From Acidimicrobiaceae bacterium (GTDB taxonomy: Bacteria; Actinomycetota; Acidimicrobiia; Actinomarinales; Actinomarinaceae), in the NCBI GenBank assembly GCA_028344675.1, contig JAOMBT010000004.1, forward strand, positions 4,692 through 68,691: 64,000 nucleotides of DNA, given 5' to 3'. The position numbers were made by a program, and so were the translations under genes. Within the stretch, counting starts at the first letter, position 1; each line of letters starts with the position of its first letter. Positions 1-64,000 of the stretch are shown here, one piece after another. Under the pieces are notes generated by a model. The model saw nothing but the letters and a program-made list of their open reading frames with translations, was not told where the DNA came from and did no database searches.

Positions 1-2400
1 AGCTAAACCATTTATTGATAACAATAATGCTCTTTCTTCTTTTTCAGATAATTTAGTATTTTGCATTTTTTTCATCAGCGTAATCTGTATTAATGAGAGA
101 GGGTCTAAGTAGGCATTTCTTACATTCAATGTATTCTTTAAAACCGTATTATCAGAAAGTAAATCGTTAGTTTGCTTAATGTTCTTAATAGAACTTTTTA
201 CTAGTTTTGCTTCTTTAGCTATATTTTTATGGATTTTTAAACTTTGCTTGTTTAATAGTGCATTTACATAAAGTTTTGATATTTTTAAGTCAGATTTAAA
301 TACTGTCATTTCTACATTGCTTATAACATTTTGAAGAAATTCTGAGTTTTTATAAATTCTTCTGATTTCTTCTATGCCGTATTTATTAATCATATAATCA
401 AGTGCCGTTCCTGAACCATACCAACCTGTTAATGTATTTCTTGTTTGAGCCCACCCAAATACCCAAGGTATCGCTCTATAATTTTCTAATGAACTACTGG
501 ACTGACTTCTTTTACTTGGTCTTGATCCAATATTTAAAATCGATAATAAATTAACTGGAGTACCATTTTCAAAAAAATTAATTAATCCATCTTGCTGAAT
601 AAATTGCCTATATGAATTAAAAGAGACTTCCGCCAACTCATTTAATAATTTTTGGTGCTTCAATTTCATCGCTTTACTACTAGAAGATCTATTTATAAAA
701 GCTGCAACACCCAGTTTTAGGTTTTCAAATGCTAAGTATGGTGTTGAATATTTATCTGAAATAACTTCACCTTGTTCTGTATATCTTATCTCATTTGAAA
801 TTGTTCCTTTAGGCTGAGACATAATAGAATTATATGTAGGTCCACCTCCTCTACTAATTGTTCCTCCCCTGCCATGGAAATAGTTAATAACAATATTATT
901 ATTTATCCCGACTTCATAAATTGCGATTTGGGCTTTATAAACACTCCATTGTGAAGCAACAATACCACCATCTTTATTTGAGTCTGAATAACCTAGCATT
1001 ATCTCTTGAGTTCCATTTTTATGCTCTTTTAGGAACTTAATGTAAGAAGATGTTTTAAATAAGTCATCTATTATTGAAGCAGATAAATCCAAATCATCAA
1101 TCTCTTCAATTAATGGTGTTAATGATGGAATATTTTTTATAGGCATGTTTTCTTTACATAAATTAAAAAGATTGATTATATCTAAATGAGATTTAGTCAT
1201 AGATAAAATTAAGGATTTAAATACATTATTGCCATATATTTGTTGTAATTTAGGTATCTCAGCCAATAGATTTGAAAAATCAGAATGTAATTTTCCTTTT
1301 TTTGAATTGATCACAGATGAATTTTGTCTTATGTCTAAAGAGACACCATGAAATTCAAACTGTTCAATATAATTAATAAATTTATTTAATTTATTAATTT
1401 GCATCTTATTTCCAAATACACTGTTTACAGAATCTCTAAAAATTAATACATCTTTATGAAATTCATCAAAATATTGATACCCTTTTTTATTTTTTTGAAA
1501 ATTATCTAATCTATGAAAAACGAGTGATAAAAAAATTCTAAAAGGCTCATCAAAATTTATACTTGAGTAATGCCTATATTCATTTGGTAATAACTTTGAG
1601 TAATTTTTTATTGATATTTCTAAAGATTTTGGACATTTAACAAAGTCTGTTGAAATACTAAACTCTTCTGATAATTCAATAATTTTTCTTTTATATATAT
1701 TAATGATTTGATTGGAGTAGATTTTTAAAGCATCCTTTGTAACCCTAGTGGTGATAAATGGATTTCCATCCTTGTCAGCTCCCACCCAAGAACCAAAATT
1801 AATATTAAATTTATTGGTACTGGTTTTAATTTCATCATCATTAACTATGTTTTCATAAACATCTGTATACAGGATTTCAAGATAGTAAATTAAAGATTTT
1901 ACTTCATCTAGAGGATCTGGCTTGGTTGATCTTATATCTCTTGTATACCAAAGTTGTGATATCAAAGTATTTATTTCACTCATATCATTTGATGAGTTTT
2001 TCTCTATTAGTTCACCAATTTTATATATTTTTTTTAACGTAGACTGTCTTGAACTTTCTGTTGGATGAGCGGTAAACACAGGAGTAAATGACAGTTCTGT
2101 TTTTTGTGTTTTTCTTATTTTTACTTTTTTATTTTCAAGAAAATGTTCTCGAAATACCTGTTCTGCGATATTAGAGAGATAAAAAAATATCGTAAAAGAT
2201 TTAGTAATTATAAAAATTTCATCAGGATTTAATTTGTTTAAAAGAGTAAATATATTCTTTAAATATTTTTCATCTTTTGTTGAGCGATATTTTTTGGAGT
2301 TTAATCTAATTTTTTCTACAATTTTATAGTATTTTATTCCAGCCTGTTCTTTTATTACATTTCCTAATTCATTTCCAAGAAGCTTAATAGTTACTGGCAA
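1..2400 (-). CDS. ppc: Phosphoenolpyruvate carboxylase; the 3' end runs off the window start, with only about 8-10 codons missing
   Basis: Absent from the ORF track because the frame is open at the window edge. My minus-strand translation gives four PEPC signatures. rc(2377-2400) = TTG-P-V-T-I-K-L-L, followed by GNELGNVIKEQAG. rc(961-1008) = QEIMLGYSDSNKDGGI. rc(838-879) = FHGRGGTISRGGGP. rc(1-51) = LSEKEERALLLSINGLA, just short of the conserved C-terminal RNTG. The start codon is uncertain; TTG at 2400 is the only start-like codon before the neighbouring stop. Confidence 0.9.
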   Translation of the reverse strand, partial: MPVTIKLLGNELGNVIKEQAGIKYYKIVEKIRLNSKKYRSTKDEKYLKNIFTLLNKLNPDEIFIITKSFTIFFYLSNIAEQVFREHFLENKKVKIRKTQKTELSFTPVFTAHPTESSRQSTLKKIYKIGELIEKNSSNDMSEINTLISQLWYTRDIRSTKPDPLDEVKSLIYYLEILYTDVYENIVNDDEIKTSTNKFNINFGSWVGADKDGNPFITTRVTKDALKIYSNQIINIYKRKIIELSEEFSISTDFVKCPKSLEISIKNYSKLLPNEYRHYSSINFDEPFRIFLSLVFHRLDNFQKNKKGYQYFDEFHKDVLIFRDSVNSVFGNKMQINKLNKFINYIEQFEFHGVSLDIRQNSSVINSKKGKLHSDFSNLLAEIPKLQQIYGNNVFKSLILSMTKSHLDIINLFNLCKENMPIKNIPSLTPLIEEIDDLDLSASIIDDLFKTSSYIKFLKEHKNGTQEIMLGYSDSNKDGGIVASQWSVYKAQIAIYEVGINNNIVINYFHGRGGTISRGGGPTYNSIMSQPKGTISNEIRYTEQGEVISDKYSTPYLAFENLKLGVAAFINRSSSSKAMKLKHQKLLNELAEVSFNSYRQFIQQDGLINFFENGTPVNLLSILNIGSRPSKRSQSSSSLENYRAIPWVFGWAQTRNTLTGWYGSGTALDYMINKYGIEEIRRIYKNSEFLQNVISNVEMTVFKSDLKISKLYVNALLNKQSLKIHKNIAKEAKLVKSSIKNIKQTNDLLSDNTVLKNTLNVRNAYLDPLSLIQITLMKKMQNTKLSEKEERALLLSINGLA

Positions 2401-2422
2401 TGTATGAAAATTAACGATTATA

Positions 2423-3691
2423 TTAAATCCTTTCAGTACTTTTAATAAATTTACTTCCTGTAGTGTCGAAAACTATATTTTCAAACGCTTCAAAATTTAT
2501 ATTAGCAAATTGGGTGTGAGGTGTTAAGACTAAAAGCATGTCATAATTTTTAAAATTACCTACCGACAATTCTTTAGTTACATTTGTATCAGAAATTACT
2601 ACATTATCAACAAAAGGATCATAAAAAGATACATCTGAATTCTTTTCTATTAGAAGTTCAATAATATCAAGCGCCGGTGATTCCCTCATGTCACTAATAT
2701 CTTTTTTATATGCCACACCTAATATTAAAATTTTAGAATTTTTTAAAATTTTATCTTTAGAATTTAACAACTCACTTACTCTAGTAACAACATAGGAGGG
2801 CATGGAATTATTTATTTCTTGAGCTAATTCAACAAATCTAACTGGTTTACCAATTTGACGAGTTTTAAATGATAAATATTCTGGATCAACTGGTATGCAA
2901 TGACCCCCTACACCAGGTCCTGGAGTGAAAGATTGAAAGCCAAAAGGTTTTGTTTTTGCAGCATTAACAACTTCCCAGATATCAATTTCTAACATTTTGC
3001 AAAGCATTGCTAATTCATTTATTAGTGCAATATTTACATGTCTGTAAGTATTTTCCAGCAACTTAACCATTTCAGCTTCTTTGGTTCCATTTACTATTAC
3101 AGTTTCATCAATAATAGACTCATAAAAAATTTTAATTTTTTCTAAAGAATTTGCATCAATACCACTAATAACTTTAGGAGTATTTTTAAACTTCCACTCT
3201 TGGTTTCCTGGATCGATTCTTTCAGGAGAGTAGCCTACAAAAAAATCATCTCCTGCTTTAAGACCTGAGTATTTTTCAAGATTTGGAATTAATACCTCAA
3301 TAGTTGTTCCAGGATAAGTAGTTGATTCTAAAATAATAACTTGGTTTTTAACTAAATTTTCTCCTACTGCTTTTGCAGCAGATATAACATATGAAAGATC
3401 AGGCTGGTAATCAGTTAGCGGTGTTGGAACGCTAATAACTACATTATTACAGTTTGCAAGTTTTGAAGAATCAGATGTTGCAGTGAAGTTTTTTAATACA
3501 TCAGCTAACTCACTATCACTAACATCTTCTATTGGTGATAGTCCTTTATTAATATCGTTAATTCTAGATTCATCAATATCAAATCCAAGAACAGAGAGAT
3601 TTCGATTTGCTGATTCAACTGCTAAAGGCAAGCCGACATACCCCAAACCTACAACTCCTAGATCATAAATAAAAGATGTTTCTTCAGACAT
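2423..3691 (-). CDS. Nucleotide-sugar 6-dehydrogenase (UDP-ManNAc/UDP-GlcNAc dehydrogenase, WecC/TviB-like)
   Basis: UDP-glucose/GDP-mannose dehydrogenase family motifs: Rossmann GVVGLGYVGLPLA, ESTTYPGTT, GYSPERIDPGN and catalytic GGHCIPVDP. I moved the start from the track's 3739 (TTG) to ATG 3691. That ATG has a GAGGAA Shine-Dalgarno 5 nt upstream and overlaps the upstream stop by 8 nt. Confidence 0.85.
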   Translation of the reverse strand: MSEETSFIYDLGVVGLGYVGLPLAVESANRNLSVLGFDIDESRINDINKGLSPIEDVSDSELADVLKNFTATSDSSKLANCNNVVISVPTPLTDYQPDLSYVISAAKAVGENLVKNQVIILESTTYPGTTIEVLIPNLEKYSGLKAGDDFFVGYSPERIDPGNQEWKFKNTPKVISGIDANSLEKIKIFYESIIDETVIVNGTKEAEMVKLLENTYRHVNIALINELAMLCKMLEIDIWEVVNAAKTKPFGFQSFTPGPGVGGHCIPVDPEYLSFKTRQIGKPVRFVELAQEINNSMPSYVVTRVSELLNSKDKILKNSKILILGVAYKKDISDMRESPALDIIELLIEKNSDVSFYDPFVDNVVISDTNVTKELSVGNFKNYDMLLVLTPHTQFANINFEAFENIVFDTTGSKFIKSTERI

Positions 3692-4763
3692 ATATTTCCT
3701 CATATATTCTCTGAGATGTTTTTCCATCCCAAAAATCAATTTTATTATTATTCGATAGTTTAGTAATCAGTGAGGTGTTTATTTCACTTATAATATTTTT
3801 GTTAACTCCAATTACTTTATTGGTACCCAATTCAACTGTGATAGGTCTTTCAGTCTCATCTCTTAAAGTTAGACACTTTTTGTTTAAATAAGTAGTTTCC
3901 TCCTGTAGGCCTCCTGAATCAGTAAGACACAGTGTTGAATTATAAACAAGGGAAAGAAATTTTATATAAGGTTGTGGATCAATTACTTTAAATCTAGAAG
4001 TATTAAAATTATTTTCTTGAATGAAAGCCTTTAATCTTGGATGTGCAGGTATAACAATGTCATGATTATCTGTAAATTCTAAAAGTCCATCAAAAATTAT
4101 CGATAGTTTTTCATCAATAAGATTTGCTGGACGATGAAGCGTCAAAACAAAATAATCTCTATTGATTGAAAATTCTGATGAGATTTTATTTTTACTTGAA
4201 GTAATTTTTTCATAATTATCAACTAAGGTATCTATCATAATATTGCCAACATTAGAAATTTTTTCCATGGAAATATTTTCATTTAATAGATTATCTACAG
4301 CATCTGGAGAAGGGGTAAATAATTTATCGCATATTGAATCGACCATTATTCGATTTCTTTCTTCTGGCATATTTAAATTATTTGACCTTAATCCTGCTTC
4401 TACATGAAAACAGTCAACTGAATTATTTTTTGCTACTATTGCACCTGACAAAGTTGAGGTAACATCTCCAAATACAAATAAACTTTTTGTTGTATTAAGA
4501 TTTATGTAATCATCTAATCCATTAATTATGCTTCCCAGTTGAATGTTCATAGATTGGTTATGTATGTCCAAATTAATATCCGGTTTTCTTAATCCAATAT
4601 CTTTAAAAATATCTTCAGACATATTTTTATCCCAGTGTTGACCGGTATGGATAAATAGTACTTTTTTGTTTTGCTCTTCGAAATAACGCAAAAGCGGTGC
4701 TACTTTTACAAAATTTGGTCTAGCACCAACAATCATTGCAGTATCATATTTTGTTTTTGTCAC
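3684..4763 (-). CDS. wecB: UDP-N-acetylglucosamine 2-epimerase (non-hydrolysing, WecB/MnaA-like)
   Basis: Epimerase_2 family motifs: MIVGARPNFVKVAPL, HVEAGLRS, MPEERNR, DSGGLQEE. GTG start at 4763, with ATG 4736 as an alternative. Coupled to the downstream dehydrogenase. Confidence 0.85.
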   Translation of the reverse strand: MTKTKYDTAMIVGARPNFVKVAPLLRYFEEQNKKVLFIHTGQHWDKNMSEDIFKDIGLRKPDINLDIHNQSMNIQLGSIINGLDDYINLNTTKSLFVFGDVTSTLSGAIVAKNNSVDCFHVEAGLRSNNLNMPEERNRIMVDSICDKLFTPSPDAVDNLLNENISMEKISNVGNIMIDTLVDNYEKITSSKNKISSEFSINRDYFVLTLHRPANLIDEKLSIIFDGLLEFTDNHDIVIPAHPRLKAFIQENNFNTSRFKVIDPQPYIKFLSLVYNSTLCLTDSGGLQEETTYLNKKCLTLRDETERPITVELGTNKVIGVNKNIISEINTSLITKLSNNNKIDFWDGKTSQRIYEEIYV

Positions 4764-4816
4764 GTTTACTATATTAGTAGGTATTAATAATCAAATTATT
4801 AACTATTATTGAATCA

Positions 4817-5737
4817 GTGAAAAGAGTTGTACTTAATTTATGCGGTATTAAATCTAAAGGTGGTATTAATATTGCAAAAGACTTTATTAAAAATAATGAT
4901 CATCTAAGCCTATTTATAATCTTTGATAACGAAGAATTTTATGAATTCATTGAAAAGTATGAAAAAAAATTCATAAATATTCCACGTTATTTACATCCCT
5001 TTTTAAGCTTGTTCATAAGTAAAGCAACAAGAAAAAAAATTAACGGACACGATTTAATAATTCACTTTGGAAATTTTGGATTTAAATCAAAAATTAAAAG
5101 TTTAACTTTTATTCAAAACATACTTCCATTAGTGACACCCTTCTCTTCTTTTAGAAATCTTTTTCTAAGAATTCTCTATAAATTTAACTTTTCTATATCT
5201 GATGAAATCATCGTTCAGCAAAAACATGTGGCTGAACTTATAAGTTCAAGTAAAACGAAAATAATTGGAAACATAATTTATAAAAAAATAAAGCAGAACA
5301 ACGTTGGTGGATTTGTTGTAATAATTGAAGATAATATAAATAAAAATCCAAATTTTTTAATAAGGGTAGTAGACAAGTTAATTGAATTAAATTTTAAAGT
5401 TACCGTAATCAATACCTCAAAATTTACTATTTCAAATAAGGCAAAAGTTGTAATAAGTCCTAGTCATGAAGAACTACTAGAAGTTTTTAACAAAAACCAA
5501 ACATATATTCATGCCAGTGATTATGAAACTGTAGGCTTACCAATTTATGAAGCACTTAACAGTGGTCTCAAAGTAGTTGTTCCAAAAAAAGATTACATTT
5601 CTATTGAAAATCCAAATATTTATAAATATAAAATTGGTGATATTGAGTCAATTATTCAAGCTTGTTTGGATTCAGCAAATAAAAAAAGTGAGTTTGAAGA
5701 AGTCCCTATTTATTTTGAAGATTGGAAATTAACTTAA
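4817..5737 (+). CDS. Putative glycosyltransferase (GT-B fold, GT4-like C-terminal half)
   Basis: The C-terminal pattern HASDYETVGLPIYEALNSGLKVVV resembles the GT4 E-x7-E region. The N-terminal half is not recognisable. GTG start. Confidence 0.5.
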   Translation: MKRVVLNLCGIKSKGGINIAKDFIKNNDHLSLFIIFDNEEFYEFIEKYEKKFINIPRYLHPFLSLFISKATRKKINGHDLIIHFGNFGFKSKIKSLTFIQNILPLVTPFSSFRNLFLRILYKFNFSISDEIIVQQKHVAELISSSKTKIIGNIIYKKIKQNNVGGFVVIIEDNINKNPNFLIRVVDKLIELNFKVTVINTSKFTISNKAKVVISPSHEELLEVFNKNQTYIHASDYETVGLPIYEALNSGLKVVVPKKDYISIENPNIYKYKIGDIESIIQACLDSANKKSEFEEVPIYFEDWKLT

Positions 5738-6952
5738 ATCATTAATAATTTTTTTAGAAGTGAAATTACTATCAAAAGTTTTGTAATCAAAATTAAACTC
5801 ACCAAGTTCAAACACTTTTAAAAATTTATCAATTTCTTCATTTGATGTATTTTTGTTAATAATTTTAAAATTTTTAAATAAATCTTCAAATTCATATAAA
5901 GGGTCATCTTTAATTTCTGCAAAATGCAAGACTGGTTTACCTAGGGATATATATTCAATAACCTTACTTGGTAATTGATATTTATTAAAATTACCAATAG
6001 AGAGAAGAATATGCATTTCTTCTAACATAATCTTTGTTGCTTTATCTCTTGAAACTAAATCATAAATATTATGAATCTGATTGATACTAATTTTATTTAA
6101 GAATTTTTTTGATTCTTGGTTCGTATACCAAAAATGTTCAAATTTATCACTATAAAAATTATGGACAAGTTTTAAATAGTTTTCAGGGTCTCTAACTCTA
6201 TCAGTAAAAATTCCAAAGTATCCTATCTTCAAAGGTTTCTGAGAATAATTATAATTTATTGATTTTGAAAGTGAGTTTTTGTCAATTAACCCTATCGGGT
6301 ATCCATTCACTACTTTTGATGCTGGAATATCAAAATATTTCATATGTAATTCTGATGCTTCTTTATGTGTGAAAATAATTTTTGAAGCATTTTTATAATA
6401 TTTTTTTTCAATAAAACGATTGATAAATGAAAAAAGAAACTTGTTATTTTCAGATGAAAATTTTTTCAATGAAAAAGGATCTCCTATATCCATATACCAT
6501 TCTGCATTTAACCTTTTAGTTAGCAAGTAAGCACATACGTGAGAGGTAAAAGGAAGACTAATTGATATTATTATGTCATAGTCATCATGAATCTTTTTTT
6601 TATTTTTGTAAATTGTAAAAATCCAAAACATCGCATAGTCAGGCCAAGCAAAAGTTTTAAAAAGAAAACGATATATATGCTTTAGAATTCTAAATATCAA
6701 CTTTTTTAAGTTAGAACTTCTTGAATCATTAGAATTTTGTCGAACAGTATTAATGACACCTGATATGCTCTTATTGCCAAAATATAACACCTTGTAATTC
6801 TTAGCAGATGCTTGGGGTCTAGTACCTGAAAGAACTGTAATATCATTACCTTGATCTACAAGGTAATCAATTAATAAGCTCCACCTTGTAGTTCTCGGAC
6901 TTACATGTGGTAAAAATTGGTGTGTAACAATTAGTATTTTTTTATTTTTCAT
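5729..6952 (-). CDS. Putative glycosyltransferase (GT-B fold, GT4-like)
   Basis: N-terminus KILIVTHQFLPHVSPRTTRW and C-terminal LPSKVIEYISLGKPVLHF are typical of divergent group-1 glycosyltransferases. Soluble, located inside a glycan operon. Confidence 0.55.
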   Translation of the reverse strand: MKNKKILIVTHQFLPHVSPRTTRWSLLIDYLVDQGNDITVLSGTRPQASAKNYKVLYFGNKSISGVINTVRQNSNDSRSSNLKKLIFRILKHIYRFLFKTFAWPDYAMFWIFTIYKNKKKIHDDYDIIISISLPFTSHVCAYLLTKRLNAEWYMDIGDPFSLKKFSSENNKFLFSFINRFIEKKYYKNASKIIFTHKEASELHMKYFDIPASKVVNGYPIGLIDKNSLSKSINYNYSQKPLKIGYFGIFTDRVRDPENYLKLVHNFYSDKFEHFWYTNQESKKFLNKISINQIHNIYDLVSRDKATKIMLEEMHILLSIGNFNKYQLPSKVIEYISLGKPVLHFAEIKDDPLYEFEDLFKNFKIINKNTSNEEIDKFLKVFELGEFNFDYKTFDSNFTSKKIINDLS

Positions 6953-8318
6953 AATTTTTTAAATTTAGTCCAAAAGATATAGCTATTGCCAAATGTGTTG
7001 CCAATTCCTCTGCTTGGTAAGAATATACAAATAAAGTTGTAATAAAACTAATTAATAGATACGGCTGTAATGGCGTTGGTTTAAACACTATCTTTCTTAA
7101 AATTTCTATCAAAATATATAAAAACCAAAGTAAGCCCACCAAACCTGTAGACATTAAAATATTTGCATATAGATTATTAAATGACACCACCTGCCCAGGA
7201 TTTCTATAGATAATTTGATTTTCAACTAACTGCTTTCCAGCTTCATCAGCAGCATAAGAAAAAGCAATATTTGAATATCCATAGCCTTCTCCAAATAAGG
7301 AAAAGCCAGCATTTTGAATATATTCTAGAAGAAAAGCTGTGTTACCAAAGGCATCCAGACCTTGAGAGCTTATTTCCCTAAAGCGACCAAAGGTACCTTC
7401 TGAAAAACTAGATGAATTCTTTAACTCGTCTAACCTATCCTCTGGTGTGCAAACACACTCTAAACTATTAGCATTACAAGTATTTTCATCAGGTGGAAAT
7501 TGATATGAAAAAATACCAGAAGTAAAAATTACTAACAAGAAGATAGACAGCATTGATATAATATTTAATTCAAACTTCTTATGTAGTAGGTAAAGCAAAA
7601 CAGTAACTATGATGATTGCGGCAACAAATGCTATTATTCCAGTCAAACTTCTACTTAAAACAACACTAAAAATAGGAATTAAGGAGAGAGCATACCATAC
7701 CTTATTTTTCTTACCTAAATAAAAGAAATACGGAATGAATGGAACAGTCCATATAGCTAAGAAACTAGGTTCTCTAAAAGTTCCATAATTTCTTAAAATA
7801 TTGCATGCTCTTTGAATAGGCTGAGTCCAACCTCCAGAACCTGGTCTTGTTCTTGGAAAATCACTATAGCCATAGATATACGAAAAGTAACTAACAATAG
7901 AGAGTGTTGATATAACAATGCTAGATATCAAAAAGAATTTAAGTATTTTTTCAAAATCGTGTTTTTGTAAAATATAATTTATCGAATAAATAACAATCAA
8001 GAAAAGGAGTAATCTCAAGAGCCTTAAACTTATATATTGGAAGTAAGAGGTGCTTGCATATTTTGGAAGTATTAGATCATTAAAAAAAGATTGAATTAAA
8101 GTAATAAAAATTCCATAAATAATCCAATTTCTTATTGAGAATAAATTTAAATTAAATGTTCTTAACCCTAAAAAGTAACAAATTAAATAAACTACCGATA
8201 AAAAAGATACTCCGATCCAGTATATTGGAATATTTTGAATTGAAAAAGCATCCAGTCCCTCAAATACTAAAAATGCACTGAGTGAATATAACAATATATT
8301 TGAATATTTTAAATTCAA
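6942..8318 (-). CDS. Polytopic membrane protein, O-antigen polymerase/ligase-like (Wzy_C type)
   Basis: Ten or more hydrophobic segments. Contains an SRSLTGIIAFVAA motif, then a roughly 120-aa hydrophilic loop with CNANSLECVC, followed by FNNLYANILMSTGLVGL. Shares GTFREPSFL with the ORF at 51904-53259. TTG start overlaps the upstream stop by 4 nt. Confidence 0.6.
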   Translation of the reverse strand: MNLKYSNILLYSLSAFLVFEGLDAFSIQNIPIYWIGVSFLSVVYLICYFLGLRTFNLNLFSIRNWIIYGIFITLIQSFFNDLILPKYASTSYFQYISLRLLRLLLFLIVIYSINYILQKHDFEKILKFFLISSIVISTLSIVSYFSYIYGYSDFPRTRPGSGGWTQPIQRACNILRNYGTFREPSFLAIWTVPFIPYFFYLGKKNKVWYALSLIPIFSVVLSRSLTGIIAFVAAIIIVTVLLYLLHKKFELNIISMLSIFLLVIFTSGIFSYQFPPDENTCNANSLECVCTPEDRLDELKNSSSFSEGTFGRFREISSQGLDAFGNTAFLLEYIQNAGFSLFGEGYGYSNIAFSYAADEAGKQLVENQIIYRNPGQVVSFNNLYANILMSTGLVGLLWFLYILIEILRKIVFKPTPLQPYLLISFITTLFVYSYQAEELATHLAIAISFGLNLKNYEK

Positions 8319-9928
8319 CTTATCCTCTTGTATCCATTAGAAAATTGGACTTTAACTCCTTCATTTTCCTCACCCCATGAAGTATATTCCTCTAATTCAA
8401 CATCATTTGAGAAATCTTCAATACTTACTTTTCCATCGCTTATAGATATTTTGCGGTAGACTTTTTTTCCATTAAATTCAACAGAACCTAAAAAGCTTTC
8501 TTTATCAAAATGCAATACTTCCCCATCACTCATATAGTTCAATTTAAAACAATCAAACTCATCTTCTTTGGGAAATTTCATTTTAGGTTTTGGTCCCCAA
8601 TGGTATTCAAGTGATCTAAATCTATTTCTAATTTCAATATCATCGGTATATGTACCAGTACCAGGATCTCTAGCTATCCATTTACTGTCAGCAAAGCACT
8701 CTATTGAAAGTTGATCATAGTGAGAATGTCCACCTATTCCATTTTGACCTATAGGCCCACATCGAATACTGAAATATTCATAATCATTTCTCCATATATA
8801 AATACCAAACTCTTTAAAACTGTAACTCTTATAATCTTTTGTAAATACTTTGATTGGTTTATGAGTAACTTTATTAAAGGTATCAAACAAGGGTGGGCTA
8901 GATGTAATCTCATAGTTAAATTTTTTATACTCTTCCTCAATTTCAGAGTTAAGATAAAGACTTCCAATTAAATCAATTAACCAAGTCATTTTTAAAGGGG
9001 CTTCTTCATCAAATTTAAAGTAAAATAATCTTCCAGAATCATTATCTCCAATTTGTGATAACTCATCATTATTGATTAGTTTTGATAAAAGAAATCTGTT
9101 TGTTTTGACTATATTGTCAATTTTGGGAATAAGATTAGAGTTGATGTCTACTTCTTCAATTGCAAGCTTACAAATTATAAGAGCTTCTGTTACAAAAGCA
9201 GAATAGTGACTGGATCCCTCAAAATTAGTTCCATCTTCATAAAATTGGTTATTTAACTGAGATAAAAGTTCATTTTGATAATATTGAAATTCCTCTTTAT
9301 CATTATCAAATTTAAATGTAGCTATTGTTAGTAAAATAGATGTAAGTTCTACTAAATAATGATTACCAATAACATTTCCTTTATTTTCTAAATTAGTTGT
9401 TATAAATTCATAATGTTGACTTATATAAGAAGTCAACAAATCAATATTATTTCCAAGAATTTCACCAGATTGCTGTGAATTTTCAATTGAAATAAGTTGA
9501 AATATTAAATTAATATTTCTTATTGCAACATCCATTGGACTATTCCAATAAATTAATGGAAACTTATTAACGTCGATACTTCCTGCATTAGCTTTTTGTA
9601 AATACTGTAACCTTGATGCCTCGTAGGGAACCTTTACATCAGCCTTATTAAAAAAAGCTGGTTTTAACTTTTTATTTGAAAAATCAAAATTTGAAAATAT
9701 ATCCTCTGATATCTCGTATTTATTGGAATTCCTACCAAATATTTTTAGATTATCATTTAAATCAACTAAATATTGATCACTTGGTGTACATTCTCTAATT
9801 ATAAATTTTTGAAAATCAGAATCTCTTCGATTAAATATTCTAAAACTTGATGGGATTTCAATTTGAGGTTGAAGCAAGTTATAAATGAAGTATTTAACTT
9901 TTTTGAGAATTGTTTTTAAACTAATCAT
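8315..9928 (-). CDS. Heparinase II/III-like (alginate-lyase-fold) protein, apparently cytoplasmic
   Basis: GNHYLVEL, EGSSHYSAF and GIGGHSHYDQLS resemble the conserved N/H/Y and H-x-H-x-D blocks of the heparinase II/III family. There is no N-terminal hydrophobic signal or TM segment. Confidence 0.55.
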   Translation of the reverse strand: MISLKTILKKVKYFIYNLLQPQIEIPSSFRIFNRRDSDFQKFIIRECTPSDQYLVDLNDNLKIFGRNSNKYEISEDIFSNFDFSNKKLKPAFFNKADVKVPYEASRLQYLQKANAGSIDVNKFPLIYWNSPMDVAIRNINLIFQLISIENSQQSGEILGNNIDLLTSYISQHYEFITTNLENKGNVIGNHYLVELTSILLTIATFKFDNDKEEFQYYQNELLSQLNNQFYEDGTNFEGSSHYSAFVTEALIICKLAIEEVDINSNLIPKIDNIVKTNRFLLSKLINNDELSQIGDNDSGRLFYFKFDEEAPLKMTWLIDLIGSLYLNSEIEEEYKKFNYEITSSPPLFDTFNKVTHKPIKVFTKDYKSYSFKEFGIYIWRNDYEYFSIRCGPIGQNGIGGHSHYDQLSIECFADSKWIARDPGTGTYTDDIEIRNRFRSLEYHWGPKPKMKFPKEDEFDCFKLNYMSDGEVLHFDKESFLGSVEFNGKKVYRKISISDGKVSIEDFSNDVELEEYTSWGEENEGVKVQFSNGYKRIS

Positions 9929-11132
9929 AAGACCTTCGAAAGCTATAGGTAGTTAACCCAGCAATTACAACTTGTGAAAAAATTATCGATAATACTGCTG
10001 GATTCGTGCCAATACTGTGCATTGTAAAATATATAATATAGGAAAGTACTGAACCGAAAATGATAGTTTTTGTTAGGTTTATTTCAAAATTTAATGCTCT
10101 AGAAAAGATAATATTAATCCTGGACCAAACCATTAATGGAATACAAAATAAAATTTGATAAGTGTATTCAGATACTAAATCAAATTCATCACCCAATAAA
10201 GAAATAAATATGGTTTTTCCAAAATCTTTAAAAATAAAATAAGTTATAGGAATTATAAAAGATGCATAGAAGACCATAATTAATTTACTCCGAATAGAAC
10301 TTACTTCACTTTTATCTTTTGCCTTCGATAGTTCAGGAAACAATATATCTAAACTAGCTGCTAAAAGCTGAAAAATGATTTCTAAAATTCTTCTAGACCA
10401 TGCCAAAACTCCTAAAACAGATCCAGAATAGAACAGTCCTAATAAGACAATATCTAACTCTGAAATTAACGCACTAGAAAATGTAGTAAGAACCATTTTT
10501 TTTCCAGATTTTTGTAAATCGTTTCTCACAGGTTTTCCAGTTTTTGTTTCTAAAACTATTTCGTTTCTAGGAATAGATAAGTGAGCAACAACAAAAAAAG
10601 AGGCCAACATAAAAACTTGGAAAGCAATTAGTAAGGTGATCGAAAAACCTTGAAAAACAATTATCCATGCACCTATGCCATAAATAACAGTTCGAAAAAA
10701 TATTTGTTTAGAACTGGTCACAAAGTCACCTTTTGCTTGAAAATAAGCTAGTGCAACATGAATCATTTCATTAACCACAAATCCGGTAAGAAATAAGGCA
10801 GTCATAGAAATATCTCTTTGAAACACGAAAGTAACTGGAAATAAAATTAATAATGCTATTAAAAAATTTCTAATAATCAAAAAATAAGAATTTGAAAATA
10901 AAAATTTTGAGTATTCATTTTTTTGAGCTAAGTATTTTGTAGTTACCAATGCCAATGACATTACAGTTGCAGTACCTATAAGTACTGATAAGCTTTTAGA
11001 GGAGGCGTATTCACCATAAGTTTCAGCACCATATTCACGACTTATTATTGTAATTAAAAAGAAATTAACAATTAGGAGTGTTAATTGCATTACTGAGATG
11101 TAAACTGTATTTTGTTTCCAATTCTTTAGCAT
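9921..11132 (-). CDS. Polysaccharide flippase (Wzx-like, MOP superfamily)
   Basis: 403 aa, about 12 hydrophobic helices and no soluble domain. Positioned between the AsnB-like gene and the polymerase-like gene. Confidence 0.7.
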   Translation of the reverse strand: MLKNWKQNTVYISVMQLTLLIVNFFLITIISREYGAETYGEYASSKSLSVLIGTATVMSLALVTTKYLAQKNEYSKFLFSNSYFLIIRNFLIALLILFPVTFVFQRDISMTALFLTGFVVNEMIHVALAYFQAKGDFVTSSKQIFFRTVIYGIGAWIIVFQGFSITLLIAFQVFMLASFFVVAHLSIPRNEIVLETKTGKPVRNDLQKSGKKMVLTTFSSALISELDIVLLGLFYSGSVLGVLAWSRRILEIIFQLLAASLDILFPELSKAKDKSEVSSIRSKLIMVFYASFIIPITYFIFKDFGKTIFISLLGDEFDLVSEYTYQILFCIPLMVWSRINIIFSRALNFEINLTKTIIFGSVLSYIIYFTMHSIGTNPAVLSIIFSQVVIAGLTTYSFRRSYD

Positions 11133-12970
11133 TATTTACTCCTACTGATATGCCAATTTGCTAAATTAGATAAATACCATTTTTTTTGATAATCATCCCC
11201 TGCAAGAATTTTTTCAAGTGAACTGCTATTAAATAAACGAGTTGATGAATTAAATTCTTTTATTGAACTGTAGAAATATTCTTGATCTTTCTTAATCCAC
11301 TCTCCCACTGGTGCCCTAAACCCTTGTTTTTTTCTATTAAAAACTTTCTCAGGTATATGTTTTTTAGCTACTTTTTTAAGTAATGGTTTTGTATTTGTTT
11401 TGTTGAAAATAATCTCCTCAGGTATGGATAAAACAAATTCTATTAATTTATGGTCAAGAAATGGTACTCTTGCTTCAATTGACGATTGCATTACGAGCTT
11501 ATCCATACGCATTAATAACAATTCGGGTAGACGAATTTGTAAATCAATAAGTGTCATCCATTTAGAAAGTTTTGCATTTTTATTTGAGAAATAGTCCTTC
11601 CACTTATGATCTACATAATTAACAAGTTGAAATTCTTCAGAAACTCCTCCCATAAGAAGATTATTTATTTCCGGAATGTTAAAACCTAAAGCTCCTCCAG
11701 CAAAAGAGGTTCTATTTAGTAATATGTTTGATAAAAGATTTCCCCTATGGCTTTTGAAACTAAAAGATTTTATATCTTTACTAATAACTGGTTTTACAAA
11801 TCTATTTAACCTAATATATCTTAACCAATGTTCATAGCCATAAAATAGTTCGTCAGCACCTTCGCCAACCTGCACAACTTTTATTCCATTATTTTTAGAA
11901 GATTTTCCTAAAAAATATAGAGGTATGCCAACTTCATCACCTATTAGGTCATCTTGATAAAAAGAGTAATTATCAATTATTTTTTTAAAATCTTCATACT
12001 GAATTTTGTCTTCTATAAGTTGAATACCTATATTAGATGAAGCAAATCTTGCTTCATTAACCTCACCTTTATATCCTTCAAAGTGTTCTTCATAATCTAT
12101 ATTGAAACTTTTTAATACTGAACTTTGATTATTATTCATCAACTTTCCGATTAAAGTTGAATCTAAACCTCCCGACAAGAAAAGTCCTACTTCAACATCG
12201 CTGACTTGACGATATTCAACTGACTCTATAAGTAAGTCCTCTACTTTGCTAACTGCCTCTTTTTCACTCATATCGTTATTAATTTCAATAGAGAAAGGGT
12301 CCCAATATTTAGCTTTTTCAATACTTCCATCATTCGTAATTTTTAAATATTGTCCAGGTTCTACTTTTGAAATATATTTATTTCCTGTCTTATCAGCTGG
12401 AACACATAAGTGTCTTAAGTAAGCAATGTATGAGTCAATATCTGGTGTAAAAGTTACTATTCCAGATTTTTCTATTGCCTTTAGTTCTGAACTAAAAATA
12501 AAGCTTTTTTCATTAATTGAAAAATACAGTGGCTTAATTCCCACCCTATCTCTTGCTAAAAAAAATGACCCTTCTAATGAGTCATAAATTCCAAATGCAA
12601 ACTGTCCTCTTAGAAGATTAAGAATATCTTTGCCATATTTTATATAGCCTTCAAGGAGAACTTCTGTATCTCCACCAGTAGAAAATACAGTACCCTTTGA
12701 TTCAAGTAGTTTTCTTATTTCTTTAAAGTTATAAATTTCACCATTAAATACAATGGAAAATCTTTTGTCGATAGAGTGCATTGGCTGATTAGATCTAGAA
12801 TCTAAATCAATTATTGCTAATCTTGTATGAATTAAAGATACATTTTCATCTATATAATCAATTTTTGAAAAATCTGGACCTCTATGTTCTAGAGAATTTT
12901 TTATTATATTTGATATTTCTGGATTTATCTTTGATTTATCAAAGTTAAATATTCCAGCTATTCCACACAT
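11132..12970 (-). CDS. asnB: Asparagine synthase (glutamine-hydrolysing) family amidotransferase, glycan-locus type (WbpS-like)
   Basis: N-terminal nucleophile MCGIAGIF. PP-loop FLSGGLDST. 612 aa. Embedded in the polysaccharide operon. Confidence 0.9.
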   Translation of the reverse strand: MCGIAGIFNFDKSKINPEISNIIKNSLEHRGPDFSKIDYIDENVSLIHTRLAIIDLDSRSNQPMHSIDKRFSIVFNGEIYNFKEIRKLLESKGTVFSTGGDTEVLLEGYIKYGKDILNLLRGQFAFGIYDSLEGSFFLARDRVGIKPLYFSINEKSFIFSSELKAIEKSGIVTFTPDIDSYIAYLRHLCVPADKTGNKYISKVEPGQYLKITNDGSIEKAKYWDPFSIEINNDMSEKEAVSKVEDLLIESVEYRQVSDVEVGLFLSGGLDSTLIGKLMNNNQSSVLKSFNIDYEEHFEGYKGEVNEARFASSNIGIQLIEDKIQYEDFKKIIDNYSFYQDDLIGDEVGIPLYFLGKSSKNNGIKVVQVGEGADELFYGYEHWLRYIRLNRFVKPVISKDIKSFSFKSHRGNLLSNILLNRTSFAGGALGFNIPEINNLLMGGVSEEFQLVNYVDHKWKDYFSNKNAKLSKWMTLIDLQIRLPELLLMRMDKLVMQSSIEARVPFLDHKLIEFVLSIPEEIIFNKTNTKPLLKKVAKKHIPEKVFNRKKQGFRAPVGEWIKKDQEYFYSSIKEFNSSTRLFNSSSLEKILAGDDYQKKWYLSNLANWHISRSK

Positions 12971-12980
12971 TAATTTAACT

Positions 12981-13014
12981 TTAATGTTGAATTTATTTAA
13001 TTGAATAACATTAA
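12981..13014. repeat. Inverted repeat TTAATGTT-N18-AACATTAA in a divergent promoter region
   Basis: Read directly: 12981-12988 TTAATGTT and 13007-13014 AACATTAA are perfect reverse complements. The repeat lies in the 65-nt gap between the asnB-like start (12970) and the phosphoglycosyl transferase start (13036). Function unknown. Confidence 0.5.
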
Positions 13015-13035
13015 TTTATATAGTTTATTATAAAG

Positions 13036-13659
13036 ATGATGATTAAAAGATTATTCGATATAGGAACAATTTTAATTTTTTCACCAATTTTTATACCTTT
13101 AATTTTTATTATTTCATTAGTTTTATTCATAAAACAAGGTCTACCGATATTTTTTGTTCAAAATAGGGTTGGTAAAAATAATAAAATTTTCAAATTGTAC
13201 AAATTTAGAACAATGGAAGTAAGTGCTGAGGAAGATTTTCATAAATCGCACTATTTAGATTTAGCAAAAGGGAAAAATATAGAACCTAGCAACTCACCTT
13301 TAGAACCAATTCGAATAGAGAATGATGACAGGATTACATCATTAGGATCACTGCTAAGAAAAACTTCATTAGATGAACTTCCAAATATTCTTAATGTTTT
13401 AAAAGGTGATATGTCTCTTGTTGGACCAAGGCCTTTAGTTGGATATGAGTCTGATTTGTATGGAAAGTATAACTCTAAACGTAATTCTGTTCTGCCAGGA
13501 GTTACTGGTTTAGCTCAAGTACAAGGAAGATTAGATTTAAGTTTACAAGAACGTCTTTATTGGGATTTAAAATATATTGAAGATAATTCTTTTTCAGATG
13601 ACATCAAAATAATAATTAAAACTATATCCTCTGTCTTGACTAAAAAAGGTGCGAATTAA
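13036..13659 (+). CDS. Small initiating phosphoglycosyl transferase (bacterial sugar transferase, PglC/WbaP C-terminal type)
   Basis: A single N-terminal re-entrant helix, then KLYKFRTM and SLDELPNILNVLKGDMSLVGPRP, the Bac_transf signature. Confidence 0.9.
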   Translation: MMIKRLFDIGTILIFSPIFIPLIFIISLVLFIKQGLPIFFVQNRVGKNNKIFKLYKFRTMEVSAEEDFHKSHYLDLAKGKNIEPSNSPLEPIRIENDDRITSLGSLLRKTSLDELPNILNVLKGDMSLVGPRPLVGYESDLYGKYNSKRNSVLPGVTGLAQVQGRLDLSLQERLYWDLKYIEDNSFSDDIKIIIKTISSVLTKKGAN

Positions 13660-14828
13660 ATCAATTCCATATATTGCTTAACTACCAAATCCACATTGGC
13701 AAAATGGTTATTCATTTCTGATATATTTGAATAAATTTGTTTTAAAAAACTATCATCTTCTAGCTTATTTAATTTAATATCAATATCTTGGTCATTTGGA
13801 TCAATATTGATACCTAGTTGAAATTTATCTATAAATTTAGCCAAACTAGATTCAGGATGTGAATAACCAATTAAGATTTTATTCATTTTTAAATAGTCGA
13901 ATGTTTTACCTGGAAAGCCTTCTACAGTAATTTTTGATGATAAAGATACAAGAGCATAAGGAATCTCACGTGTTAAATAGACTAATTTTTCTCTAGAAAC
14001 ATACGAGTTAACTTCTACATGTGGACTACTCCGTTCACAAATCTTTTCATACTGACTGCCAGAACCGAAAATAGTTAATTTATAATTTTTCCTTGATTTT
14101 GAAAAGGTATCTATAAATGATTCAATATTTTGAGGAGTACCTAAGTTTCCAGCATACATAATATTTTTTGAAATTTTTTTACATTTTAGAACTTCGGGCT
14201 CGTTTGCAAAATGATAAATGACCTTAATTTTATCTTTTTGTATATTTCTATTTTCAATTAAGAATTTTTTAAGTTGATCTGAATTAGCAACCACATAATC
14301 TATATTTTTTAAACAATAATTATCAATCCATTTAAAAATTCTGTGTAAAAAATTGAAGTTTAATTCGTTTAATTTATCAGCTATTTCGGGATAAAGTTCC
14401 CATACAGAATATATTGTATTTTTTCTCAATATCTTTTTAGTAAATATGGCAATTAAATTCATAGTTGGTGGGTAGCTAAATATAAAAATTGTATCAAAAT
14501 TTTTCCTATTCTTGACTAAGTAGACTAAAGATTTTTTATGATAACTAACCCACTGCATAATTCTTTTAGTTCTACTAAAAGATCTCTTTGAAGAAGACAA
14601 GTGTGTAATTTTCACACCATTATATAAAGAAACATAAGTGTTTCTTGAAACTTTTGTTAATCCTTCTTCAGCAAAGTCATCTGAGTCGAAACGGTATTGT
14701 GGAGTAGATGCTAAAATCTCAATATCAATATTATTATCTTTAAATTTAGATGCAATATCAGCAACTAACTTACCTGTAGATACTTGATCTGGTGGAATTG
14801 TTAAAGAATGAAATAAAACTTTTTTCAT
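13656..14828 (-). CDS. Glycosyltransferase family 4 (WbuB-like, as found after L-FucNAc-type pathways)
   Basis: N-terminus MKKVLFHSLTIPPDQVSTGKLVADIA is typical of WbuB-type GT4. It directly follows a 2-epimerase gene with a 4-nt overlap. Confidence 0.7.
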   Translation of the reverse strand: MKKVLFHSLTIPPDQVSTGKLVADIASKFKDNNIDIEILASTPQYRFDSDDFAEEGLTKVSRNTYVSLYNGVKITHLSSSKRSFSRTKRIMQWVSYHKKSLVYLVKNRKNFDTIFIFSYPPTMNLIAIFTKKILRKNTIYSVWELYPEIADKLNELNFNFLHRIFKWIDNYCLKNIDYVVANSDQLKKFLIENRNIQKDKIKVIYHFANEPEVLKCKKISKNIMYAGNLGTPQNIESFIDTFSKSRKNYKLTIFGSGSQYEKICERSSPHVEVNSYVSREKLVYLTREIPYALVSLSSKITVEGFPGKTFDYLKMNKILIGYSHPESSLAKFIDKFQLGINIDPNDQDIDIKLNKLEDDSFLKQIYSNISEMNNHFANVDLVVKQYMELI

Positions 14829-15979
14829 TCTTTAAATGAATTACTTATATCAAAAGAGTAATCAGATGGTTTATGTTTTTTAAAATCATTGCTATTACAA
14901 AGTTCAATTAAATCTTCGACAATAATTTTTGAAGAGTTTCCATCTCCAAAAGGATTCTCCCAATTTTTCTCTAAAGATTTAACATCATTCAATATTTTAT
15001 TAAAATCTATATTTTTATTAGTAGGATCAAATTTAATAGACGCTTTTACATCATATACTTCTGGCCTTTCAGTTGAGTATCTCATTTGAATTGAAGGGAT
15101 ACCCATAATGCATGCCTCTTCCACAACTGTACCGGAATCAGTTGCAACAAAATTAGAATTTTTTAATAAGTACATAAATTCTAAGTAACCTATTGGATCA
15201 ATTACTTTAATATTATCATTTAACTTAAGATCAGAATTCTCAAGAATTTCTTGGGTTTTATAACCCATTGGAAAAACAACATTTTCATCGTTTATAGAAT
15301 TTAAAAGGCTAATTATATTTGTAAAACTTTCAATATCTAAAATATTTTCTCTTCTATGACTAGTTACTAAGACATAATCATTTTCAATAATATTTTGTAC
15401 TTCATTATCCAAATAATTTAAGCCAGAGTCAAAATGCTTAGTATTTTCATTGATAATATCAACAATAGGATTTCCGGTTACTTTTATAATATTTTTACTT
15501 ATCCCTTCATTTAGCCCTTGTTGCCTGTAGCTATTTAAGTACGCATATATTCTGTCGGAGAGGTGATCTATAACTGTTCTATATTTTTCCTCTGGCATTC
15601 GCCAATCATACGACCTCATACAGCCTTCTATATGAACTATAGGTATGTTATGTTGTGCTGCTGCAATTGAACCCATTACTGTATTGGTATCTCCTAAAAA
15701 AACAACAGCTTTATATTTATGTTTTTCAAAATGATTAAACAAATTTGTAATTGTTGAGGATACTATAGTTGCATCACTTTTTGTATCGACTGTAAATTCA
15801 AAATTAGGTATTGGCACATTTAATTGCTGAAAAAAAGTATCTTTCATATTTTCTGAATAATGCTGGCCGGACCAAATGAAATCAAATTCAATTTCATTTT
15901 GATTGTTTAACAATTTTAAAATTTTACTGGCCCTTATAACATCTGGTCTAATGCCTAAAACTATTGCTAAGTCTTTCAT
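14825..15979 (-). CDS. UDP-N-acetylglucosamine 2-epimerase family (FnlC/CapG-like); second paralog in the window
   Basis: VLGIRPDVIRASKIL, HIEGCMRS, MPEEKYR and DSGTVVEEA are Epimerase_2 motifs. Confidence 0.85.
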   Translation of the reverse strand: MKDLAIVLGIRPDVIRASKILKLLNNQNEIEFDFIWSGQHYSENMKDTFFQQLNVPIPNFEFTVDTKSDATIVSSTITNLFNHFEKHKYKAVVFLGDTNTVMGSIAAAQHNIPIVHIEGCMRSYDWRMPEEKYRTVIDHLSDRIYAYLNSYRQQGLNEGISKNIIKVTGNPIVDIINENTKHFDSGLNYLDNEVQNIIENDYVLVTSHRRENILDIESFTNIISLLNSINDENVVFPMGYKTQEILENSDLKLNDNIKVIDPIGYLEFMYLLKNSNFVATDSGTVVEEACIMGIPSIQMRYSTERPEVYDVKASIKFDPTNKNIDFNKILNDVKSLEKNWENPFGDGNSSKIIVEDLIELCNSNDFKKHKPSDYSFDISNSFKE

Positions 15980-15980
15980 A

Positions 15981-16901
15981 TTAATTCATAATCCTATTGG
16001 TAAATTCACAATTGTATAATTCTTCTATATTTTCCTCTACAGTTGGAACTTCCTTATAACCAGCATTTTTCCATAAAGTTGAATTTAAATTTTCATTATT
16101 TGTTTTCAATGTTCTATCAATAACACTTGCTGCGTCTATATGATTAATTTTTACATCCTTCATAAAATATTGTTGAAACTGTTCTAGCAACTGTGCTTTT
16201 GATATCGAATTACTAGGTACCAAATGTTGAGTTCTAAAATCTAGCGAATTGTCTTTAATAATTCCTTCAGTGACTTTTGCAAAATTTAATGTAGTAACTC
16301 CATTCCATAAATGGTTTTTATACCCTGACACTTCTAAATCATCATTTTTAAGAAACCAATTCATTAAAGAGAAGCCTTTGCCACTCTCAGGCCCAATTAT
16401 GCTAGATCTCAAAACAGATTTGTTATGACCTTCAATCTCACCTACAATTTTTGATTTACCGTATAAATCATCAGCGTCCTTAAAAGAATCTTCCGAATAG
16501 TTTCCATCGAATCCAGAAAAAACACAATCTGTTCCTATTTGTATGTATTTAATATTGTTTTTTGAAGCAATTTTTTGAATACTCAGTGGAAAATAGGAGT
16601 TGGTTAATATTGTGTTCGAAACTGATATATTATCCTTTTCATTTATTTTTGGTTTAATAACTCCTATACAATTAACAATAAATTTGTAATGATTTTCATT
16701 TATAATCTCTTCAAGCTCATTTTGAATATTTTGGCTAGCATCAAATATATGATGATTATCTTTAAAATTGCTTACTATAAATTCTGTTGCATTCCTTGAA
16801 GTAACATCAACAATTAAATCTTCACTTGAACTTAGATGAAGGGAGACCATTTTACCCAACATTCCATTTGCACCTAGAACTAGTACCTTGGAGTTACTCA
16901 T
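15981..16901 (-). CDS. NAD(P)-dependent sugar reductase (RmlD/CapF-N-terminal-like SDR)
   Basis: VLVLGANGMLGKMV Rossmann motif, and YGKSK (Y-x-x-x-K). I moved the start from the track's 16964 to ATG 16901 (MSNSKVLVLG). This gives an 8-nt overlap with the cupin gene instead of 71 nt. Confidence 0.65.
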   Translation of the reverse strand: MSNSKVLVLGANGMLGKMVSLHLSSSEDLIVDVTSRNATEFIVSNFKDNHHIFDASQNIQNELEEIINENHYKFIVNCIGVIKPKINEKDNISVSNTILTNSYFPLSIQKIASKNNIKYIQIGTDCVFSGFDGNYSEDSFKDADDLYGKSKIVGEIEGHNKSVLRSSIIGPESGKGFSLMNWFLKNDDLEVSGYKNHLWNGVTTLNFAKVTEGIIKDNSLDFRTQHLVPSNSISKAQLLEQFQQYFMKDVKINHIDAASVIDRTLKTNNENLNSTLWKNAGYKEVPTVEENIEELYNCEFTNRIMN

Positions 16902-17352
16902 AAATTTCCGGTGAATACTCATCCCAAGTATTCCAAAATTTAGGATCAAATCTATAATCATCATTTGAAGAATCCTCTAAATTTAAAGATGAAAAATAAA
17001 TTGCCTTACTGTTAGGAATTAAATTAATTGCACCATTCGCATATCCAGGAGGGACATAGACTACACCTGTATTTTCACTCAAAACGAACTTATCAACTTT
17101 ATTTTCTAAAGAAGGGTTATCCCAGTCATTTATTTTAACTGCACCGACAACAAACTCTCCTTTTATTACTTTGATTAATTTAGCTTCAATTTTGTGACCA
17201 TGCCAAGCTCTTACTGTTCCTTTTGTAGGGTTAGATACTATATAGAATCTTTTAAATACTTCTAAATTTAAAGTGTTGTAGTACTCAAGAGACCCTCTGT
17301 GATCAGTAGATTCTCCTTTTTCAAATAATGTAGGTTCAACTATTTCTTTCAT
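16894..17352 (-). CDS. Cupin-fold sugar epimerase/ketoisomerase (RmlC/FdtA/CapF-C-terminal-like)
   Basis: 152 aa. DHRGSL near the N-terminus, VRAWHGHK, and PPGYANG are typical of small nucleotide-sugar cupins. Confidence 0.65.
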   Translation of the reverse strand: MKEIVEPTLFEKGESTDHRGSLEYYNTLNLEVFKRFYIVSNPTKGTVRAWHGHKIEAKLIKVIKGEFVVGAVKINDWDNPSLENKVDKFVLSENTGVVYVPPGYANGAINLIPNSKAIYFSSLNLEDSSNDDYRFDPKFWNTWDEYSPEIYE

Positions 17353-18287
17353 TAATTTATGCCATATTTTTCAAGGAAATTTTGATTTGAGTAACGAACA
17401 TGATTCACATTTTTTATTCTGTTACTTGATATAAGATTATAAACTTCATCTACTCCTGTTAAAAGTTCAACTTCAGACCTAAAGCCTGTCTCATTAAATA
17501 ATTTCTCGCTACTGACTTGATAATTTCTAGCATCCTGGAATTTCATAGGAGTTGTTTCAATGCTCGCTTGTGGAATTTTGTTAACTATGGTTTTTGCAAT
17601 ATCAATAATTTTATAATTTTTATAATGTAAATTAAAAATTCCTGTTACTTCAGAATCTAAAGTGTGGTTAATTGCATTTGCTACATCCACAACGTGTAAC
17701 AGCGGTCTCCACTGATCTCCACCAAATACAGTTAATTTGCCTTCTGTTAAAGCTTTAGTCACCAAAATATTTACAACTAAATCAAGTCTTATTCTTGAAA
17801 ACTCATCACTTATTCCAAAGAGGGTCCCCAACCTAAAAATTATAGAATTTGTGCCTTTTAAATATTCTTCAGCCTGCACTTTTGAAGAAGCGTATTCTGA
17901 AAGAGGATTAACAGAAGAATTTTCATCTAGTAATCCATCTTGAGCACCGTAAACAGAGCAAGTTGAAAGAAATACAATTCTTTTTTTAAAATTTTCTACT
18001 AAGAATTTTACCGATTCTGAATTAATTTCAAATGTTAGCTTTGGATTAATTGCACAAGCACCGTCTCCAACTAGTGCTGCAAGCCAAATAACTGAGTCTG
18101 CGTGATCTAATAAAGGAAGTAACTTATCTGTATCTCTAATATCACCATTTACAAAAGTTACATCTTTCCTGTATGATTCTTCATAGATTAAAGAGTCATA
18201 AACAGTAACATTGTGTTGCTCTTTAAGCTTATCAACTATGCCTCCTCCGACATAACCAGCACCACCTACAACTAAAATATTCACCAT
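17352..18287 (-). CDS. NAD-dependent epimerase/dehydratase (extended SDR)
   Basis: VVGGAGYVGGGIV Rossmann motif, STCSVYG, and YASSKVQAE (Y-x-x-x-K). Confidence 0.75.
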   Translation of the reverse strand: MVNILVVGGAGYVGGGIVDKLKEQHNVTVYDSLIYEESYRKDVTFVNGDIRDTDKLLPLLDHADSVIWLAALVGDGACAINPKLTFEINSESVKFLVENFKKRIVFLSTCSVYGAQDGLLDENSSVNPLSEYASSKVQAEEYLKGTNSIIFRLGTLFGISDEFSRIRLDLVVNILVTKALTEGKLTVFGGDQWRPLLHVVDVANAINHTLDSEVTGIFNLHYKNYKIIDIAKTIVNKIPQASIETTPMKFQDARNYQVSSEKLFNETGFRSEVELLTGVDEVYNLISSNRIKNVNHVRYSNQNFLEKYGIN

Positions 18288-18304
18288 TTAATACTATCTG
18301 CTAC

Positions 18305-19387
18305 TTAATCATTTAGGAGTTTTATATAATAATTTTCATAGTTAGAACTGGCAATATCAATGGAGAACTCTGATATTATTTTTTCTTTTTGTTTTTTTTG
18401 CACTTCTTTTTTAAAGTCTTCATCTTCTAATATTTTTTTTACTAAATTAGCTACTTCCTTGAAATTTTTTGAATCAACTAGGGTGCCATGTGTATTATCC
18501 ACAAATTCACTCAACGGTGCGATATTTGAACATATTACAGGAGTGTTATTCTCAATTGCTTCTAAAACAACTAGGCCAAAGCCTTCTGAATCTGATAGGA
18601 ATAAAAACAAATCAATTTTTGAAAAAAAATCGTCAATCATTTCGTAATGTTCATGGAAAGATACATAATCTTGAATGCCTTTTTTATTGACTAAATTAAT
18701 TAGAGTATTTTTATAATTAATATCATCTGAGCCAGCAAATATTAAATTAAAATTTACATTTTGTTCTTTTAGTATTACTGCAGTATCTATAACCCTATCC
18801 CAACCCTTCCATGGCAACATTCTTGCTGCCATTCCTATAGTGTTATTATTAGATAATTTTTCATCCCTATCATGTAGCTCTACTCCATAATGAACAGTTG
18901 TAATTAAATCTAAGTTAATTTTATGTTCCTCAACTAACCAGTTAGAAATTTTGTTTGAGATTGCAATAATTCCTTCAGATTGATTTAGGATAAATTTCCA
19001 AAATATGTTGAATACTGAATATTTTATTTTAGATTCATTAGTTCTTGTACCATACTGAGCATGAACTGAAATAATATGTATAAAATTCTTTTTTATAAAC
19101 TTAAGCAAACCAACAAAAAAGTCAGCTTTTGGAAGATGACTATGAACAATTTTATAATTATTCGTATTAATTAATTTATTAATTTCAAAAATATTAAAAA
19201 AACCATTTTTTGAATAAATATTGACGTCAACTAAATTTTGTTCTATTGAATTACCTTTTTTATAGAAATCACAAGTAAATATATCTATTTCAAAATTTTT
19301 AAAATTAGAAATTAAATTGGCTATTTGGACTTCTGCACCATCTTTTTTCAAAGTTGGGACAATATACAGTATTTTTTCTTTATTCAT
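18305..19387 (-). CDS. Glycosyltransferase family 4
   Basis: LSDSEGFGLVVLEAIENNTPVICSNIAPLSEFV is the E-x7-E region. I moved the start from 19453 to ATG 19387 (MNKEKILYIVPT). The longer form would overlap the upstream gene by 74 nt. Confidence 0.8.
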   Translation of the reverse strand: MNKEKILYIVPTLKKDGAEVQIANLISNFKNFEIDIFTCDFYKKGNSIEQNLVDVNIYSKNGFFNIFEINKLINTNNYKIVHSHLPKADFFVGLLKFIKKNFIHIISVHAQYGTRTNESKIKYSVFNIFWKFILNQSEGIIAISNKISNWLVEEHKINLDLITTVHYGVELHDRDEKLSNNNTIGMAARMLPWKGWDRVIDTAVILKEQNVNFNLIFAGSDDINYKNTLINLVNKKGIQDYVSFHEHYEMIDDFFSKIDLFLFLSDSEGFGLVVLEAIENNTPVICSNIAPLSEFVDNTHGTLVDSKNFKEVANLVKKILEDEDFKKEVQKKQKEKIISEFSIDIASSNYENYYIKLLND

Positions 19388-20543
19388 TTCTATCAAAAAG
19401 TAAATAATACACAAGCCATGAGACAGTGTGATTATGTAATAAGTCGCTTGCAAATCCTAAAATTAAAAAGGAAACAATACAAAGAGATACAGTATCATTT
19501 ATCAAAATTTTAAGATTTTGATTAATCAACATCTTAATAAATTTTTTAAAAATCCAAAGATATAATACAAAACCTATAAGTCCATATTTCAAAATAAAAA
19601 ATAAATAGGAATTATGAGGACCAGTAACTCGCAGGCTTTCGTCAAAATTTTCTATACTTCCAACACTGTCGTTAACTACACCTACATTATTAAAACCACT
19701 GCCCAATAGAAAACTTGGTAAATTCTGGTTTGATAAATATCCTGCAGTGGCCGTTTGCATTTCGATTCTATCTAGAATTCCTTCAGTTTCTTTTTCTGAA
19801 GAAAATCTTTCAATTAATCCAAAGTTTAAAACAAACAAAATAGAGAGTACTAAAGCTACAACATTTCTTATATCAAACTTTTGAAGTAGAATTATTAGCA
19901 TAAAAAAAGTAAGGACAAGCAGAGATGATCTTGAATAAGTAAAAAAACAAGAAAGAAAAGAGAGTACAACAATTATTGGCTTGATGCTATTTTTAACACT
20001 TGTTAGGGAGTAAAGTCCTAAAATACAAATTAAGTCACCGAAACTATTTGGTCCTCCTGCTTGAAAACCATTTATACGTCCGTGAGTAAATCCCCATTCA
20101 TTATTATTCAAACCAATATTCCAATAATTGTAAGCATCAGTTCCTAAATTCAATTGTAAAAAATAACTAAATATAGAAAAACATGATAAGAAATAAAATA
20201 AATAAATAGGAAGATTTAAAAAAAGCTTATTATCACTTTCAATTGTTTTAAAATGCAAAAAAATAACCAGGTACAATATGTATCGTAAAATTTCAGTATT
20301 GAAAGAGTTGTTGTACAAAAAAATATTTTGAAAAGAAATAAAAATTATAAATGCAAGAATAGGTATAGCAATTTTAAGATCATGAATTGTAATTTTCTTT
20401 AGTGAGTAAATGAAAAACAAAAAAAAATAAATGACTATTGGAAGATCATCAAAGTGAATCCATTCTAAATTTAAATCTATATGTGGAAATAATGGTATTA
20501 AAAATAAGAGGGAAATATAGTTATTCTTTAAGAACTTATTCAT
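19380..20543 (-). CDS. Polytopic membrane protein, O-antigen polymerase/ligase-like (Wzy_C type)
   Basis: About 10-11 hydrophobic segments. Contains YSRSSLLVLTFFM and GPHNSYLFFILKYGLIGFVL, which match the Wzy_C R-S and H-N-x-Y-L blocks. Its start overlaps the GT2 stop by 4 nt. Confidence 0.6.
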   Translation of the reverse strand: MNKFLKNNYISLLFLIPLFPHIDLNLEWIHFDDLPIVIYFFLFFIYSLKKITIHDLKIAIPILAFIIFISFQNIFLYNNSFNTEILRYILYLVIFLHFKTIESDNKLFLNLPIYLFYFLSCFSIFSYFLQLNLGTDAYNYWNIGLNNNEWGFTHGRINGFQAGGPNSFGDLICILGLYSLTSVKNSIKPIIVVLSFLSCFFTYSRSSLLVLTFFMLIILLQKFDIRNVVALVLSILFVLNFGLIERFSSEKETEGILDRIEMQTATAGYLSNQNLPSFLLGSGFNNVGVVNDSVGSIENFDESLRVTGPHNSYLFFILKYGLIGFVLYLWIFKKFIKMLINQNLKILINDTVSLCIVSFLILGFASDLLHNHTVSWLVYYLLFDRNE

Positions 20544-21253
20544 TTTCGTCTCATAGTAAATATATTTGCCAACAAAAATTTTATCGCTTCGTACACTATT
20601 GCTTTAGACATTTTTGAATCACCCAAACTTCTTTCATAGAAAGTTATTGGAATCTCTTTAATAGACCTGTCATTAATTGACACTAATAGAGTCATTTCAA
20701 TTTGAAAAGCATATCCATTTGATTTTGTATTTTCATAATTAATACTTTTTAAACACTCTCTAGAGTAAATCCTAAAACCACTAGTCATGTCGTTTACTTT
20801 TATATTTAAAAGATTTTTTGCTATGTTGTTTGCCGTAACAGATAATAACTTTCTTCCCTTACTCCACCCTTCAGTCTTTCCTCCAGAAACATACCTGCTA
20901 CCAATAACCAAATCGTAGTCTTTTTTATAGATGTTTAAATTATTTAAGTCTGAAAACGAATGGGAGAAATCTGCATCCATTTCTACAATACTTTTATATT
21001 CTCTTTTAAGTGCCCAGTTAAAACCATCTCGATATGCAGAACCTAGGCCTAACTTACCGGAACGTTCAAGAAGATGTACATTTGTATATTTACCTAAATA
21101 ATTCTTCACGATAGTAGCCGTTCCATCTGGAGAATTGTCGTCTATAATTAAGATATCAAAATCAGATTCAATAAATATATTGAGTAGGTTGCTTACATTT
21201 TTAGATTCGTTGTAAGTTGGAACAATAACAATAGTATCGCTTTTAAAATCCAT
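20540..21253 (-). CDS. GT2 polyprenol-phosphate sugar synthase (dolichol-P-mannose synthase / Ppm1-like)
   Basis: IVIVPTYNESKNV, IIDDNSPDGT, EMDADFSH and IGSRY are the DPM1/Ppm1-type GT2 motifs. 237 aa with no TM segment. Confidence 0.8.
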   Translation of the reverse strand: MDFKSDTIVIVPTYNESKNVSNLLNIFIESDFDILIIDDNSPDGTATIVKNYLGKYTNVHLLERSGKLGLGSAYRDGFNWALKREYKSIVEMDADFSHSFSDLNNLNIYKKDYDLVIGSRYVSGGKTEGWSKGRKLLSVTANNIAKNLLNIKVNDMTSGFRIYSRECLKSINYENTKSNGYAFQIEMTLLVSINDRSIKEIPITFYERSLGDSKMSKAIVYEAIKFLLANIFTMRRK

Positions 21254-21261
21254 TATCTTTA

Positions 21262-21326
21262 TTCTAATTTATATGAATTAGAAGTTAAGAATTATTTAAT
21301 AAGATAAAAGTTTTTTAATCTTATTA
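21262..21326. repeat. Two inverted repeats in a divergent promoter region: TTCTAATT-N6-AATTAGAA and TAATAAGAT-N12-ATCTTATTA
   Basis: Read directly: 21262-21269 pairs with 21276-21283, and 21297-21305 pairs with 21318-21326, both as perfect reverse complements. They lie in the 84-nt gap between the GT2 start (21253) and the GTG start at 21338. Function unknown. Confidence 0.5.
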
Positions 21327-21337
21327 TCATTATCTAG

Positions 21338-22327
21338 GTGAATAATATATTAATTACTGGTGCTGCGGGTTTTATAGGGTATAACTTATGCAAAAGTTTT
21401 GTTAACAAAGAAGACACCACAATCCTTGGTGTTGATTCATTAAATGACGCTTACGACAATAACTTAAAAAAAATAAGATTAAAAGATTTAGAAAAACATA
21501 AAAATTTTACCTTTCAAAATATGAATTTGTCTGATGAAATTGCTTTAAAATCAATTTCTCATTTAAAATTCGATACAATTTTTCACTTAGCTGCAAGAGC
21601 GGGAGTACGTCAAAGTTTTAGAGACCCAAAAAAATATATTTCTGATAATACAACATCTACGGCGAATATATCGAATTTTGTTAAAAGTAATGATATAAAT
21701 AAATTGATCATTGCTTCAACATCATCAATTTATGGCGACAGCGGTGTTACGCCTATGAAAGAAGGTACAGACGAAAAATATCCCCCTCCTTCCGTATATG
21801 CTACCTCAAAGCTATCTGGTGAACTTATGGCTAAAACAATTCTTGATGGAACAGACACCAAAATACAAATTCCAAGGTTTTTTACAGTTTACGGACCTTA
21901 TGGGCGACCAGATATGTCGATATTAAGGTTCATACATTGGATTTATAGCTCAACTGAAATTCTTCTATATGGTGATGGTAATCAAAAAAGATCATTTACA
22001 TATATTGATGATGTTATTCAGGGTTTACATAAATTGAATGAGACTAATGAAGAGGGTGTCTTCAACATTGGATCAGATAATACCGAAAGTCTAAATAATG
22101 TAATTTCTTATATTGAAAATATTTTAAACATAAAAGCGAAGATTGACTATCAACCCAGAGCCTTCAAAGATGTTGATGTTGTAATACCTGACTTAAGTAA
22201 AATGATTAATCTTAACTGGAAACCTAAAGTTAACATAGAGACTGGAATTAAAAATACTATTGAATGGTATTTAGAATACAAGGAACAATTAAAAGAAATA
22301 AAATTTAAATTTGATTATGAAAAATAG
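21338..22327 (+). CDS. UDP-glucuronate 4-epimerase-like SDR
   Basis: ITGAAGFIGYNL, YATSKLSGE and RFFTVYGPYGRPDM. The last block is characteristic of the UDP-GlcA 4-epimerase (Cap1J/LpsL) subgroup. GTG start. Confidence 0.75.
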   Translation: MNNILITGAAGFIGYNLCKSFVNKEDTTILGVDSLNDAYDNNLKKIRLKDLEKHKNFTFQNMNLSDEIALKSISHLKFDTIFHLAARAGVRQSFRDPKKYISDNTTSTANISNFVKSNDINKLIIASTSSIYGDSGVTPMKEGTDEKYPPPSVYATSKLSGELMAKTILDGTDTKIQIPRFFTVYGPYGRPDMSILRFIHWIYSSTEILLYGDGNQKRSFTYIDDVIQGLHKLNETNEEGVFNIGSDNTESLNNVISYIENILNIKAKIDYQPRAFKDVDVVIPDLSKMINLNWKPKVNIETGIKNTIEWYLEYKEQLKEIKFKFDYEK

Positions 22328-23285
22328 ATTACAAAAAGTTGTTATAACAGGTGGAGCTGGTTTTATTGGTTCAAATTTAATTAGTCATTTATATGAAAAT
22401 GGAACCGATGAAATTCTAATAATTGATGATTTTTCAACTGGTTCTCGCAAAAATATAGATCACTTTAATAACTTAAAAATTATCGATAGTCGCATTGAAG
22501 ATATTGCCGATTTAGAGAGTAAACTTGAAGGTTATGATTTTTGCTTCCACCTTGCCGCAGGTGTTGGTGTTAAATACATTATGGATAATGTAAGTAAAGC
22601 TTTGAATACTAATATCCAAGCTACTCATAAAATTTTCAATGCTTGTTCACAAATGAATGTTCCAATTTTGATAACATCAACTTCAGAAGTTTACGGTGTG
22701 TCGAATGATCCTGTTTGGACCGAGGAGTCTAAAAGTCTTCTAGGACCACCAACAAAATTAAGATGGTCCTATGCAACTTCTAAATTAATTGATGAGTTTA
22801 TGGCTTTAGCTGAATTCAATGATGGGAATCTCAATCCAATTATTGTTCGATTGTTTAACATAATAGGTTCAAACCAATCATCAGAATTTGGGATGGTTGT
22901 ACCAAAATTCGTAGAGGCTGCATTGGAAAACCGTGATATTATTATTCATGGTTCAGGTGACCAGACAAGGTCATTTACTTGGGTTGGCGACGTTGTTAAT
23001 TATTTCAGGGAATTGGCATTGCTGAAACCTTATGGTGAAATTTTTAACATTGGTCAACCTGAAGAAGTAAGTATTAAAAATCTTGCTGAATTGGTAATTA
23101 AAAAAAGTAATTCTTCTTCAAAGATAAAGTTTATATCGCATGAAGAGGAATATGGTAAAGCTTTTGAAGATCCAATGAGAAGAACCCCGGGTATAGATAA
23201 GATTGTTTCTTTGACAGGTATAAGACCGAGTAAAAAACTAGAAGAGATGATAGAAGAAATAATTGAATTTAAAAAACAACATTAA
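22317..23285 (+). CDS. NAD-dependent sugar epimerase/dehydratase/decarboxylase (ArnA-C-terminal/UXS-like SDR)
   Basis: VVITGGAGFIGSNL, TSTSEVYG and RWSYATSKLIDE. ATG 22317 is preferred to the track's TTG 22311. Confidence 0.7.
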   Translation: MKNRLQKVVITGGAGFIGSNLISHLYENGTDEILIIDDFSTGSRKNIDHFNNLKIIDSRIEDIADLESKLEGYDFCFHLAAGVGVKYIMDNVSKALNTNIQATHKIFNACSQMNVPILITSTSEVYGVSNDPVWTEESKSLLGPPTKLRWSYATSKLIDEFMALAEFNDGNLNPIIVRLFNIIGSNQSSEFGMVVPKFVEAALENRDIIIHGSGDQTRSFTWVGDVVNYFRELALLKPYGEIFNIGQPEEVSIKNLAELVIKKSNSSSKIKFISHEEEYGKAFEDPMRRTPGIDKIVSLTGIRPSKKLEEMIEEIIEFKKQH

Positions 23286-23296
23286 TTAATAAATTT

Positions 23297-24457
23297 ATGA
23301 AAATATTAATTATAGTAGGGATATTCCCACCTGATATTGGTGGTCCTGCAACGTTTGTTCCTTTAATTGCTAAAGAACTCATAAATAACAACTATAGTGT
23401 CGAAGTTATATGTTTGTCTGACACTCTTGATCATGATGACAAAATATTTGAGTTTAAAATTCATAGAATAAAAAGGAGACAAAATTTAATTCTTAGATGG
23501 ATAGAAACAATATACAAAATAATTAAACATGGAAGAGAGAATGATTTATTGTTTGTTAATGGACTCCCAATGGAAAGCTACATAGCAAATCTTATAATTA
23601 GAAAAAAATCTCTAAGAAAAGTAGTTGGTGACTGGGCATGGGAAAGAGGAAGAAATCTAAACTTAACAACAGATGCCTTTGATGAATTTCAAAATAAATC
23701 CCATAATTTACATCTAGAAATTGCAAAATTTTCAAGAGGATGGACAGCTAAAAAAGTAGATTTAGTGATAACACCTTCCAAACATTTAAAATCAGTTGTA
23801 AACAATTGGGGGGTCAAAAAAGAGAAAATTAAAGTAATTTATAATGGAACAAAAATAATTCCAATAAATAGTAGATCTTTGGATGTCAAAGATATAAAGT
23901 TGATAACTGTTGGACGATTAGCTCCTTTTAAAAATATCGACAGAATTATAATGTCTCTTAAACAAATTGACTTTGAAGACAACAATATTAAATTATTTAT
24001 TGTTGGTGATGGCCCTGAACGACAAAATTTAGAGATACTAGTTAAGAAATTAAAATTAGAAAATCATGTTGTCTTCACTGGACAACTAGTAGAAGATGAA
24101 TTAAATAAACACTATAAAGACTCAGATATATATATTCAAGCATCGGGCTATGAAGGGTTGCCTCATACACTACTTGAAGCAATTAGTCATAATCTTTCAA
24201 TTATTTCAACACCAATTGGTGGAACGAATGAAATATTAGAAAATAATACAAATGGATGGACAATTGAACTAATAGGAGGAAAATACCCTTCTGAAAAAGA
24301 AATTGCAGAAAAGGTAAATTATATTTTAAATAATAAACAAGAAGATGAAATTAAAAAAATCAGAGCAAGGGAACTGCTTATTGAAAATTTTGATAAAAAT
24401 ATAAATTTTGAGAAATATATAGATACGATAGAAAGTTTCAATAAAAATGCAAAATAA
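23297..24457 (+). CDS. Glycosyltransferase family 4
   Basis: N-terminus MKILIIVGIFPPDIGGPA. C-terminal SGYEGLPHTLLEAISHNLSIISTPIGGTNEIL. Confidence 0.85.
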   Translation: MKILIIVGIFPPDIGGPATFVPLIAKELINNNYSVEVICLSDTLDHDDKIFEFKIHRIKRRQNLILRWIETIYKIIKHGRENDLLFVNGLPMESYIANLIIRKKSLRKVVGDWAWERGRNLNLTTDAFDEFQNKSHNLHLEIAKFSRGWTAKKVDLVITPSKHLKSVVNNWGVKKEKIKVIYNGTKIIPINSRSLDVKDIKLITVGRLAPFKNIDRIIMSLKQIDFEDNNIKLFIVGDGPERQNLEILVKKLKLENHVVFTGQLVEDELNKHYKDSDIYIQASGYEGLPHTLLEAISHNLSIISTPIGGTNEILENNTNGWTIELIGGKYPSEKEIAEKVNYILNNKQEDEIKKIRARELLIENFDKNINFEKYIDTIESFNKNAK

Positions 24458-25592
24458 AACAAATATACTTTTTTTTGGAACTACTGATTATGGGTTTGAA
24501 CTTTCGAAAAGCGATGAAAATAAATTTAAAGAATTGAATACAAAACTAAATATTTTTGTTTTCACATATGGTATGGAAAATAAAGAAATTGATTTTGGGA
24601 TAGTAAAAATCAAATATTTAAAAAAACCCAAATCATTAATATTTAAATATATAAAATTTTATTTCTTGAGTATTTTTCAACTAAATAAATTTATTTCTGA
24701 AAATAATATTTCAGTTGTATCCTCTAAAGAACCTATTTCTGCCTTAAGTCCAGTGCTAATTAAATTATTTCTTAACAAAAATATTAAAATAATTATCGAA
24801 AACCACGGAGATTTTAGAGAACAACTACTACAGCAAAGAGATTCAATTTTTATATCAAAAAGTCTTTTTCTAACAGAGTTTATTATTAAATTTGTTTTTA
24901 AACATCTTGATATGTTGCGAGGTGTTAATAAGCAAAACTCAGAATATTTCAAAAAATATAATAAAAATATTTCTATATATAACTTTCCTGCTTGGATTGA
25001 TTCTTCTATCTTTACGTATACAGAAAAAGGTAAACGCAATGATATACTTTTTGTTGGAAATATCATTAGACGTAAAGGTATTAATTTTTTAATAGAATCT
25101 ATTAGCCCATTTTTAAAGAAAAACAAACATATAACATTTCGTATTGTTGGCAATAAAGAGGACCAAAAATATTTTTTGGAATTGAAGGATTTAATAAAAA
25201 AACACAATCTTAATGAAAGAATTATATTTCTGGAAGAAGCAACTCGAATTGAAATTGCTAAATTAATGAATAACTCAAAAGTACTAGTAATGGGAAGTAC
25301 ATCAGAAGGATTACCAAGAGTACTTATTGAAGCTGGATTTTGTGGCTTACCTGCAGTAGCAACAAAAATTGATGGAATATATGATCCTTTTTCTACAATT
25401 GGTGGGACTCTTGTTTTTGATTTGCATGCAAAAGAAGAATTCATAGAACATCTTGAGAAAGTTTATTTTAATAAGAACATCTGGAATGATAAAAGTAAAT
25501 TATCTTTTAAATTATCAAACTCAATTTCTGGTAATGGAAAATTTGTAAACAACTGGGTAAAAATGATTGAAATTATGGATCCTAATTTATGA
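24447..25592 (+). CDS. Glycosyltransferase family 4
   Basis: GSTSEGLPRVLIEAGFCGLPAVATKIDG is the E-x7-E region. 11-nt overlap with the upstream GT. Confidence 0.8.
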   Translation: MQNKTNILFFGTTDYGFELSKSDENKFKELNTKLNIFVFTYGMENKEIDFGIVKIKYLKKPKSLIFKYIKFYFLSIFQLNKFISENNISVVSSKEPISALSPVLIKLFLNKNIKIIIENHGDFREQLLQQRDSIFISKSLFLTEFIIKFVFKHLDMLRGVNKQNSEYFKKYNKNISIYNFPAWIDSSIFTYTEKGKRNDILFVGNIIRRKGINFLIESISPFLKKNKHITFRIVGNKEDQKYFLELKDLIKKHNLNERIIFLEEATRIEIAKLMNNSKVLVMGSTSEGLPRVLIEAGFCGLPAVATKIDGIYDPFSTIGGTLVFDLHAKEEFIEHLEKVYFNKNIWNDKSKLSFKLSNSISGNGKFVNNWVKMIEIMDPNL

Positions 25593-26650
25593 ATGATAGA
25601 TTACTAATTCTAAATCTAGGTATTGATAGCGATAATACTTCGCTTGCTTTTACACAAACTTGGGTTAATGAATTATCACAATATTATAAAGAAATAGACG
25701 TAATTACATTGAGAGTGGGAACTAAATACAAACTAAATAAAAATGTCAATTTACATTACATAAACAACAAAAATTCAAATAAATCTAAAAGCAAACAAAT
25801 TATTGACTTATACAAAATTAGTAAAAAGTTAATTAATAACAATAAATACATACACTGCTTCGCACATATGGCACCACTTCAGCATTTGTTAGCAAAATAT
25901 TTTCTACATAAAAATAAAATTAAAACTACTTTATGGTTTACACACATAGGGCCAAAGTTTGGAATAAAGTGGATAATTTTATGGTTATCATCATTTTTAG
26001 CTGATAATATTGTTACTGCATCAAAGAATTCATTTCCTTTTAAATTCAATAACATAATAATTACAGGACATGGTATCAATTTTGAACAATTCTTTAACAC
26101 TAAGGAAAAATTCGAGTTAAAAAATTTTTTAATACTAAGTAGAATATCAAAATCAAAAAATATTGAAAATACAATAGAGAATTTTAAAAAAATTACAAAT
26201 TTTGAAAAATGTAAACTAGATATTATTGGCGGAACATTAAATAGCAATGACGAAGAATACTTAGAGTATCTAAAAACAAAATATTTTCAATATAAAAATA
26301 TTCAGTTTTTAGGAAAAAAATCTCACGATACCCTTCCCGAAATTTTAAAAAAATATGATGTAAGCATAAATAATACTTCCATGGGATTTTTCGATAAAGC
26401 TGTTCTTGAAAGCGCAGCAGGAGGTTTAATTTGTTTTTACAAATCTAATGATTTTAATTTTCTCTATCAGGAATCATTCCAAAAAATTTTACTTTTTAAA
26501 GAAGACAATCTTTATGAAAAAATTAATCTTCTTTCATTACAATCAAATACTTCGATAATAGAGTCCATACAACATTCACAAAAAGAAGCAGAAAAGCATT
26601 CTTTAAATAATGTAACAACTAAATTAGTTAAAATTTTTAATTCAAATTAG
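25589..26650 (+). CDS. Putative glycosyltransferase (GT-B fold)
   Basis: Weak C-terminal GFFDKAVLESAAGGLICF pattern. Third gene in a GT run, with an ATGA overlap to the upstream gene. Confidence 0.5.
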   Translation: MNDRLLILNLGIDSDNTSLAFTQTWVNELSQYYKEIDVITLRVGTKYKLNKNVNLHYINNKNSNKSKSKQIIDLYKISKKLINNNKYIHCFAHMAPLQHLLAKYFLHKNKIKTTLWFTHIGPKFGIKWIILWLSSFLADNIVTASKNSFPFKFNNIIITGHGINFEQFFNTKEKFELKNFLILSRISKSKNIENTIENFKKITNFEKCKLDIIGGTLNSNDEEYLEYLKTKYFQYKNIQFLGKKSHDTLPEILKKYDVSINNTSMGFFDKAVLESAAGGLICFYKSNDFNFLYQESFQKILLFKEDNLYEKINLLSLQSNTSIIESIQHSQKEAEKHSLNNVTTKLVKIFNSN

Positions 26651-27569
26651 CTTTAACCCAACCTATAGTTTTATTTAAACCCTCTTCTAATCCAATATCA
26701 GGTTTCCAGTCAAGTATGTTTTTTGCTTTACTTATATCTGGTTTTCTTTGAGTAGGGTCATCATCAGGTAATTCTTGATAGTTTACTCCAGATTTTGATT
26801 CAGTAAGTTGAACTATGGTTTCTGCTAGTTGCAGAATTGTTATTTCATTTGGATTACCAATATTAAAGACTTCATTACTTTCTGAATCCATTGCTTTAAT
26901 TATTCCAGCAACGGTGTCACTTACATAACAGAAGCTTCTTGTTTGGTTCCCTTTTCCATAAATTGTTATATCTTCTCCATTTAATGCTTGAACTATAAAA
27001 TTTGTCACAACTCTTCCATCATTTAATTTCATTTTTGGACCATAGGTATTAAATAATCTAACAATCCTTGAATCAATATTATAAATTCGGTTATAACTTG
27101 ATACTGCTGCTTCAGCAAACCTCTTCGCCTCATCATACATACTGCGTACACCATTAGGATTAACTCTCCCCCAGTAGGACTCCGGTTGAGGTGAGATTTC
27201 TGGATCTCCATATACTTCTGAAGTAGAGGTTAACAAATATTTAGCATGTTTTGCTTTTGCTAAACCTAAAGTGTTTATAGTCCCAATACTCCCTGCTTTA
27301 AGAGTATTAATTGGATTATCAGTATAGGCTTTTGGAGAGGCTGCACTTGCAAGATGCAAAACATAGTCAACTTCTCCGTCTATTTGTATATGATTTTGTA
27401 CATCTAGGTCAATAAAAGAAAAGTTTTTAGATTTAGTGAAATTATCCAAATTTGCTTTTAAGCCAGTTAGAAGATTATCTACAACAATTACATTGTGGCT
27501 TTTTTCAAGAAACTTTTCTACAAGATGTGTCCCAATAAAGCCCGCCCCACCAGTTATTACAATATTCAA
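26637..27569 (-). CDS. UDP-glucuronate decarboxylase (UDP-xylose synthase, UXS-type SDR)
   Basis: ITGGAGFIGTHL, TSTSEVYGDP, YDEAKRFAEA, RLFNTYGPKM and DGRVVTNFIVQAL match the UXS signature blocks. TTG start 1 nt after the ugd stop. Confidence 0.8.
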   Translation of the reverse strand: MNIVITGGAGFIGTHLVEKFLEKSHNVIVVDNLLTGLKANLDNFTKSKNFSFIDLDVQNHIQIDGEVDYVLHLASAASPKAYTDNPINTLKAGSIGTINTLGLAKAKHAKYLLTSTSEVYGDPEISPQPESYWGRVNPNGVRSMYDEAKRFAEAAVSSYNRIYNIDSRIVRLFNTYGPKMKLNDGRVVTNFIVQALNGEDITIYGKGNQTRSFCYVSDTVAGIIKAMDSESNEVFNIGNPNEITILQLAETIVQLTESKSGVNYQELPDDDPTQRKPDISKAKNILDWKPDIGLEEGLNKTIGWVKANLN

Positions 27570-27570
27570 T

Positions 27571-28776
27571 TTATTCCCACATCTTAAGCATAAAAGTATT
27601 GTTAAGAGACCTAATTTTTGATATCAGTATTTTTCTTTCATCAGAAACATCAGGAAACATTTCTACATATAAACAGTTAGCTTTTAAATCATCTAATTTA
27701 GCAATAAAAGAATAATCGCTATTTAAATCAATATTTTTATCAAAAATAACAATATTTAATCCTTTATTTTGTAATCTGTCATAGATTTTAAGAGTAGGTG
27801 ATTCGCGTAAATCATCTGTATTTTCTTTAAATGCAGCACCAATTAATACAATGCTGTCTATGTCTTGCTGATTTGCGATATTAAATAAATTTTCAGAAAA
27901 CCAGTCCATTTGCAATTCGTTAGATTCAATTATTTTTGAAATAAGCGGTAATTTATTTTGACCATTATAAGAGTTTTCAACCTCTTTTACATCTTTAGGA
28001 AAACAAGATCCACCCCATCCAGGAGAGGGTCTAAAATAATTATTACCGATTCTGATATCTTTACCTATCGCATTAAGAACTTCTAAAGGGTTTCCACCGT
28101 TATCTTTAACTAACCTATATGTCTCATTAACAAATGACAGTCTCATTGCTAAGTACGTATTTGACAAATATTTTATCATTTGTGAACTTATTGGATCTGT
28201 GGAAATTAATTCACAATCAAAGTCTTTATACAAATTAAGACATTTTTGAATTACATCATTATCTTGCCCTCCTACAACCACTCTATCTGGATTAAAAAAA
28301 TCATCGAGTGCGGAACCCTCTCTTAAAAATTCAGGATTAAATACTATTTTACTGAAGTCAATATCGATTTTGTTACAAATTTCCTCAACTAATTGACTTT
28401 TTACTGTTGACTTTATACAAATATTAAAATTATATTTTTCAAGTTCTTTTAATTTTTCTAATACACTTTTTATAAACTTAGTGTCAGTTTTTCCAGAATC
28501 TAAGTTTGTTGGTGTTTGAACACAAACAAAAACTAATTCTGTATCTTTATCTATACCTGATTCATATTCACTACAGTAATTAATGTTCTCAATTACTAAT
28601 TTATCATTTATATACTTTTGTAAATCTGGTTCATAAAATGGAAGTTCAAAATTCTTTAGTTTTTCAATTAGAGAAGTGTTTAGGTCAATAATGGAGACTC
28701 TGTTGTTTAGTTTAGCAAAACCAATTCCTGTAATTAATCCCACATATCCAGCACCGATTATTGAGATATTCATCAT
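27571..28776 (-). CDS. ugd: UDP-glucose 6-dehydrogenase
   Basis: IIGAGYVGLITG, NPEFLREGSA and catalytic GGSCFPKD. Directly upstream of the UXS gene. Confidence 0.85.
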   Translation of the reverse strand: MMNISIIGAGYVGLITGIGFAKLNNRVSIIDLNTSLIEKLKNFELPFYEPDLQKYINDKLVIENINYCSEYESGIDKDTELVFVCVQTPTNLDSGKTDTKFIKSVLEKLKELEKYNFNICIKSTVKSQLVEEICNKIDIDFSKIVFNPEFLREGSALDDFFNPDRVVVGGQDNDVIQKCLNLYKDFDCELISTDPISSQMIKYLSNTYLAMRLSFVNETYRLVKDNGGNPLEVLNAIGKDIRIGNNYFRPSPGWGGSCFPKDVKEVENSYNGQNKLPLISKIIESNELQMDWFSENLFNIANQQDIDSIVLIGAAFKENTDDLRESPTLKIYDRLQNKGLNIVIFDKNIDLNSDYSFIAKLDDLKANCLYVEMFPDVSDERKILISKIRSLNNTFMLKMWE

Positions 28777-28834
28777 ATTTATAATACATAAATATAGTTT
28801 ATAGATTTAAGTTAAAATTATTAATGAAACTTGT

Positions 28835-29932
28835 ATGATATATTTTTTAGCACATTCAGATTGGATACTTTTTAATTCAAGAAAAGAAATAGCAACACAT
28901 TTAAATGAACTGGATTATTCAGTTAATGCTATAACAACTGAAGAGGCATATAAGGAAGATTTAAAAAAGTACTTTAATAGCTTCTATAAGTGGAAAGTTG
29001 ATAGAAATAAACTTGTTGACTTAAAAGGGATAATTAATCTTAGAAAAATTTTAAAACAGCTTACTGAAAACGATATATTACATGTTTTTACACTTAAATC
29101 TGGATTGTATGTCTTATTTGCCTCCCATTTTATGAAAAAAAAATATAGAGTTGTATTATCTATTACCGGTCTAGGATATTTATTTTCAAAAAATAACGGC
29201 AGCAAAGTCTTAAGGAATATTTTGAGATTTTATATGAAATATTTTTTTAATAGAAATATTGATGTACTAATTTTCCAAAATCACAAAGATGAAAAAGTAT
29301 TTAAAAACTATTTAAATTATAAAAATCAAACATTTCTAATTAAAGGTAGCGGTTTAAACTTACCAAGTTTTTCTTTAAAGAGTTACGAAGATAGTAGGGA
29401 TAAAGAAATAAAAATTATTATGTGTTGTAGATTACTAAAAGATAAAGGGATTGATGAATATTTCAAATTAACGCAATTGTTTGATAATAATAAATACAAA
29501 TTCTATTTAGCTGGCAATGTAGATCCAGGAAACCCTTCGTCATATTCTCAAAGGGATATAGTAAATCTTACAAAGAAATTTAATATCGAATATTTAGGAT
29601 GGATAAATACAACAAAAGAACTTAAAAATTTTGATATTTCTGTTTGCATGTCCTATCACGAAGGTCTGCCAAGAATAGTTTTAGAGTCTCTCTATATTGG
29701 TTTATATACTATATCTAATAATTTACCTGGATTGAGAAATATATTTGATGAATATGACAATGGAATATTGATAAGCGAAAACAATTTATTAGAGTTTCGT
29801 AATGCAATTACAAATTTTGTAGAGATAGAAAATATCACAAACAAAATACAGTATTCACGACAAAAAGTAACAGCTAATTTTTCAACTGAAACAATTGTTG
29901 AAGAATTTATAAAAGTATATAAAATATTATGA
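28835..29932 (+). CDS. Glycosyltransferase family 4
   Basis: SYHEGLPRIVLESLYIGLYTISNNLPGLRNIF is the E-x7-E region. Confidence 0.75.
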   Translation: MIYFLAHSDWILFNSRKEIATHLNELDYSVNAITTEEAYKEDLKKYFNSFYKWKVDRNKLVDLKGIINLRKILKQLTENDILHVFTLKSGLYVLFASHFMKKKYRVVLSITGLGYLFSKNNGSKVLRNILRFYMKYFFNRNIDVLIFQNHKDEKVFKNYLNYKNQTFLIKGSGLNLPSFSLKSYEDSRDKEIKIIMCCRLLKDKGIDEYFKLTQLFDNNKYKFYLAGNVDPGNPSSYSQRDIVNLTKKFNIEYLGWINTTKELKNFDISVCMSYHEGLPRIVLESLYIGLYTISNNLPGLRNIFDEYDNGILISENNLLEFRNAITNFVEIENITNKIQYSRQKVTANFSTETIVEEFIKVYKIL

Positions 29933-30963
29933 AAGAATTTCAACTTTCCATCTTTGTAGTATTCTTTATTGGTCTATTCATTTCACTGGTATTAAACAAA
30001 TTGTCACTAAGTTTTAAGGGGTATTTTAAACAAGGTAATAGAGAGGATGAAATCAGATTATCAAATGTAAAAATACCAACGTTTGGTGGAATATCTATGT
30101 CTTTAGCTTTTTTGATATCGATAAGACTTCTTGGGAAAGTTGATTCTGAAATTATTCAGATTGCTATCTATGCAGTTTTTATCACCTTAATAGGTTTCCT
30201 TGATGATAGATATAATTTAAATTGGAAACTAAAACTGTCTTTACAATTTTTTGCTGTAAGTACACCTATTTATTTACTTAACATATATCTAAATATTGAA
30301 ATGCTGATAGGTGTAAATTTTAGTAATAATTTGAATATTTTAATCACTATTATTTGGATAATACTTTTAGTTAATTCTTTAAATTTTTTAGACAATATGG
30401 ATGGTTTAGCTGCAACTACTGCAACGATGATAGCGTTCAGTCTTGCGATTCTAAGTTACATTACAAATCAATACAAATTGACAGATATTTCCGTCGTTTT
30501 AATAGCATCAATGCTGGGGTTTTTAATTTATAATTTGCCAGATGCAAGGCTCTATATGGGTGATTCTGGGAGTCTTTTTATAGGCTATTGCCTTGGTTTT
30601 ATAAGTGTGTTATTTTCTTGGAATAACAGTATTGAAAGTTCTTGGATTTTTCAAATTCAGCCAGTAATTTTGTTTTTTACAATACCCCTTATTGATTTCA
30701 CGACTGTGATAATTTCTAGAATTAAACAGGGTAAATCACCAATGACTGGCGGTACTGATCATATTTCGCATAGGTTATTAAAAAAAGGGTACTCAAATAA
30801 TCAAGTATTAATAATTTTTATATTCATGTCAATAATTGTACTAGTAGTAACTATGGGGATTCTTTATCTTAACCAAACATTGTCTTTTTTATTCTTGATT
30901 CTGTATGCGTTCTTGGTATTTGCAGCTTTGTTCTATTTCCTTAGATTAGAAATTCTAAATTAG
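29929..30963 (+). CDS. wecA: Polyprenol-phosphate N-acetylhexosamine-1-phosphate transferase (WecA/TagO, MraY-like family)
   Basis: About 10-11 TM segments. Contains DDRYNL, NFLDNMDGLA and MGDSGSLFIGY, the Glycos_transf_4 motifs. Confidence 0.85.
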   Translation: MKEFQLSIFVVFFIGLFISLVLNKLSLSFKGYFKQGNREDEIRLSNVKIPTFGGISMSLAFLISIRLLGKVDSEIIQIAIYAVFITLIGFLDDRYNLNWKLKLSLQFFAVSTPIYLLNIYLNIEMLIGVNFSNNLNILITIIWIILLVNSLNFLDNMDGLAATTATMIAFSLAILSYITNQYKLTDISVVLIASMLGFLIYNLPDARLYMGDSGSLFIGYCLGFISVLFSWNNSIESSWIFQIQPVILFFTIPLIDFTTVIISRIKQGKSPMTGGTDHISHRLLKKGYSNNQVLIIFIFMSIIVLVVTMGILYLNQTLSFLFLILYAFLVFAALFYFLRLEILN

Positions 30964-31659
30964 GCTTTCGTATTTTTCTACCGCCTCCGGAGTTCCAGCA
31001 TCTATCCACCATCCATTGATAATTTGATAGCTTAAATTATCAATATTTAAATATCTAGTAAGCAAACTCGTAATTTCATACTCTCCTCTAGAGGATGGTT
31101 CAATAGATTTAATATATTCAAAGCAATTCCCATCTAGAAAATAAAAGCCTACTGCAATCAAATTTGATTTAGGTAATTTTGGTTTTTCTTCAAATGATAA
31201 TATATTATTGTTAGCTAGCTCAACTACACCAAATTCCTGAGGGTTCTCAACTTCCATCAAAAATACAGTAGGTTTTTCTGATTCATAATTTGTATCTAAA
31301 ATTGGATTAAATTCAAAAAAATTATCACCTAGTATATAAAAAACTTTTGAGTTTTTTTCTACCTTTTCGTTTGCCTGAAGTAGTGCATGGGCAACCCCTA
31401 GTTGCTCATCTTGAATTACATATTCAATATTTTGATTTGGAAAATTTTTACATACTTCGTTTTTAATTAAATCATCAAAATTTGGATTAGTAATAATTAT
31501 GAAATTATCAAGACCCCAGGAAATAAGCTGCTTTAATTGGTGGGTTATCATAGCTTCTCCATTAATTTGTAAAAGCATTTTAGTAGCATCATTTTTTCTG
31601 AAATTTAGTAATCGCTTTCCTAAACCGCCTGCAGCAATAACTGTGTAAATTTTTGTCAT
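30955..31659 (-). CDS. Sugar-1-phosphate nucleotidyltransferase (RmlA/GalU-like, short form)
   Basis: IAAGGLGKRL, LGVAHAL, EKPKLPKSN and RGEYEITS are NTP_transferase motifs. Confidence 0.75.
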   Translation of the reverse strand: MTKIYTVIAAGGLGKRLLNFRKNDATKMLLQINGEAMITHQLKQLISWGLDNFIIITNPNFDDLIKNEVCKNFPNQNIEYVIQDEQLGVAHALLQANEKVEKNSKVFYILGDNFFEFNPILDTNYESEKPTVFLMEVENPQEFGVVELANNNILSFEEKPKLPKSNLIAVGFYFLDGNCFEYIKSIEPSSRGEYEITSLLTRYLNIDNLSYQIINGWWIDAGTPEAVEKYESLI

Positions 31660-31715
31660 AATTTATCTTTTTATATCTTTTAATTAACTCCTATGATTAT
31701 AGTTGTTGTTTGGAA

Positions 31716-32828
31716 ATGAAAAATAGAAATATATTATTGGGTATTGTTATTATTGCTATTTCTGTTGGTGGTGTATTAATCTACAATCTAATTCCACAAT
31801 TTGAAACTACTGAATTTGATCAAGAATCAATTATCCAAATAAGTGAAGGTGCTACGACAACTATTAGTTCATCAGATACTTCACCAAGTACAACTACTAC
31901 AGATGTTTTTGATGAAGAACTAATTGATATTCAACCTTCAAAAATTCAAACTATACTTGCAAATAATTCTACAAATGACATATCTGAATATTTTGAAACC
32001 TATCTATTAGTAGGTTCCGATAAAAGAAGTAAAGATAGTTCACTTTCAAGAGGATTTGTGCCAGGTCAGAGAGCAGATGTTATTATCCTTGCCCTAATCA
32101 GCAAGGATGATGAATCAGTCTCATTAGTCTCACTTCCAAGAGATTTACTCATAAAAAACCCTTGTACAGACGAGATACAAAGAATTAATTCAACTTTTCA
32201 AAAAAATGATTGTGGTAATGCAGCTGAAAATTTGTCTGCAACTATTTTAAATGTTACTGGTTTACTTGTAGATAATTTTGCATTGTTTACTTTCGAAGGT
32301 TTTGAAAAGATTATTGATGCATTAAATGGAGTAGAGATATGTCTACAAAAAGCACAGAGAGAGGGTTACTCATTTGAGCTTAATGCAGGATGTCAGATAG
32401 CTAAAGGTAGTGTTGCTTTGAATTGGGTTGTCTCAAGAAACACTGAAATAATGGTTGGCGAAAAAATACTAGATGAAAATGGAAATGATGCTTCAATTTG
32501 GGAACCAATGGCTGGAATAAGTGATTTGTATAGAGTAAAAAAACAACAAGAAATAGTAATTTCTTTACTAAACAGATTGAATGAGTTTAATTCATACACC
32601 GACTTATATAATCTAATTAAAGCTTTAGAACTAACCTTCACAATTGATGAAAACTTAACAATTCCTAATGCTACTCAATTATTGTGGGGGTATAGAAATT
32701 TTAATTTTGCTGAAGTGACAAAACTTACAGTTCCAACTCAACCTTATAGAACTCAAGATGGCAAGGAAGTTCTAGTATTAACAGAAAATTTCTATAATTT
32801 TATAATTTCTCAAGATCTTCTTGATTAA
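31716..32828 (+). CDS. LytR-CpsA-Psr (LCP) family glycopolymer-to-peptidoglycan phosphotransferase
   Basis: N-terminal TM anchor, a Ser/Thr-rich linker (SSSDTSPSTTTT), then YLLVGSDKRS, RADVIILALI and SLPRDL. ATG 31716 is preferred to TTG 31710. Confidence 0.85.
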   Translation: MKNRNILLGIVIIAISVGGVLIYNLIPQFETTEFDQESIIQISEGATTTISSSDTSPSTTTTDVFDEELIDIQPSKIQTILANNSTNDISEYFETYLLVGSDKRSKDSSLSRGFVPGQRADVIILALISKDDESVSLVSLPRDLLIKNPCTDEIQRINSTFQKNDCGNAAENLSATILNVTGLLVDNFALFTFEGFEKIIDALNGVEICLQKAQREGYSFELNAGCQIAKGSVALNWVVSRNTEIMVGEKILDENGNDASIWEPMAGISDLYRVKKQQEIVISLLNRLNEFNSYTDLYNLIKALELTFTIDENLTIPNATQLLWGYRNFNFAEVTKLTVPTQPYRTQDGKEVLVLTENFYNFIISQDLLD

Positions 32829-35238
32829 TTTTTGAATCTTTTAATCCAAGTAAAAGTGTAAATAATATCATTGCATCAGGAGAGTAAATCAAATCATTTG
32901 TAATATTGTGAATTAAAAAATAAAGTAGGCAAATATTTAAAATTATTAAAGAATCATTTTTTTTATAATTAAATTTTTTAAATACTAGATAAATAAGTGG
33001 TGTAAAAAAAATTAATCCCTTTAATAACCCATATTCAACAAAAAAAGTTAGATACCCATTATGAGCAGTTGTAAGTTGGCTTAAAAAAGCACTACTAACT
33101 ATAGGTGCTTGATCATTATCAAGCTTCCCATTTTTTTGAACTAAAACACCTGACCTTAGACTCATGTCCCCTACTTGATTCACATATTCACCATCTGAAT
33201 TTGTCCAACTTAAAAATAGTCTTCCATCATCAATATCTACTTTCCAAGACTGAACATCATCAGTAAACGCAGAGGTATTTGAAATTAGTGTTTGAGTTTC
33301 CCAAGGAATTTCAGGTAATGAAACTTCCAAAATAATTTCAAAATCTTCATTAAAATTAAATTCGTTATCTATAGCTAGCCAGTATTTATTTGGTCTAAGT
33401 AGTTGAATGCCATTATCATCAAAAATAACATTTCCCTTATATTTTCTTAAAGAATTTACTTCATAAAGAGAATATTCATTATTTAGTCCATTTTTTTCGA
33501 AATTAATTTTTTTAATCTTATCATCATTTATTATTTCAAGAGATTTTACACTTCCATCTAGCCAAGTATTACCAAAAGATTGTCCATCAACAAATCCTCC
33601 TATTTCGATAACACCATCATTTTTATTGAATTCAATAATTTCACCTGTATAGTGTGGAAAACCTACCAAATCCCAACTGACTCCATCTCCAGATGTATAA
33701 AAGCTAATTTTTGACCTAGGTAATAAATAATCATATTTGTCATATGCTATTTTTATAAAACCCTTTATATTTCTAAATTCACACTCATTACAAATCTTGT
33801 AAAGATTTTCTTCTGGTAATACAGTATTTCTTATAAATAAAGATTCAGTAATTACAGCTAATTCGCCAATTGCTAATGGTCTGTCTTTACATGAGTAAAC
33901 CTTATTAACCTCGCATTCAACAAATATATTATTCGAGTACAAATAACTAAAATATGAATTATGCAAACTTTCTTTATCTATATCCTCGAAACTAAATATC
34001 TGAAAATCTGAAGATAAAATTCTTAATTCGTATGCTATACAAGCAAATTCGCCTCTAGTAACTAAATTTTGATCATTATTAGCTCTACAATTATTAAGAA
34101 CAGTTTCGAGTTTTATATTATTACTAATATCAAAAATTTGAAGAAAATTTAATACTGTGTCAGCGTCAACTCTAAAATATTGACATGTGTCTCTGTCATC
34201 AGAACATGGTTTTGTAATGAAATACTGCTGTAAGATTTCAAAACCACCACCAGATGTTCCAATAAAAAAGTCTATATCAGTATCTCTATATTCTTCAGGG
34301 GTTATCCCCAACTCAACTTTATTTAATTTAATATTTAAGTTCTCTTCAAGTATTTCTGGATTAATCGATAATAAATAAGGCTCATAGATTTTATTTATAT
34401 ACTCCCCACCACCAACACCATCGAATACTTCTATATTTGAAATAGCAATATTAGCAAGTAAAGATCGGTCATTTTCTTTTAATATATAACTTGACGGACC
34501 AAAATACAATAAGCTCATAACAATTGCAGCTAACCCAGATACATAAAAAATTTGAATTTTTGTAGAATTAATTTTTAAAAATATGAATACGATTGATACA
34601 AATATAAATGCTAAGTAACTACCTCTTGAAAAAGTTAATAAAAATAAAAATAAATTTATAAAAGCAAAAGAAAAATAATACTTTTTATCAGTAGTTTTAT
34701 AAGTGTAAAAAAACAAAATAGATAACAGTCCAAAAATTGTTCCAGCAACATTGGGGCCAGAACCTTGAAATCCAGAAAGCCTTCCAGATAAAAATATATT
34801 TGTAGTATCAGAATAATTTGTAATCCATCCTATAGAATTTCCTAAAAAAGATTGTTGGGTTAAGAATGCTGCAATGCTAAAAATACTTACAATGATTAAA
34901 GAATCAAAAATTACCGATATTTCACTATCACTTAATTTATTAAGGACTTTTTTGAATAAAAAGCCAAGTGTTACGTAAAGTACAAACCTAAGAGTTGTTG
35001 TGTTGAATCCATCAAAAATAAAAAATAAAATTAAACAAAAAATTGTAAATATCCATGCAAAATCTTCTTTTTTCTTTATCTCGAAATTTTTAAATGATAG
35101 AAATAATAGATAAATAAATAACAAAATTATTGGAATATCTGAAAATTCTAAAATTGCAATTTTTCCAATACTAGGGGGAATTATTAGAGAAAGACTAAGT
35201 AGGCTTCCAATCAATCTTAAGCTTGTATTTTTATACAT
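32800..35238 (-). CDS. 812-aa Wzy_C/O-antigen-ligase-like membrane protein with a roughly 480-aa extracytoplasmic insertion (Cys-rich region plus concanavalin/LamG-like beta-sandwich sequence)
   Basis: Residues 1-246 have about 9 TM segments, including FSRGSYLAFIF. Residues ~247-725 are hydrophilic with 8 Cys, and include ...FEIILEVSLPEIPWETQTLISNTS...WKVDIDDGRLFLSWTNSDGEY, a LamG_3-like pattern. Then come AHNGYLTFFVEYGLLKGL plus 2-3 C-terminal TM segments. Confidence 0.6.
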   Translation of the reverse strand: MYKNTSLRLIGSLLSLSLIIPPSIGKIAILEFSDIPIILLFIYLLFLSFKNFEIKKKEDFAWIFTIFCLILFFIFDGFNTTTLRFVLYVTLGFLFKKVLNKLSDSEISVIFDSLIIVSIFSIAAFLTQQSFLGNSIGWITNYSDTTNIFLSGRLSGFQGSGPNVAGTIFGLLSILFFYTYKTTDKKYYFSFAFINLFLFLLTFSRGSYLAFIFVSIVFIFLKINSTKIQIFYVSGLAAIVMSLLYFGPSSYILKENDRSLLANIAISNIEVFDGVGGGEYINKIYEPYLLSINPEILEENLNIKLNKVELGITPEEYRDTDIDFFIGTSGGGFEILQQYFITKPCSDDRDTCQYFRVDADTVLNFLQIFDISNNIKLETVLNNCRANNDQNLVTRGEFACIAYELRILSSDFQIFSFEDIDKESLHNSYFSYLYSNNIFVECEVNKVYSCKDRPLAIGELAVITESLFIRNTVLPEENLYKICNECEFRNIKGFIKIAYDKYDYLLPRSKISFYTSGDGVSWDLVGFPHYTGEIIEFNKNDGVIEIGGFVDGQSFGNTWLDGSVKSLEIINDDKIKKINFEKNGLNNEYSLYEVNSLRKYKGNVIFDDNGIQLLRPNKYWLAIDNEFNFNEDFEIILEVSLPEIPWETQTLISNTSAFTDDVQSWKVDIDDGRLFLSWTNSDGEYVNQVGDMSLRSGVLVQKNGKLDNDQAPIVSSAFLSQLTTAHNGYLTFFVEYGLLKGLIFFTPLIYLVFKKFNYKKNDSLIILNICLLYFLIHNITNDLIYSPDAMILFTLLLGLKDSKINQEDLEKL

Positions 35239-35255
35239 TTGTTTTTCTAAGCAAG

Positions 35256-35329
35256 TGGGCCTGGCAGGACTCGAACCTACGACCGACGGATTATGAGTCC
35301 GTTGCTCTAACCAACTGAGCTACAGGCCC
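35256..35329 (-). tRNA. tRNA-Met (anticodon CAT), elongator-type; a tRNA-Ile2 (lysidine) identity is not excluded
   Basis: The reverse complement folds as a cloverleaf: acceptor GGGCCTG/CAGGCCC, D-arm GCTC-AGTTGGTTA-GAGC, anticodon arm ACGGA-CTCATAA-TCCGT, T-loop GGTTCGAGTCC. G1:C72 and the absence of a 3xGC anticodon stem rule out an initiator. CCA is not encoded. Confidence 0.9.
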
Positions 35330-35335
35330 TAACTA

Positions 35336-35623
35336 TTAAGAAATTATTGACTGAACTTTAAGAGCCATACTCATATCACCGGCAACTTTTAATTTGCCTG
35401 TCATAAAAGCAGCTTGTGGACTAGAAGAACCTTCTATAATTCCATTCATGGTTTCACTGTCAGTTGTAATTGTGCATGTAGCTTCATTATCATCAGATGT
35501 AATTTCGCCACTTACGCCATCGATAAATACAATGTTATCGTCTGCAACAAACTTTACTGAGCCTCCAAGAACACTAAGATCTTTACCTTGAGCTTTTTCT
35601 TTTACTATTGCTAAATAATCCAT
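35336..35623 (-). CDS. SCP2 (sterol-carrier-protein-2-like) small lipid-binding domain protein
   Basis: 95 aa. The C-terminal FMTGKLKVAGDMSMALKVQSI matches the SCP2 'G-K-L-K-i-x-G-d-m-x-x-a-x-k' block. Confidence 0.6.
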   Translation of the reverse strand: MDYLAIVKEKAQGKDLSVLGGSVKFVADDNIVFIDGVSGEITSDDNEATCTITTDSETMNGIIEGSSSPQAAFMTGKLKVAGDMSMALKVQSIIS

Positions 35624-35667
35624 ATTCCTCCATTCAATTCAATTATAGTGACATTTTAAATGTAAAG

Positions 35668-35740
35668 CTCCGAGGGTGGGACTTGAACCCACAACCAACG
35701 GATTAACAGTCCGCTGCTCTGCCAATTGAGCTACCTCGGA
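35668..35740 (-). tRNA. tRNA-Asn (anticodon GTT)
   Basis: The reverse complement is TCCGAGGTAGCTCAATTGGCAGAGCAGCGGACTGTTAATCCGTTGGTTGTGGGTTCAAGTCCCACCCTCGGAG. It has acceptor TCCGAGG/CCTCGGA, anticodon loop CT-GTT-AA and T-loop GGTTCAAGTCC. Confidence 0.92.
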
Positions 35741-35763
35741 TAGCAAATTAATAATACTAGGAA

Positions 35764-37401
35764 TTAAAGGGTACTCTGATAAATTTCTATTTTCTTTTTA
35801 ATATCTTCAACAGATTGTAAAAGGGAAAAATCCTTATTTTGAGATGATTCAAACTCATCGATAAGTTTATCAATTTTTAAGTTTGCAAAATGCAAGTAAA
35901 GACGCGATATTGATTCAGAATATTGCTCCGGAGTATAAGAAATATTTGTATATTGATTATCTTTATCACCATTTTTTTTTAAATCATTTATAATTTTTGA
36001 AAATTCATCACTCATATTCAGAATTTCTGAAACTTGTTCATCAAGATAAAATTTATTTCTCAGAATATCAGCAGTAACAATGTCTTGAAATATTAAATGA
36101 GCACTAATACTTTTTGATGCTGGGGATGAGTCATATTTTTTTGTTTCATTTTTACTCTGAAAATTAAGTTCTTTTTTTAAGATATCTTTAGGTGTATTAA
36201 TTTTCTTAGAAAGTAAATCTAACGATACGTCAAGCTCCAGTGGGCTAAGGTGTTTTGATAATTTTTGAAAATAATCAAAGATACGCTGTTTATCTTTATC
36301 TTTTTCGAGAAATTTATCTAATAAAAACTCAACTAAATCAAAATTATCTTTCAACACATCTTTAAAAGATTCAGGATTATTTTCAAATAGTTCAGATAAA
36401 TCTTTATATTGAACTGGTAGATTTAAACAATGAATTTCTAACTTGCTACCTACTTGATTTCTTAATTCAACGACTCTTTCAGTAGCAACTAAACCTGCTT
36501 CATCATTATCAAAACATAATAGTATTTTTTTTGTATACCTTGATAAGACTTCTAATTGTTGAGTAGTTAATGCAGTACCCGATGGAGAAACAACATTTGA
36601 ATACCCTAGTTTGTTTAATGCAAGAACATCAAAATACCCTTCAACTAGAAAAACGTAACCTTTTTTTTTAATTGAAGAAATAAAGTCTTTCGTAAAATAT
36701 AAGTTTTTATTTTTTTTATACAACAATGACTCAGATGAATTTAAATATTTTGGTCCAAAGTCATCTAATGCTCTGCCTCCAAAGGCAACTATCTCTGTTC
36801 TAATATTTAGGATTGGAAATAAGATTCTATTTTTAAATAAAAAATTATCATTACTGCTCATAAATCCTAAACGTTTTAAATCTTGATTATTTATTTCATT
36901 ATTTTTGCAGTATTTTTTAAACTTCTCTAAGTCTGAATCTATAAAAGATACTCCATATTTTTTAATATCTGAAATATCAAATCCCCTTGACTTTAGATAA
37001 TCTATTGCTTTTTTAGATGCTTTTGATTCCATAGTTTCAATAAAATATTCGCTAATAATATTCATCTTGGACTGATATTTTTTAAAGTCCTCATTTTGTC
37101 CAGCGTCTGTGTAGGAAAGTTTAAAACCGTAATTATCAGCTACAAATTCTACCGCATCCTGAAATTCTATATTATTTATTTCCTGTACATATTTAAAAAC
37201 ATCACCACCCTCTTTACATCCAAAACAATGAAAGAGGTTTTCTACATCAGTAAAACTCATACTTGCAGTTTTTTCACCATGAAATGGACATAGAGCCATT
37301 CCCTTTGATCCTCTTAACTTTCCTGTTGTTGTAGAAAGAATAAAGTCACTAATTTTTGTTCTCTTCTTTAAATCTTCAATAGAATTTCTAGCTATACCCA
37401 T
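35764..37401 (-). CDS. dnaG: DNA primase
   Basis: CHC2 zinc finger CPFHGEKTASMSF...CFGC. Toprim block EGYFDV...DNDEAG. Confidence 0.93.
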   Translation of the reverse strand: MGIARNSIEDLKKRTKISDFILSTTTGKLRGSKGMALCPFHGEKTASMSFTDVENLFHCFGCKEGGDVFKYVQEINNIEFQDAVEFVADNYGFKLSYTDAGQNEDFKKYQSKMNIISEYFIETMESKASKKAIDYLKSRGFDISDIKKYGVSFIDSDLEKFKKYCKNNEINNQDLKRLGFMSSNDNFLFKNRILFPILNIRTEIVAFGGRALDDFGPKYLNSSESLLYKKNKNLYFTKDFISSIKKKGYVFLVEGYFDVLALNKLGYSNVVSPSGTALTTQQLEVLSRYTKKILLCFDNDEAGLVATERVVELRNQVGSKLEIHCLNLPVQYKDLSELFENNPESFKDVLKDNFDLVEFLLDKFLEKDKDKQRIFDYFQKLSKHLSPLELDVSLDLLSKKINTPKDILKKELNFQSKNETKKYDSSPASKSISAHLIFQDIVTADILRNKFYLDEQVSEILNMSDEFSKIINDLKKNGDKDNQYTNISYTPEQYSESISRLYLHFANLKIDKLIDEFESSQNKDFSLLQSVEDIKKKIEIYQSTL

Positions 37402-38696
37402 TAGATATTCTCAAAATAATCATGAAGGTTACTAATTTCAACTCTTTCTTGGTTCGTTGTATCGCGATTTCTAACAGTTACAGATTTGTCATTTATTGTC
37501 TCAAAATCAATTGTTATACAGTAAGGAGTCCCAATCTCATCTTGTCGTCTGTATCTTTTTCCAATTGATTGAGTAGTATCGATTTCAGTTCTAAAATTTT
37601 TTTGTAAATTATTCTTTATATCTTCCGAAATAGAAATCAAATTATCTTTTTTGCTAAGTGGAAGAATTCCAATTTGAATTGGGGCAATATCAAAGTTAAA
37701 TCTAAATAATGTTCTTGTAGTTTCGTTTACAGTATCTTCATCATAACTTGAGCATAAAATAGCAAATAAGGTTCGAGTCAATCCCCCAGCTGGTTCAATT
37801 ACAATCGGTTTAATTTTTTTATTAGACACTGAGTCAAAGTATGTGAGATCTTTACCGCTTTCTCTCTCATGAGATGTTAAATCAAAATTTCCTCTATTAG
37901 CAACGCCTTCTAATTCTCCCCAACCCCAAGGGTACAAAAACTCAATATCTGAGGTTTTAGAAGCATAATGAGCTAACTCAACTTCTTCATGATTACGTAT
38001 TCTTAACTTCTCTTCTGAGATTCCCAATGATTTATACCAATCTAATCTTTTATTCAGCCAAAAATTAAACCAATCTTCTTGCTCTTCTTCTTTACAGAAA
38101 AACTCAATCTCCATTTGCTCAAACTCTCTTGTCCTAAAAATAAATTGCCCCGGTGTAATTTCATTTCTAAATGACTTACCGATATTAGCAATACCAAATG
38201 GAAGCTTTGCTCTCATTGTCCTTAAAACATTTTCAAAATTTACGAATATACCTTGGGCGGTTTCTGGTCTTAAATAAACGGCTGAGTTATCATTTTGAAC
38301 TGGCCCAATGTTTGTCTCAAACATAAGATTAAATTGACGTGGCTCTGTTAAGTCTTCTTTCTTTAAATCATCTGGTACTTGATCAGCTCTAAATCTTTCG
38401 CCAGTTGGCTTATAGTCAACCATGGGATCTGAAAATTCAGCTAAGTGACCAGATGCCTTCCATACCTCAGAACTTTGTATTATTGCTGTATCTACTGGGT
38501 AAATTGATAAATTGTTATCATTATTTATATCTTTCCACCAACTAGCTGCTAAATTGTTTTTTAAACTAACACCAAGAGGCCCATAGTCATACGAACTTCT
38601 CAATCCTCCATAAATTGATGAAGCATTGAAAACAAAACCTCTTGATTGAGCAACTTTTACAATCTTTTCAAACAAATCTTTATTAGTTTTTTCCAT
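37401..38696 (-). CDS. glyQS: Glycine--tRNA ligase (alpha2 homodimeric GlyQS type)
   Basis: GFVFNASSIYGGL, YLRPETAQG, FRNEITP and GLTR are class II GlyRS motifs. Confidence 0.93.
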   Translation of the reverse strand: MEKTNKDLFEKIVKVAQSRGFVFNASSIYGGLRSSYDYGPLGVSLKNNLAASWWKDINNDNNLSIYPVDTAIIQSSEVWKASGHLAEFSDPMVDYKPTGERFRADQVPDDLKKEDLTEPRQFNLMFETNIGPVQNDNSAVYLRPETAQGIFVNFENVLRTMRAKLPFGIANIGKSFRNEITPGQFIFRTREFEQMEIEFFCKEEEQEDWFNFWLNKRLDWYKSLGISEEKLRIRNHEEVELAHYASKTSDIEFLYPWGWGELEGVANRGNFDLTSHERESGKDLTYFDSVSNKKIKPIVIEPAGGLTRTLFAILCSSYDEDTVNETTRTLFRFNFDIAPIQIGILPLSKKDNLISISEDIKNNLQKNFRTEIDTTQSIGKRYRRQDEIGTPYCITIDFETINDKSVTVRNRDTTNQERVEISNLHDYFENI

Positions 38697-39396
38697 ATGT
38701 TCTATTCCTTGATTTAAATTCTAGTAATACATTATCTAATATGTCTTGATTTACATCAGGCCACAGATCATCAATAAAAATTAATTCTGTATAGGCAAGT
38801 TGATACAGTAAAAAATTACTTATCCTTTTTTCTCCTGCAGTCCGAAGAAGCAGGTCTGGGTAAGGAATCTCAGGGTATTGAAAATAGCTATAAAAACTTC
38901 TCTGTACGTCCTTGATAGACAACTCTTTTTCTAAATTATTGTTATGAAGATTTACTGCAGCACTATGAATTTCATTATGAGAGCCGTAATTAAAAGCAAA
39001 CACTAGATTCAAATTACTATTTTGAAATGTAATTTCTTCTGTTTCTTTCATTAATATTTTATTTTCGTTTGGAATTTTAGAATCACCAAGATCTCCAAGA
39101 AATCTAAACTTTACACCTTTCTGATTAAATTCGTCTCTTCTTCGAATAAGAAGATCTCGATTGAAAAACATAAGATAATCAACTTCATCAGATGATCGAA
39201 GCCAATTCTCAGTTGAAAAAGCATAAACTGTAAGCCATTTTATTTTATTAGAGATAGCCCAATCAATAGTTCTTGAAAGTGAATGCTCACCTGCTGCATG
39301 ACCAGAGGTTCTTGGAAGATCCTTATTTAAGGCCCATCTTCCATTTCCGTCCATAATTATTGCTAGGTGGTTAAGAGGTATATCTTTTTTATTCAT
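38683..39396 (-). CDS. uppS: Isoprenyl (undecaprenyl/decaprenyl) diphosphate synthase
   Basis: HLAIIMDGNGRWA, YAFSTENW and LLRTAGEKRISNFLLYQ. I moved the start from 39426 to ATG 39396 (MNKKDIPLNH), giving an 8-nt overlap with ybeY. Confidence 0.9.
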   Translation of the reverse strand: MNKKDIPLNHLAIIMDGNGRWALNKDLPRTSGHAAGEHSLSRTIDWAISNKIKWLTVYAFSTENWLRSSDEVDYLMFFNRDLLIRRRDEFNQKGVKFRFLGDLGDSKIPNENKILMKETEEITFQNSNLNLVFAFNYGSHNEIHSAAVNLHNNNLEKELSIKDVQRSFYSYFQYPEIPYPDLLLRTAGEKRISNFLLYQLAYTELIFIDDLWPDVNQDILDNVLLEFKSRNRTYGKN

Positions 39397-39829
39397 TCCA
39401 AACCTTTTTAAGTATTTTATCCTCAATTTTACTTAATTGTTTTTGTTCATTATGAGAATACCCAATCAAGTGTAACAATCCATGAAGTAAAACAAGCTGA
39501 TACTCTTCTACTAGTTTTTTATTATATCTGACAGCATTTTCTTTTATTAACTTTCTATTGAGAAATAAATCACCAAGAACTTCACTATTGTTTTGGTTAA
39601 GTATTTCTATTTCACTTAAATTGCTATACAAAGGAATTGTTAAAACATCTGTTGGATAATTTTTTTTGAAAATTTTAAAATTTATTTTTTTTGAAGTTTC
39701 TTCTGAAACAGAGTGAATAAATAAAGTAAACTTATCTGAGATTTTAAAATCTTTTTCGAATTCATTTTTTACACTATTGAAAGCATCTTTTTCCAAATTA
39801 TAGAAATATCCACTGTAATTGAATTTCAA
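39389..39829 (-). CDS. ybeY: rRNA maturation endoribonuclease YbeY
   Basis: Metal-binding HGLLHLIGYSH motif. 146 aa. TTG start. Confidence 0.88.
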   Translation of the reverse strand: MKFNYSGYFYNLEKDAFNSVKNEFEKDFKISDKFTLFIHSVSEETSKKINFKIFKKNYPTDVLTIPLYSNLSEIEILNQNNSEVLGDLFLNRKLIKENAVRYNKKLVEEYQLVLLHGLLHLIGYSHNEQKQLSKIEDKILKKVWNE

Positions 39830-39835
39830 AATAAA

Positions 39836-42001
39836 TTATTCTTCTTCAGTAATTTCAGGATAAAGAACTCTTTGGTGATACAAGCCCTCAAGACTTTTCT
39901 GAAAGGATTCTTTAATGATACTAAGCTCTTTAAATGTAATTGGCGCATTACTTAACTGATCATCTGTGATTTTTTCGTTAAATATTTCTTCTATTACATT
40001 TTTTATTTTTTCTTCGTCAGCATCTTCAACCATAAAGATAGCTCGACATGCAGCTTCAAGGGAGTCAGCTAACATTAAAATTGCAGATTCTTTAGATGTT
40101 GGTTTTTGTCCCAAATGTCTGAAATCCTCTTTTGATATATTACTATTCTCTAATTTTCCTTTTTCATAAAAATATCTGATAACCCCATCACCGTGATGTT
40201 CAATTATTCCCATGTATACTATTTCTGGAATTTTAAATTTTTTTGCAAGCTTAACTCCGTCAGTAACATGGCTTTTAATAATATGTGCAGATTCAGAAGG
40301 AGTTAAAGTCTCGTGTGGATTTGAATAACCAATTTGGTTTTCTACAAACATTGTTGGGTTCTCTGTCTTTCCTAAGTCATGGTAATAAGCCATTGCTCTT
40401 GCTAATTGGCTATTTGCTCCGATTTGATTTGCAGCTCTATCAGCTAAAGTACCAACGACTAAAGAGTGATTAAATGTTCCTAATGCATTTTCTTCTAAAT
40501 ATCTTAAAGCTGGATGATTTCTATCTGCTAATTCAGATAATTTCAAATTTGAAGTTAATCTAAAACCACTTTCAATATATGAAGTAAGTGAAAAAGCAGC
40601 TAAGTTTGCAATTAAAGCACTTAGGAATGAAAATATAATTATCTGAGTAATATTCCCATCATCTCTTAAGAAAAAATAAACACCGAAAGCTAGCAGAGGT
40701 TGAGTCAAGGATATATATATTATTCTCTCTCTTAATAAAGCCCTGTCTGTATCTTCGGAAAGAAATATAGCCGGAATAATCGTGCCTAGTGCTCCTAGTG
40801 CAACAAGTCCAATATTTCCCCCTCCAGCAAGAGCTAGAAGAGAACTAGATAGAGACAGTATTAAAGTAGCTCTTAAATTTAGGAGTGTAACTGAAATAAT
40901 TCCAACAAATGAAATAGGGAGTGCATATTGAATAAAATCAAGATCAGATTGTTGAGAAAAATAGGATACCCCTCTTAAGAAAAGTGAAGAAACAAGAATT
41001 AGAAATAACATCAACAATAATTCATTATCATTTTTCCAAATTGAGTCCCTAAGTCTCCACAAGAGAACATAAAGAATTAAAAAAACTGAAAATATTATAG
41101 GAATTGCTGCAGTCTGGACTGTTCTTGATTCGCCAGATAAATAACCAAACTCATCAAGTGCTTTATATTTAACTTCATTTATCACTTGGCCTTCAGCAAC
41201 GACGATCTCATCTTTGAAAAATTGAATATTTATAGCTTCAATGTTATCAGCAGCTTTAATCTTTTGTTCATTCCATAGATCTTGTTCAAGTTTTTGATTT
41301 GCGACTAGGTTCTCAGCAATAATCTCACCTACCATAGACCTGACACGAGCTTCTGGAATGATTACATATAGTTCACTTGGGAGATTTAGATTTGGAGGAG
41401 TCTGAACAATAGTTTGTCTTATCTGATTCAAGTTTTCATTATTTATACCATTAGATAGCAATCTGTTAGCTTGATTTTTTGATTCAAATTCGATTTGAGT
41501 CAAAAAATTTGATGAATTTTTTTTGTCAATATTTGAAATTTCGACCAACACCTCAATAGCAGATGTTGAAATAGTAGAAAACAATAATGATGATTGTATT
41601 TTTGAAATTTGTTCAACTTTACTTAATTCAATTACTGTTACAGTTGAACTTGGCTCTTCAGGGTTTGTTTCATTATCAGTAACAAGAACTTCCTCAGTAC
41701 GAGACTTTATAACAGTTAAGAACATTTCAGTCACTCCATCTATAACTTGTACATTAATATTTGTATCAATTGAATACACTGGTGATACGTTTTCAATTGC
41801 TATTTTTTTAAGGTTTTCAGTTTCATTTTCATCAATAATGGATAGAAATCTAGGAGCAGAAAAAGTTGCAGGCGATGTATCTCCAATCTCTATTTTAATA
41901 ATTTGGTTTTCAGGAAATAATGAAAAAGAAATAAACCAAACTGCAGTAGAAAATAACAAAATATAAAATATCTTTCTAAAATGTGTTAAATAAATATTCA
42001 T
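39836..42001 (-). CDS. 7TM-receptor/HD-domain phosphohydrolase (PgpH-like)
   Basis: N-terminal signal anchor and extracellular domain, 7 TM helices in the middle, and a C-terminal HD domain (HSLVVG...YHDLGK...HH). Confidence 0.85.
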   Translation of the reverse strand: MNIYLTHFRKIFYILLFSTAVWFISFSLFPENQIIKIEIGDTSPATFSAPRFLSIIDENETENLKKIAIENVSPVYSIDTNINVQVIDGVTEMFLTVIKSRTEEVLVTDNETNPEEPSSTVTVIELSKVEQISKIQSSLLFSTISTSAIEVLVEISNIDKKNSSNFLTQIEFESKNQANRLLSNGINNENLNQIRQTIVQTPPNLNLPSELYVIIPEARVRSMVGEIIAENLVANQKLEQDLWNEQKIKAADNIEAINIQFFKDEIVVAEGQVINEVKYKALDEFGYLSGESRTVQTAAIPIIFSVFLILYVLLWRLRDSIWKNDNELLLMLFLILVSSLFLRGVSYFSQQSDLDFIQYALPISFVGIISVTLLNLRATLILSLSSSLLALAGGGNIGLVALGALGTIIPAIFLSEDTDRALLRERIIYISLTQPLLAFGVYFFLRDDGNITQIIIFSFLSALIANLAAFSLTSYIESGFRLTSNLKLSELADRNHPALRYLEENALGTFNHSLVVGTLADRAANQIGANSQLARAMAYYHDLGKTENPTMFVENQIGYSNPHETLTPSESAHIIKSHVTDGVKLAKKFKIPEIVYMGIIEHHGDGVIRYFYEKGKLENSNISKEDFRHLGQKPTSKESAILMLADSLEAACRAIFMVEDADEEKIKNVIEEIFNEKITDDQLSNAPITFKELSIIKESFQKSLEGLYHQRVLYPEITEEE

Positions 42002-42933
42002 TATTTATCCGGAAATACTTCTAAAATTTTTGAAACAATCTTATTCCTAACAATATCAGTATTTTGAAATTCTACGACAGAAATTTCATCAATATTTGAT
42101 ATACTCTTCCTAGTTTTTTTAAGACCAGAAAAATCTTTATTTACTAGGTCAATTTGAGACTCATCACCTGTTATTATCATTTTTGAATTTTCACCTAATC
42201 GAGTTAAAAACATTTTTATTTGACTAACTTTTGCATTTTGAGCTTCATCTAATATTATGCATGCATCATTTAAAGTTCTCCCTCTCATATATGCAAGAGG
42301 TACGATTTCTATATTCCTTTTTTCAATCAAATATTGCAATGTTTCATTTCCAAAAAAATATTCTAATGAATCAAAAAGTGGAACTAAATATGGATCTATT
42401 TTTTGTGACAAATCTCCCGGCAAATATCCTAATCTCTCCCCTGCCTCAACTGCTGGTCTTGTAAGTACAATTTTTTTTATTTTTTCATTAGAATACATTT
42501 TTACTGCACTTGCTACAGCTAGAAAAGTTTTACCTGTACCAGCTGGACCAATACCAAATGTGATTGTTGAGTTCTCAATTGTCTCTAAATATTTAAGTTG
42601 ATTCACATTTTTAACTTTTATACTTTTATTATTATAAATTAATACATTACTACTTTTGTTAGACACAGGTTCTTGTTGATTTTTTATTGTTGATATGAAT
42701 TCTAAATCTTCAATTTCAATTACATCCCCTCTTTGTGCGATTGTTAGCATCTCATCTAAAATTTGCAAAATTGCTGATGTCGTTTTGTCATCCCCTGATA
42801 TGTAGACCACATTTCCCTTTAGATTGATTTTTGCTTTTTTAAAGTTTGTCTTTAGAAATTTTAAATTCTTATCATTTACACCAAATATATTTACAAGTTC
42901 TTGGTCAAGCGGAATTATTTTCTCAATATTCAT
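42001..42933 (-). CDS. phoH: PhoH-like ATPase
   Basis: Walker A GPAGTGKTFLA. ILDEAQN. Conserved position next to ybeY. Confidence 0.9.
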   Translation of the reverse strand: MNIEKIIPLDQELVNIFGVNDKNLKFLKTNFKKAKINLKGNVVYISGDDKTTSAILQILDEMLTIAQRGDVIEIEDLEFISTIKNQQEPVSNKSSNVLIYNNKSIKVKNVNQLKYLETIENSTITFGIGPAGTGKTFLAVASAVKMYSNEKIKKIVLTRPAVEAGERLGYLPGDLSQKIDPYLVPLFDSLEYFFGNETLQYLIEKRNIEIVPLAYMRGRTLNDACIILDEAQNAKVSQIKMFLTRLGENSKMIITGDESQIDLVNKDFSGLKKTRKSISNIDEISVVEFQNTDIVRNKIVSKILEVFPDK

Positions 42934-43274
42934 TAAATATCTTTTAATTTCTGTCCGCCAATTAAATGTAAATGGATATGAAAAACTGTCTGCATTGCAT
43001 CATCATTTGTATTAAATAACAACCTGTAGCCTGTATTGTCAATACCTAATTCATAAGCTAACTGTTTAGCGACCATAATCATTTTTCCAACTAGATCTAC
43101 ATCTGAGTCATTTAAATTATTGATTGTTGCAATTTTCTTTTTAGGTATCACTAAAATATGTACTCTTGCAACGGGGTTGATGTCATTAATAGCAAAAATA
43201 TCATTGTCTTCATAAATAACTTCAGACTCAATCTCGCCAGATAAAATTAATTCAAAAACTGATTTACTATTCAT
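42933..43274 (-). CDS. HIT-family nucleotide hydrolase/transferase
   Basis: Histidine triad HIHLHLIGG. 113 aa. Confidence 0.88.
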   Translation of the reverse strand: MNSKSVFELILSGEIESEVIYEDNDIFAINDINPVARVHILVIPKKKIATINNLNDSDVDLVGKMIMVAKQLAYELGIDNTGYRLLFNTNDDAMQTVFHIHLHLIGGQKLKDI

Positions 43275-43279
43275 TTAAC

Positions 43280-43915
43280 CTACATTGTCAATGTTAATGC
43301 AGTTATAGCTGCTGTTTCACTTCTTAAGTTAAAATCTGTAATCTTAAATTTAAACTTAAAATTTTTAAGCTCATCTTTTGACCAACCACCTTCAGGACCT
43401 ATTGCAAAATTAGTAATTTTTTTGTTGTTATCAATGATTTTCTGACCTGAAATATCAAAACATGTATCAAAAATTTCAAAATCTAAAAATTTAGGATAAA
43501 TTATATTTGGATAAAATGGTGATCCTGATTGTTCAAGTGCAGAAATTACCCATGAGTCAATTTTTTTGATGTTAATTTTAGTTTTTTGTGTGTTGCGAGT
43601 TTCTCCTATATGAAGTTCTGAAACATTTAGTTCAACTAATTTTTCAATTAAGTACCTAAATCTGTTCTTATCTTGTAAAAAGGGAGCGAAAATTTTGATA
43701 TCATTTGTTTTTTGAAATTTCTTTATTTTTTCTATGACAACATAGTTTTTTTTCAATTTTCCATACATTATATGACCTTTGCCATTTGATATATTAATGC
43801 CACTATTTTCCCTTATCCTTAGAACATTTTTAATATGATGAAACTTTGGTTCAGAAAGTTGAATTTCACTTTTTTTTAATTCAACTTCAGGGGCGTAAAC
43901 AGTTGGTGTAAACAT
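43280..43915 (-). CDS. rsmE: 16S rRNA (uracil1498-N3)-methyltransferase
   Basis: GPEGGWS motif and the HIKNVLR N-terminal PUA-like block. 211 aa, which is short for the family. Confidence 0.8.
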   Translation of the reverse strand: MFTPTVYAPEVELKKSEIQLSEPKFHHIKNVLRIRENSGINISNGKGHIMYGKLKKNYVVIEKIKKFQKTNDIKIFAPFLQDKNRFRYLIEKLVELNVSELHIGETRNTQKTKINIKKIDSWVISALEQSGSPFYPNIIYPKFLDFEIFDTCFDISGQKIIDNNKKITNFAIGPEGGWSKDELKNFKFKFKITDFNLRSETAAITALTLTM

Positions 43916-45693
43916 TACTGTTTCAAGAAATCTCTGAAGGCTTCCTTAGGAACATTTACTTTTCCTATTTGTCTCATTTTTTTCTTACCTTCTTTTTGCT
44001 TTTCTAAAAGTTTTCTCTTTCTAGTAACATCTCCACCATATAATTTAGCGGTAACATCTTTTCGTAATGCTTTTATGGTTTCACGAGCTATGATTCGAGA
44101 ACCGACTGCTGCTTGAATAGGAATATCAAATTGTTGTCTTGGAATCAACTCTGATAATTTTTTAACCCTATTTCTACCAATATACTCTGCATTCTCCTTT
44201 GCTAAAATTGAACTAAATGAATCAATAATCTGACCATTGACCAAAATATCTAATTTTGCAAGATTTCCATCTTCAAAATTTAAAATTTCATAATCTAATG
44301 ATGCAAAGCCTTGAGAAATAGATTTTAAATTGTCATAAAACCCAGTTACTAATTCCAATAAAGGAAGTTTATATTTAATTTTAACCATAGTTGTACTTAA
44401 ATAATTAATGTCTTCTTGTATTGCTCTTTTCTCGCTTAAAAGCTGCATAATTGGCCCTAAATACTCCTTAGGAAAGAGTAAATTTATTTCGCAATACTTC
44501 TCTTTAATTTTTTTTATATCTGTATATTTTTCAATTTCGCTTGGGTTTCTTATAATTATTTCTTCATCATTATTTCTTATTAACATAAATTCAACTGACG
44601 GTGGAGTCACAATTAACGACAAATCAAATTCTCTTTCTAATCTTTCAATAACTATCTCAAGGTGAAGTAAGCCTAGAAAACCACATCTAAAACCAAAACC
44701 AAAAGCAGAAGAAGTCTCTGGCTCATAAAAAAAACTTGCATCATTAAGTACATACTTATCTAAAGAATCTCTCAATTTTGAATAATCATCAGAATCAGAT
44801 GGAAAAACACTTGAAAAAACAGTTGGTTGTGGTTCTTTATATCCTGAAACTGCAATTGGCATGTCCTCTTCATCGGAGACTAATGTATCACCTACTCTTA
44901 TTTGTGAAAGGTCTTTTGCTCCGGTAATAATATATCCTACTTCGCCTGTATTAAGAGATTTAGTAGGTAAGAAATCTAAATCAAAATAACCGATTTCTGA
45001 TGGTTCAAATGAATAATTTGAGTTAACTAGTTTTAATTTCTGGCCTGAATGTATCTCCTCACCAAAAATTCTTACAGATGCAACAACTCCTCTATAGGAA
45101 TCAAAGAAAGAGTCAAAAATTAAGGCATTAATTCCATCTGATTTCTTTTCTGGTGGAGATATTAAGTTAGGAATTGCAAGTAACAAGTTCTCAACACCCT
45201 CTCCAGTTTTTGCTGATATTTGAAATATTTCATTTTCTTTAGACCCAATTAAATTAAATATTTGCTTTTTTGCATTTTCAATATCTGCATCAATTGAATC
45301 TATTTTATTTAAAACAGGAATTATTTCTAGCCCCGCCTCTATTGCGGCATATGAGTGCGCAAAAGTTTGTGCTTGAATACCCTGAGTGGCATCTACAAGT
45401 AAGATAGCTCCATCACAAGCAATTAGTGCTCTAGAAACTTCATATGAAAAATCAACGTGTCCAGGAGTATCAATTAGGTTTAGTGTTAGGTCGTTGAACT
45501 GGAGCCTGATTGGCTGTGACTTAATAGTTATGCCCTTTTCTCTTTCTAGATCCATATTGTCAAGAATTTGATCAACATGCTCACCTGGTTTAATTAAACC
45601 AGACATTTCGATAAGCCTATCAGCTAAAGTTGACTTACCATGGTCAACATGAGCAATTATTGAAATATTTCTTAGTTTTTTATTATGTAACAT
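43915..45693 (-). CDS. lepA: Translation elongation factor 4 (LepA)
   Basis: IIAHVDHGKSTL, DTPGHVDF, NKID and the C-terminal LepA-specific domain. ATG 45693 is preferred to the track's TTG 45702. Confidence 0.95.
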   Translation of the reverse strand: MLHNKKLRNISIIAHVDHGKSTLADRLIEMSGLIKPGEHVDQILDNMDLEREKGITIKSQPIRLQFNDLTLNLIDTPGHVDFSYEVSRALIACDGAILLVDATQGIQAQTFAHSYAAIEAGLEIIPVLNKIDSIDADIENAKKQIFNLIGSKENEIFQISAKTGEGVENLLLAIPNLISPPEKKSDGINALIFDSFFDSYRGVVASVRIFGEEIHSGQKLKLVNSNYSFEPSEIGYFDLDFLPTKSLNTGEVGYIITGAKDLSQIRVGDTLVSDEEDMPIAVSGYKEPQPTVFSSVFPSDSDDYSKLRDSLDKYVLNDASFFYEPETSSAFGFGFRCGFLGLLHLEIVIERLEREFDLSLIVTPPSVEFMLIRNNDEEIIIRNPSEIEKYTDIKKIKEKYCEINLLFPKEYLGPIMQLLSEKRAIQEDINYLSTTMVKIKYKLPLLELVTGFYDNLKSISQGFASLDYEILNFEDGNLAKLDILVNGQIIDSFSSILAKENAEYIGRNRVKKLSELIPRQQFDIPIQAAVGSRIIARETIKALRKDVTAKLYGGDVTRKRKLLEKQKEGKKKMRQIGKVNVPKEAFRDFLKQ

Positions 45694-45732
45694 ATTTATC
45701 AAGTTAATATCTTATATACTGAAAGGTTTTAC

Positions 45733-45963
45733 ATGGCAAATATTAATTCACAAAAGAAAAGAATCCGACAAGATTCCAAAAGAAATGTTAGAAACAAATC
45801 ACTGAAAAGTGAATTAAAAACAACTTTGAAAATAGTAGAAAATGAAGAAGTAACTCCTGAAATTAAAAGTCAAGCTTTGAAATCATTAGATATTGCCTAT
45901 TCAAAAGGTATTATTAACAAAAAATTTAGAGATAGAAATAAGTCAAAGATATCAAACTTGTAA
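45733..45963 (+). CDS. rpsT: 30S ribosomal protein S20
   Basis: MANINSQKKRIRQDSKRNVRNKS. AAAGG Shine-Dalgarno upstream. Divergent from lepA, as in Actinobacteria. Confidence 0.9.
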   Translation: MANINSQKKRIRQDSKRNVRNKSLKSELKTTLKIVENEEVTPEIKSQALKSLDIAYSKGIINKKFRDRNKSKISNL

Positions 45964-46611
45964 CTTTTGCTTAATAGCAATAATAAATCTTTTTGAATTT
46001 TCTTGGTTGTAAGAAGCCTTTAACATTTTTTCTTCTAATTTATAAACCAAATTAATTGCTTCATCAAGATTATTTGCACTAAGTTTTTTTAAAAGACCAT
46101 CAGCTTTTTCATATTTATAATCTTTTTTTTCATTTAATATTTTAGATACCACATCAGCATTTACATTAAGTAATAACTTAAGTCTAAAAACCTCTTTAGT
46201 AAAAAAATTAAAGAAATTTCTAAAATTATTTTCTTTATTGGAAAAGTAAAATAACAAATCAGAGTCTAAATTTTTGTTTTTATTAAAAATGATATTTGAT
46301 AAATCCCAAGGGTACTTTTCTTTTACTATAGCGGAATTATGAACAACAGTTAAATTTTCAATATTTTGAAATTTTTGAAGATTAGATTTTTTAATTTGAA
46401 AAATATATCTTAAAGAAAAATTATATTGATTATCTTGAAGATTTTTATAAGTAAAAAAACTATCGTACACAAACTTATATAAAGGATCTTCAAACAATGA
46501 ACTTTGTTCATTTAAATTAAGACTATCTTTAGATATTTTTTTATATTGTAAATCTAAATTTAAATTCTCCAAATTATCAATGAGACTATCTGTAACAATT
46601 AAATAGGTCAT
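45952..46611 (-). CDS. Hypothetical protein; possibly a miniaturised DNA polymerase III delta subunit (call rests on position and weak motifs)
   Basis: It sits in the holA slot next to rpsT. It shows weak delta-like patterns: YLIVTDSLIDNL, SSLFEDPLYKFVYD, and C-terminal LDEAINLVYKLEE. It is only 219 aa. Confidence 0.35.
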   Translation of the reverse strand: MTYLIVTDSLIDNLENLNLDLQYKKISKDSLNLNEQSSLFEDPLYKFVYDSFFTYKNLQDNQYNFSLRYIFQIKKSNLQKFQNIENLTVVHNSAIVKEKYPWDLSNIIFNKNKNLDSDLLFYFSNKENNFRNFFNFFTKEVFRLKLLLNVNADVVSKILNEKKDYKYEKADGLLKKLSANNLDEAINLVYKLEEKMLKASYNQENSKRFIIAIKQKLQV

Positions 46612-49037
46612 TATCCAATAAAGTTTATAATTTTATCTTGAACAAAAATAATCTTTTTATAATTTTTTAAATCTAGTTTAAATTCTATTTCACAAATTTT
46701 TTCTGCTTCTTCTTTTGAAGTCCCTGTATTAACTATTTTGGTATGTCTCTTCTTTCCATTTATCTGAACAACTAATTCATAAGTTGGATCTGTTAAATTA
46801 GTTTCATCGAATATTGGCCATGATAACTCAGCTATATTTTGGCTTGTATACATATTGTTCAACTCAGATGCTATATGTGGCGCAAAAGGATAGAGAAGGC
46901 TACAAATATTAAATACAATATAGTCCTTTGTTCTTTTCGATATCGCTTGAGTTGAACTTAAATATTTTGTTAGTTCGATATTAATTTTCATTAAATCAGA
47001 TACTGCGGTGTTGAATTCAAATTTATCAAGATGATTAGTAACACTAAATATTGCTTGATTTATTTTTCTAATAATCTCTGCATCTAATTCATTGTGCTTA
47101 ACGATTTCAATAGATGACATTTTTTCAAAGTTATCCCATATTTTGTTTAAAAATCTTTTAGTACCCTCTATTCCTCCATCATTCCACTCTACTCCGTCAC
47201 TTGGTGGTGCCATAAAAAGAATATACAACCTTAAAGCATCAGCACCATGAGTTGCAAAATAAGATTCTGGGTCAACTACGTTACCTTTTGACTTTGACAT
47301 CTTAGAGCCACCAAAGTTTATCATTCCCTGACTAAATAAATTATGAAAGGGTTCGTTAACATCAACCATCCCAATATCTCTTAATGCTTTAATAAAAAAT
47401 CTTGAATAAAGTAAATGCAAAATTGCATGCTCTACCCCTCCAATATATTGATTAATAGGTAACCATGAATTAATTATCTCTTTATTAAATGGCATATCAT
47501 TATTTTTTGAATCGAGAAATCTTAGAAAATACCAAGATGAGTCAACAAATGTGTCCATAGTGTCTGTTTCTCTAAGGCACTGAATTCCGCATTTTGGACA
47601 AGAGGTATTAATAAATTCTTTACTATTTGCTAAAGGAGAATCTTCAGAATTTTTGTAATCATCAATTTCAGGTAAAAGAACCGGTAAATTATCGAAACTT
47701 TCTGGAACTAGACCACATGCACTACAGTTAATTACCGGAATTGGGCAACCCCAATACCTTTGACGGCTGATAAGCCAGTCCCTTAATCTAAATATTGTTT
47801 TCTCTTCTCCAATTCCTTTCTCTTTAAGATATTTTAATATTTCATCTGAGGCTTCATCATGAGAATTTAAATTGTTATATTCTTCAGAATTAATTAATAC
47901 ACCCCTTTCAGTAAAGGGTTCTTGATCAATATTTATAGAATGGCTTTCATCAATAATTACCTGCAAAATTGGAAGATTATAAACCTTTGCAAATTCATAG
48001 TCTCGCTCATCATGCCCAGGCACAGCCATAATTGCACCTGTACCATAATTTACTAATACATAATCTGCAATAAATAAAGATACTTTTTTTCCGTTTATAG
48101 GGTTTAAAACATACAGCCCAGTATCTATACCAGTCTTCTGCTTAGTGATAGACATTCTCTCAAATTCTGATTTTGCATTTGTTTTTTTTATATATTTTTT
48201 TATCTCCTCAGAACTAGGAGAAATTTTAATAATTTCATTAATAATATTGTGTTCAGGTGCCAAGACTGCAAAAGTCATACCAAATAGAGTATCAGGGCGG
48301 GTTGTAAATACTGGAAAATTTAAATCTGTATCTAAAATATTGAGATTAAATTCAGCTCCTTTGGACTTACCTATCCAATTCTCTTGCATGGATTTAACAT
48401 TGGATGGCCAGTCTCCTATCTCATCTAACCCTTTAAGAAGCTCTTCGGAATATTCAGAAATTTTAAAAAACCATTGATTTAAGTTTTTTTGTTCAACAGT
48501 TGCATCACACCTTTCACAACCTCCTTCAATTACCTGCTCATTAGCTAGTACAGTTTTACAAGAAGTACACCAATTTACAGGAGCATCATCTTTATAAGCA
48601 AGGCCATTTTCAAAAAGTTTGATAAATAAGAATTGAGTCCACTTATAGTAATCCTTATCGTGAGCCGCAACCTCCTTTTCCCAATCGTATAGTGACCCTA
48701 ATCTTTGTATTTGATCTCTCATATTACTAATTCGTTCTTCAGTAAATTTCTTTGGATGTATACCGGTCTTTATAGCTGCATTTTCTGCTGGAAGTCCAAA
48801 AGAGTCCCAACCCATTGGTGATAACACATTAAATCCGTTTTTTTGTTTATATCTAGTGATTACATCACCAATTGTATAGTTTCTGATATGTCCCATGTGT
48901 AAATCTCCTGATGGATATGGGTACATACATAAATTGTAAAAATTATCTCTAGTTTGCGAGACATCACAGTCAGCAAGACTAGTTTCTTGCCAAATTTTCT
49001 GCCATTTCGATTCAATGGATTTGTGTTCGTAATTCAT
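46611..49037 (-). CDS. leuS: Leucine--tRNA ligase
   Basis: HMGH (HIGH-type) and KMSKS motifs, plus the CP1 editing domain. 808 aa. Confidence 0.96.
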
Positions 49038-49040
49038 AAT

Positions 49041-50150
49041 TTAATTATTGTATACCTTGTTAATCTTGGAATACATCTGAATTATACTGTAAGAGTTTTT
49101 GATTGTCTCTGAAGCATTATTTTGAAGTTGTTTTACATTATTACTATCAATTTTTATAATATTAAAAATCTTGTCTCGAAAATCATTATTGTTTTTAAAC
49201 AAAAACCCAGTTTCATCGTCTTTTATTATCTTATTCATTGGAGTTACATCTCTAGTTATACTTAAAACACCATGTGCCATAGCTTCTAATAAGACAAGTC
49301 CGAGTCCTTCCGAGTAAGAAGGAAATACAAAGAGATCTAATGAACTAAAAAAATCTTTTCTGTCTGAAACATACCCCAAAAAATTAACATTCCTTCCTTC
49401 TACAGACTGTTTTAATTTATTTACATAAGCTTCTTGACCTACTCCACCAACTAATAATCTAATATTTAAATCACTAGAGTTAATAAGGGGTTCGATTTCT
49501 TTATAGACTGAAAGTAAATCTTCTATTCCTTTATTTTGATTTAATTTTCCTAAAAATCCAATAGTAAATTCGTTTGATGACTTAATATTGTGGACTAATG
49601 GAATTTCAATTCCGTACTTAATAACTACTGGAGATATTTTAGGGTTAAGAGTTTCTAGCCACTCTTGGATACTTTCAGAAATAACAATTATCTGCTGTGA
49701 TTGTTCCCAAATTTTTGTGAGAGAAGATATAAAGTAACTTCTTATCTTGTCTACTTGTTTATTACCTTGAAGATATGTTCCATATTTTCCATGAATAGTA
49801 ATAATATGCTTAATATTATATTTTGAATATTTCTTGGCATAATGAGCTAATAAATTAGACCTAGGAGAGTGCGAATGAATAATATCAAATTCTCCATTAT
49901 TAAATATTTTTATTGCCTCAATTAGCGAAAATGGATTGAAACCTTGAATTTTTTTAGGTCCTTTAAATCTTATTAAACCTATATCTAGTAAATTAAATTC
50001 TTCTTCTAGTGAAATAAAATTATCTAAATCGTTTCCAAGTAAAATAACAGATACCTTGTGACCTTCTTTAATTTGTATTTTAACCAAGCTTAATAAATGA
50101 GTTTCTGCTCCACCTCTAGATAAATCATTGATAACATGACAAATATTCAT
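49041..50150 (-). CDS. Glycosyltransferase family 4
   Basis: HVINDLSRGGAETHLLSL. PSYSEGLGLVLLEAMAHGVLSITRDVTPMNKII (E-x7-E). Confidence 0.85.
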   Translation of the reverse strand: MNICHVINDLSRGGAETHLLSLVKIQIKEGHKVSVILLGNDLDNFISLEEEFNLLDIGLIRFKGPKKIQGFNPFSLIEAIKIFNNGEFDIIHSHSPRSNLLAHYAKKYSKYNIKHIITIHGKYGTYLQGNKQVDKIRSYFISSLTKIWEQSQQIIVISESIQEWLETLNPKISPVVIKYGIEIPLVHNIKSSNEFTIGFLGKLNQNKGIEDLLSVYKEIEPLINSSDLNIRLLVGGVGQEAYVNKLKQSVEGRNVNFLGYVSDRKDFFSSLDLFVFPSYSEGLGLVLLEAMAHGVLSITRDVTPMNKIIKDDETGFLFKNNNDFRDKIFNIIKIDSNNVKQLQNNASETIKNSYSIIQMYSKINKVYNN

Positions 50151-50196
50151 TTCTGGATGTATTCTCCCTAATTAATATATATAGTAATAGGTATCA

Positions 50197-50847
50197 TCAC
50201 CTATCAAACCTTGGCGAGATCCATGTTGATTTATAAGGAAACACAAAATCTTTTTTAAAATCTTGATATGAAAGTGGTGTGAACTGAATAATTTGTGAGT
50301 TATTTTTTAAATTATTAGGTGTAGGTATAATCATTTTTTGCTGCATCAAAATTTTTTTGTATTTATATAAATCCCTAAGATTCAGAATATTTTTTGAAAA
50401 ATATTTTTGTCTATTAAGACTTATAAAAAAAGTTAACTCTTCTTGAAGTTTGTTTGGAGCAAATTTGTGATCTTCATAAATTTTATTAGTAAATTCATCT
50501 TTATCAACCATCAATTGACAGTTGTAGGAGGTTATAGAAACTTTTCTTATATCTATTAAAACTACATCCATATCTTCATCAATTTTATTATCTTTTATAA
50601 AGTTAAACCTGTGATGACCATCTAGAATAAATAATTCATCTTTAATTTCAACTTTGTTATCATCTAAAATGAAATCGACTCCTAGAACTAGGTTTGAATT
50701 TTTAACAATATCATAAGTAATATTGCTATTCTCATTTGTTTCTTCATGGGGATATATATTATTTAATCGAAATACATTAAGTTTGGTTTTATAAGCTTCT
50801 AATGCGTTATTTTCAAATTCTATTTTTTCTACATTTCTAATTATCAT
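50197..50847 (-). CDS. Hypothetical protein, half-size DUF1015-like
   Basis: LDGHHRF and the C-terminal FPYKSTWISPRF resemble the ADGHHR and P-x-KST-y-F-x-PK blocks I recall for DUF1015. 216 aa. Its start shares one nucleotide with the serC stop. Confidence 0.35.
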   Translation of the reverse strand: MIIRNVEKIEFENNALEAYKTKLNVFRLNNIYPHEETNENSNITYDIVKNSNLVLGVDFILDDNKVEIKDELFILDGHHRFNFIKDNKIDEDMDVVLIDIRKVSITSYNCQLMVDKDEFTNKIYEDHKFAPNKLQEELTFFISLNRQKYFSKNILNLRDLYKYKKILMQQKMIIPTPNNLKNNSQIIQFTPLSYQDFKKDFVFPYKSTWISPRFDR

Positions 50848-51914
50848 TATTTGTAATTAACAAAACTATCCAGAAAAGAAATAAAATCTTCCATCATTAA
50901 TAAATCGATACTGTTGTAATTACTTACCCTAATTCCACCAACACTTCTATGGCCATTAAGACCAATGTATCCATTCTTTACACAGCTATCTAAAAAAATT
51001 GGAGTTTGCTTTTCGTCTTTAAAATTAAATACAATATTAGACAAACTCCTATACTTTTCAGGAACATCAAGTGAGAACACGGATTCATTTTTATCTAAAT
51101 ATTTATAAAGTTTTTCAGCTTTATTTTTATTTACTCTTTCAATTTCTTTGACTCCGCCTTTATCCTCAATCCAATTTAAAACTTTTAACATCACAAATAT
51201 TGAAAAAGTTGGAGGTGTGTTAAAACTTGAATTTTTATTAATATGGTTATGAGAATCTAAATAAGAAGTTAGGATATTATCTTCTAAGAAACCTTTCTTA
51301 ATTACACATATTGTAACACCAGGAATACCAAGATTTTTTTGCGCTCCAGCAAAAACATAGGAGATATTATCCCACTCAAATTCGTAAGAACAAATATCTG
51401 AAGACATATCTATTATCAAATTTTTATTTTTAAATAAACCAAAATCTCTAACCTGCACACCCTCAATTGTTTCATTAGAAGTAAGATAAATATAATCTTC
51501 ACGTTCTTGCTGTAAGCTCTTAAAAGTATTTTCAGAAAAGTTTTTTTCAAGAAAGTAGTGTGGAATTTTATCATCAAAATATTTTTGAAAGTCGTTGAAA
51601 GTTTTTCTACCCCATGTTCCTGATAGAAAAAATAATATATTTCCATTTAAACTTGGTTTATTTGAAGGAATAAAGGTATTTTGAAAAGTCGCACCGCCCT
51701 GAAGTAGGATTATGTCATATTCTTCTGGTAAATTAAGTAATTTAGCAATCTTTGATTTTACCTCATTGACTATTTCTTGAAAAGCTTCACTGCGATGAGA
51801 GAGTTCTAAAATTGAGTATCCTAAATTCTTATAATCTTTTATGTCATCACTAATTTGATTTATAACAATTTCTGGAATCTTAGATGGACCAGCAGAAAAA
51901 TTTTTAATCTTCAT
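50847..51914 (-). CDS. serC: Phosphoserine aminotransferase
   Basis: NFSAGPS, QGGATFQ and NxGxxGVT-type blocks. I moved the start from 51953 to ATG 51914 (MKIKNFSAGPS). Confidence 0.9.
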   Translation of the reverse strand: MKIKNFSAGPSKIPEIVINQISDDIKDYKNLGYSILELSHRSEAFQEIVNEVKSKIAKLLNLPEEYDIILLQGGATFQNTFIPSNKPSLNGNILFFLSGTWGRKTFNDFQKYFDDKIPHYFLEKNFSENTFKSLQQEREDYIYLTSNETIEGVQVRDFGLFKNKNLIIDMSSDICSYEFEWDNISYVFAGAQKNLGIPGVTICVIKKGFLEDNILTSYLDSHNHINKNSSFNTPPTFSIFVMLKVLNWIEDKGGVKEIERVNKNKAEKLYKYLDKNESVFSLDVPEKYRSLSNIVFNFKDEKQTPIFLDSCVKNGYIGLNGHRSVGGIRVSNYNSIDLLMMEDFISFLDSFVNYK

Positions 51915-53259
51915 TATCCACCATTGTAAACACAAGTCCAAGACACAAACCAAAAATAGGTAATAAATCCTCTATCGAAGAAAGTGATATTGTAAATACA
52001 AGCATTGATACATATAAAAAACGTTTGAAGTTGTCAAATAACAAATAAATCAGTAACAAAAGAATGGCTAATAGGTAGAGAAACCCTATTGAGAAAAAGT
52101 TAAATAAAAAATTATTTTGAATATTAATATTTTCATAAGTTAAGAAATACCTTCCAGTACCGAAAGAATTGGAAAGATATTTTATTTTTAAATATTCTGG
52201 AAGTGTTCTATTTGTTAAATACATTTCATCTTGTACATTCTTTGCAAGAAATTTAGTGTATTTTTGATTAGTTCCTTGAAATCCAAATCCTATATTATGT
52301 TTCATATATTCAATAGAGAATCTAAATATATCACTTCTTTCTTGATCATCAAAAATAATTTCATTAATGTCATAATCTATTTCAAGATTGTTATTACCTC
52401 CTTCAATACTTTCAGGGGAAGAATCTAGAGTGTCACTTGTTGAATTTGAAATCTGTGGACATTCAATATTTTTAGGGCTTATATCGCATTCTTTAATTGG
52501 AATAAAGAAAGATATAAGAAATAATGTAACAAAAAAAATTATTTTATAACTAACTTTGTAAGTAATAATTTGAATAAATGAAAATGCAATAACAAGAATA
52601 AGTGCATATTCACTTTTTGTTAGTCCAAAAGCCAAACCTGATAATATGTAGAAATAAATTGGTTGTACTTTTTTAAAATGTAAAGCAAGAAAAACTGGAA
52701 AAAGTAAAGATACTAAAAAAACTGGCTCCCTGAATGTTCCTACCATTCTGTGGCTACCAGAAATCCAAAAATTAACTTGAGCATCAAAACCTAAAATTCC
52801 TGTTCCTGGCCTATTTCTGGTGGGTTCAAAAAAATTAAATAATTGAGCTAAGAAGGTATATATGCAAATAGATAATAAGAGAACATAAATTTTTTCTAAA
52901 GCATTAATTATTTCATAATTAAATCTGGACTTAGAAGTCACATAGAAGATAAAAATAAATGATAGGAAACTAAAAACTCTTAATAAGGTATAAATTTCAC
53001 CATCAATTAAATCACTAATAACTTGATACTTAAAAAAGGTTGGTAATAAAGCAACAAATACTCCTAATTTGATTAGAGATGGTATTTTCATATTTTCATA
53101 AAAATATAAAATAACAAAAAATAAAACTGTTAAGGAACCGCCAATCCAATTCAAAGGTATATTAAAAAGTTGATATGCATCTAGAAAACTTAGAAATATT
53201 GAAACAATTAATAAACTTTCAATTAATGTTTTAAATTTATATTTATTTTTTAACATCAA
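51904..53259 (-). CDS. Polytopic membrane protein, O-antigen polymerase/ligase-like (Wzy_C type); paralog of 6942-8318
   Basis: Ten or more hydrophobic segments. Shares PxRxRPGxG...GTFREPVFL with the 6942-8318 product. It has a hydrophilic loop with KECDISPKNIEC. Confidence 0.55.
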   Translation of the reverse strand: MMLKNKYKFKTLIESLLIVSIFLSFLDAYQLFNIPLNWIGGSLTVLFFVILYFYENMKIPSLIKLGVFVALLPTFFKYQVISDLIDGEIYTLLRVFSFLSFIFIFYVTSKSRFNYEIINALEKIYVLLLSICIYTFLAQLFNFFEPTRNRPGTGILGFDAQVNFWISGSHRMVGTFREPVFLVSLLFPVFLALHFKKVQPIYFYILSGLAFGLTKSEYALILVIAFSFIQIITYKVSYKIIFFVTLFLISFFIPIKECDISPKNIECPQISNSTSDTLDSSPESIEGGNNNLEIDYDINEIIFDDQERSDIFRFSIEYMKHNIGFGFQGTNQKYTKFLAKNVQDEMYLTNRTLPEYLKIKYLSNSFGTGRYFLTYENINIQNNFLFNFFSIGFLYLLAILLLLIYLLFDNFKRFLYVSMLVFTISLSSIEDLLPIFGLCLGLVFTMVDNED

Positions 53260-53290
53260 TACAACTCTAACTAAAGAATCAACATATCGT

Positions 53291-54517
53291 TCATAATTTA
53301 CTTTTGGAGTTTTTATGCCTTAAATAAGTAAATAGTTCGTACATTTTTTGTGTTATTGTTCCAAGTGTTAATGCAAGAGCAATGCCATTATATGAAAAAG
53401 TGTTTGCCAAAACAGCTGTTAAAATTATAAATACTGATAAATTTATTAATCTACCATAGGTATGTTTAATTATTAAATCATTAAGAAATAAATAATGTCT
53501 TGTCCAGAATGTTAAAAAATACGAAATGTAACCAACAAGCAATATCAACATTGGATAAAAAGAGTCAGCAAAATCTTCACCAACAATTAAATTAATTAGT
53601 AGGTTCCCAAAAATAAAGTAGAGGGTAAACAGCGTTATAGAAGCAGGTAGGATTATTCTTTTGACCAATGAGCTAAATTTGAAATTACTATCATTACTTA
53701 TTTTATTAAGCATCCATGGTGAAAAAGCTACAATTAAATAATTTATTGGGTCAACTAGTTTTTTTGCAATTCTGTAAATTCCTGCTGCATAAAAGTTTGC
53801 AAAATATCCTATTACTACAATATCTAAATGAGCTGGAATTAATCCTACAGCTTGATCAGAACGAATTTGATAAAAACTTTTTTTTGATAATTGAAAATAC
53901 TCAACAATTCCCATAGAATCTAAAATTTGTTCATTGTTTTTTGATAGTAGGTAAAGAACTAAAATCCCAACTATTAAAGCATGAATTGAAAGAGCAGTAA
54001 AGAAACTTTCTAAAGAAGATTCATAAATAACAAATGATACCACTAAGGAAAATCTTAAAATATTCGAAAACGCTTCGAGAGAAGAATAGGTTTTCATATC
54101 TCCCTGATGTGTGTAAATGCCCTTAAATACCTCTATTACATTTAAAAATATTCTAGAAAAAATATAAAAAACTAAATAACTAGGTAAGTTATATAAATTT
54201 AATAAATCAAAATTTTTAGATATTAATAATAAGACAATAATCAATACAGATGACAAAAGTCCTAAAAAGAATTCAAAAAGTATGGAAGTTTTTAAAAAAT
54301 TTTTTTTTGTATTTTTAAAATTAATCAAAATTAAATCTGAGTTTCTTGAATTTAATACCCGAAAACAAATTGCAATTAAACCCAGGTAAACTCCAATAGT
54401 TCCATATAGTTCAGGGCCAAAAGCCTTAGCAACTATTCTTATTTGGATAATTGCAAGTACTGCAATGATTCCCTGTGAGAGAATGAGTTCTTTTGTTTCT
54501 AAAAAAAAAGTTTTCAT
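53291..54517 (-). CDS. Polysaccharide flippase-like membrane protein (Wzx/MOP superfamily)
   Basis: About 12 hydrophobic helices. The track start 54568 reads through tRNA-Ala (MACKRSGVQIPSAPHRC is translated tRNA antisense), so I moved the start to ATG 54517 (MKTFFLETKE). Confidence 0.65.
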   Translation of the reverse strand: MKTFFLETKELILSQGIIAVLAIIQIRIVAKAFGPELYGTIGVYLGLIAICFRVLNSRNSDLILINFKNTKKNFLKTSILFEFFLGLLSSVLIIVLLLISKNFDLLNLYNLPSYLVFYIFSRIFLNVIEVFKGIYTHQGDMKTYSSLEAFSNILRFSLVVSFVIYESSLESFFTALSIHALIVGILVLYLLSKNNEQILDSMGIVEYFQLSKKSFYQIRSDQAVGLIPAHLDIVVIGYFANFYAAGIYRIAKKLVDPINYLIVAFSPWMLNKISNDSNFKFSSLVKRIILPASITLFTLYFIFGNLLINLIVGEDFADSFYPMLILLVGYISYFLTFWTRHYLFLNDLIIKHTYGRLINLSVFIILTAVLANTFSYNGIALALTLGTITQKMYELFTYLRHKNSKSKL

Positions 54518-54526
54518 ACACCTATG

Positions 54527-54599
<73 letters not shown>

Positions 54600-54610
54600 T
54601 TAAACTTAGG

Positions 54611-54964
54611 TTATCCATATTGATAAATTAATTCACAATCAAAATATAAATCTTCTAACATATAAAATTCTCGAGCATCCTCATTAAGTATGTGGATTAA
54701 TATTTCTTTAACTTCAATTAACATCCATGTCGAGTCTTTACCCTCCACTCTCAGATTTCTAGTGTCAAATAAATCCATTAATTTCTTCACTACACCATTC
54801 ATTTGGGCATTTGATGTTGCTGTCCCTATGATTACATTACTGTAAGGTATTGCGATATCACCTTTGAATACACTTAAATCAAGTAGTTTTTGAGAATGTA
54901 AGATGTCTAAAACAACATCTAATAAGAATGAATCAGTTAATTCTTGTTTCTGTATATTTGACAC
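54611..54964 (-). CDS. rsfS: Ribosomal silencing factor RsfS (iojap-like)
   Basis: 117 aa. Contains VIIGTATSNAQMNGVVKKL and W-x-L-x-D/E-type WMLIEVKEILIHIL...REFYMLEDLY. GTG start. Confidence 0.85.
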   Translation of the reverse strand: MSNIQKQELTDSFLLDVVLDILHSQKLLDLSVFKGDIAIPYSNVIIGTATSNAQMNGVVKKLMDLFDTRNLRVEGKDSTWMLIEVKEILIHILNEDAREFYMLEDLYFDCELIYQYG

Positions 54965-55021
54965 TTATAAATATATTACCATGTAAAAATTAAAGGCACT
55001 ATTCTTATAAATGAGGAAGAA

Positions 55022-55420
55022 TTGAAAAGAATAAAAAACTTAAAATCACTTTTAGAAACATTATTCAACAGTCGTCGTTTAAGAACAATCTTGATAGGCT
55101 TAGCCCTTGTTATTATTTTTTTTGGTTACATCTTTTATATAACTGAACCTACAGTAGAAAGTATTGGAGATGGTTTTTACTGGGCATTAGTAACAGTAAC
55201 AACTGTTGGATATGGTGACATTACGCCCACTACACCTTCAGGAAAATTAATAGCAAGTTTCTTAATACTATTGGGACTGGGGTTAATTGCAACTATTACT
55301 GCTATTGTATCTGCTAAGTTTATTCAGAATTATGTAGACCACCATACTAATGATGATGTGTTAGATAAACTCGAGATTCTACAAAAAGATATCGAAGAAT
55401 TAAAAAATAAAATTCAATAA
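55022..55420 (+). CDS. Minimal two-TM potassium channel (KcsA-like) with a C-terminal coiled coil
   Basis: Two TM helices flank a pore helix and the selectivity filter TVGYGD (VTVTTVGYGDITP). TTG start preceded by GAGGAAG. Confidence 0.85.
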   Translation: MKRIKNLKSLLETLFNSRRLRTILIGLALVIIFFGYIFYITEPTVESIGDGFYWALVTVTTVGYGDITPTTPSGKLIASFLILLGLGLIATITAIVSAKFIQNYVDHHTNDDVLDKLEILQKDIEELKNKIQ

Positions 55421-55977
55421 AGATTTTTCTCTCTAATGTACTTTAAAATTTCTAAAGGTAAATCATTATTTTCTAAAATATTTTCTTGTAATTTTTTGCG
55501 CAAATCTGTAGAACTTAAATTCAGTTTTTGTCCTTCAATTAATTGGTAGTTAAATGGGAATTGTTGGTTTAACAGGTTCATGTTATCTTCACTTCTTAAT
55601 GCAACTAAAAAATTAGTAAGATTAGATAAATCTTTATAATTTTTCCAAGTTCGAATTTTCATTGCAGTATCAGAACCAAGAATGAAAAATAAATTTTCTT
55701 TCGGAAGATTTAGCTTAGTTAATGTTTCATAAGTATAAGAAGGGGTATCCTCAGAATTTTCAATTTTACTAATCTCCAATTGTTCAGAATTTTTAATAAG
55801 AAGTTTTGTCATTTCATATCTATGTATAAATGAAGTGGTTTCTTTTTTTTGCCATGGATTTCCTGATGGAATAAATATTACTTTATCTAAATAAAATTGC
55901 TCAATAGATCTCTCCGCAATTTTTAAATGTGCATCATGAGGAGGGTCAAAAGTTCCTCCAAGTATCCCAATTTTCAT
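55414..55977 (-). CDS. nadD: Nicotinate-nucleotide adenylyltransferase
   Basis: GILGGTFDPPHDAHL (the (H/T)xGH-type motif). 187 aa. Confidence 0.9.
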   Translation of the reverse strand: MKIGILGGTFDPPHDAHLKIAERSIEQFYLDKVIFIPSGNPWQKKETTSFIHRYEMTKLLIKNSEQLEISKIENSEDTPSYTYETLTKLNLPKENLFFILGSDTAMKIRTWKNYKDLSNLTNFLVALRSEDNMNLLNQQFPFNYQLIEGQKLNLSSTDLRKKLQENILENNDLPLEILKYIREKNLY

Positions 55978-57326
55978 TACTTAATAACCTTTTTAAAATT
56001 AATTTTTTCTGTAAATTCTTTAAGCTGTACAAAGGTTCTTACCTCACTGTAATACTCAATTATATTTTGAAAATCCATAAATCTACTATCCCCTGTATTC
56101 CAATACTGCTTTCGCTCTGGATTCATCCAATAAATATTATCAAAAGTTTTTGATAGTTTTTCTATAGTATCTTCAGATATAGACCTGTAGTTATTTCTTG
56201 CATCACCAATTACAAGTAAAGAATTACTAGAAGATTTTATAATTTTTTTATCCGTCAAAAGTTCTTCAAAAGAACGTTGATAATCAGAGTGACCGTCAGC
56301 TTTTACATAACTATTCCAATTGCTTAAAATATTCTTAATATTATTAATTTTCATTTTTTGCAAATCTTTTGTGATCTCAGTGATGCCATCAATAAATACG
56401 AAGGCTTTTACTGACCTAAATCTCTGAACTATTCCAAATAGTAGAGTCAATCCAAATAACGAATAGAGAGCCATGGAGCCACTTATATCACATAATAAAA
56501 TCAACCTCGGTTTCTTTTTAACTCTTGGCTTAAAAACTGTACTGTATAATGACCCTCCATTTTGTAAAGACTTTCTAATCGTTTTTCTAAGATTTAATTT
56601 ACCCTTAGACAAAGAATTCGAGTGTTTTATAAATTTATTAGCTAACATCATGCCAAGAATTTTTGTTTCTTTTAGTAGTTTGTTTCTTTCTTCAGTATTT
56701 GTGTATAAAAAATCTGTTTCTTCAAGATTATCTTTTTGGCTTAGCTCATTTGGTGTGTAAGATTCCTTAACTTGATTCCTCATTTCCTGAATTAATTCAA
56801 GTAACTTCATATCTAGGTTGTTAGTGAAATTCTCTTTATTTTGACTATTAACAATCTGGTCAAGTTCAGCTTCAAATGAAATATTAAAAAACGAAATTTC
56901 ATTTTCATAAACTTTTGATTTCTTAATCTGGTTTAACCAATACATATTAGAAACTGGTCTACTGAAATCGATTTCACCAAAATTGATTAGAATATCTTTT
57001 GATATGTTGTGGAAACTAGTATTTACATCCTCTTTATATTTATCTAAATGACTGTTTTCTTTATATTCATCTAAATCAATAAAATCTAAATGTTCTTGCT
57101 GTATAACATAACCAAAATACTGACTTATTAAATCTTTTAATCGATCTTTTTCACTCTTGTTGGTAGGAAGCAGATGATACATAATTAGTAATTCATCATT
57201 AACTGTTTCTAAGTCTTGTATGTTTAAATAATTTATTACGTCACTAAATCTTTCAGATGGAAATTGTAAATTATTTTGTTTACAAATTGATGAAAAATTT
57301 ATTACATCATCAGTTTGTAAATTCAT
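55977..57326 (-). CDS. VWA-domain protein (CoxE-like)
   Basis: The C-terminal third has RLILLCDISGSM (MIDAS D-x-S-x-S) and downstream VIGDARNN. The N-terminal roughly 270 aa are unrecognisable. Confidence 0.75.
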   Translation of the reverse strand: MNLQTDDVINFSSICKQNNLQFPSERFSDVINYLNIQDLETVNDELLIMYHLLPTNKSEKDRLKDLISQYFGYVIQQEHLDFIDLDEYKENSHLDKYKEDVNTSFHNISKDILINFGEIDFSRPVSNMYWLNQIKKSKVYENEISFFNISFEAELDQIVNSQNKENFTNNLDMKLLELIQEMRNQVKESYTPNELSQKDNLEETDFLYTNTEERNKLLKETKILGMMLANKFIKHSNSLSKGKLNLRKTIRKSLQNGGSLYSTVFKPRVKKKPRLILLCDISGSMALYSLFGLTLLFGIVQRFRSVKAFVFIDGITEITKDLQKMKINNIKNILSNWNSYVKADGHSDYQRSFEELLTDKKIIKSSSNSLLVIGDARNNYRSISEDTIEKLSKTFDNIYWMNPERKQYWNTGDSRFMDFQNIIEYYSEVRTFVQLKEFTEKINFKKVIK

Positions 57327-58137
57327 TATCTTGTTTTATTTTTTCTGTGTATATTGATTGATCGTCATTATCTTTAATTAAAATTCCAATATTAGAATCT
57401 AATTTATCAAAATTGTTTTCATGATTATATTTTACCCATTCAACTGTTTCTATTAAAGAAGGTGGTTTATTTAAATTAAGTTTTCTGAGAAACGAACTAA
57501 ATAATGAGTACTTTTTAGCTTTATCTTCAGAAATTGAATCTACATTATTTAGTATAACTTTTGTCTCTATCTCTACTGATGGATAGTCTAAATAAAAATA
57601 AATACAACGCCTTCTTAAAGCTTCAGAGAGTTCCCTTGTCGCATTTGAAGTCAGAATAGTTAAGTTGTTATCTTTACCAATAATAGTTCCGAGTTCAGGA
57701 ATGGTAACTTGGTTTTCAGCTAAAACTTCCAAAAGTAAGGCTTCAAACTCTTCATCAGATCTATCAACTTCATCTACCAAAAAAAGACAGTTTTCATTTT
57801 TAATTGATTGAAGTATCGGTCTTTCAATGAGGTATTCCTCTGTAAATAAATCTCTTTCATTTTTCTCATTTTGTATAGATAAAAGTTGTTTCTTATAATT
57901 CCATTCGTAAATAGCCTTATCTTCATCTATCCCTTCATGACACTGAAGTCTAATCAATTCCTTTTGAAGTAATTTTGATAGAGTTTTTGCTAAATAAGTT
58001 TTTCCAGTTCCAGCAGGACCTTCGATTAATAACGGCTTATTAAGAAATATTGCAGCATTAACAACATCTACAAGATCACTAGATGCAAAATAATTGTGTT
58101 TTTCAAATTCTTTAATATCAACTTTTGGTAATTTCAT
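57310..58137 (-). CDS. MoxR-class AAA+ ATPase (CoxD-like)
   Basis: Walker A GPAGTGKT, Walker B LFLVDEVDR and sensor region TSNATRELSEALRRRC. 275 aa. Confidence 0.8.
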   Translation of the reverse strand: MKLPKVDIKEFEKHNYFASSDLVDVVNAAIFLNKPLLIEGPAGTGKTYLAKTLSKLLQKELIRLQCHEGIDEDKAIYEWNYKKQLLSIQNEKNERDLFTEEYLIERPILQSIKNENCLFLVDEVDRSDEEFEALLLEVLAENQVTIPELGTIIGKDNNLTILTSNATRELSEALRRRCIYFYLDYPSVEIETKVILNNVDSISEDKAKKYSLFSSFLRKLNLNKPPSLIETVEWVKYNHENNFDKLDSNIGILIKDNDDQSIYTEKIKQDNEFTN

Positions 58138-59375
58138 TTTCTAATAGTCCCTTTTCCTTTAACAACATATTTTTCTGAAGTAAGAGCTTCAAGACCCATT
58201 GGGCCTCTCACATGTAATTTTTGAGTACTAATACCAATTTCAGCACCAAATCCAAACATTTCTCCATCTGTAAATCTTGTTGAAGCATTTATAAACAGAA
58301 CGGATGAATCAATTGAGCTCGTAAAAAGTTCTGCATTTTCATCAGACTCGGTAAGTATCGATTCAGTGTGCCCTGAAGAGAATAGATTAACGTGATCTAT
58401 TGCCTCATTTATATTATCTACGACTTTGATTGCTAATTTCAAATCATGAAATTCAGTTTCATAATGCAAATCAGTTGCTACTTCAATATTTTCATAATTA
58501 CCAACTATTTTTTTATCGAGAAATAACTCTACATCTGCATCAAGTAATGCTGTAATAATTTCATTTCCCATTTCTTGGTAAATATCATTATGAATAATTA
58601 GTGTCTCTAATGCATTGCAGACTCCTGGTCTTTGCACTTTTGAATTAAGAACTATGTCTATAATGTCACTTCTTTTTGCATCAGTATGTACATAAAGATG
58701 AACATTTCCATCCCCATCAAGTATGAAGGGTACTTTGGCATTTTCAACTAAAGCATTTATTAGACCTTTTCCACCCCTTGGAACGATAAGATCGATATAG
58801 TCTGTCATTTGCATAAATTTAAGGGTATCTTCACGTTCTTTACTATCTATAAGTTGTACTATATTCTTGTCTAAATTATTTTTTAATAATGCATTTTGGA
58901 GTGTTTGTAATATTGCTTTATTTGAGTCAAGACAATAACTAGAGCCTCTTAGGATAACTGCATTACCAGATTTTAAACATAACCCAGAAACATCACTAGT
59001 GACATTTGGTCTTGCCTCATATATTACTCCTATAACTCCAAATGGATTTCTTACTTTACTAATCAATAAACCATCATCTGATTCCCACTCCTTTGTAACC
59101 TCCCCTACTGGATCGGAAAGTGGAATAATTTTCTGTAACCCATTAGACATTCCTAATATTCGTTCTTCATTAAGAGTTAGCCGATCAATTAATGCAGTAG
59201 AAAGTTTAAGTTCTTTTGAATTTTCTAAATCTAATTTATTAGAAGAAAGTATGTTATCTTTGTTATTTATCAATTCTTGCGACATGTCATAAAGGATTGT
59301 ATTCTTTTCGTCTGTACTCAATCTTGCAATAACCTTAGAAGCTTTTTGAGCATTGATTCCAATTTCATTAAACAT
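58134..59375 (-). CDS. proA: Gamma-glutamyl phosphate reductase
   Basis: GVIGVIYEARPNVT, and catalytic-Cys region PGVCNALETL. Confidence 0.93.
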   Translation of the reverse strand: MFNEIGINAQKASKVIARLSTDEKNTILYDMSQELINNKDNILSSNKLDLENSKELKLSTALIDRLTLNEERILGMSNGLQKIIPLSDPVGEVTKEWESDDGLLISKVRNPFGVIGVIYEARPNVTSDVSGLCLKSGNAVILRGSSYCLDSNKAILQTLQNALLKNNLDKNIVQLIDSKEREDTLKFMQMTDYIDLIVPRGGKGLINALVENAKVPFILDGDGNVHLYVHTDAKRSDIIDIVLNSKVQRPGVCNALETLIIHNDIYQEMGNEIITALLDADVELFLDKKIVGNYENIEVATDLHYETEFHDLKLAIKVVDNINEAIDHVNLFSSGHTESILTESDENAELFTSSIDSSVLFINASTRFTDGEMFGFGAEIGISTQKLHVRGPMGLEALTSEKYVVKGKGTIRK

Positions 59376-59414
59376 ATATAAAGGTTAATTAAGATTTCTT
59401 ATTAGTAAAATTAT

Positions 59415-60461
59415 TTACAAAATAATTAAGTCATCTTTATGGATTAAAACACTATTTTCAGTTGTATCATCTGAATCTGTTTTTGCTAATCCCTTGGCAA
59501 CAATATTTTCTTTATGAATAATTTCTATACCATCATTAATGTTAAATTTTTCATCAATATCAATAACTCCAGAGAATAGAAGTGATGCGTCATTCTTTAA
59601 AGCTAAGTATGCTCCTTCATCTATTGTTACTTTCGCACTTGGTCTCATACCATACGCAATCCATAATTTTTTTAATCTTATTTTGTTTTCTGATTCTAAA
59701 ATCAATGTTCCTACTTGTTCACCACTTATAGCTTTCGAAACATTATCTTCTGACCATGAAATAATTTGAGTTGGAATACCAGAGAATCCAGCCATTTGAG
59801 CTGCCATTATTTTTGTTGAAAAACCTCCTTGACCTTCACCATGTCCAGATATAGAAATTAGGTCAGTGAGTTGTGATGAGTCATACTGAATGAAGTCTAT
59901 AACTTTTGCATTAGAATTTTTGTCAGGGTTAAAATCATACAATCCTTTTTTATTGGTAATAATCAAAAGTTTTGATGCATTAACAATAATTGATACAATC
60001 GCAGATAAACGATCATTATCACCAAATTTTAATTCTTCTGTAGCAACAATATCATTTTCATTAATAACTGGAATTATATTTTGAGTCAATAACTCATTTA
60101 AAGCTTGTGTAGTATTGATGAATTGCTCCCTATCATCAATCAAATTTTTTGTTATTAGAACTTGTGCAATCTTTAAATTATATTCAGTAAATATTCTTTG
60201 ATATTCATTAATTAACTTTATTTGTCCAACTGAAGATGCCACTTGAAGTTTTTTCATAATAGTAGGTCTAGATTTATACCCTAACTCGTGAGCTCCTAAA
60301 CTGACAGCTCCAGAAGTAACAATTACAAAGTTATGAGAATCCTGAAGGTTTTTAATTTTTTGAGCAAGTGAAACAATAATAGGTTCCATAAGTTTTCCAT
60401 CTTTTATTAAGGAAGTAGTTCCTATTTTTATAACAACTGTTTGTTTATTTTTTGTATTCAA
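59415..60461 (-). CDS. proB: Glutamate 5-kinase (with C-terminal PUA domain)
   Basis: VVIKIGTTSL, VTSGAV, and FGDNDRLSA. Confidence 0.92.
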   Translation of the reverse strand: MNTKNKQTVVIKIGTTSLIKDGKLMEPIIVSLAQKIKNLQDSHNFVIVTSGAVSLGAHELGYKSRPTIMKKLQVASSVGQIKLINEYQRIFTEYNLKIAQVLITKNLIDDREQFINTTQALNELLTQNIIPVINENDIVATEELKFGDNDRLSAIVSIIVNASKLLIITNKKGLYDFNPDKNSNAKVIDFIQYDSSQLTDLISISGHGEGQGGFSTKIMAAQMAGFSGIPTQIISWSEDNVSKAISGEQVGTLILESENKIRLKKLWIAYGMRPSAKVTIDEGAYLALKNDASLLFSGVIDIDEKFNINDGIEIIHKENIVAKGLAKTDSDDTTENSVLIHKDDLIIL

Positions 60462-61644
60462 ACTCTAAGTTTCCTAACACTACGGTGTCGCCATTTTGTA
60501 TACCTTTGTCTTGAAGTTTTTGAGAAAGTTTGGATTTTTCAAATCTATAAAAAATCTCATTATTTACTTCTTCACTACTTCCCGATAAACCAATTATATA
60601 TTCAACAATTGAACCGGTACAAATAAACTTATTTTCTTCAAGAGAGATATTTAAATCTTCAGACTTAATAGTTATTTTTTGGAAATCCTCATAAATTCTT
60701 TCAGAGCCTTTATTGTAGATGTCTTCAATATTGTTTATAAGATTATCCAAGCCTCTTCCTTGGAGGGCAGAAATATATATATAGTTCTCATTATCATTCT
60801 CTATGGAGTCAGACTTATTTACAACTTTAATAATTGGTATTTTGCAAAGGCTCTTATCAAATTCTTCAATTTCATGAAATAACAAACTAGTTTGTTCATC
60901 TAAGGAATAGTGCTCATTTAACGGATCCAATAAATAAATTATAATTTTTGTATTTCTTAAATGTTTAAGAACTTTTTTACCCATCCCTATGCCTTCAGAT
61001 GCACCCTTTATAAGCCCAGGGAGGTCACAAATTGTTAACTTATACTCAGAGTTATTCAAAATACCTAAGTTTGGTGTTATTGTAGTGAACTCATAATCCC
61101 CTATTTTTGCTTTAGAGTTTGTTAATTGAGATATAAGTGTACTTTTACCAGCATTAGGAAGCCCAATGATTGCTAAATCTGAATATATTGAATATACAAG
61201 TTTTATATTTACTTTATGTCTTTTTTGACCTTGTTCACAAATTTGTGGATTAGGATTTCTTTTAGAAACTAAATCAAAATTTCCTCTACCCGATCGAGAA
61301 CCCTCTATAACTGTATATGAAGATTCTCTTTCATGTAAATCTGCATGAAGTTTATTGTCAATAAACACCTGAGTGCCACTTGGTACTTTAAGTTCAAGTT
61401 CTTCACCATTTTTTCCATTTTGATAATTTTTATTACCATCAGATCCATTCTCTGCTTTAAGTGAGCTATTTGAAATTATATGAGAAAGATCATGGAGGTC
61501 AGGACTTACGCTAATTTTGACAGAGCCTCCTACACCGCCGGAACCACCATTAGGAGATGACTTTGTCGAAATGTTATTAAAACTTACTGAGCCGGATCCA
61601 CCAGCTCCTGAAAAAACTGTTAGATTGATTTCATCAACGAACAT
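60445..61644 (-). CDS. obg: GTPase Obg/CgtA
   Basis: N-terminal MFVDE plus a Gly-rich Obg fold. G1 GLPNAGKST. G3 DLPGLIKGASEG. NKSD. Confidence 0.93.
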   Translation of the reverse strand: MFVDEINLTVFSGAGGSGSVSFNNISTKSSPNGGSGGVGGSVKISVSPDLHDLSHIISNSSLKAENGSDGNKNYQNGKNGEELELKVPSGTQVFIDNKLHADLHERESSYTVIEGSRSGRGNFDLVSKRNPNPQICEQGQKRHKVNIKLVYSIYSDLAIIGLPNAGKSTLISQLTNSKAKIGDYEFTTITPNLGILNNSEYKLTICDLPGLIKGASEGIGMGKKVLKHLRNTKIIIYLLDPLNEHYSLDEQTSLLFHEIEEFDKSLCKIPIIKVVNKSDSIENDNENYIYISALQGRGLDNLINNIEDIYNKGSERIYEDFQKITIKSEDLNISLEENKFICTGSIVEYIIGLSGSSEEVNNEIFYRFEKSKLSQKLQDKGIQNGDTVVLGNLEFEYKK

Positions 61645-61648
61645 AGGT

Positions 61649-61900
61649 TCATTGCGGAATTACATTAATTAATTTTCGGCCATTTCTTGTTGAGAACTTT
61701 ATAACACCATCTGCCTTTGCAAATAAGGTGTCGTCTCCACCTTTAGAAACATTTTCACCTGGATGAATTTTAGTGCCTCTTTGTCTTACAACAATAGATC
61801 CAGCAGTAATTTTTTCTCCATCATAAACTTTAGTACCAAGTCGTTTGGACTCCGAATCTCTTCCATTTCTAGTTGAACCACCAGCTTTAGTTTTTGACAT
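61649..61900 (-). CDS. rpmA: 50S ribosomal protein L27
   Basis: [22 protein letters not shown]...[10 protein letters not shown]. Confidence 0.95.
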
Positions 61901-62226
61901 TACTCCTCCTCGCTTGATTCAAGGCCTTCAATATTTTTTATTTCAATAATCTTTTGGTCTTCTCTATATCCAACACGTCTTCTATTTCCAGTTTTATTTT
62001 TATATTGAAAAATACGAATTTTCTTTGATTTAGTTTGTTCTAAAAGTTCAATTTCAACTTTAAAATTTCTAAGTTCTTTTTCTTCAGTGACTATCTGTCC
62101 TTTTCTTGGACTAACTAAAATTGGAGTAAGAGATGTTTCTGAAAAGCTATTAGAGACAACTAATTTGTCACCTATAGAAACTCTTTCTTGTGAAGAGCCA
62201 ATTTTTATAACAGCGTATTTACTCAT
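61900..62226 (-). CDS. rplU: 50S ribosomal protein L21
   Basis: [16 protein letters not shown]...[16 protein letters not shown]. Confidence 0.93.
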
Positions 62227-62233
62227 AACTCAA

Positions 62234-63700
62234 CTACTCTACTACAGCTTCCGACTCAAGCAAACCACCTTCTATTGATTTGTTAGAAAATATATCATTA
62301 ATAATTAATCCTCGGCCATTGCATTTCTCACATTCATCTGAAAAACTTTCAATTAATCCAGCAGCTACATTTTTTCTAGTCATCTCAACCAATCCAAGCC
62401 TTGAAATATCAAAGACCTGTGTTCTGGTCTTATCTTTTGCTAATTCCTGTTTGAATTTATTTAATAAATTTTGCTGTTTTTTTGTTGATTCCATATCAAT
62501 GAAGTCAATTACTATTATTCCTCCAATATCTCTTAATCTGAGTTGCCTTGCAATTTCTTCAGCAGCCTCAATATTGTTTTCATAAACGGTCTCCTCAAGG
62601 CTATTTTTTCCAACAAATTTTCCTGTATTGACATCTATTACTGTCAAGGCTTCTGTGGGATCAATAATTAAGTGTCCGCCAGATGGTAACCAAACCTTTC
62701 TATCAAGTGCTTTCTTAACTTGATCTTCAATGTGATATCTTTCAAATAAATTTAACTCATCCTGATAGTGCTCTACTATTCCAATTATCTCAGGTGATGT
62801 TTGTTCAACATAATCCTTAATTTCATCAAATTGAGGTTTTTGATCTATCAATAACTTTTTAAAAGAAGTATTCAAGTGCTCTCTAATAACTTTCAAAAAA
62901 ACATCCGGTTCTTGATGTATTAACTTTGGTGCATCGCCACTATTGTAGTTACTTACAGTTTCCCATTCTGCTACAAGCTTTTCCACATCAACCTTTAAGG
63001 ACTCTTCACTAACACCTTCAGCAGCAGTTCTAACAATTACGCCAAAATTATTAGGCTTAATTTTTCTTATAATACGATCTAATCTATCACGCTCATTATC
63101 TGATAACCTTCTTGATATACCTTTAGTCTTTGAATTAGGAATGAGAACAAGATATCTTCCTGGAAGTGAAATTTGACCAGTTAAACGTGCTCCCTTCTCG
63201 CCCATTGCATCTTTAACAACCTGAACTAGAATTTCTTGTTCAGGTTTTAACAAATTTTCAATTTTAGAACTTTTTGTTGAACCTTCAATATCCGCAACAT
63301 AAAGAACCCCATTTTTTTCTTCCCCGAAAGAAACAAATGCAGCTTCCATTCCAGGTAAGACATTTTTAACTTTTCCAAGATAAATATTTCCAACTTTTGA
63401 TTTTCCTGTATTTTCAGATGAATAATACTGAACTAAAGTTGGACCCTCTAGAATTGCTACTTTAGAAATTTCCCCTGATGAGCTTATTAACATCTGCTTT
63501 TTATCTACAGACGGTACTGGGAGGGGTGTCTCTCTAAACCAAGTAGGATTTTTTGATTTTCTATTTTGATTTTTTCGATTTGATACAGTAGTAGTACCAG
63601 ATTTAATTTTTACCTTTTGGCCATTAAACCATTTAGTAGTTGTGTCGTCTAAATTGTTACTTTTTCTGACTATTTTTGATTTCTTGAATAGACCAAACAT
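62234..63700 (-). CDS. rne: Ribonuclease E/G catalytic core (488 aa)
   Basis: S1 domain GNIYLGKVKNVLPGMEAAFVSFG. DNase-I-like block LTVIDVNTGKF. C-terminal Zn-link-like CEKCNGRG. Preceded by GGAGG 8 nt upstream of the ATG. Confidence 0.88.
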   Translation of the reverse strand: MFGLFKKSKIVRKSNNLDDTTTKWFNGQKVKIKSGTTTVSNRKNQNRKSKNPTWFRETPLPVPSVDKKQMLISSSGEISKVAILEGPTLVQYYSSENTGKSKVGNIYLGKVKNVLPGMEAAFVSFGEEKNGVLYVADIEGSTKSSKIENLLKPEQEILVQVVKDAMGEKGARLTGQISLPGRYLVLIPNSKTKGISRRLSDNERDRLDRIIRKIKPNNFGVIVRTAAEGVSEESLKVDVEKLVAEWETVSNYNSGDAPKLIHQEPDVFLKVIREHLNTSFKKLLIDQKPQFDEIKDYVEQTSPEIIGIVEHYQDELNLFERYHIEDQVKKALDRKVWLPSGGHLIIDPTEALTVIDVNTGKFVGKNSLEETVYENNIEAAEEIARQLRLRDIGGIIVIDFIDMESTKKQQNLLNKFKQELAKDKTRTQVFDISRLGLVEMTRKNVAAGLIESFSDECEKCNGRGLIINDIFSNKSIEGGLLESEAVVE

Positions 63701-63764
63701 TAAAACCTCCGTGAAGACAATTATAAAAACTTAACATAAAGTAAAGAGTAGTAGGTTTAGAAAG

Positions 63765-64000
63765 TTAAATAACAAGGTTATTTTCAATAAAAATTCTATT
63801 AATAATGCCAAAAATTGAAGATATTGCAATTATTGACGATCCCCCAAGACTGAGTAATGGAAAAGGATCTCCAGTCAAGGGAATTAAGCCCAAAACAGTT
63901 GCTATGTTGATAGAAATTTGAAGAAATAAAAGAATTATAAATCCTGAAAGCAAAAACTTCTCAAAATTTGAATCAGTTTTATTTATGAGTGAATAAACTC
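63765..64000 (-). CDS. rodA: SEDS-family peptidoglycan polymerase (RodA/FtsW-like); C-terminal part only, gene continues beyond the window end
   Basis: GLIPLTGDPFPLLSLGGSSIIA matches the SEDS P-x-T-G-x-x-L-P-F-x-S-Y-G-G-S-S block. The frame stays open to position 64000, so the track's 63953 start is a TTG inside the gene. Confidence 0.8.
   Translation of the reverse strand, partial: VYSLINKTDSNFEKFLLSGFIILLFLQISINIATVLGLIPLTGDPFPLLSLGGSSIIAISSIFGIINRIFIENNLVI

Follow-up and report, generated by a model that had tools for sequence, protein, structure and literature searches.

Among the proteins closest to the one described here are those of the DUF1015 family. DUF1015 genes adjoining serA/serC have been published as 'SerBK', a protein that replaces SerB and resembles serine kinases (Price et al., GapMind 2026, PMC13759103; preprint 2024), with CDIF630erm_01132 of C. 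difficile, CBO1128 of C. botulinum and BT1151 of B. thetaiotaomicron as examples. In that work a DUF1015 protein complemented E. coli serB::kan, CBO1128 replaced SerB in E. coli, growth on serine as nitrogen source was found to need BT1151, and the top Foldseek match of DUF1015 was SbnI (PMC13759103). The serine-forming direction of the kinase is thermodynamically unfavourable (an equilibrium constant of ~4e-4 is quoted in PMC13759103), and the paper left the question of whether SerBK acts as a kinase in reverse, ADP- or ATP-dependent, or as a hydrolase. An earlier note on the DNA analysed here had taken a role linked to serine or phosphoserine metabolism to be undescribed; the link is already in print as SerBK (PMC13759103), and the novelty of the present protein is its miniaturised form.

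Two free L-serine kinases serve as further points of reference, namely the ADP-dependent SerK of Thermococcus kodakarensis (TK0378, PDB 5X0B-5X0K; also PF0380, 1VK1) and the ATP-dependent SbnI of Staphylococcus aureus, an enzyme of staphyloferrin B biosynthesis (5UJE, 5UJD, 6NR6). The gene of interest belongs to Candidatus Actinomarina, tiny uncultured marine bacteria that are among the most abundant in the surface ocean.

Gene order and the serC junction

The window, i.e. the whole stretch of 64,000 nucleotides that was analysed, carries the following features:

50197..50847, minus strand: 216-aa ORF, a miniaturised member of the SerK/SbnI/DUF1015 (SerBK) superfamily (ORF call, family alignment, AF2 model, Foldseek, hhalign)
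50847..51914, minus strand: serC, phosphoserine aminotransferase (type 1, E. coli-like; NF003764, Pfam Aminotran_5)
50845..50849, minus strand: TAATG stop/start overlap (serC TAA, ORF ATG), read from the sequence

The true start of serC is the ATG at 51914, and its product scored 354 bits against NF003764 (cut-off: 253). As the earlier note had it, the first base of the ORF is also the final one of the serC stop: the TAA occupies 50849-50847 and the ATG 50847-50845, a 1-nt overlap in a junction that reads AAA TAATG ATA. The stop/start distance ranges from -14 to +9 nt in all 32 Actinomarina loci with a measurable junction. Coupling of the 216-aa family to serC is seen in the window and, among the 56 other Actinomarina loci, in 55, while the last one breaks off just upstream of the family gene. 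Wherever a locus is long enough, serC immediately precedes the ORF, and the order serC-ORF-GT4-leuS is kept in all of the 56 that extend far enough. The block is conserved as a whole, with a flippase, a 451-aa membrane protein, serC, the ORF, GT4 and leuS overlapping or abutting one another, and the short SerA of Actinomarina is encoded elsewhere, unlinked to serC and the ORF. One point about the locus weighs against the assignment to serine metabolism proposed below: the gene sits inside a conserved block of glycan genes, so that adjacency within one genus is a single evolutionary observation.

Sequence similarity and predicted structure

The Pfam model for DUF1015 (PF06245) gave no match to the window protein at E<=1. 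Eight of 20 family members gave sub-threshold matches, mainly around DGHHR (best E 6e-4), the scores being 12-15 bits in the six members detailed against a gathering threshold of 25.8 bits. ParB_N (PF02195) and SerK_C (PF18231) matched no member of the family at E<=10, whereas Thermococcus SerK matches both. When PDB sequences were searched, a close-family profile gave no matches, a more diverse family profile placed SerK on top at E 0.16, and a profile of the C-terminal part only did not find SerK.

Comparison of profiles by hhalign related the 216-aa family to the serC-linked DUF1015 proteins of Acidimicrobiia (95.8% probability, E 7.2e-9), to the combined DUF1015 set (95.6%), to the other, non-serC-linked DUF1015 clade (83.5%, E 8e-6) and to archaeal SerK (95.6%, E 1.1e-8). 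By this measure the ORF is about equally close to archaeal SerK and DUF1015, and its identity to characterised proteins is only 12-19%. The earlier description of the ORF as DUF1015-like thus stands for a remote, half-length homologue with three co-linear blocks, but not for an hmmscan match to PF06245; its half size is also borne out, DUF1015 proteins of the same class (Acidimicrobiia) being 369-414 aa long. In a tree of four groups, the 216-aa family was monophyletic, with a stem branch of great length (2.77 changes per column); the centre of this tree is unresolved and its composition strongly biased, so that an origin from DUF1015 by reduction is not readable from it.

The AlphaFold (AF2) model of the ORF has a pLDDT of 89.6. 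A Foldseek search against the PDB returned exactly nine significant matches, all of them free serine kinases (SbnI 5uje, 5ujd and 6nr6; SerK 5x0b, 5x0e, 5x0g, 5x0j and 5x0k; Pfu 1vk1), whole-length, with probability 1.00 and E values of 6e-7 to 2.5e-5; the tenth-ranked match had an E value of 0.9. TM-scores to the serine kinases are moderate (0.5-0.6). A full-length serC-linked DUF1015 model passed through the identical pipeline matched the same nine chains and no others. That note had also opposed a ParB/Srx-like fold to membership of DUF1015; this is a false choice, the DUF1015 model itself having the ParB/Srx-type fold of SerK and SbnI.

Conserved motifs

Three motif blocks were delineated in the ORF:

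50737..50751, minus strand: motif 1, P33-H-E-E-T37, in which E35 aligns with SerK Glu30 and DUF1015 Glu106/126
50605..50625, minus strand: motif 2, L75-D-G-H-H-R-F81, a ParB/Srx-type nucleotide-phosphate loop with D76-R80 invariant
50206..50241, minus strand: motif 3, F203 to F214 (FPYKSTWISPRF), the C-terminal K-S/T-T block

The second and third, at residues 75-81 and 203-214, are the two stretches that had been picked out from the sequence in the earlier note. The family diverges to 26% identity, yet H34, E35, D76-R80, P204, K206-I210, P212 and R213 are invariant across its alignment; such invariance, together with the tight coupling to serC in 32 loci, takes the observation beyond chance.

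The motifs are co-linear in the 216-aa family, DUF1015 and SerK, in the order PHE-x-T, DGHHR, P-x-K-S/T-T, and H34/E35, D76-R80 and K206-T208 of the ORF map onto H29/E30, D69-R73 and K221-T223 of SerK. Motif 1 was aligned to SerK chain 5x0b by HMMER (hhalign posterior probability 0.96-0.99), motif 2 to SerK D69-R73 and DUF1015 D188-R192 by hhalign (posterior probability 1.00), and motif 3 to DUF1015 P349-K351-S-T-Y-F-x-P357-K358 and SerK S219-K221-T-T223. Against DUF1015, the hhalign posterior probabilities at motif residues are 0.93-1.0, except for R213 against K358 (0.61). PDB entries of the SerK mutants E30A and E30Q point to Glu30 as the residue altered for trapping substrate complexes.

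Distribution in Acidimicrobiia

The 216-aa family is present as a single copy in 26 of 27 Actinomarina genomes and in none of 174 other Acidimicrobiia. Short SerA was likewise found in 26 of the 27, and SerB (TIGR00338 above cut-off) in 0/27 Actinomarina vs 49/174 other Acidimicrobiia, so that the check for a recognisable serB proposed earlier came out negative for the genus. DUF1015, CysE and CysK/M were each found in 0/27 Actinomarina genomes. With SerB, CysE and CysK/M all missing, phosphoserine has no other visible use in Actinomarina; its use for cysteine in the manner of SerK, or via O-acetylserine, was considered and rejected on the absence of CysK/M and CysE from the 27 genomes. Actinomarina has other candidate phosphatases, a point against the function proposed below, namely 3-6 proteins of the histidine-phosphatase family, including a tandem one of 409 aa with a sub-threshold PspA match (137 bits, cut-off: 350) in only ~15 of 27 genomes, and one HAD-IA hydrolase. 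According to a recent preprint on complete genomes of Actinomarina, serC is missing and serB (by KofamScan) is there, which is not borne out by the searches here.

In nine other Acidimicrobiia genomes, a DUF1015 gene encoding 369-393 aa lies downstream of serC in a serA-serC-DUF1015 operon, with serC-DUF1015 overlaps of 1-4 nt and no glycan genes. The neighbourhood analysis called for in the earlier note thus places the ORF in the exact position of DUF1015 in related genomes, and the serC-linked DUF1015 subgroup is the right comparison for it. Eight of these nine genomes also encode SerB, hence the closest positional relatives are not simple SerB replacements. Over the 174 other Acidimicrobiia as a whole, DUF1015 and SerB tend not to occur together (odds ratio 0.08, Fisher p 3e-11). 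The common Acidimicrobiia DUF1015 was also considered as a positional orthologue and rejected; in 20 loci it lies amid DeoC-type aldolase, HAD, tlyA, nadK, recN and pyrG genes, away from serC and leuS.

Proposed function and alternatives

On the homology, fold, motifs, serC coupling, positional equivalence to DUF1015 and core status in a SerB-less genus demonstrated above, the 216-aa ORF probably encodes a miniaturised SerBK-type phosphotransferase with a two-domain ParB/Srx fold, which interconverts free L-serine and O-phospho-L-serine with an adenine nucleotide, alongside SerC and the unlinked short SerA. By analogy with Glu30 in SerK, Glu35 would be the catalytic base, and judging from the alignments the DGHHR loop and the K206-S-T208 block may grip the phosphates of nucleotide and substrate. 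SerC would be translated from the same message and act together with the protein, which would join serine to 3-phosphoglycerate via phosphoserine.

If this molecular function is right, we find it most credible, at slightly below an even chance, that the enzyme works chiefly as a source of serine and stands in for SerB in the way that CBO1128 does in E. coli. A flow of scavenged serine or glycine mainly into 3-phosphoglycerate is less probable, though a substantial possibility, and service in both supply and assimilation takes the small share that is left. It is conceivable, though rather doubtful, that phosphoserine is turned into serine in Actinomarina through this protein alone, with ADP or AMP rather than water accepting the phosphoryl group.

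The alternative that survives best, and which we regard as possible but on the unlikely side, is a one-way serine kinase that serves assimilation only (serine to phosphoserine, 3-phosphohydroxypyruvate and 3-phosphoglycerate), with any phosphatase step that is needed performed by the PspA-like histidine-phosphatase or the HAD-IA protein. The relatives that have been characterised, SerK and SbnI, are all kinases working in the direction of phosphoserine (PMC5120207; PDB names), which is also the one favoured thermodynamically (PMC13759103), and the presence of SerB in eight of the nine genomes with serA-serC-DUF1015 operons agrees with it. Actinomarina scavenges amino acids and has GlyA in 84/84 genomes (preprint 10.64898/2026.04.03.716425), a futile cycle is avoided if SerB is absent, and both candidate phosphatases are present. 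However, a DUF1015 protein rescues E. coli serB::kan (PMC13759103), DUF1015 is strongly enriched in SerB-less genomes, and the tandem PspA-like protein is patchy and far below its cut-off. A one-way kinase would refine the direction of the reaction and would not be a different molecular function.

An improbable alternative is a true hydrolase: the kinase fold would have turned into a phosphoserine phosphatase, with water rather than a nucleotide as the phosphate acceptor. This would do away with the thermodynamic difficulty described in PMC13759103, and with so long a stem and the loss of ~190 residues relative to DUF1015 an altered chemistry is conceivable; against it, invariance extends to the catalytic Glu, to the DGHHR nucleotide loop and to the KST block, as is expected where nucleotide binding is retained. 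Less probable again is a role in glycan synthesis, where the ORF would modify or phosphorylate a sugar or polymer together with the flippase, the Wzy/O-antigen-ligase-like protein and GT4, the adjacency to serC being historical. The conserved flippase-to-leuS block and the diverse nucleotides bound by the ParB fold (PMC12704722) are compatible with such a role, but the order of serC followed by a homologue recurs in operons free of glycan genes, SerC is a bona fide equivalog match, and every structural neighbour acts on free serine. That the protein is instead ParB-like and binds or cuts DNA, or is a nucleotide switch with no part in metabolism, is scarcely credible: family members give weak ParBc_2 matches (best E 0.007) and Pfu 1vk1 was once called a ParB-like nuclease (PMC5120207), but the ORF has no Pfam ParB_N or HTH match and no dimerisation domain, the best ParB-like Foldseek match (PadC) has an E value of 2.6, PADLOC found no defence system at the locus, and the C-terminal domain and KST motif are specific to SerK and DUF1015.

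The preferred reading, a SerBK-type phosphotransferase, provides a candidate function for a 'hypothetical protein' encoded by a core gene, in a marine lineage that is uncultured and very abundant, and would fill or re-frame the apparent gap in its serine pathway. It suggests that SerBK-type enzymes can shrink to about half their size and then escape Pfam; surveys of serine gaps based on PF06245 will miss such forms. Keeping only the three motif blocks, at SerK-like spacing, the natural 216-aa form lends itself as a minimal system in which to address the question that the SerBK paper left. If the ORF were the sole phosphoserine-to-serine route, a phosphate bond would be saved in the final step of serine synthesis, and the miniature form may define the minimal catalytic core common to SerK, SbnI and SerBK.

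Comparison with known systems

SerBK and the ORF share PHE-x-T, DGHHR and P-x-KST-aromatic-x-x-P-K/R in the same order, have SbnI and SerK as PDB fold neighbours, and resemble each other in setting, the ORF following serC immediately, its start codon overlapping the serC stop, in a SerB-less lineage. They differ in length (216 vs 370-420 aa): the alignment of the ORF begins at DUF1015 profile position 97, leaving out the N-terminal ~96 positions, and a further ~44 positions between motifs 1 and 2 and ~25 before motif 3 are also missing, ~190 overall. The N-terminal part includes the PPYD block, which is invariant or nearly so in the non-serC-linked DUF1015 set, is present in the combined-set consensus and has no counterpart in the ORF. 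The ORF also falls below the Pfam threshold, is not linked to serA, and belongs to a long-branched clade of its own that is restricted to Actinomarina.

SbnI is the best structural match (Foldseek E 5.7e-7, TMq 0.59, 218 aligned columns) at an identity of 14-16%, but sits in a siderophore cluster and has an additional C-terminal regulatory, heme-binding region compared with the ORF.

SerK differs from the ORF in its low identity (12-13%), its ParB_N and SerK_C matches, its C-terminal motif (KTTRHxLP, against KSTWIxPR in the ORF) and its archaeal, thermophilic rather than mesophilic marine actinobacterial origin, and it feeds cysteine synthesis, whereas Actinomarina is without CysK/M. In size (242 aa) and two-domain architecture it is nevertheless similar, the whole-length Foldseek match has an E value of 3e-6 (TM ~0.5), the distance from Glu to DGHHR is nearly equal (41 residues in the ORF, 39 in SerK), and Glu30, DGHHR and K221-T-T223 are all kept in the ORF.

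The ORF downstream of serC

The window (G+C about 28%) belongs to Candidatus Actinomarina, judging by the names that near-identical proteins carry. In it a small ORF lies directly after serC:

50197-50847, minus strand: ORF of 216 aa, from ORF calling
51914-50847, minus strand: serC, directly upstream of the ORF, with its real start (ATG) at 51914 and its stop (TAA) at 50849-50847

The SerC protein scored 354 bits against NCBIfam NF003764 (3-phosphoserine/phosphohydroxythreonine transaminase; cut-off 253). As an earlier note had claimed, the ORF starts on the last base of the serC stop codon; the junction reads ...AAA TAATG ATA..., the serC TAA (50849-50847) and the ORF ATG (50847-50845) having one base in common, and the ORF is translationally coupled to serC. 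Both motifs reported in that note were found in the product, LDGHHRF at residues 75-81 and the terminal FPYKSTWISPRF at residues 203-214. A 451-aa Wzy/O-antigen-ligase-like ORF upstream (stop 51906-51904, minus strand) overlaps the serC start by 11 nt (51904-51914), so that the membrane protein gene, serC and the ORF are packed without intergenic space. The metabolic pair of serC and ORF sits inside a glycan-gene block.

Conservation and distribution

A word-indexed search retrieved 245 relatives, all of 205-221 aa, none with a precomputed Pfam domain and none given a name other than 'hypothetical protein'. Exhaustive phmmer searching of 1.8 billion cluster representatives matched only 39 clusters, not one of them above 221 aa. 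Invariant in the family alignment, which reaches down to 26% identity, were H34, E35, L75-D-G-H-H-R80, L160, Y161, K164, I173, F189, P204, K206-S-T-W-I210, P212 and R213. By whole-genome search, 26 of 27 Candidatus Actinomarina genomes carry one copy of the family, and it occurs in none of the other Acidimicrobiia genomes searched (0/174, 106 genera). The ORF represents a genuine core gene.

In three highly contiguous Actinomarina genomes (G001, G009 and G023; 1-3 contigs), frameshifts or stop codons appear to split or fuse serC and/or the ORF; indel errors in the assemblies, rather than pseudogenes, may explain this. Four loci (L013, L047, L053 and L054) on short contigs from MAGs assigned to Flavobacteriaceae or Bacteroidetes also carry the Actinomarina serC-ORF-GT4 block, probably through binning contamination.

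Gene neighbourhood

Flippase, Wzy-like 451-aa protein, serC, ORF, GT4 and leuS follow one another in this order in each of the 56 Actinomarina loci that reaches far enough, and the distance from serC stop to ORF start is -14 to +9 nt in the 32 loci with a measurable junction (overlap in 18); this synteny counts as a single evolutionary observation because it comes from one lineage. Type-1 SerC homologues in other Acidimicrobiia are 31-35% identical to the window SerC, and in nine such genomes from three families (loci L110-L118) a DUF1015 (PF06245) gene of 369-393 aa lies immediately downstream of type-1 serC. The operon layout there is serA (~400 aa), serC (~360 aa) and DUF1015, with a serC/DUF1015 overlap of 1-4 nt or gap of 3-4 nt where starts are unambiguous. 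The ORF therefore holds the position of a full-length DUF1015. The most economical history is that an ancestral serC-linked DUF1015 was reduced, which the four-group tree, with its long branches, a centre without resolution and strong compositional bias, does not confirm. A commoner Acidimicrobiia DUF1015 clade, concentrated in genomes without SerB, was rejected as the positional counterpart since it sits among aldolase, HAD, tlyA, nadK, recN and pyrG instead.

Structural and profile relationships

The window ORF had no match to Pfam DUF1015 at E ≤ 1 and by the Pfam criterion is not a member. Sub-threshold DUF1015 matches were obtained for 8 of 20 family members (best E 6e-4), mostly confined to profile positions ~197-220 around DGHHR, and some members matched ParBc_2 weakly. 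Modelled by AlphaFold2 from the family alignment, the ORF product gave a confident structure (mean pLDDT 89.6, pTM 0.85), and Foldseek returned exactly nine PDB matches at E ≤ 0.001, each with probability 1.00 and aligned over the whole length (207-240 columns); the tenth had E 0.88.

Foldseek matches of the ORF model
5uje, 5ujd, 6nr6: SbnI of S. aureus and S. pseudintermedius
5x0b/e/g/j/k: SerK, the free serine kinase of Thermococcus kodakarensis
1vk1: Pyrococcus orthologue of SerK

When a serC-linked DUF1015 of full length, taken from a different Acidimicrobiia genome, went through the identical pipeline (model pLDDT 94.9), its PDB matches were again those nine chains, at E 2e-10 to 1.4e-7, with nothing else below E 4e-3.

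Profile comparisons (hhalign) of the ORF family
Archaeal SerK proteins: 95.6%, E 1.1e-8, 198 aligned columns
Eight serC-linked Acidimicrobiia DUF1015: 95.8%, E 7.2e-9, 206 aligned columns
Common non-serC-linked DUF1015 clade: 83.5%, E 8.4e-6, 203 aligned columns

DUF1015 and SerK matched each other at 96.5-97% probability, and on these probabilities all three families therefore form one superfamily. The proposed DUF1015 kinship thus stands by hhalign and the common Foldseek chains and fails at the Pfam threshold; the ORF product is a miniature member of the SerK/SbnI/SerBK superfamily, SerBK denoting the DUF1015 proteins.

Serine metabolism

The survey covered 27 Actinomarina genomes, of which 12 have a completeness of 90% or more. 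SerB (TIGR00338, over cut-off), DUF1015 (PF06245), CysE and CysK/CysM each scored 0/27, leaving the genus without a recognisable SerB; weak SerB matches were only the HAD domains of ~695-aa proteins, which by their size may be P-type ATPases. A short SerA-like dehydrogenase (~315 aa) occurs in 26 of 27; this protein (G000:C16:461-1369 in the window's own genome, and relatives) matches the 525-position PGDH model over positions 1-312 only, without the ACT/ASB regulatory region, and its gene is not linked to serC. The search hit runs through one in-frame TAA in several genomes. KofamScan of 84 complete Actinomarina genomes gave serA and serB as present and serC as absent ('Actinomarina, resolved', preprint 10.64898/2026.04.03.716425). 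Contrary to that preprint, serC was clear in all but one of our 27 genomes (broken into pieces in two assemblies, a contig-end fragment only in one, unmatched in one), and none of them yielded a SerB-type HAD-IB protein.

Actinomarina also encodes other candidate phosphatases, namely a 211-aa HAD-IA hydrolase and 3-6 histidine-phosphatase-family proteins, the latter including, outside the window:

G000:C23:75005-76231, plus strand: 409-aa protein with two tandem His_Phos_1 domains

This protein, seen in ~15 of 27 genomes, scored 137 bits against phosphoserine phosphatase PspA (cut-off 350), with a CobC match also sub-threshold; it is reminiscent of the PspA-PspB heterodimer and a candidate for an alternative phosphoserine phosphatase.

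Among the 174 Acidimicrobiia genomes outside Actinomarina, DUF1015 was present in 105/125 without SerB versus 15/49 with SerB (odds ratio 0.08, Fisher p 3e-11, uncorrected for phylogeny), which agrees with the published claim that DUF1015-bearing genomes mostly lack serB (Price et al., PMC13759103). SerB is also encoded in 8 of the 9 genomes with the serC-linked operon, an indication that this subgroup acts as a kinase or in assimilation. Together with the concentration of the non-serC-linked clade in genomes without SerB, this suggests that the two DUF1015 subgroups have different roles.

The ORF product is predicted, with fair confidence, to interconvert serine and phosphoserine. For phosphoserine made by SerA and SerC, serine is the one visible fate; equally conceivably, serine phosphorylated by a kinase could flow back to 3-phosphoglycerate. 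Because SerB is absent, we lean slightly towards serine supply as the predicted physiological direction, with the channelling of scavenged serine or glycine into 3-phosphoglycerate nearly as likely.

Comparison with SerK and SerBK

The role that the earlier note took to be undescribed is already in print, given the SerBK and SerK literature. DUF1015 genes adjoin serA and serC (Price et al., GapMind 2026, PMC13759103; preprint 10.1101/2024.10.14.618325); the same authors reported rescue of E. coli serB::kan by C. botulinum CBO1128, the requirement of BT1151 of B. thetaiotaomicron for growth on serine as nitrogen source and the likeness of the predicted DUF1015 structure to SbnI, named the family SerBK, and left open how the kinase might run towards serine with an equilibrium constant of ~4e-4 (PMC13759103). 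SerK was described by Makino et al., and serK adjoins dehydrogenase and aminotransferase genes in Desulfurococcales (PMC5120207). New, as far as could be found, are the half-size family invisible to Pfam, its restriction to Actinomarina and its architecture between SerK and DUF1015. The chief value of the ORF lies in the annotation of a very abundant marine lineage and in offering a minimal system in which to address SerBK chemistry.

Three motif blocks are co-linear in the three families (posterior probabilities 0.9-1.0).

Motif blocks (DUF1015 numbered as in L113, a serC-linked locus)
PHE-x-T: ORF H34/E35; SerK H29/E30; DUF1015 H105/E106
DGHHR: ORF D76-R80; SerK D69-R73; DUF1015 D188-R192
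K-S/T-T: ORF P204, K206-S-T208; SerK S219, K221-T-T223; DUF1015 P349, K351-S-T353

Glu30, reportedly the catalytic base of SerK, is the residue mutated in the substrate-bound SerK crystal entries (E30A, E30Q). Measured against the DUF1015 profile, the ORF has no counterpart to ~96 positions at the N-terminus (the conserved PPYD block among them), ~44 separating blocks 1 and 2, ~25 ahead of block 3 and several shorter segments. Its Glu-to-DGHHR spacing is SerK-like (41 residues, against 39 in SerK and ~81 in DUF1015), whereas the continuation of block 3, KSTWIxPR, is closer to KST[YFW]FxPK of DUF1015 than to KTTRHxLP of SerK. The architecture is thus intermediate, with the size and spacing of SerK and the C-terminal motif and genomic position of DUF1015.

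Follow-up and report, generated by a model that had tools for sequence, protein, structure and literature searches.

A CoxD/CoxE-like MoxR-VWA gene pair in the proA-nadD slot of Candidatus Actinomarina is probably a remodelling machine for a client other than CO dehydrogenase

A gene for a MoxR-type AAA+ ATPase and a gene for a VWA protein were found side by side between proA and nadD in a 64-kb window of Candidatus Actinomarina (the window being the whole stretch of DNA that was analysed). Their products probably form a working remodelling machine, MoxR-VWA in type and CoxD/CoxE in lineage, which is vertically inherited and acts on a client other than CO dehydrogenase. Within the rplU-rpmA-obg-proB-proA ... 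nadD-rsfS block the pair keeps one position; it lies next to proA and nadD as a matter of inherited gene order and co-transcription, not of a demonstrated functional tie. Its client is most probably some protein of the cell that many actinobacteria share and whose gene lies elsewhere in the genome.

The four genes and the conserved features of the pair are given in Table 1. Read from the sequence, the proA/MoxR junction was a 4-nt overlap (ATGA, within AAATGA), the ATG of the VWA gene lay 17 nt ahead of the MoxR TGA, and the VWA and nadD genes had 1 nt in common (TAATG), exactly the overlaps of 4, 17 and 1 nt that the earlier note had listed. The same note had seen in them a special translational coupling of the pair. 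This was rejected as a trait of the module: 28 of the 45 same-strand junctions in the window overlapped, the median same-strand spacing was -1 nt and about 99% of the window sequence was coding. Since tight junctions were the rule in the window, those of the module have no special meaning and reflect genome-wide compaction. Metatranscriptome contigs spanned all three junctions (proA/MoxR, MoxR/VWA and VWA/nadD), and the pair is transcribed in situ, in the sea. In a scan for promoters and terminators, matches were no more common than in shuffled sequence.

Table 1. Genes and conserved features of the MoxR-VWA pair and its two neighbours, by position in the window
Feature	Position	Strand	Basis
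proA	58134-59375	minus	NCBIfam glutamate-5-semialdehyde dehydrogenase, 537 bits; upstream neighbour, context outside the machine
MoxR-type AAA+ ATPase, CoxD subfamily	57310-58137	minus	ORF of 275 aa
Walker A, GPAGTGKT (residues 40-47)	57997-58020	minus	G40, P41, A42, G43, G45, K46, T47 at least 97% conserved, n = 159 relatives
Helix-2 insert YEWNYKKQLLSIQ (residues 77-89), MoxR-clade hallmark	57871-57909	minus	conserved residues, n = 159 relatives
Walker B, LFLVDEVD (residues 118-125)	57763-57786	minus	D122, E123 at least 97% conserved, n = 159 relatives
Sensor-1 and arginine region TSNATRELSEALRRRC (residues 163-178)	57604-57651	minus	T163, S164, N165, R168, R176, R177, C178 at least 97% conserved, n = 159 relatives
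CoxE-like VWA protein	55977-57326	minus	ORF of 449 aa
All-helical N-terminal region (residues 1-234)	56625-57326	minus	ten helices, AF2 models
VWA_CoxE domain (residues 235-436)	56019-56624	minus	Pfam PF05762, 105 bits against a cut-off of 26.4
MIDAS DxSxS motif, D280-I-S282-G-S284 (DISGS)	56475-56489	minus	D280, S282, S284 invariant, n = 67 family members
DGHSDY loop (residues 344-349)	56280-56297	minus	G345, S347, D348, Y349 nearly invariant, n = 67 family members
GDARNNYR (residues 374-381), D375 the last MIDAS aspartate	56184-56207	minus	D375 invariant; G374, R377, N379 nearly invariant, n = 67
nadD	55414-55977	minus	NCBIfam nicotinate-nucleotide adenylyltransferase, 164 bits; downstream neighbour, context

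The ATPase matched Pfam AAA_5 (E 3e-15; 56.9 bits against a cut-off of 22), and the motifs first noticed in it (GPAGTGKT, LFLVDEVDR and the sensor stretch TSNATRELSEALRRRC) were all present in the translation. It also carried the insert pattern YEWNY..QLL..IQ, in which Y77, E78, W79, N80, Y81, K83, Q84, L85, L86, I88 and Q89 were at least 97% conserved among 159 relatives. The helix-2 insert defines the MoxR clade (PMC7159879); by both its motifs and this insert the ATPase belonged to that clade (AAA_5).

The MIDAS site of the VWA protein was complete, with D280, S282, S284 and D375 invariant and S347 nearly so among 67 family members; the DISGS motif described before was recovered as D280/S282/S284. 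The DGHSDY loop aligned to GGGTRIG of CoxE, and S347 stood at the position of the CoxE MIDAS threonine. Catalytic conservation of at least 97% in the ATPase (n = 159) and the invariant MIDAS residues (n = 67) indicate selection on function. Marine metagenomes were rich in homologues of the VWA protein, with identities of 57-90%. The AF2 model of the full VWA protein had a mean pLDDT of 81.7 and a pTM of only 0.54, so that the arrangement of its domains is uncertain. The top Foldseek matches of the VWA domain were the MIDAS domain of human MDN1 (E 3.4e-6) and NorD (E 2.6e-4).

The N-terminal region of the VWA protein, about 270 aa by the earlier note, had matched nothing that the note could recognise. 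It had indeed no match in Pfam, and when residues 1-238 were modelled separately with AF2, no PDB fold was matched (best E 2.2). However, hhalign showed the region to be homologous across the whole VWA family, and its first four helices aligned to the CoxE N-terminus, from CoxE residue 17, with high per-column confidence; the middle helices were without a counterpart in CoxE. The idea of an orphan N-terminal domain was rejected because of this family-wide homology and the CoxE-like first helices.

CoxD and CoxE were the closest characterised relatives of the pair by sequence. The ATPase was 42% identical to authentic CoxD of Oligotropha carboxidovorans (269 residues, E 3e-72), and the VWA family profile matched authentic CoxE with an hhalign probability of 99.8% (columns 6-452 against CoxE residues 17-391), which bore out the original description of the pair as CoxD/CoxE-like. 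Similarity to CoxD, a VWA_CoxE domain with its MIDAS and a helical N-terminus of the CoxE type were all present. In O. carboxidovorans, as in the window, the ATPase gene is followed by a tightly adjacent VWA gene, and the two VWA proteins have their first N-terminal helices in common, along with the MIDAS motif and a C-terminal WLNP motif. The window protein differed from CoxE in carrying 50-70 additional residues among its middle helices and in having DGHSDYG and GDARNNYR where CoxE has GGGTRIG and SDGYDTGP.

The pair was retained in 8 of 8 Actinomarina-type loci. It was kept in the obg-proB-proA ... nadD-rsfS block of Acidimicrobiia, Nitriliruptoria-like MAGs, Frankiales, Geodermatophilaceae and Tsukamurella, and the slot was likewise kept in Acidimicrobiales, Ilumatobacteraceae and Microthrix. 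Among loci with full flanks, housekeeping flanks were found in 36 of the 54 in a phylum-wide sample and in all of the Frankiales-type sample (47/47). When the fetched loci were searched by tblastn with a protein panel, proA was the closest recognised upstream gene (within 1.5 kb) in 54 of 156 loci with a MoxR match, and nadD the closest recognised downstream gene, at the same distance limit, in 58 of 152 loci with a VWA match. The annotated Tsukamurella locus read proA-(2 SRPBCC)-MoxR-VWA-nadD-rsfS-gpgP-octT, and a neighbour-joining tree of the ATPase roughly tracked taxonomy. The pair is vertically inherited in one slot across much of Actinomycetota. It was missing from the slot in Microbacterium, where nadD came directly after proA, and in Collinsella, and it was relocated in Streptosporangiales (Nonomuraea and Actinoallomurus). 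The conserved actinobacterial module suggested in the earlier note therefore held in part: the synteny survey found the slot kept across classes of Actinomycetota, but Microbacterium, Collinsella, Nonomuraea and Actinoallomurus showed that it is not universal.

In M. tuberculosis, Rv2426c and Rv2425c occupy 2347 bp beginning 23 bp past Rv2427c, according to the intergenic coordinates in DeJesus 2017. Rv2426c is an AAA ATPase of the same family as the window ATPase. By this indirect evidence (spacing, family and the Tsukamurella locus), Rv2426c/Rv2425c appear to be the pair in the same slot, in agreement with the two uncharacterised M. tuberculosis genes that the earlier note placed between proA and nadD.

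The mode of action we propose is modelled on characterised relatives. The ATPase would assemble into a hexamer, on which the VWA protein would dock, and the MIDAS (D280, S282, S284, S347 and D375) would grip an acidic group of the client. ATP hydrolysis may then loosen the client, allowing insertion of a cofactor or metal or release of an inhibitory ligand. The helical N-terminal region of the VWA protein is a likely adaptor that binds the client or the ATPase. Precedents for such a mechanism are metal insertion by NorQ/NorD, activation of Rubisco by CbbQ/CbbO and the interaction of MSMEG_0748 with MSMEG_0751; the review PMC7159879 provides further precedent.

NorQ/NorD and CbbQ/CbbO each combine a MoxR hexamer with a VWA/MIDAS adaptor and remodel a client of their own; for the window pair, a hexamer is presumed by analogy. 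These systems were unlike the window pair in being distant in sequence (NorQ E 4.7e-4) and in having different N-terminal parts, and their clients were absent here. The Pfam search of the window ATPase revealed no CbbQ_C domain, and with neither this domain nor close similarity to NorQ or CbbQ the protein fell outside the CbbQ/NorQ subfamily. RavA/ViaA of E. coli likewise combines a MoxR ATPase with a VWA partner and acts on respiratory complexes, but it represents another MoxR subfamily, and RavA gave no significant PDB sequence match to the window ATPase.

Start-codon deletions of rv2426c were found in viable laboratory-selected mutants of M. tuberculosis; because this loss was tolerated, the function of the pair is dispensable in rich culture. 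The housekeeping client argued for in the earlier note stays putative. Moreover, the client cannot depend universally on the pair, because the slot is empty of it in Microbacterium and Collinsella.

A ribosomal role was considered, in which the pair would be a bacterial counterpart of eukaryotic Midasin/Rea1 with the large ribosomal subunit itself as its target, or factors bound to it (Obg, RsfS and hibernation factors), which it would strip or load while the subunit is assembled or when the cell leaves dormancy. We regard it as unlikely. The block opens with rplU-rpmA, and within it obg and rsfS enclose the pair; this position was kept where proBA was absent (L003) or proA was elsewhere (L032, L041, L042, L074, L075 and L077); descent alone, however, can account for the synteny of the block. 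Among PDB sequences, the ATPase came closest to the AAA modules of Midasin (E 2.5e-20, against about 5e-4 for NorQ), and the MIDAS domain of MDN1 headed the Foldseek matches of the VWA domain. But the AAA_5/MoxR clade as a whole is known to resemble Midasin (PMC7159879), and generic VWA domains followed by small margins in Foldseek. In Actinoallomurus/Actinomadura-type genomes, the displaced pair was followed by a hibernation factor of the Balon/Rv2629 family (Pfam baeRF_family2, E 7e-31; NCBIfam NF052289, 244 bits). This adjacency was seen in one lineage only, at 15 of 80 Balon-like loci, and one Actinoallomurus genome had the pair inverted relative to Balon; at the remaining 65 loci (Streptomyces, Lentzea, Planobispora and others) no pair lay within 7 kb, and neither the Balon paper nor the baeRF-1 paper reported a MoxR/VWA neighbour. 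Being limited to the Actinoallomurus/Actinomadura lineage, the Balon/ribosome lead is weak. In Midasin/Rea1, which remodels the pre-60S particle, one chain of about 4800-4900 residues holds six fused AAA modules together with a tethered MIDAS domain, whereas the window pair consists of two small separate proteins (275 + 449 aa) without six AAA modules and a MIDAS in one chain. Their likeness, in AAA_5 modules and MIDAS domain (the best sequence and fold matches of the pair), is at the level of single modules. It is quite unlikely that the pair is a two-protein prokaryotic Midasin/Rea1, an ATP-driven MIDAS machine by which factors such as Obg, RsfS or hibernation factors of the Balon type are removed from or installed on the large ribosomal subunit of actinobacteria, and that it owes its retention in the rplU-rpmA-obg ... 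rsfS block to this activity.

Alternatively, the client could be a flanking enzyme or a similar one using a nicotinamide cofactor (ProA/ProB or NadD), on the model of paralogous pairs located behind the gene for Mdo, the NDMA-dependent methanol dehydrogenase, which is a nicotinoprotein. The frequent nearest-neighbour positions of proA (54 loci) and nadD (58 loci) and the co-transcription across the junctions were consistent with this, as were mdo-MoxR-VWA-RDD operons on two mycobacterial plasmids and the co-regulation of MSMEG_6242/6241/6240. Nevertheless, the pair stayed where proBA or proA had gone from the locus (L003, L074, L075 and L077); genes for MurJ, malate synthase, SRPBCC proteins, DAHP synthase or a sigma factor were often inserted on the proA or nadD side; and Microbacterium has proA and nadD in direct succession with no pair. 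ProA and NadD are not known to need such a chaperone in most bacteria. We consider this alternative improbable, to the same degree as the ribosomal role. The Mdo-linked pairs (MSMEG_6241/6240 and those on mycobacterial plasmids) are of the same CoxD/CoxE-like subfamily, and Rv2426c was 45.9% identical to MSMEG_6241; unlike the window pair, they adjoin an NDMA-dependent methanol dehydrogenase and an RDD protein. Against NCBIfam MadB (NF047784) and MadC (NF047783) the window proteins scored 237.5 and 79.2 bits, below the curated cut-offs of 475 and 600 bits, and membership in these equivalogs was rejected. All pairs tested, including other actinobacterial, Mdo-linked and authentic CoxD/CoxE pairs, fell below these cut-offs.

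The classical CoxD/CoxE role, maturation of the Mo-Cu or Mo-S centre of an enzyme of the CO-dehydrogenase/xanthine-dehydrogenase family encoded outside the window, is very unlikely, even with CoxD and CoxE as the nearest characterised relatives by sequence and VWA_CoxE as the Pfam family. Ten large ORFs of the 64-kb window were tested, and none was CoxL-like or another Mo-hydroxylase; none of about 250 fetched loci had a homologue of CoxF (XdhC) or CoxG, in accordance with the absence of cox genes noted at the outset. In the O. carboxidovorans reference cluster coxMSL-coxD-coxE-coxF-coxG are contiguous; near the window pair there was no coxMSL, coxF or coxG, so that it was not part of a cox gene cluster, and its chromosomal setting is one of housekeeping genes, kept across very different lifestyles. 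The SRPBCC neighbours were rejected as CoxG equivalents, as they occurred in Tsukamurella only and matched Polyketide_cyc, not COXG. Relatives of the pair are tied to non-molybdenum enzymes such as Mdo, and the full text of the Actinomarinales genome paper nowhere contains 'carbon monoxide dehydrogenase' or 'coxL', which is weak evidence of absence.

Membership in a MoxR-vWA conflict or anti-phage system is highly improbable: CoxD/CoxE-derived MoxR-vWA pairs do form the core of actinobacterial conflict systems (PMC7159879), but PADLOC returned nothing for the VWA protein and, for the ATPase, P-loop matches that were all weak, the third component or effector of VMAP-ternary and related systems was absent beside the pair (its neighbours being proA and nadD), no phage copy was found, and inheritance was vertical in a housekeeping block and not in variable islands, leaving a defence, phage or plasmid origin without support.

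The known clients of MoxR-VWA machines are few: CO dehydrogenase, NO reductase, Rubisco and respiratory complexes. The orthologue group described here is kept by many soil actinobacteria, by an organism whose genome ranks among the smallest of free-living cells and, on the indirect evidence above, by M. tuberculosis, and its client is not encoded beside it. Identifying that client would extend what is known of actinobacterial physiology by a maturation or repair step that is widely conserved, and would assign a role to Rv2426c and Rv2425c. Should the ribosome prove to be the client, bacterial MoxR-VWA pairs would be linked to eukaryotic Midasin.

The MoxR-VWA pair is real and ordinary in kind, being an additional member of the CoxD/CoxE-like family. 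The ATPase matched Pfam AAA_5 and shared 42% identity (E 3e-72) with authentic CoxD from Oligotropha (Afipia) carboxidovorans, whose sequence was taken from plasmid pHCG3. In 159 relatives, conservation was at least 97% for the residues of Walker A, Walker B and sensor-1, the arginines and a helix-2 insert (YEWNY..QLL..IQ), showing that selection maintains it as an active ATPase. The VWA protein scored above the Pfam VWA_CoxE cut-off, and residues D280, S282, S284 and D375 of its metal-ion-dependent adhesion site (MIDAS) were invariant in 67 family members, with S347 nearly so. Every motif quoted in the earlier note was present in the two translations. NCBIfam MadB and MadC gave 237 and 79 bits for the window proteins, far under the cut-offs; other actinobacterial pairs, plasmid pairs linked to the NDMA-dependent methanol dehydrogenase (Mdo) and CoxD/CoxE also missed these cut-offs, showing that such matches report subfamily-level similarity only. 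Two mycobacterial plasmids carried mdo-MoxR-VWA-RDD operons (L247:2612-7254 and L248:2644-7257). The ATPase there was approximately 400 aa long, of which approximately 95 aa at the C-terminus extended past the part matching the MadB model; the VWA protein aligned over its full length to the MadC model, but both proteins were under the cut-offs.

In a plain phmmer search, residues 1-150 of the VWA protein matched close kin only, which explains why nothing had been recognised in its N-terminal region. However, residues 5-443 aligned with distant family members in profile comparison, and the alignment of the family profile with authentic CoxE began at CoxE residue 17 (probability 99.8%), so that the region can no longer be regarded as lacking recognisable relatives. 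These alignments show that the first N-terminal helices are the ordinary CoxE N-terminus, whereas the longer helical middle section of the window protein is absent from CoxE. AlphaFold2 models showed ten helices in the N-terminal region, for which Foldseek found no solved fold (best E 2.2). The VWA domain best matched the human MDN1 MIDAS domain (E 3.4e-6), with NorD and generic VWA domains ranking lower.

The minus-strand order in the window was rne, rplU, rpmA, obg, proB, proA, ATPase, VWA, nadD, rsfS and tRNA-Ala. Direct reading of the junctions bore out the three tight overlaps described previously: ATGA with a 4-nt overlap at proA/ATPase, 17 nt at ATPase/VWA, and TAATG with 1 nt in common at VWA/nadD. 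However, 28 of the 45 same-strand junctions in the window overlapped (median spacing -1 nt) and the coding share was approximately 99%; the overlaps are no property peculiar to the MoxR-VWA module.

Genes in and around the proA-nadD interval of the window
Feature	Position	Strand	Remark
proA	58134-59375	-	upstream neighbour of ATPase gene
ATPase gene, 275 aa	57310-58137	-	ORF
VWA gene, 449 aa	55977-57326	-	ORF
nadD	55414-55977	-	downstream neighbour of VWA gene

Between nadD and rsfS, the plus strand carried a small K+ channel gene (Ion_trans_2, 132 aa, two TM; 55022-55420), whose 3' end converged on nadD with a 7-nt overlap; other Actinomarina loci had different genes at this spot. The tRNA-Ala(GGC) gene (54526-54599, -) immediately followed rsfS. 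The next ORF (53291-54568, -) probably starts at an internal MKTFF, since its listed start (MACKRSGVQIPSAPH...) overlaps the tRNA.

The ATPase was 94% identical to its counterpart in a Candidatus Actinomarina single-cell genome, G+C was approximately 28%, and close homologues of the VWA protein occurred in very many marine metagenome contigs. Up to 30% of sampled words of the two genes were present in marine metatranscriptome assemblies, in which contigs spanned the proA/ATPase (57643-58280 and others), ATPase/VWA (57160-57498) and VWA/nadD (55843-56155) junctions. These contigs, of low depth and from libraries in which DNA carry-over is possible, are consistent with one transcript.

For synteny, 80 loci were fetched with the ATPase (set 1) and 79 with a Frankiales-type VWA protein (set 2). 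The pair lay between obg/proBA and nadD in 8/8 Actinomarina-type loci, and the same order, at times with inserted genes, was observed in Acidimicrobiales, Ilumatobacteraceae, Microthrix, a Nitriliruptoria-like MAG, Frankiales and Geodermatophilaceae. Where both flanks were complete, 36/54 loci (set 1) and 47/47 loci (set 2) had these housekeeping flanks. Several Ilumatobacteraceae had proB, an inverted murJ and then the pair, with no proA, showing that the slot outlasts its neighbours. In one Actinomarina MAG (L003:4768-8742) the pair directly followed obg without proB/proA at the locus; this genome is either a proline auxotroph or has moved proBA. The pair is not universal: nadD directly followed proA in Microbacterium, no pair was near proA in Collinsella, and in Nonomuraea the sole family member detected was 720 kb from the slot. 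The proposal of a conserved actinobacterial module held for the groups named above, but not for these three genera. A neighbour-joining tree of the ATPase, a distance tree only, broadly followed taxonomy with displaced copies nested within, as would fit one orthologous lineage with secondary moves. Two lake-metagenome MAG contigs titled 'Bifidobacterium breve' (L048 and L080) carried an Acidimicrobiia-type obg-proB-(proA)-MoxR-VWA locus and grouped with Ilumatobacteraceae in this tree; the label looks wrong. Four PLSDB plasmid records (NZ_LT559118.1, NZ_LR134460.1, NZ_CP072877.1 and NZ_OY725717.1), one of 11.85 Mb, carried the core block rplU-rpmA-obg-proBA-nadD-rsfS and are chromosomes or chromosome fragments.

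In an annotated Tsukamurella record, proA was followed by two SRPBCC genes, the MoxR family ATPase gene and the VWA gene, and then by nadD, rsfS, histidine phosphatase, octT, DegV, ComEA and ComEC. The two inserted SRPBCC (Polyketide_cyc) genes (L250:10151-11109) were paralogous and had no counterpart in any other fetched locus. We take Rv2427c, Rv2421c, Rv2420c, Rv2419c and Rv2418c of M. tuberculosis to be proA, nadD, rsfS, gpgP and octT, respectively, an order that agreed with Tsukamurella. In Table S6 of DeJesus et al. (2017), spacers were 23 bp (Rv2427c/Rv2426c), none (Rv2426c/Rv2425c) and 36 bp (before Rv2424c), with 2347 bp of room for Rv2426c and Rv2425c, the size expected of such a pair. 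Rv2426c is listed with 45.9% identity to MSMEG_6241, which is an AAA ATPase encoded beside the alcohol dehydrogenase MSMEG_6242. Together, these observations indirectly support the two-gene slot proposed in the earlier note. The rv2426c start codon was lost by recurrent deletion in viable bedaquiline-selected laboratory mutants, indicating that the gene is dispensable in culture.

With the mdo-MoxR-VWA operons as a model, the client remodelled by the pair could be a neighbour (ProA/ProB, NadD or other nicotinamide enzymes); this reading was weakened, as some loci retained the pair without proA and Microbacterium retained proA-nadD without the pair. A Midasin-like action on the ribosome appears improbable. 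The 50S factors Obg and RsfS are encoded nearby, Midasin was the best PDB match for the ATPase and VWA halves alike, and in Actinoallomurus/Actinomadura-type genomes the displaced pair was followed by a gene that matched baeRF_family2 in Pfam and 'Rv2629 family ribosome hibernation factor' in NCBIfam, a homologue of the hibernation factor Balon (PMC10901736). However, among 80 Balon-like loci fetched, the pair occurred in 15, all of that lineage, and was inverted in one genome; none lay within 7 kb in the other 65, leaving a weak lead. The papers on Balon and on baeRF-1 make no mention of a MoxR or VWA neighbour. In Actinoallomurus and Actinomadura (L013, L165-L178 and L184; e.g., L165:4859-10260), downstream of the pair came first the Balon/Rv2629-family factor, then genes for a HAD hydrolase and for a PF04185 phosphoesterase. 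A classical CO-dehydrogenase role is improbable, every accessory gene being missing. In O. carboxidovorans coxMSL-D-E-F-G are contiguous, whereas no CoxF/XdhC or CoxG homologue was found in any fetched locus. In agreement with the earlier note, which saw no cox genes, no molybdenum hydroxylase was found among ten large ORFs tested in the window. Nine of these encode PEP carboxylase, LeuRS, a 7TM-HD protein, asparagine synthase, LepA, DnaG, a class II aminoacyl-tRNA synthetase, PhoH and a heparinase II/III-like protein, while the remaining ORF (812 aa, 32800-35238, -) had coding-like composition and no Pfam match at E <= 1e-5. PADLOC gave no match for the VWA protein, and no relative was found in phage genomes.

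Judging from NorQ/NorD, CbbQ/CbbO and the MSMEG_0748-MSMEG_0751 pair of mycobacteria, the ATPase most likely assembles as a hexamer bound by the VWA protein, whose MIDAS site would hold an acidic group of the client; ATP hydrolysis would then remodel the client for cofactor insertion or ligand release. The data themselves show the parts, their conserved residues, the gene order and transcription, whereas the assembly, the contact of the MIDAS with a client and the client's identity are inferred. The housekeeping address of the pair is unusually stable.
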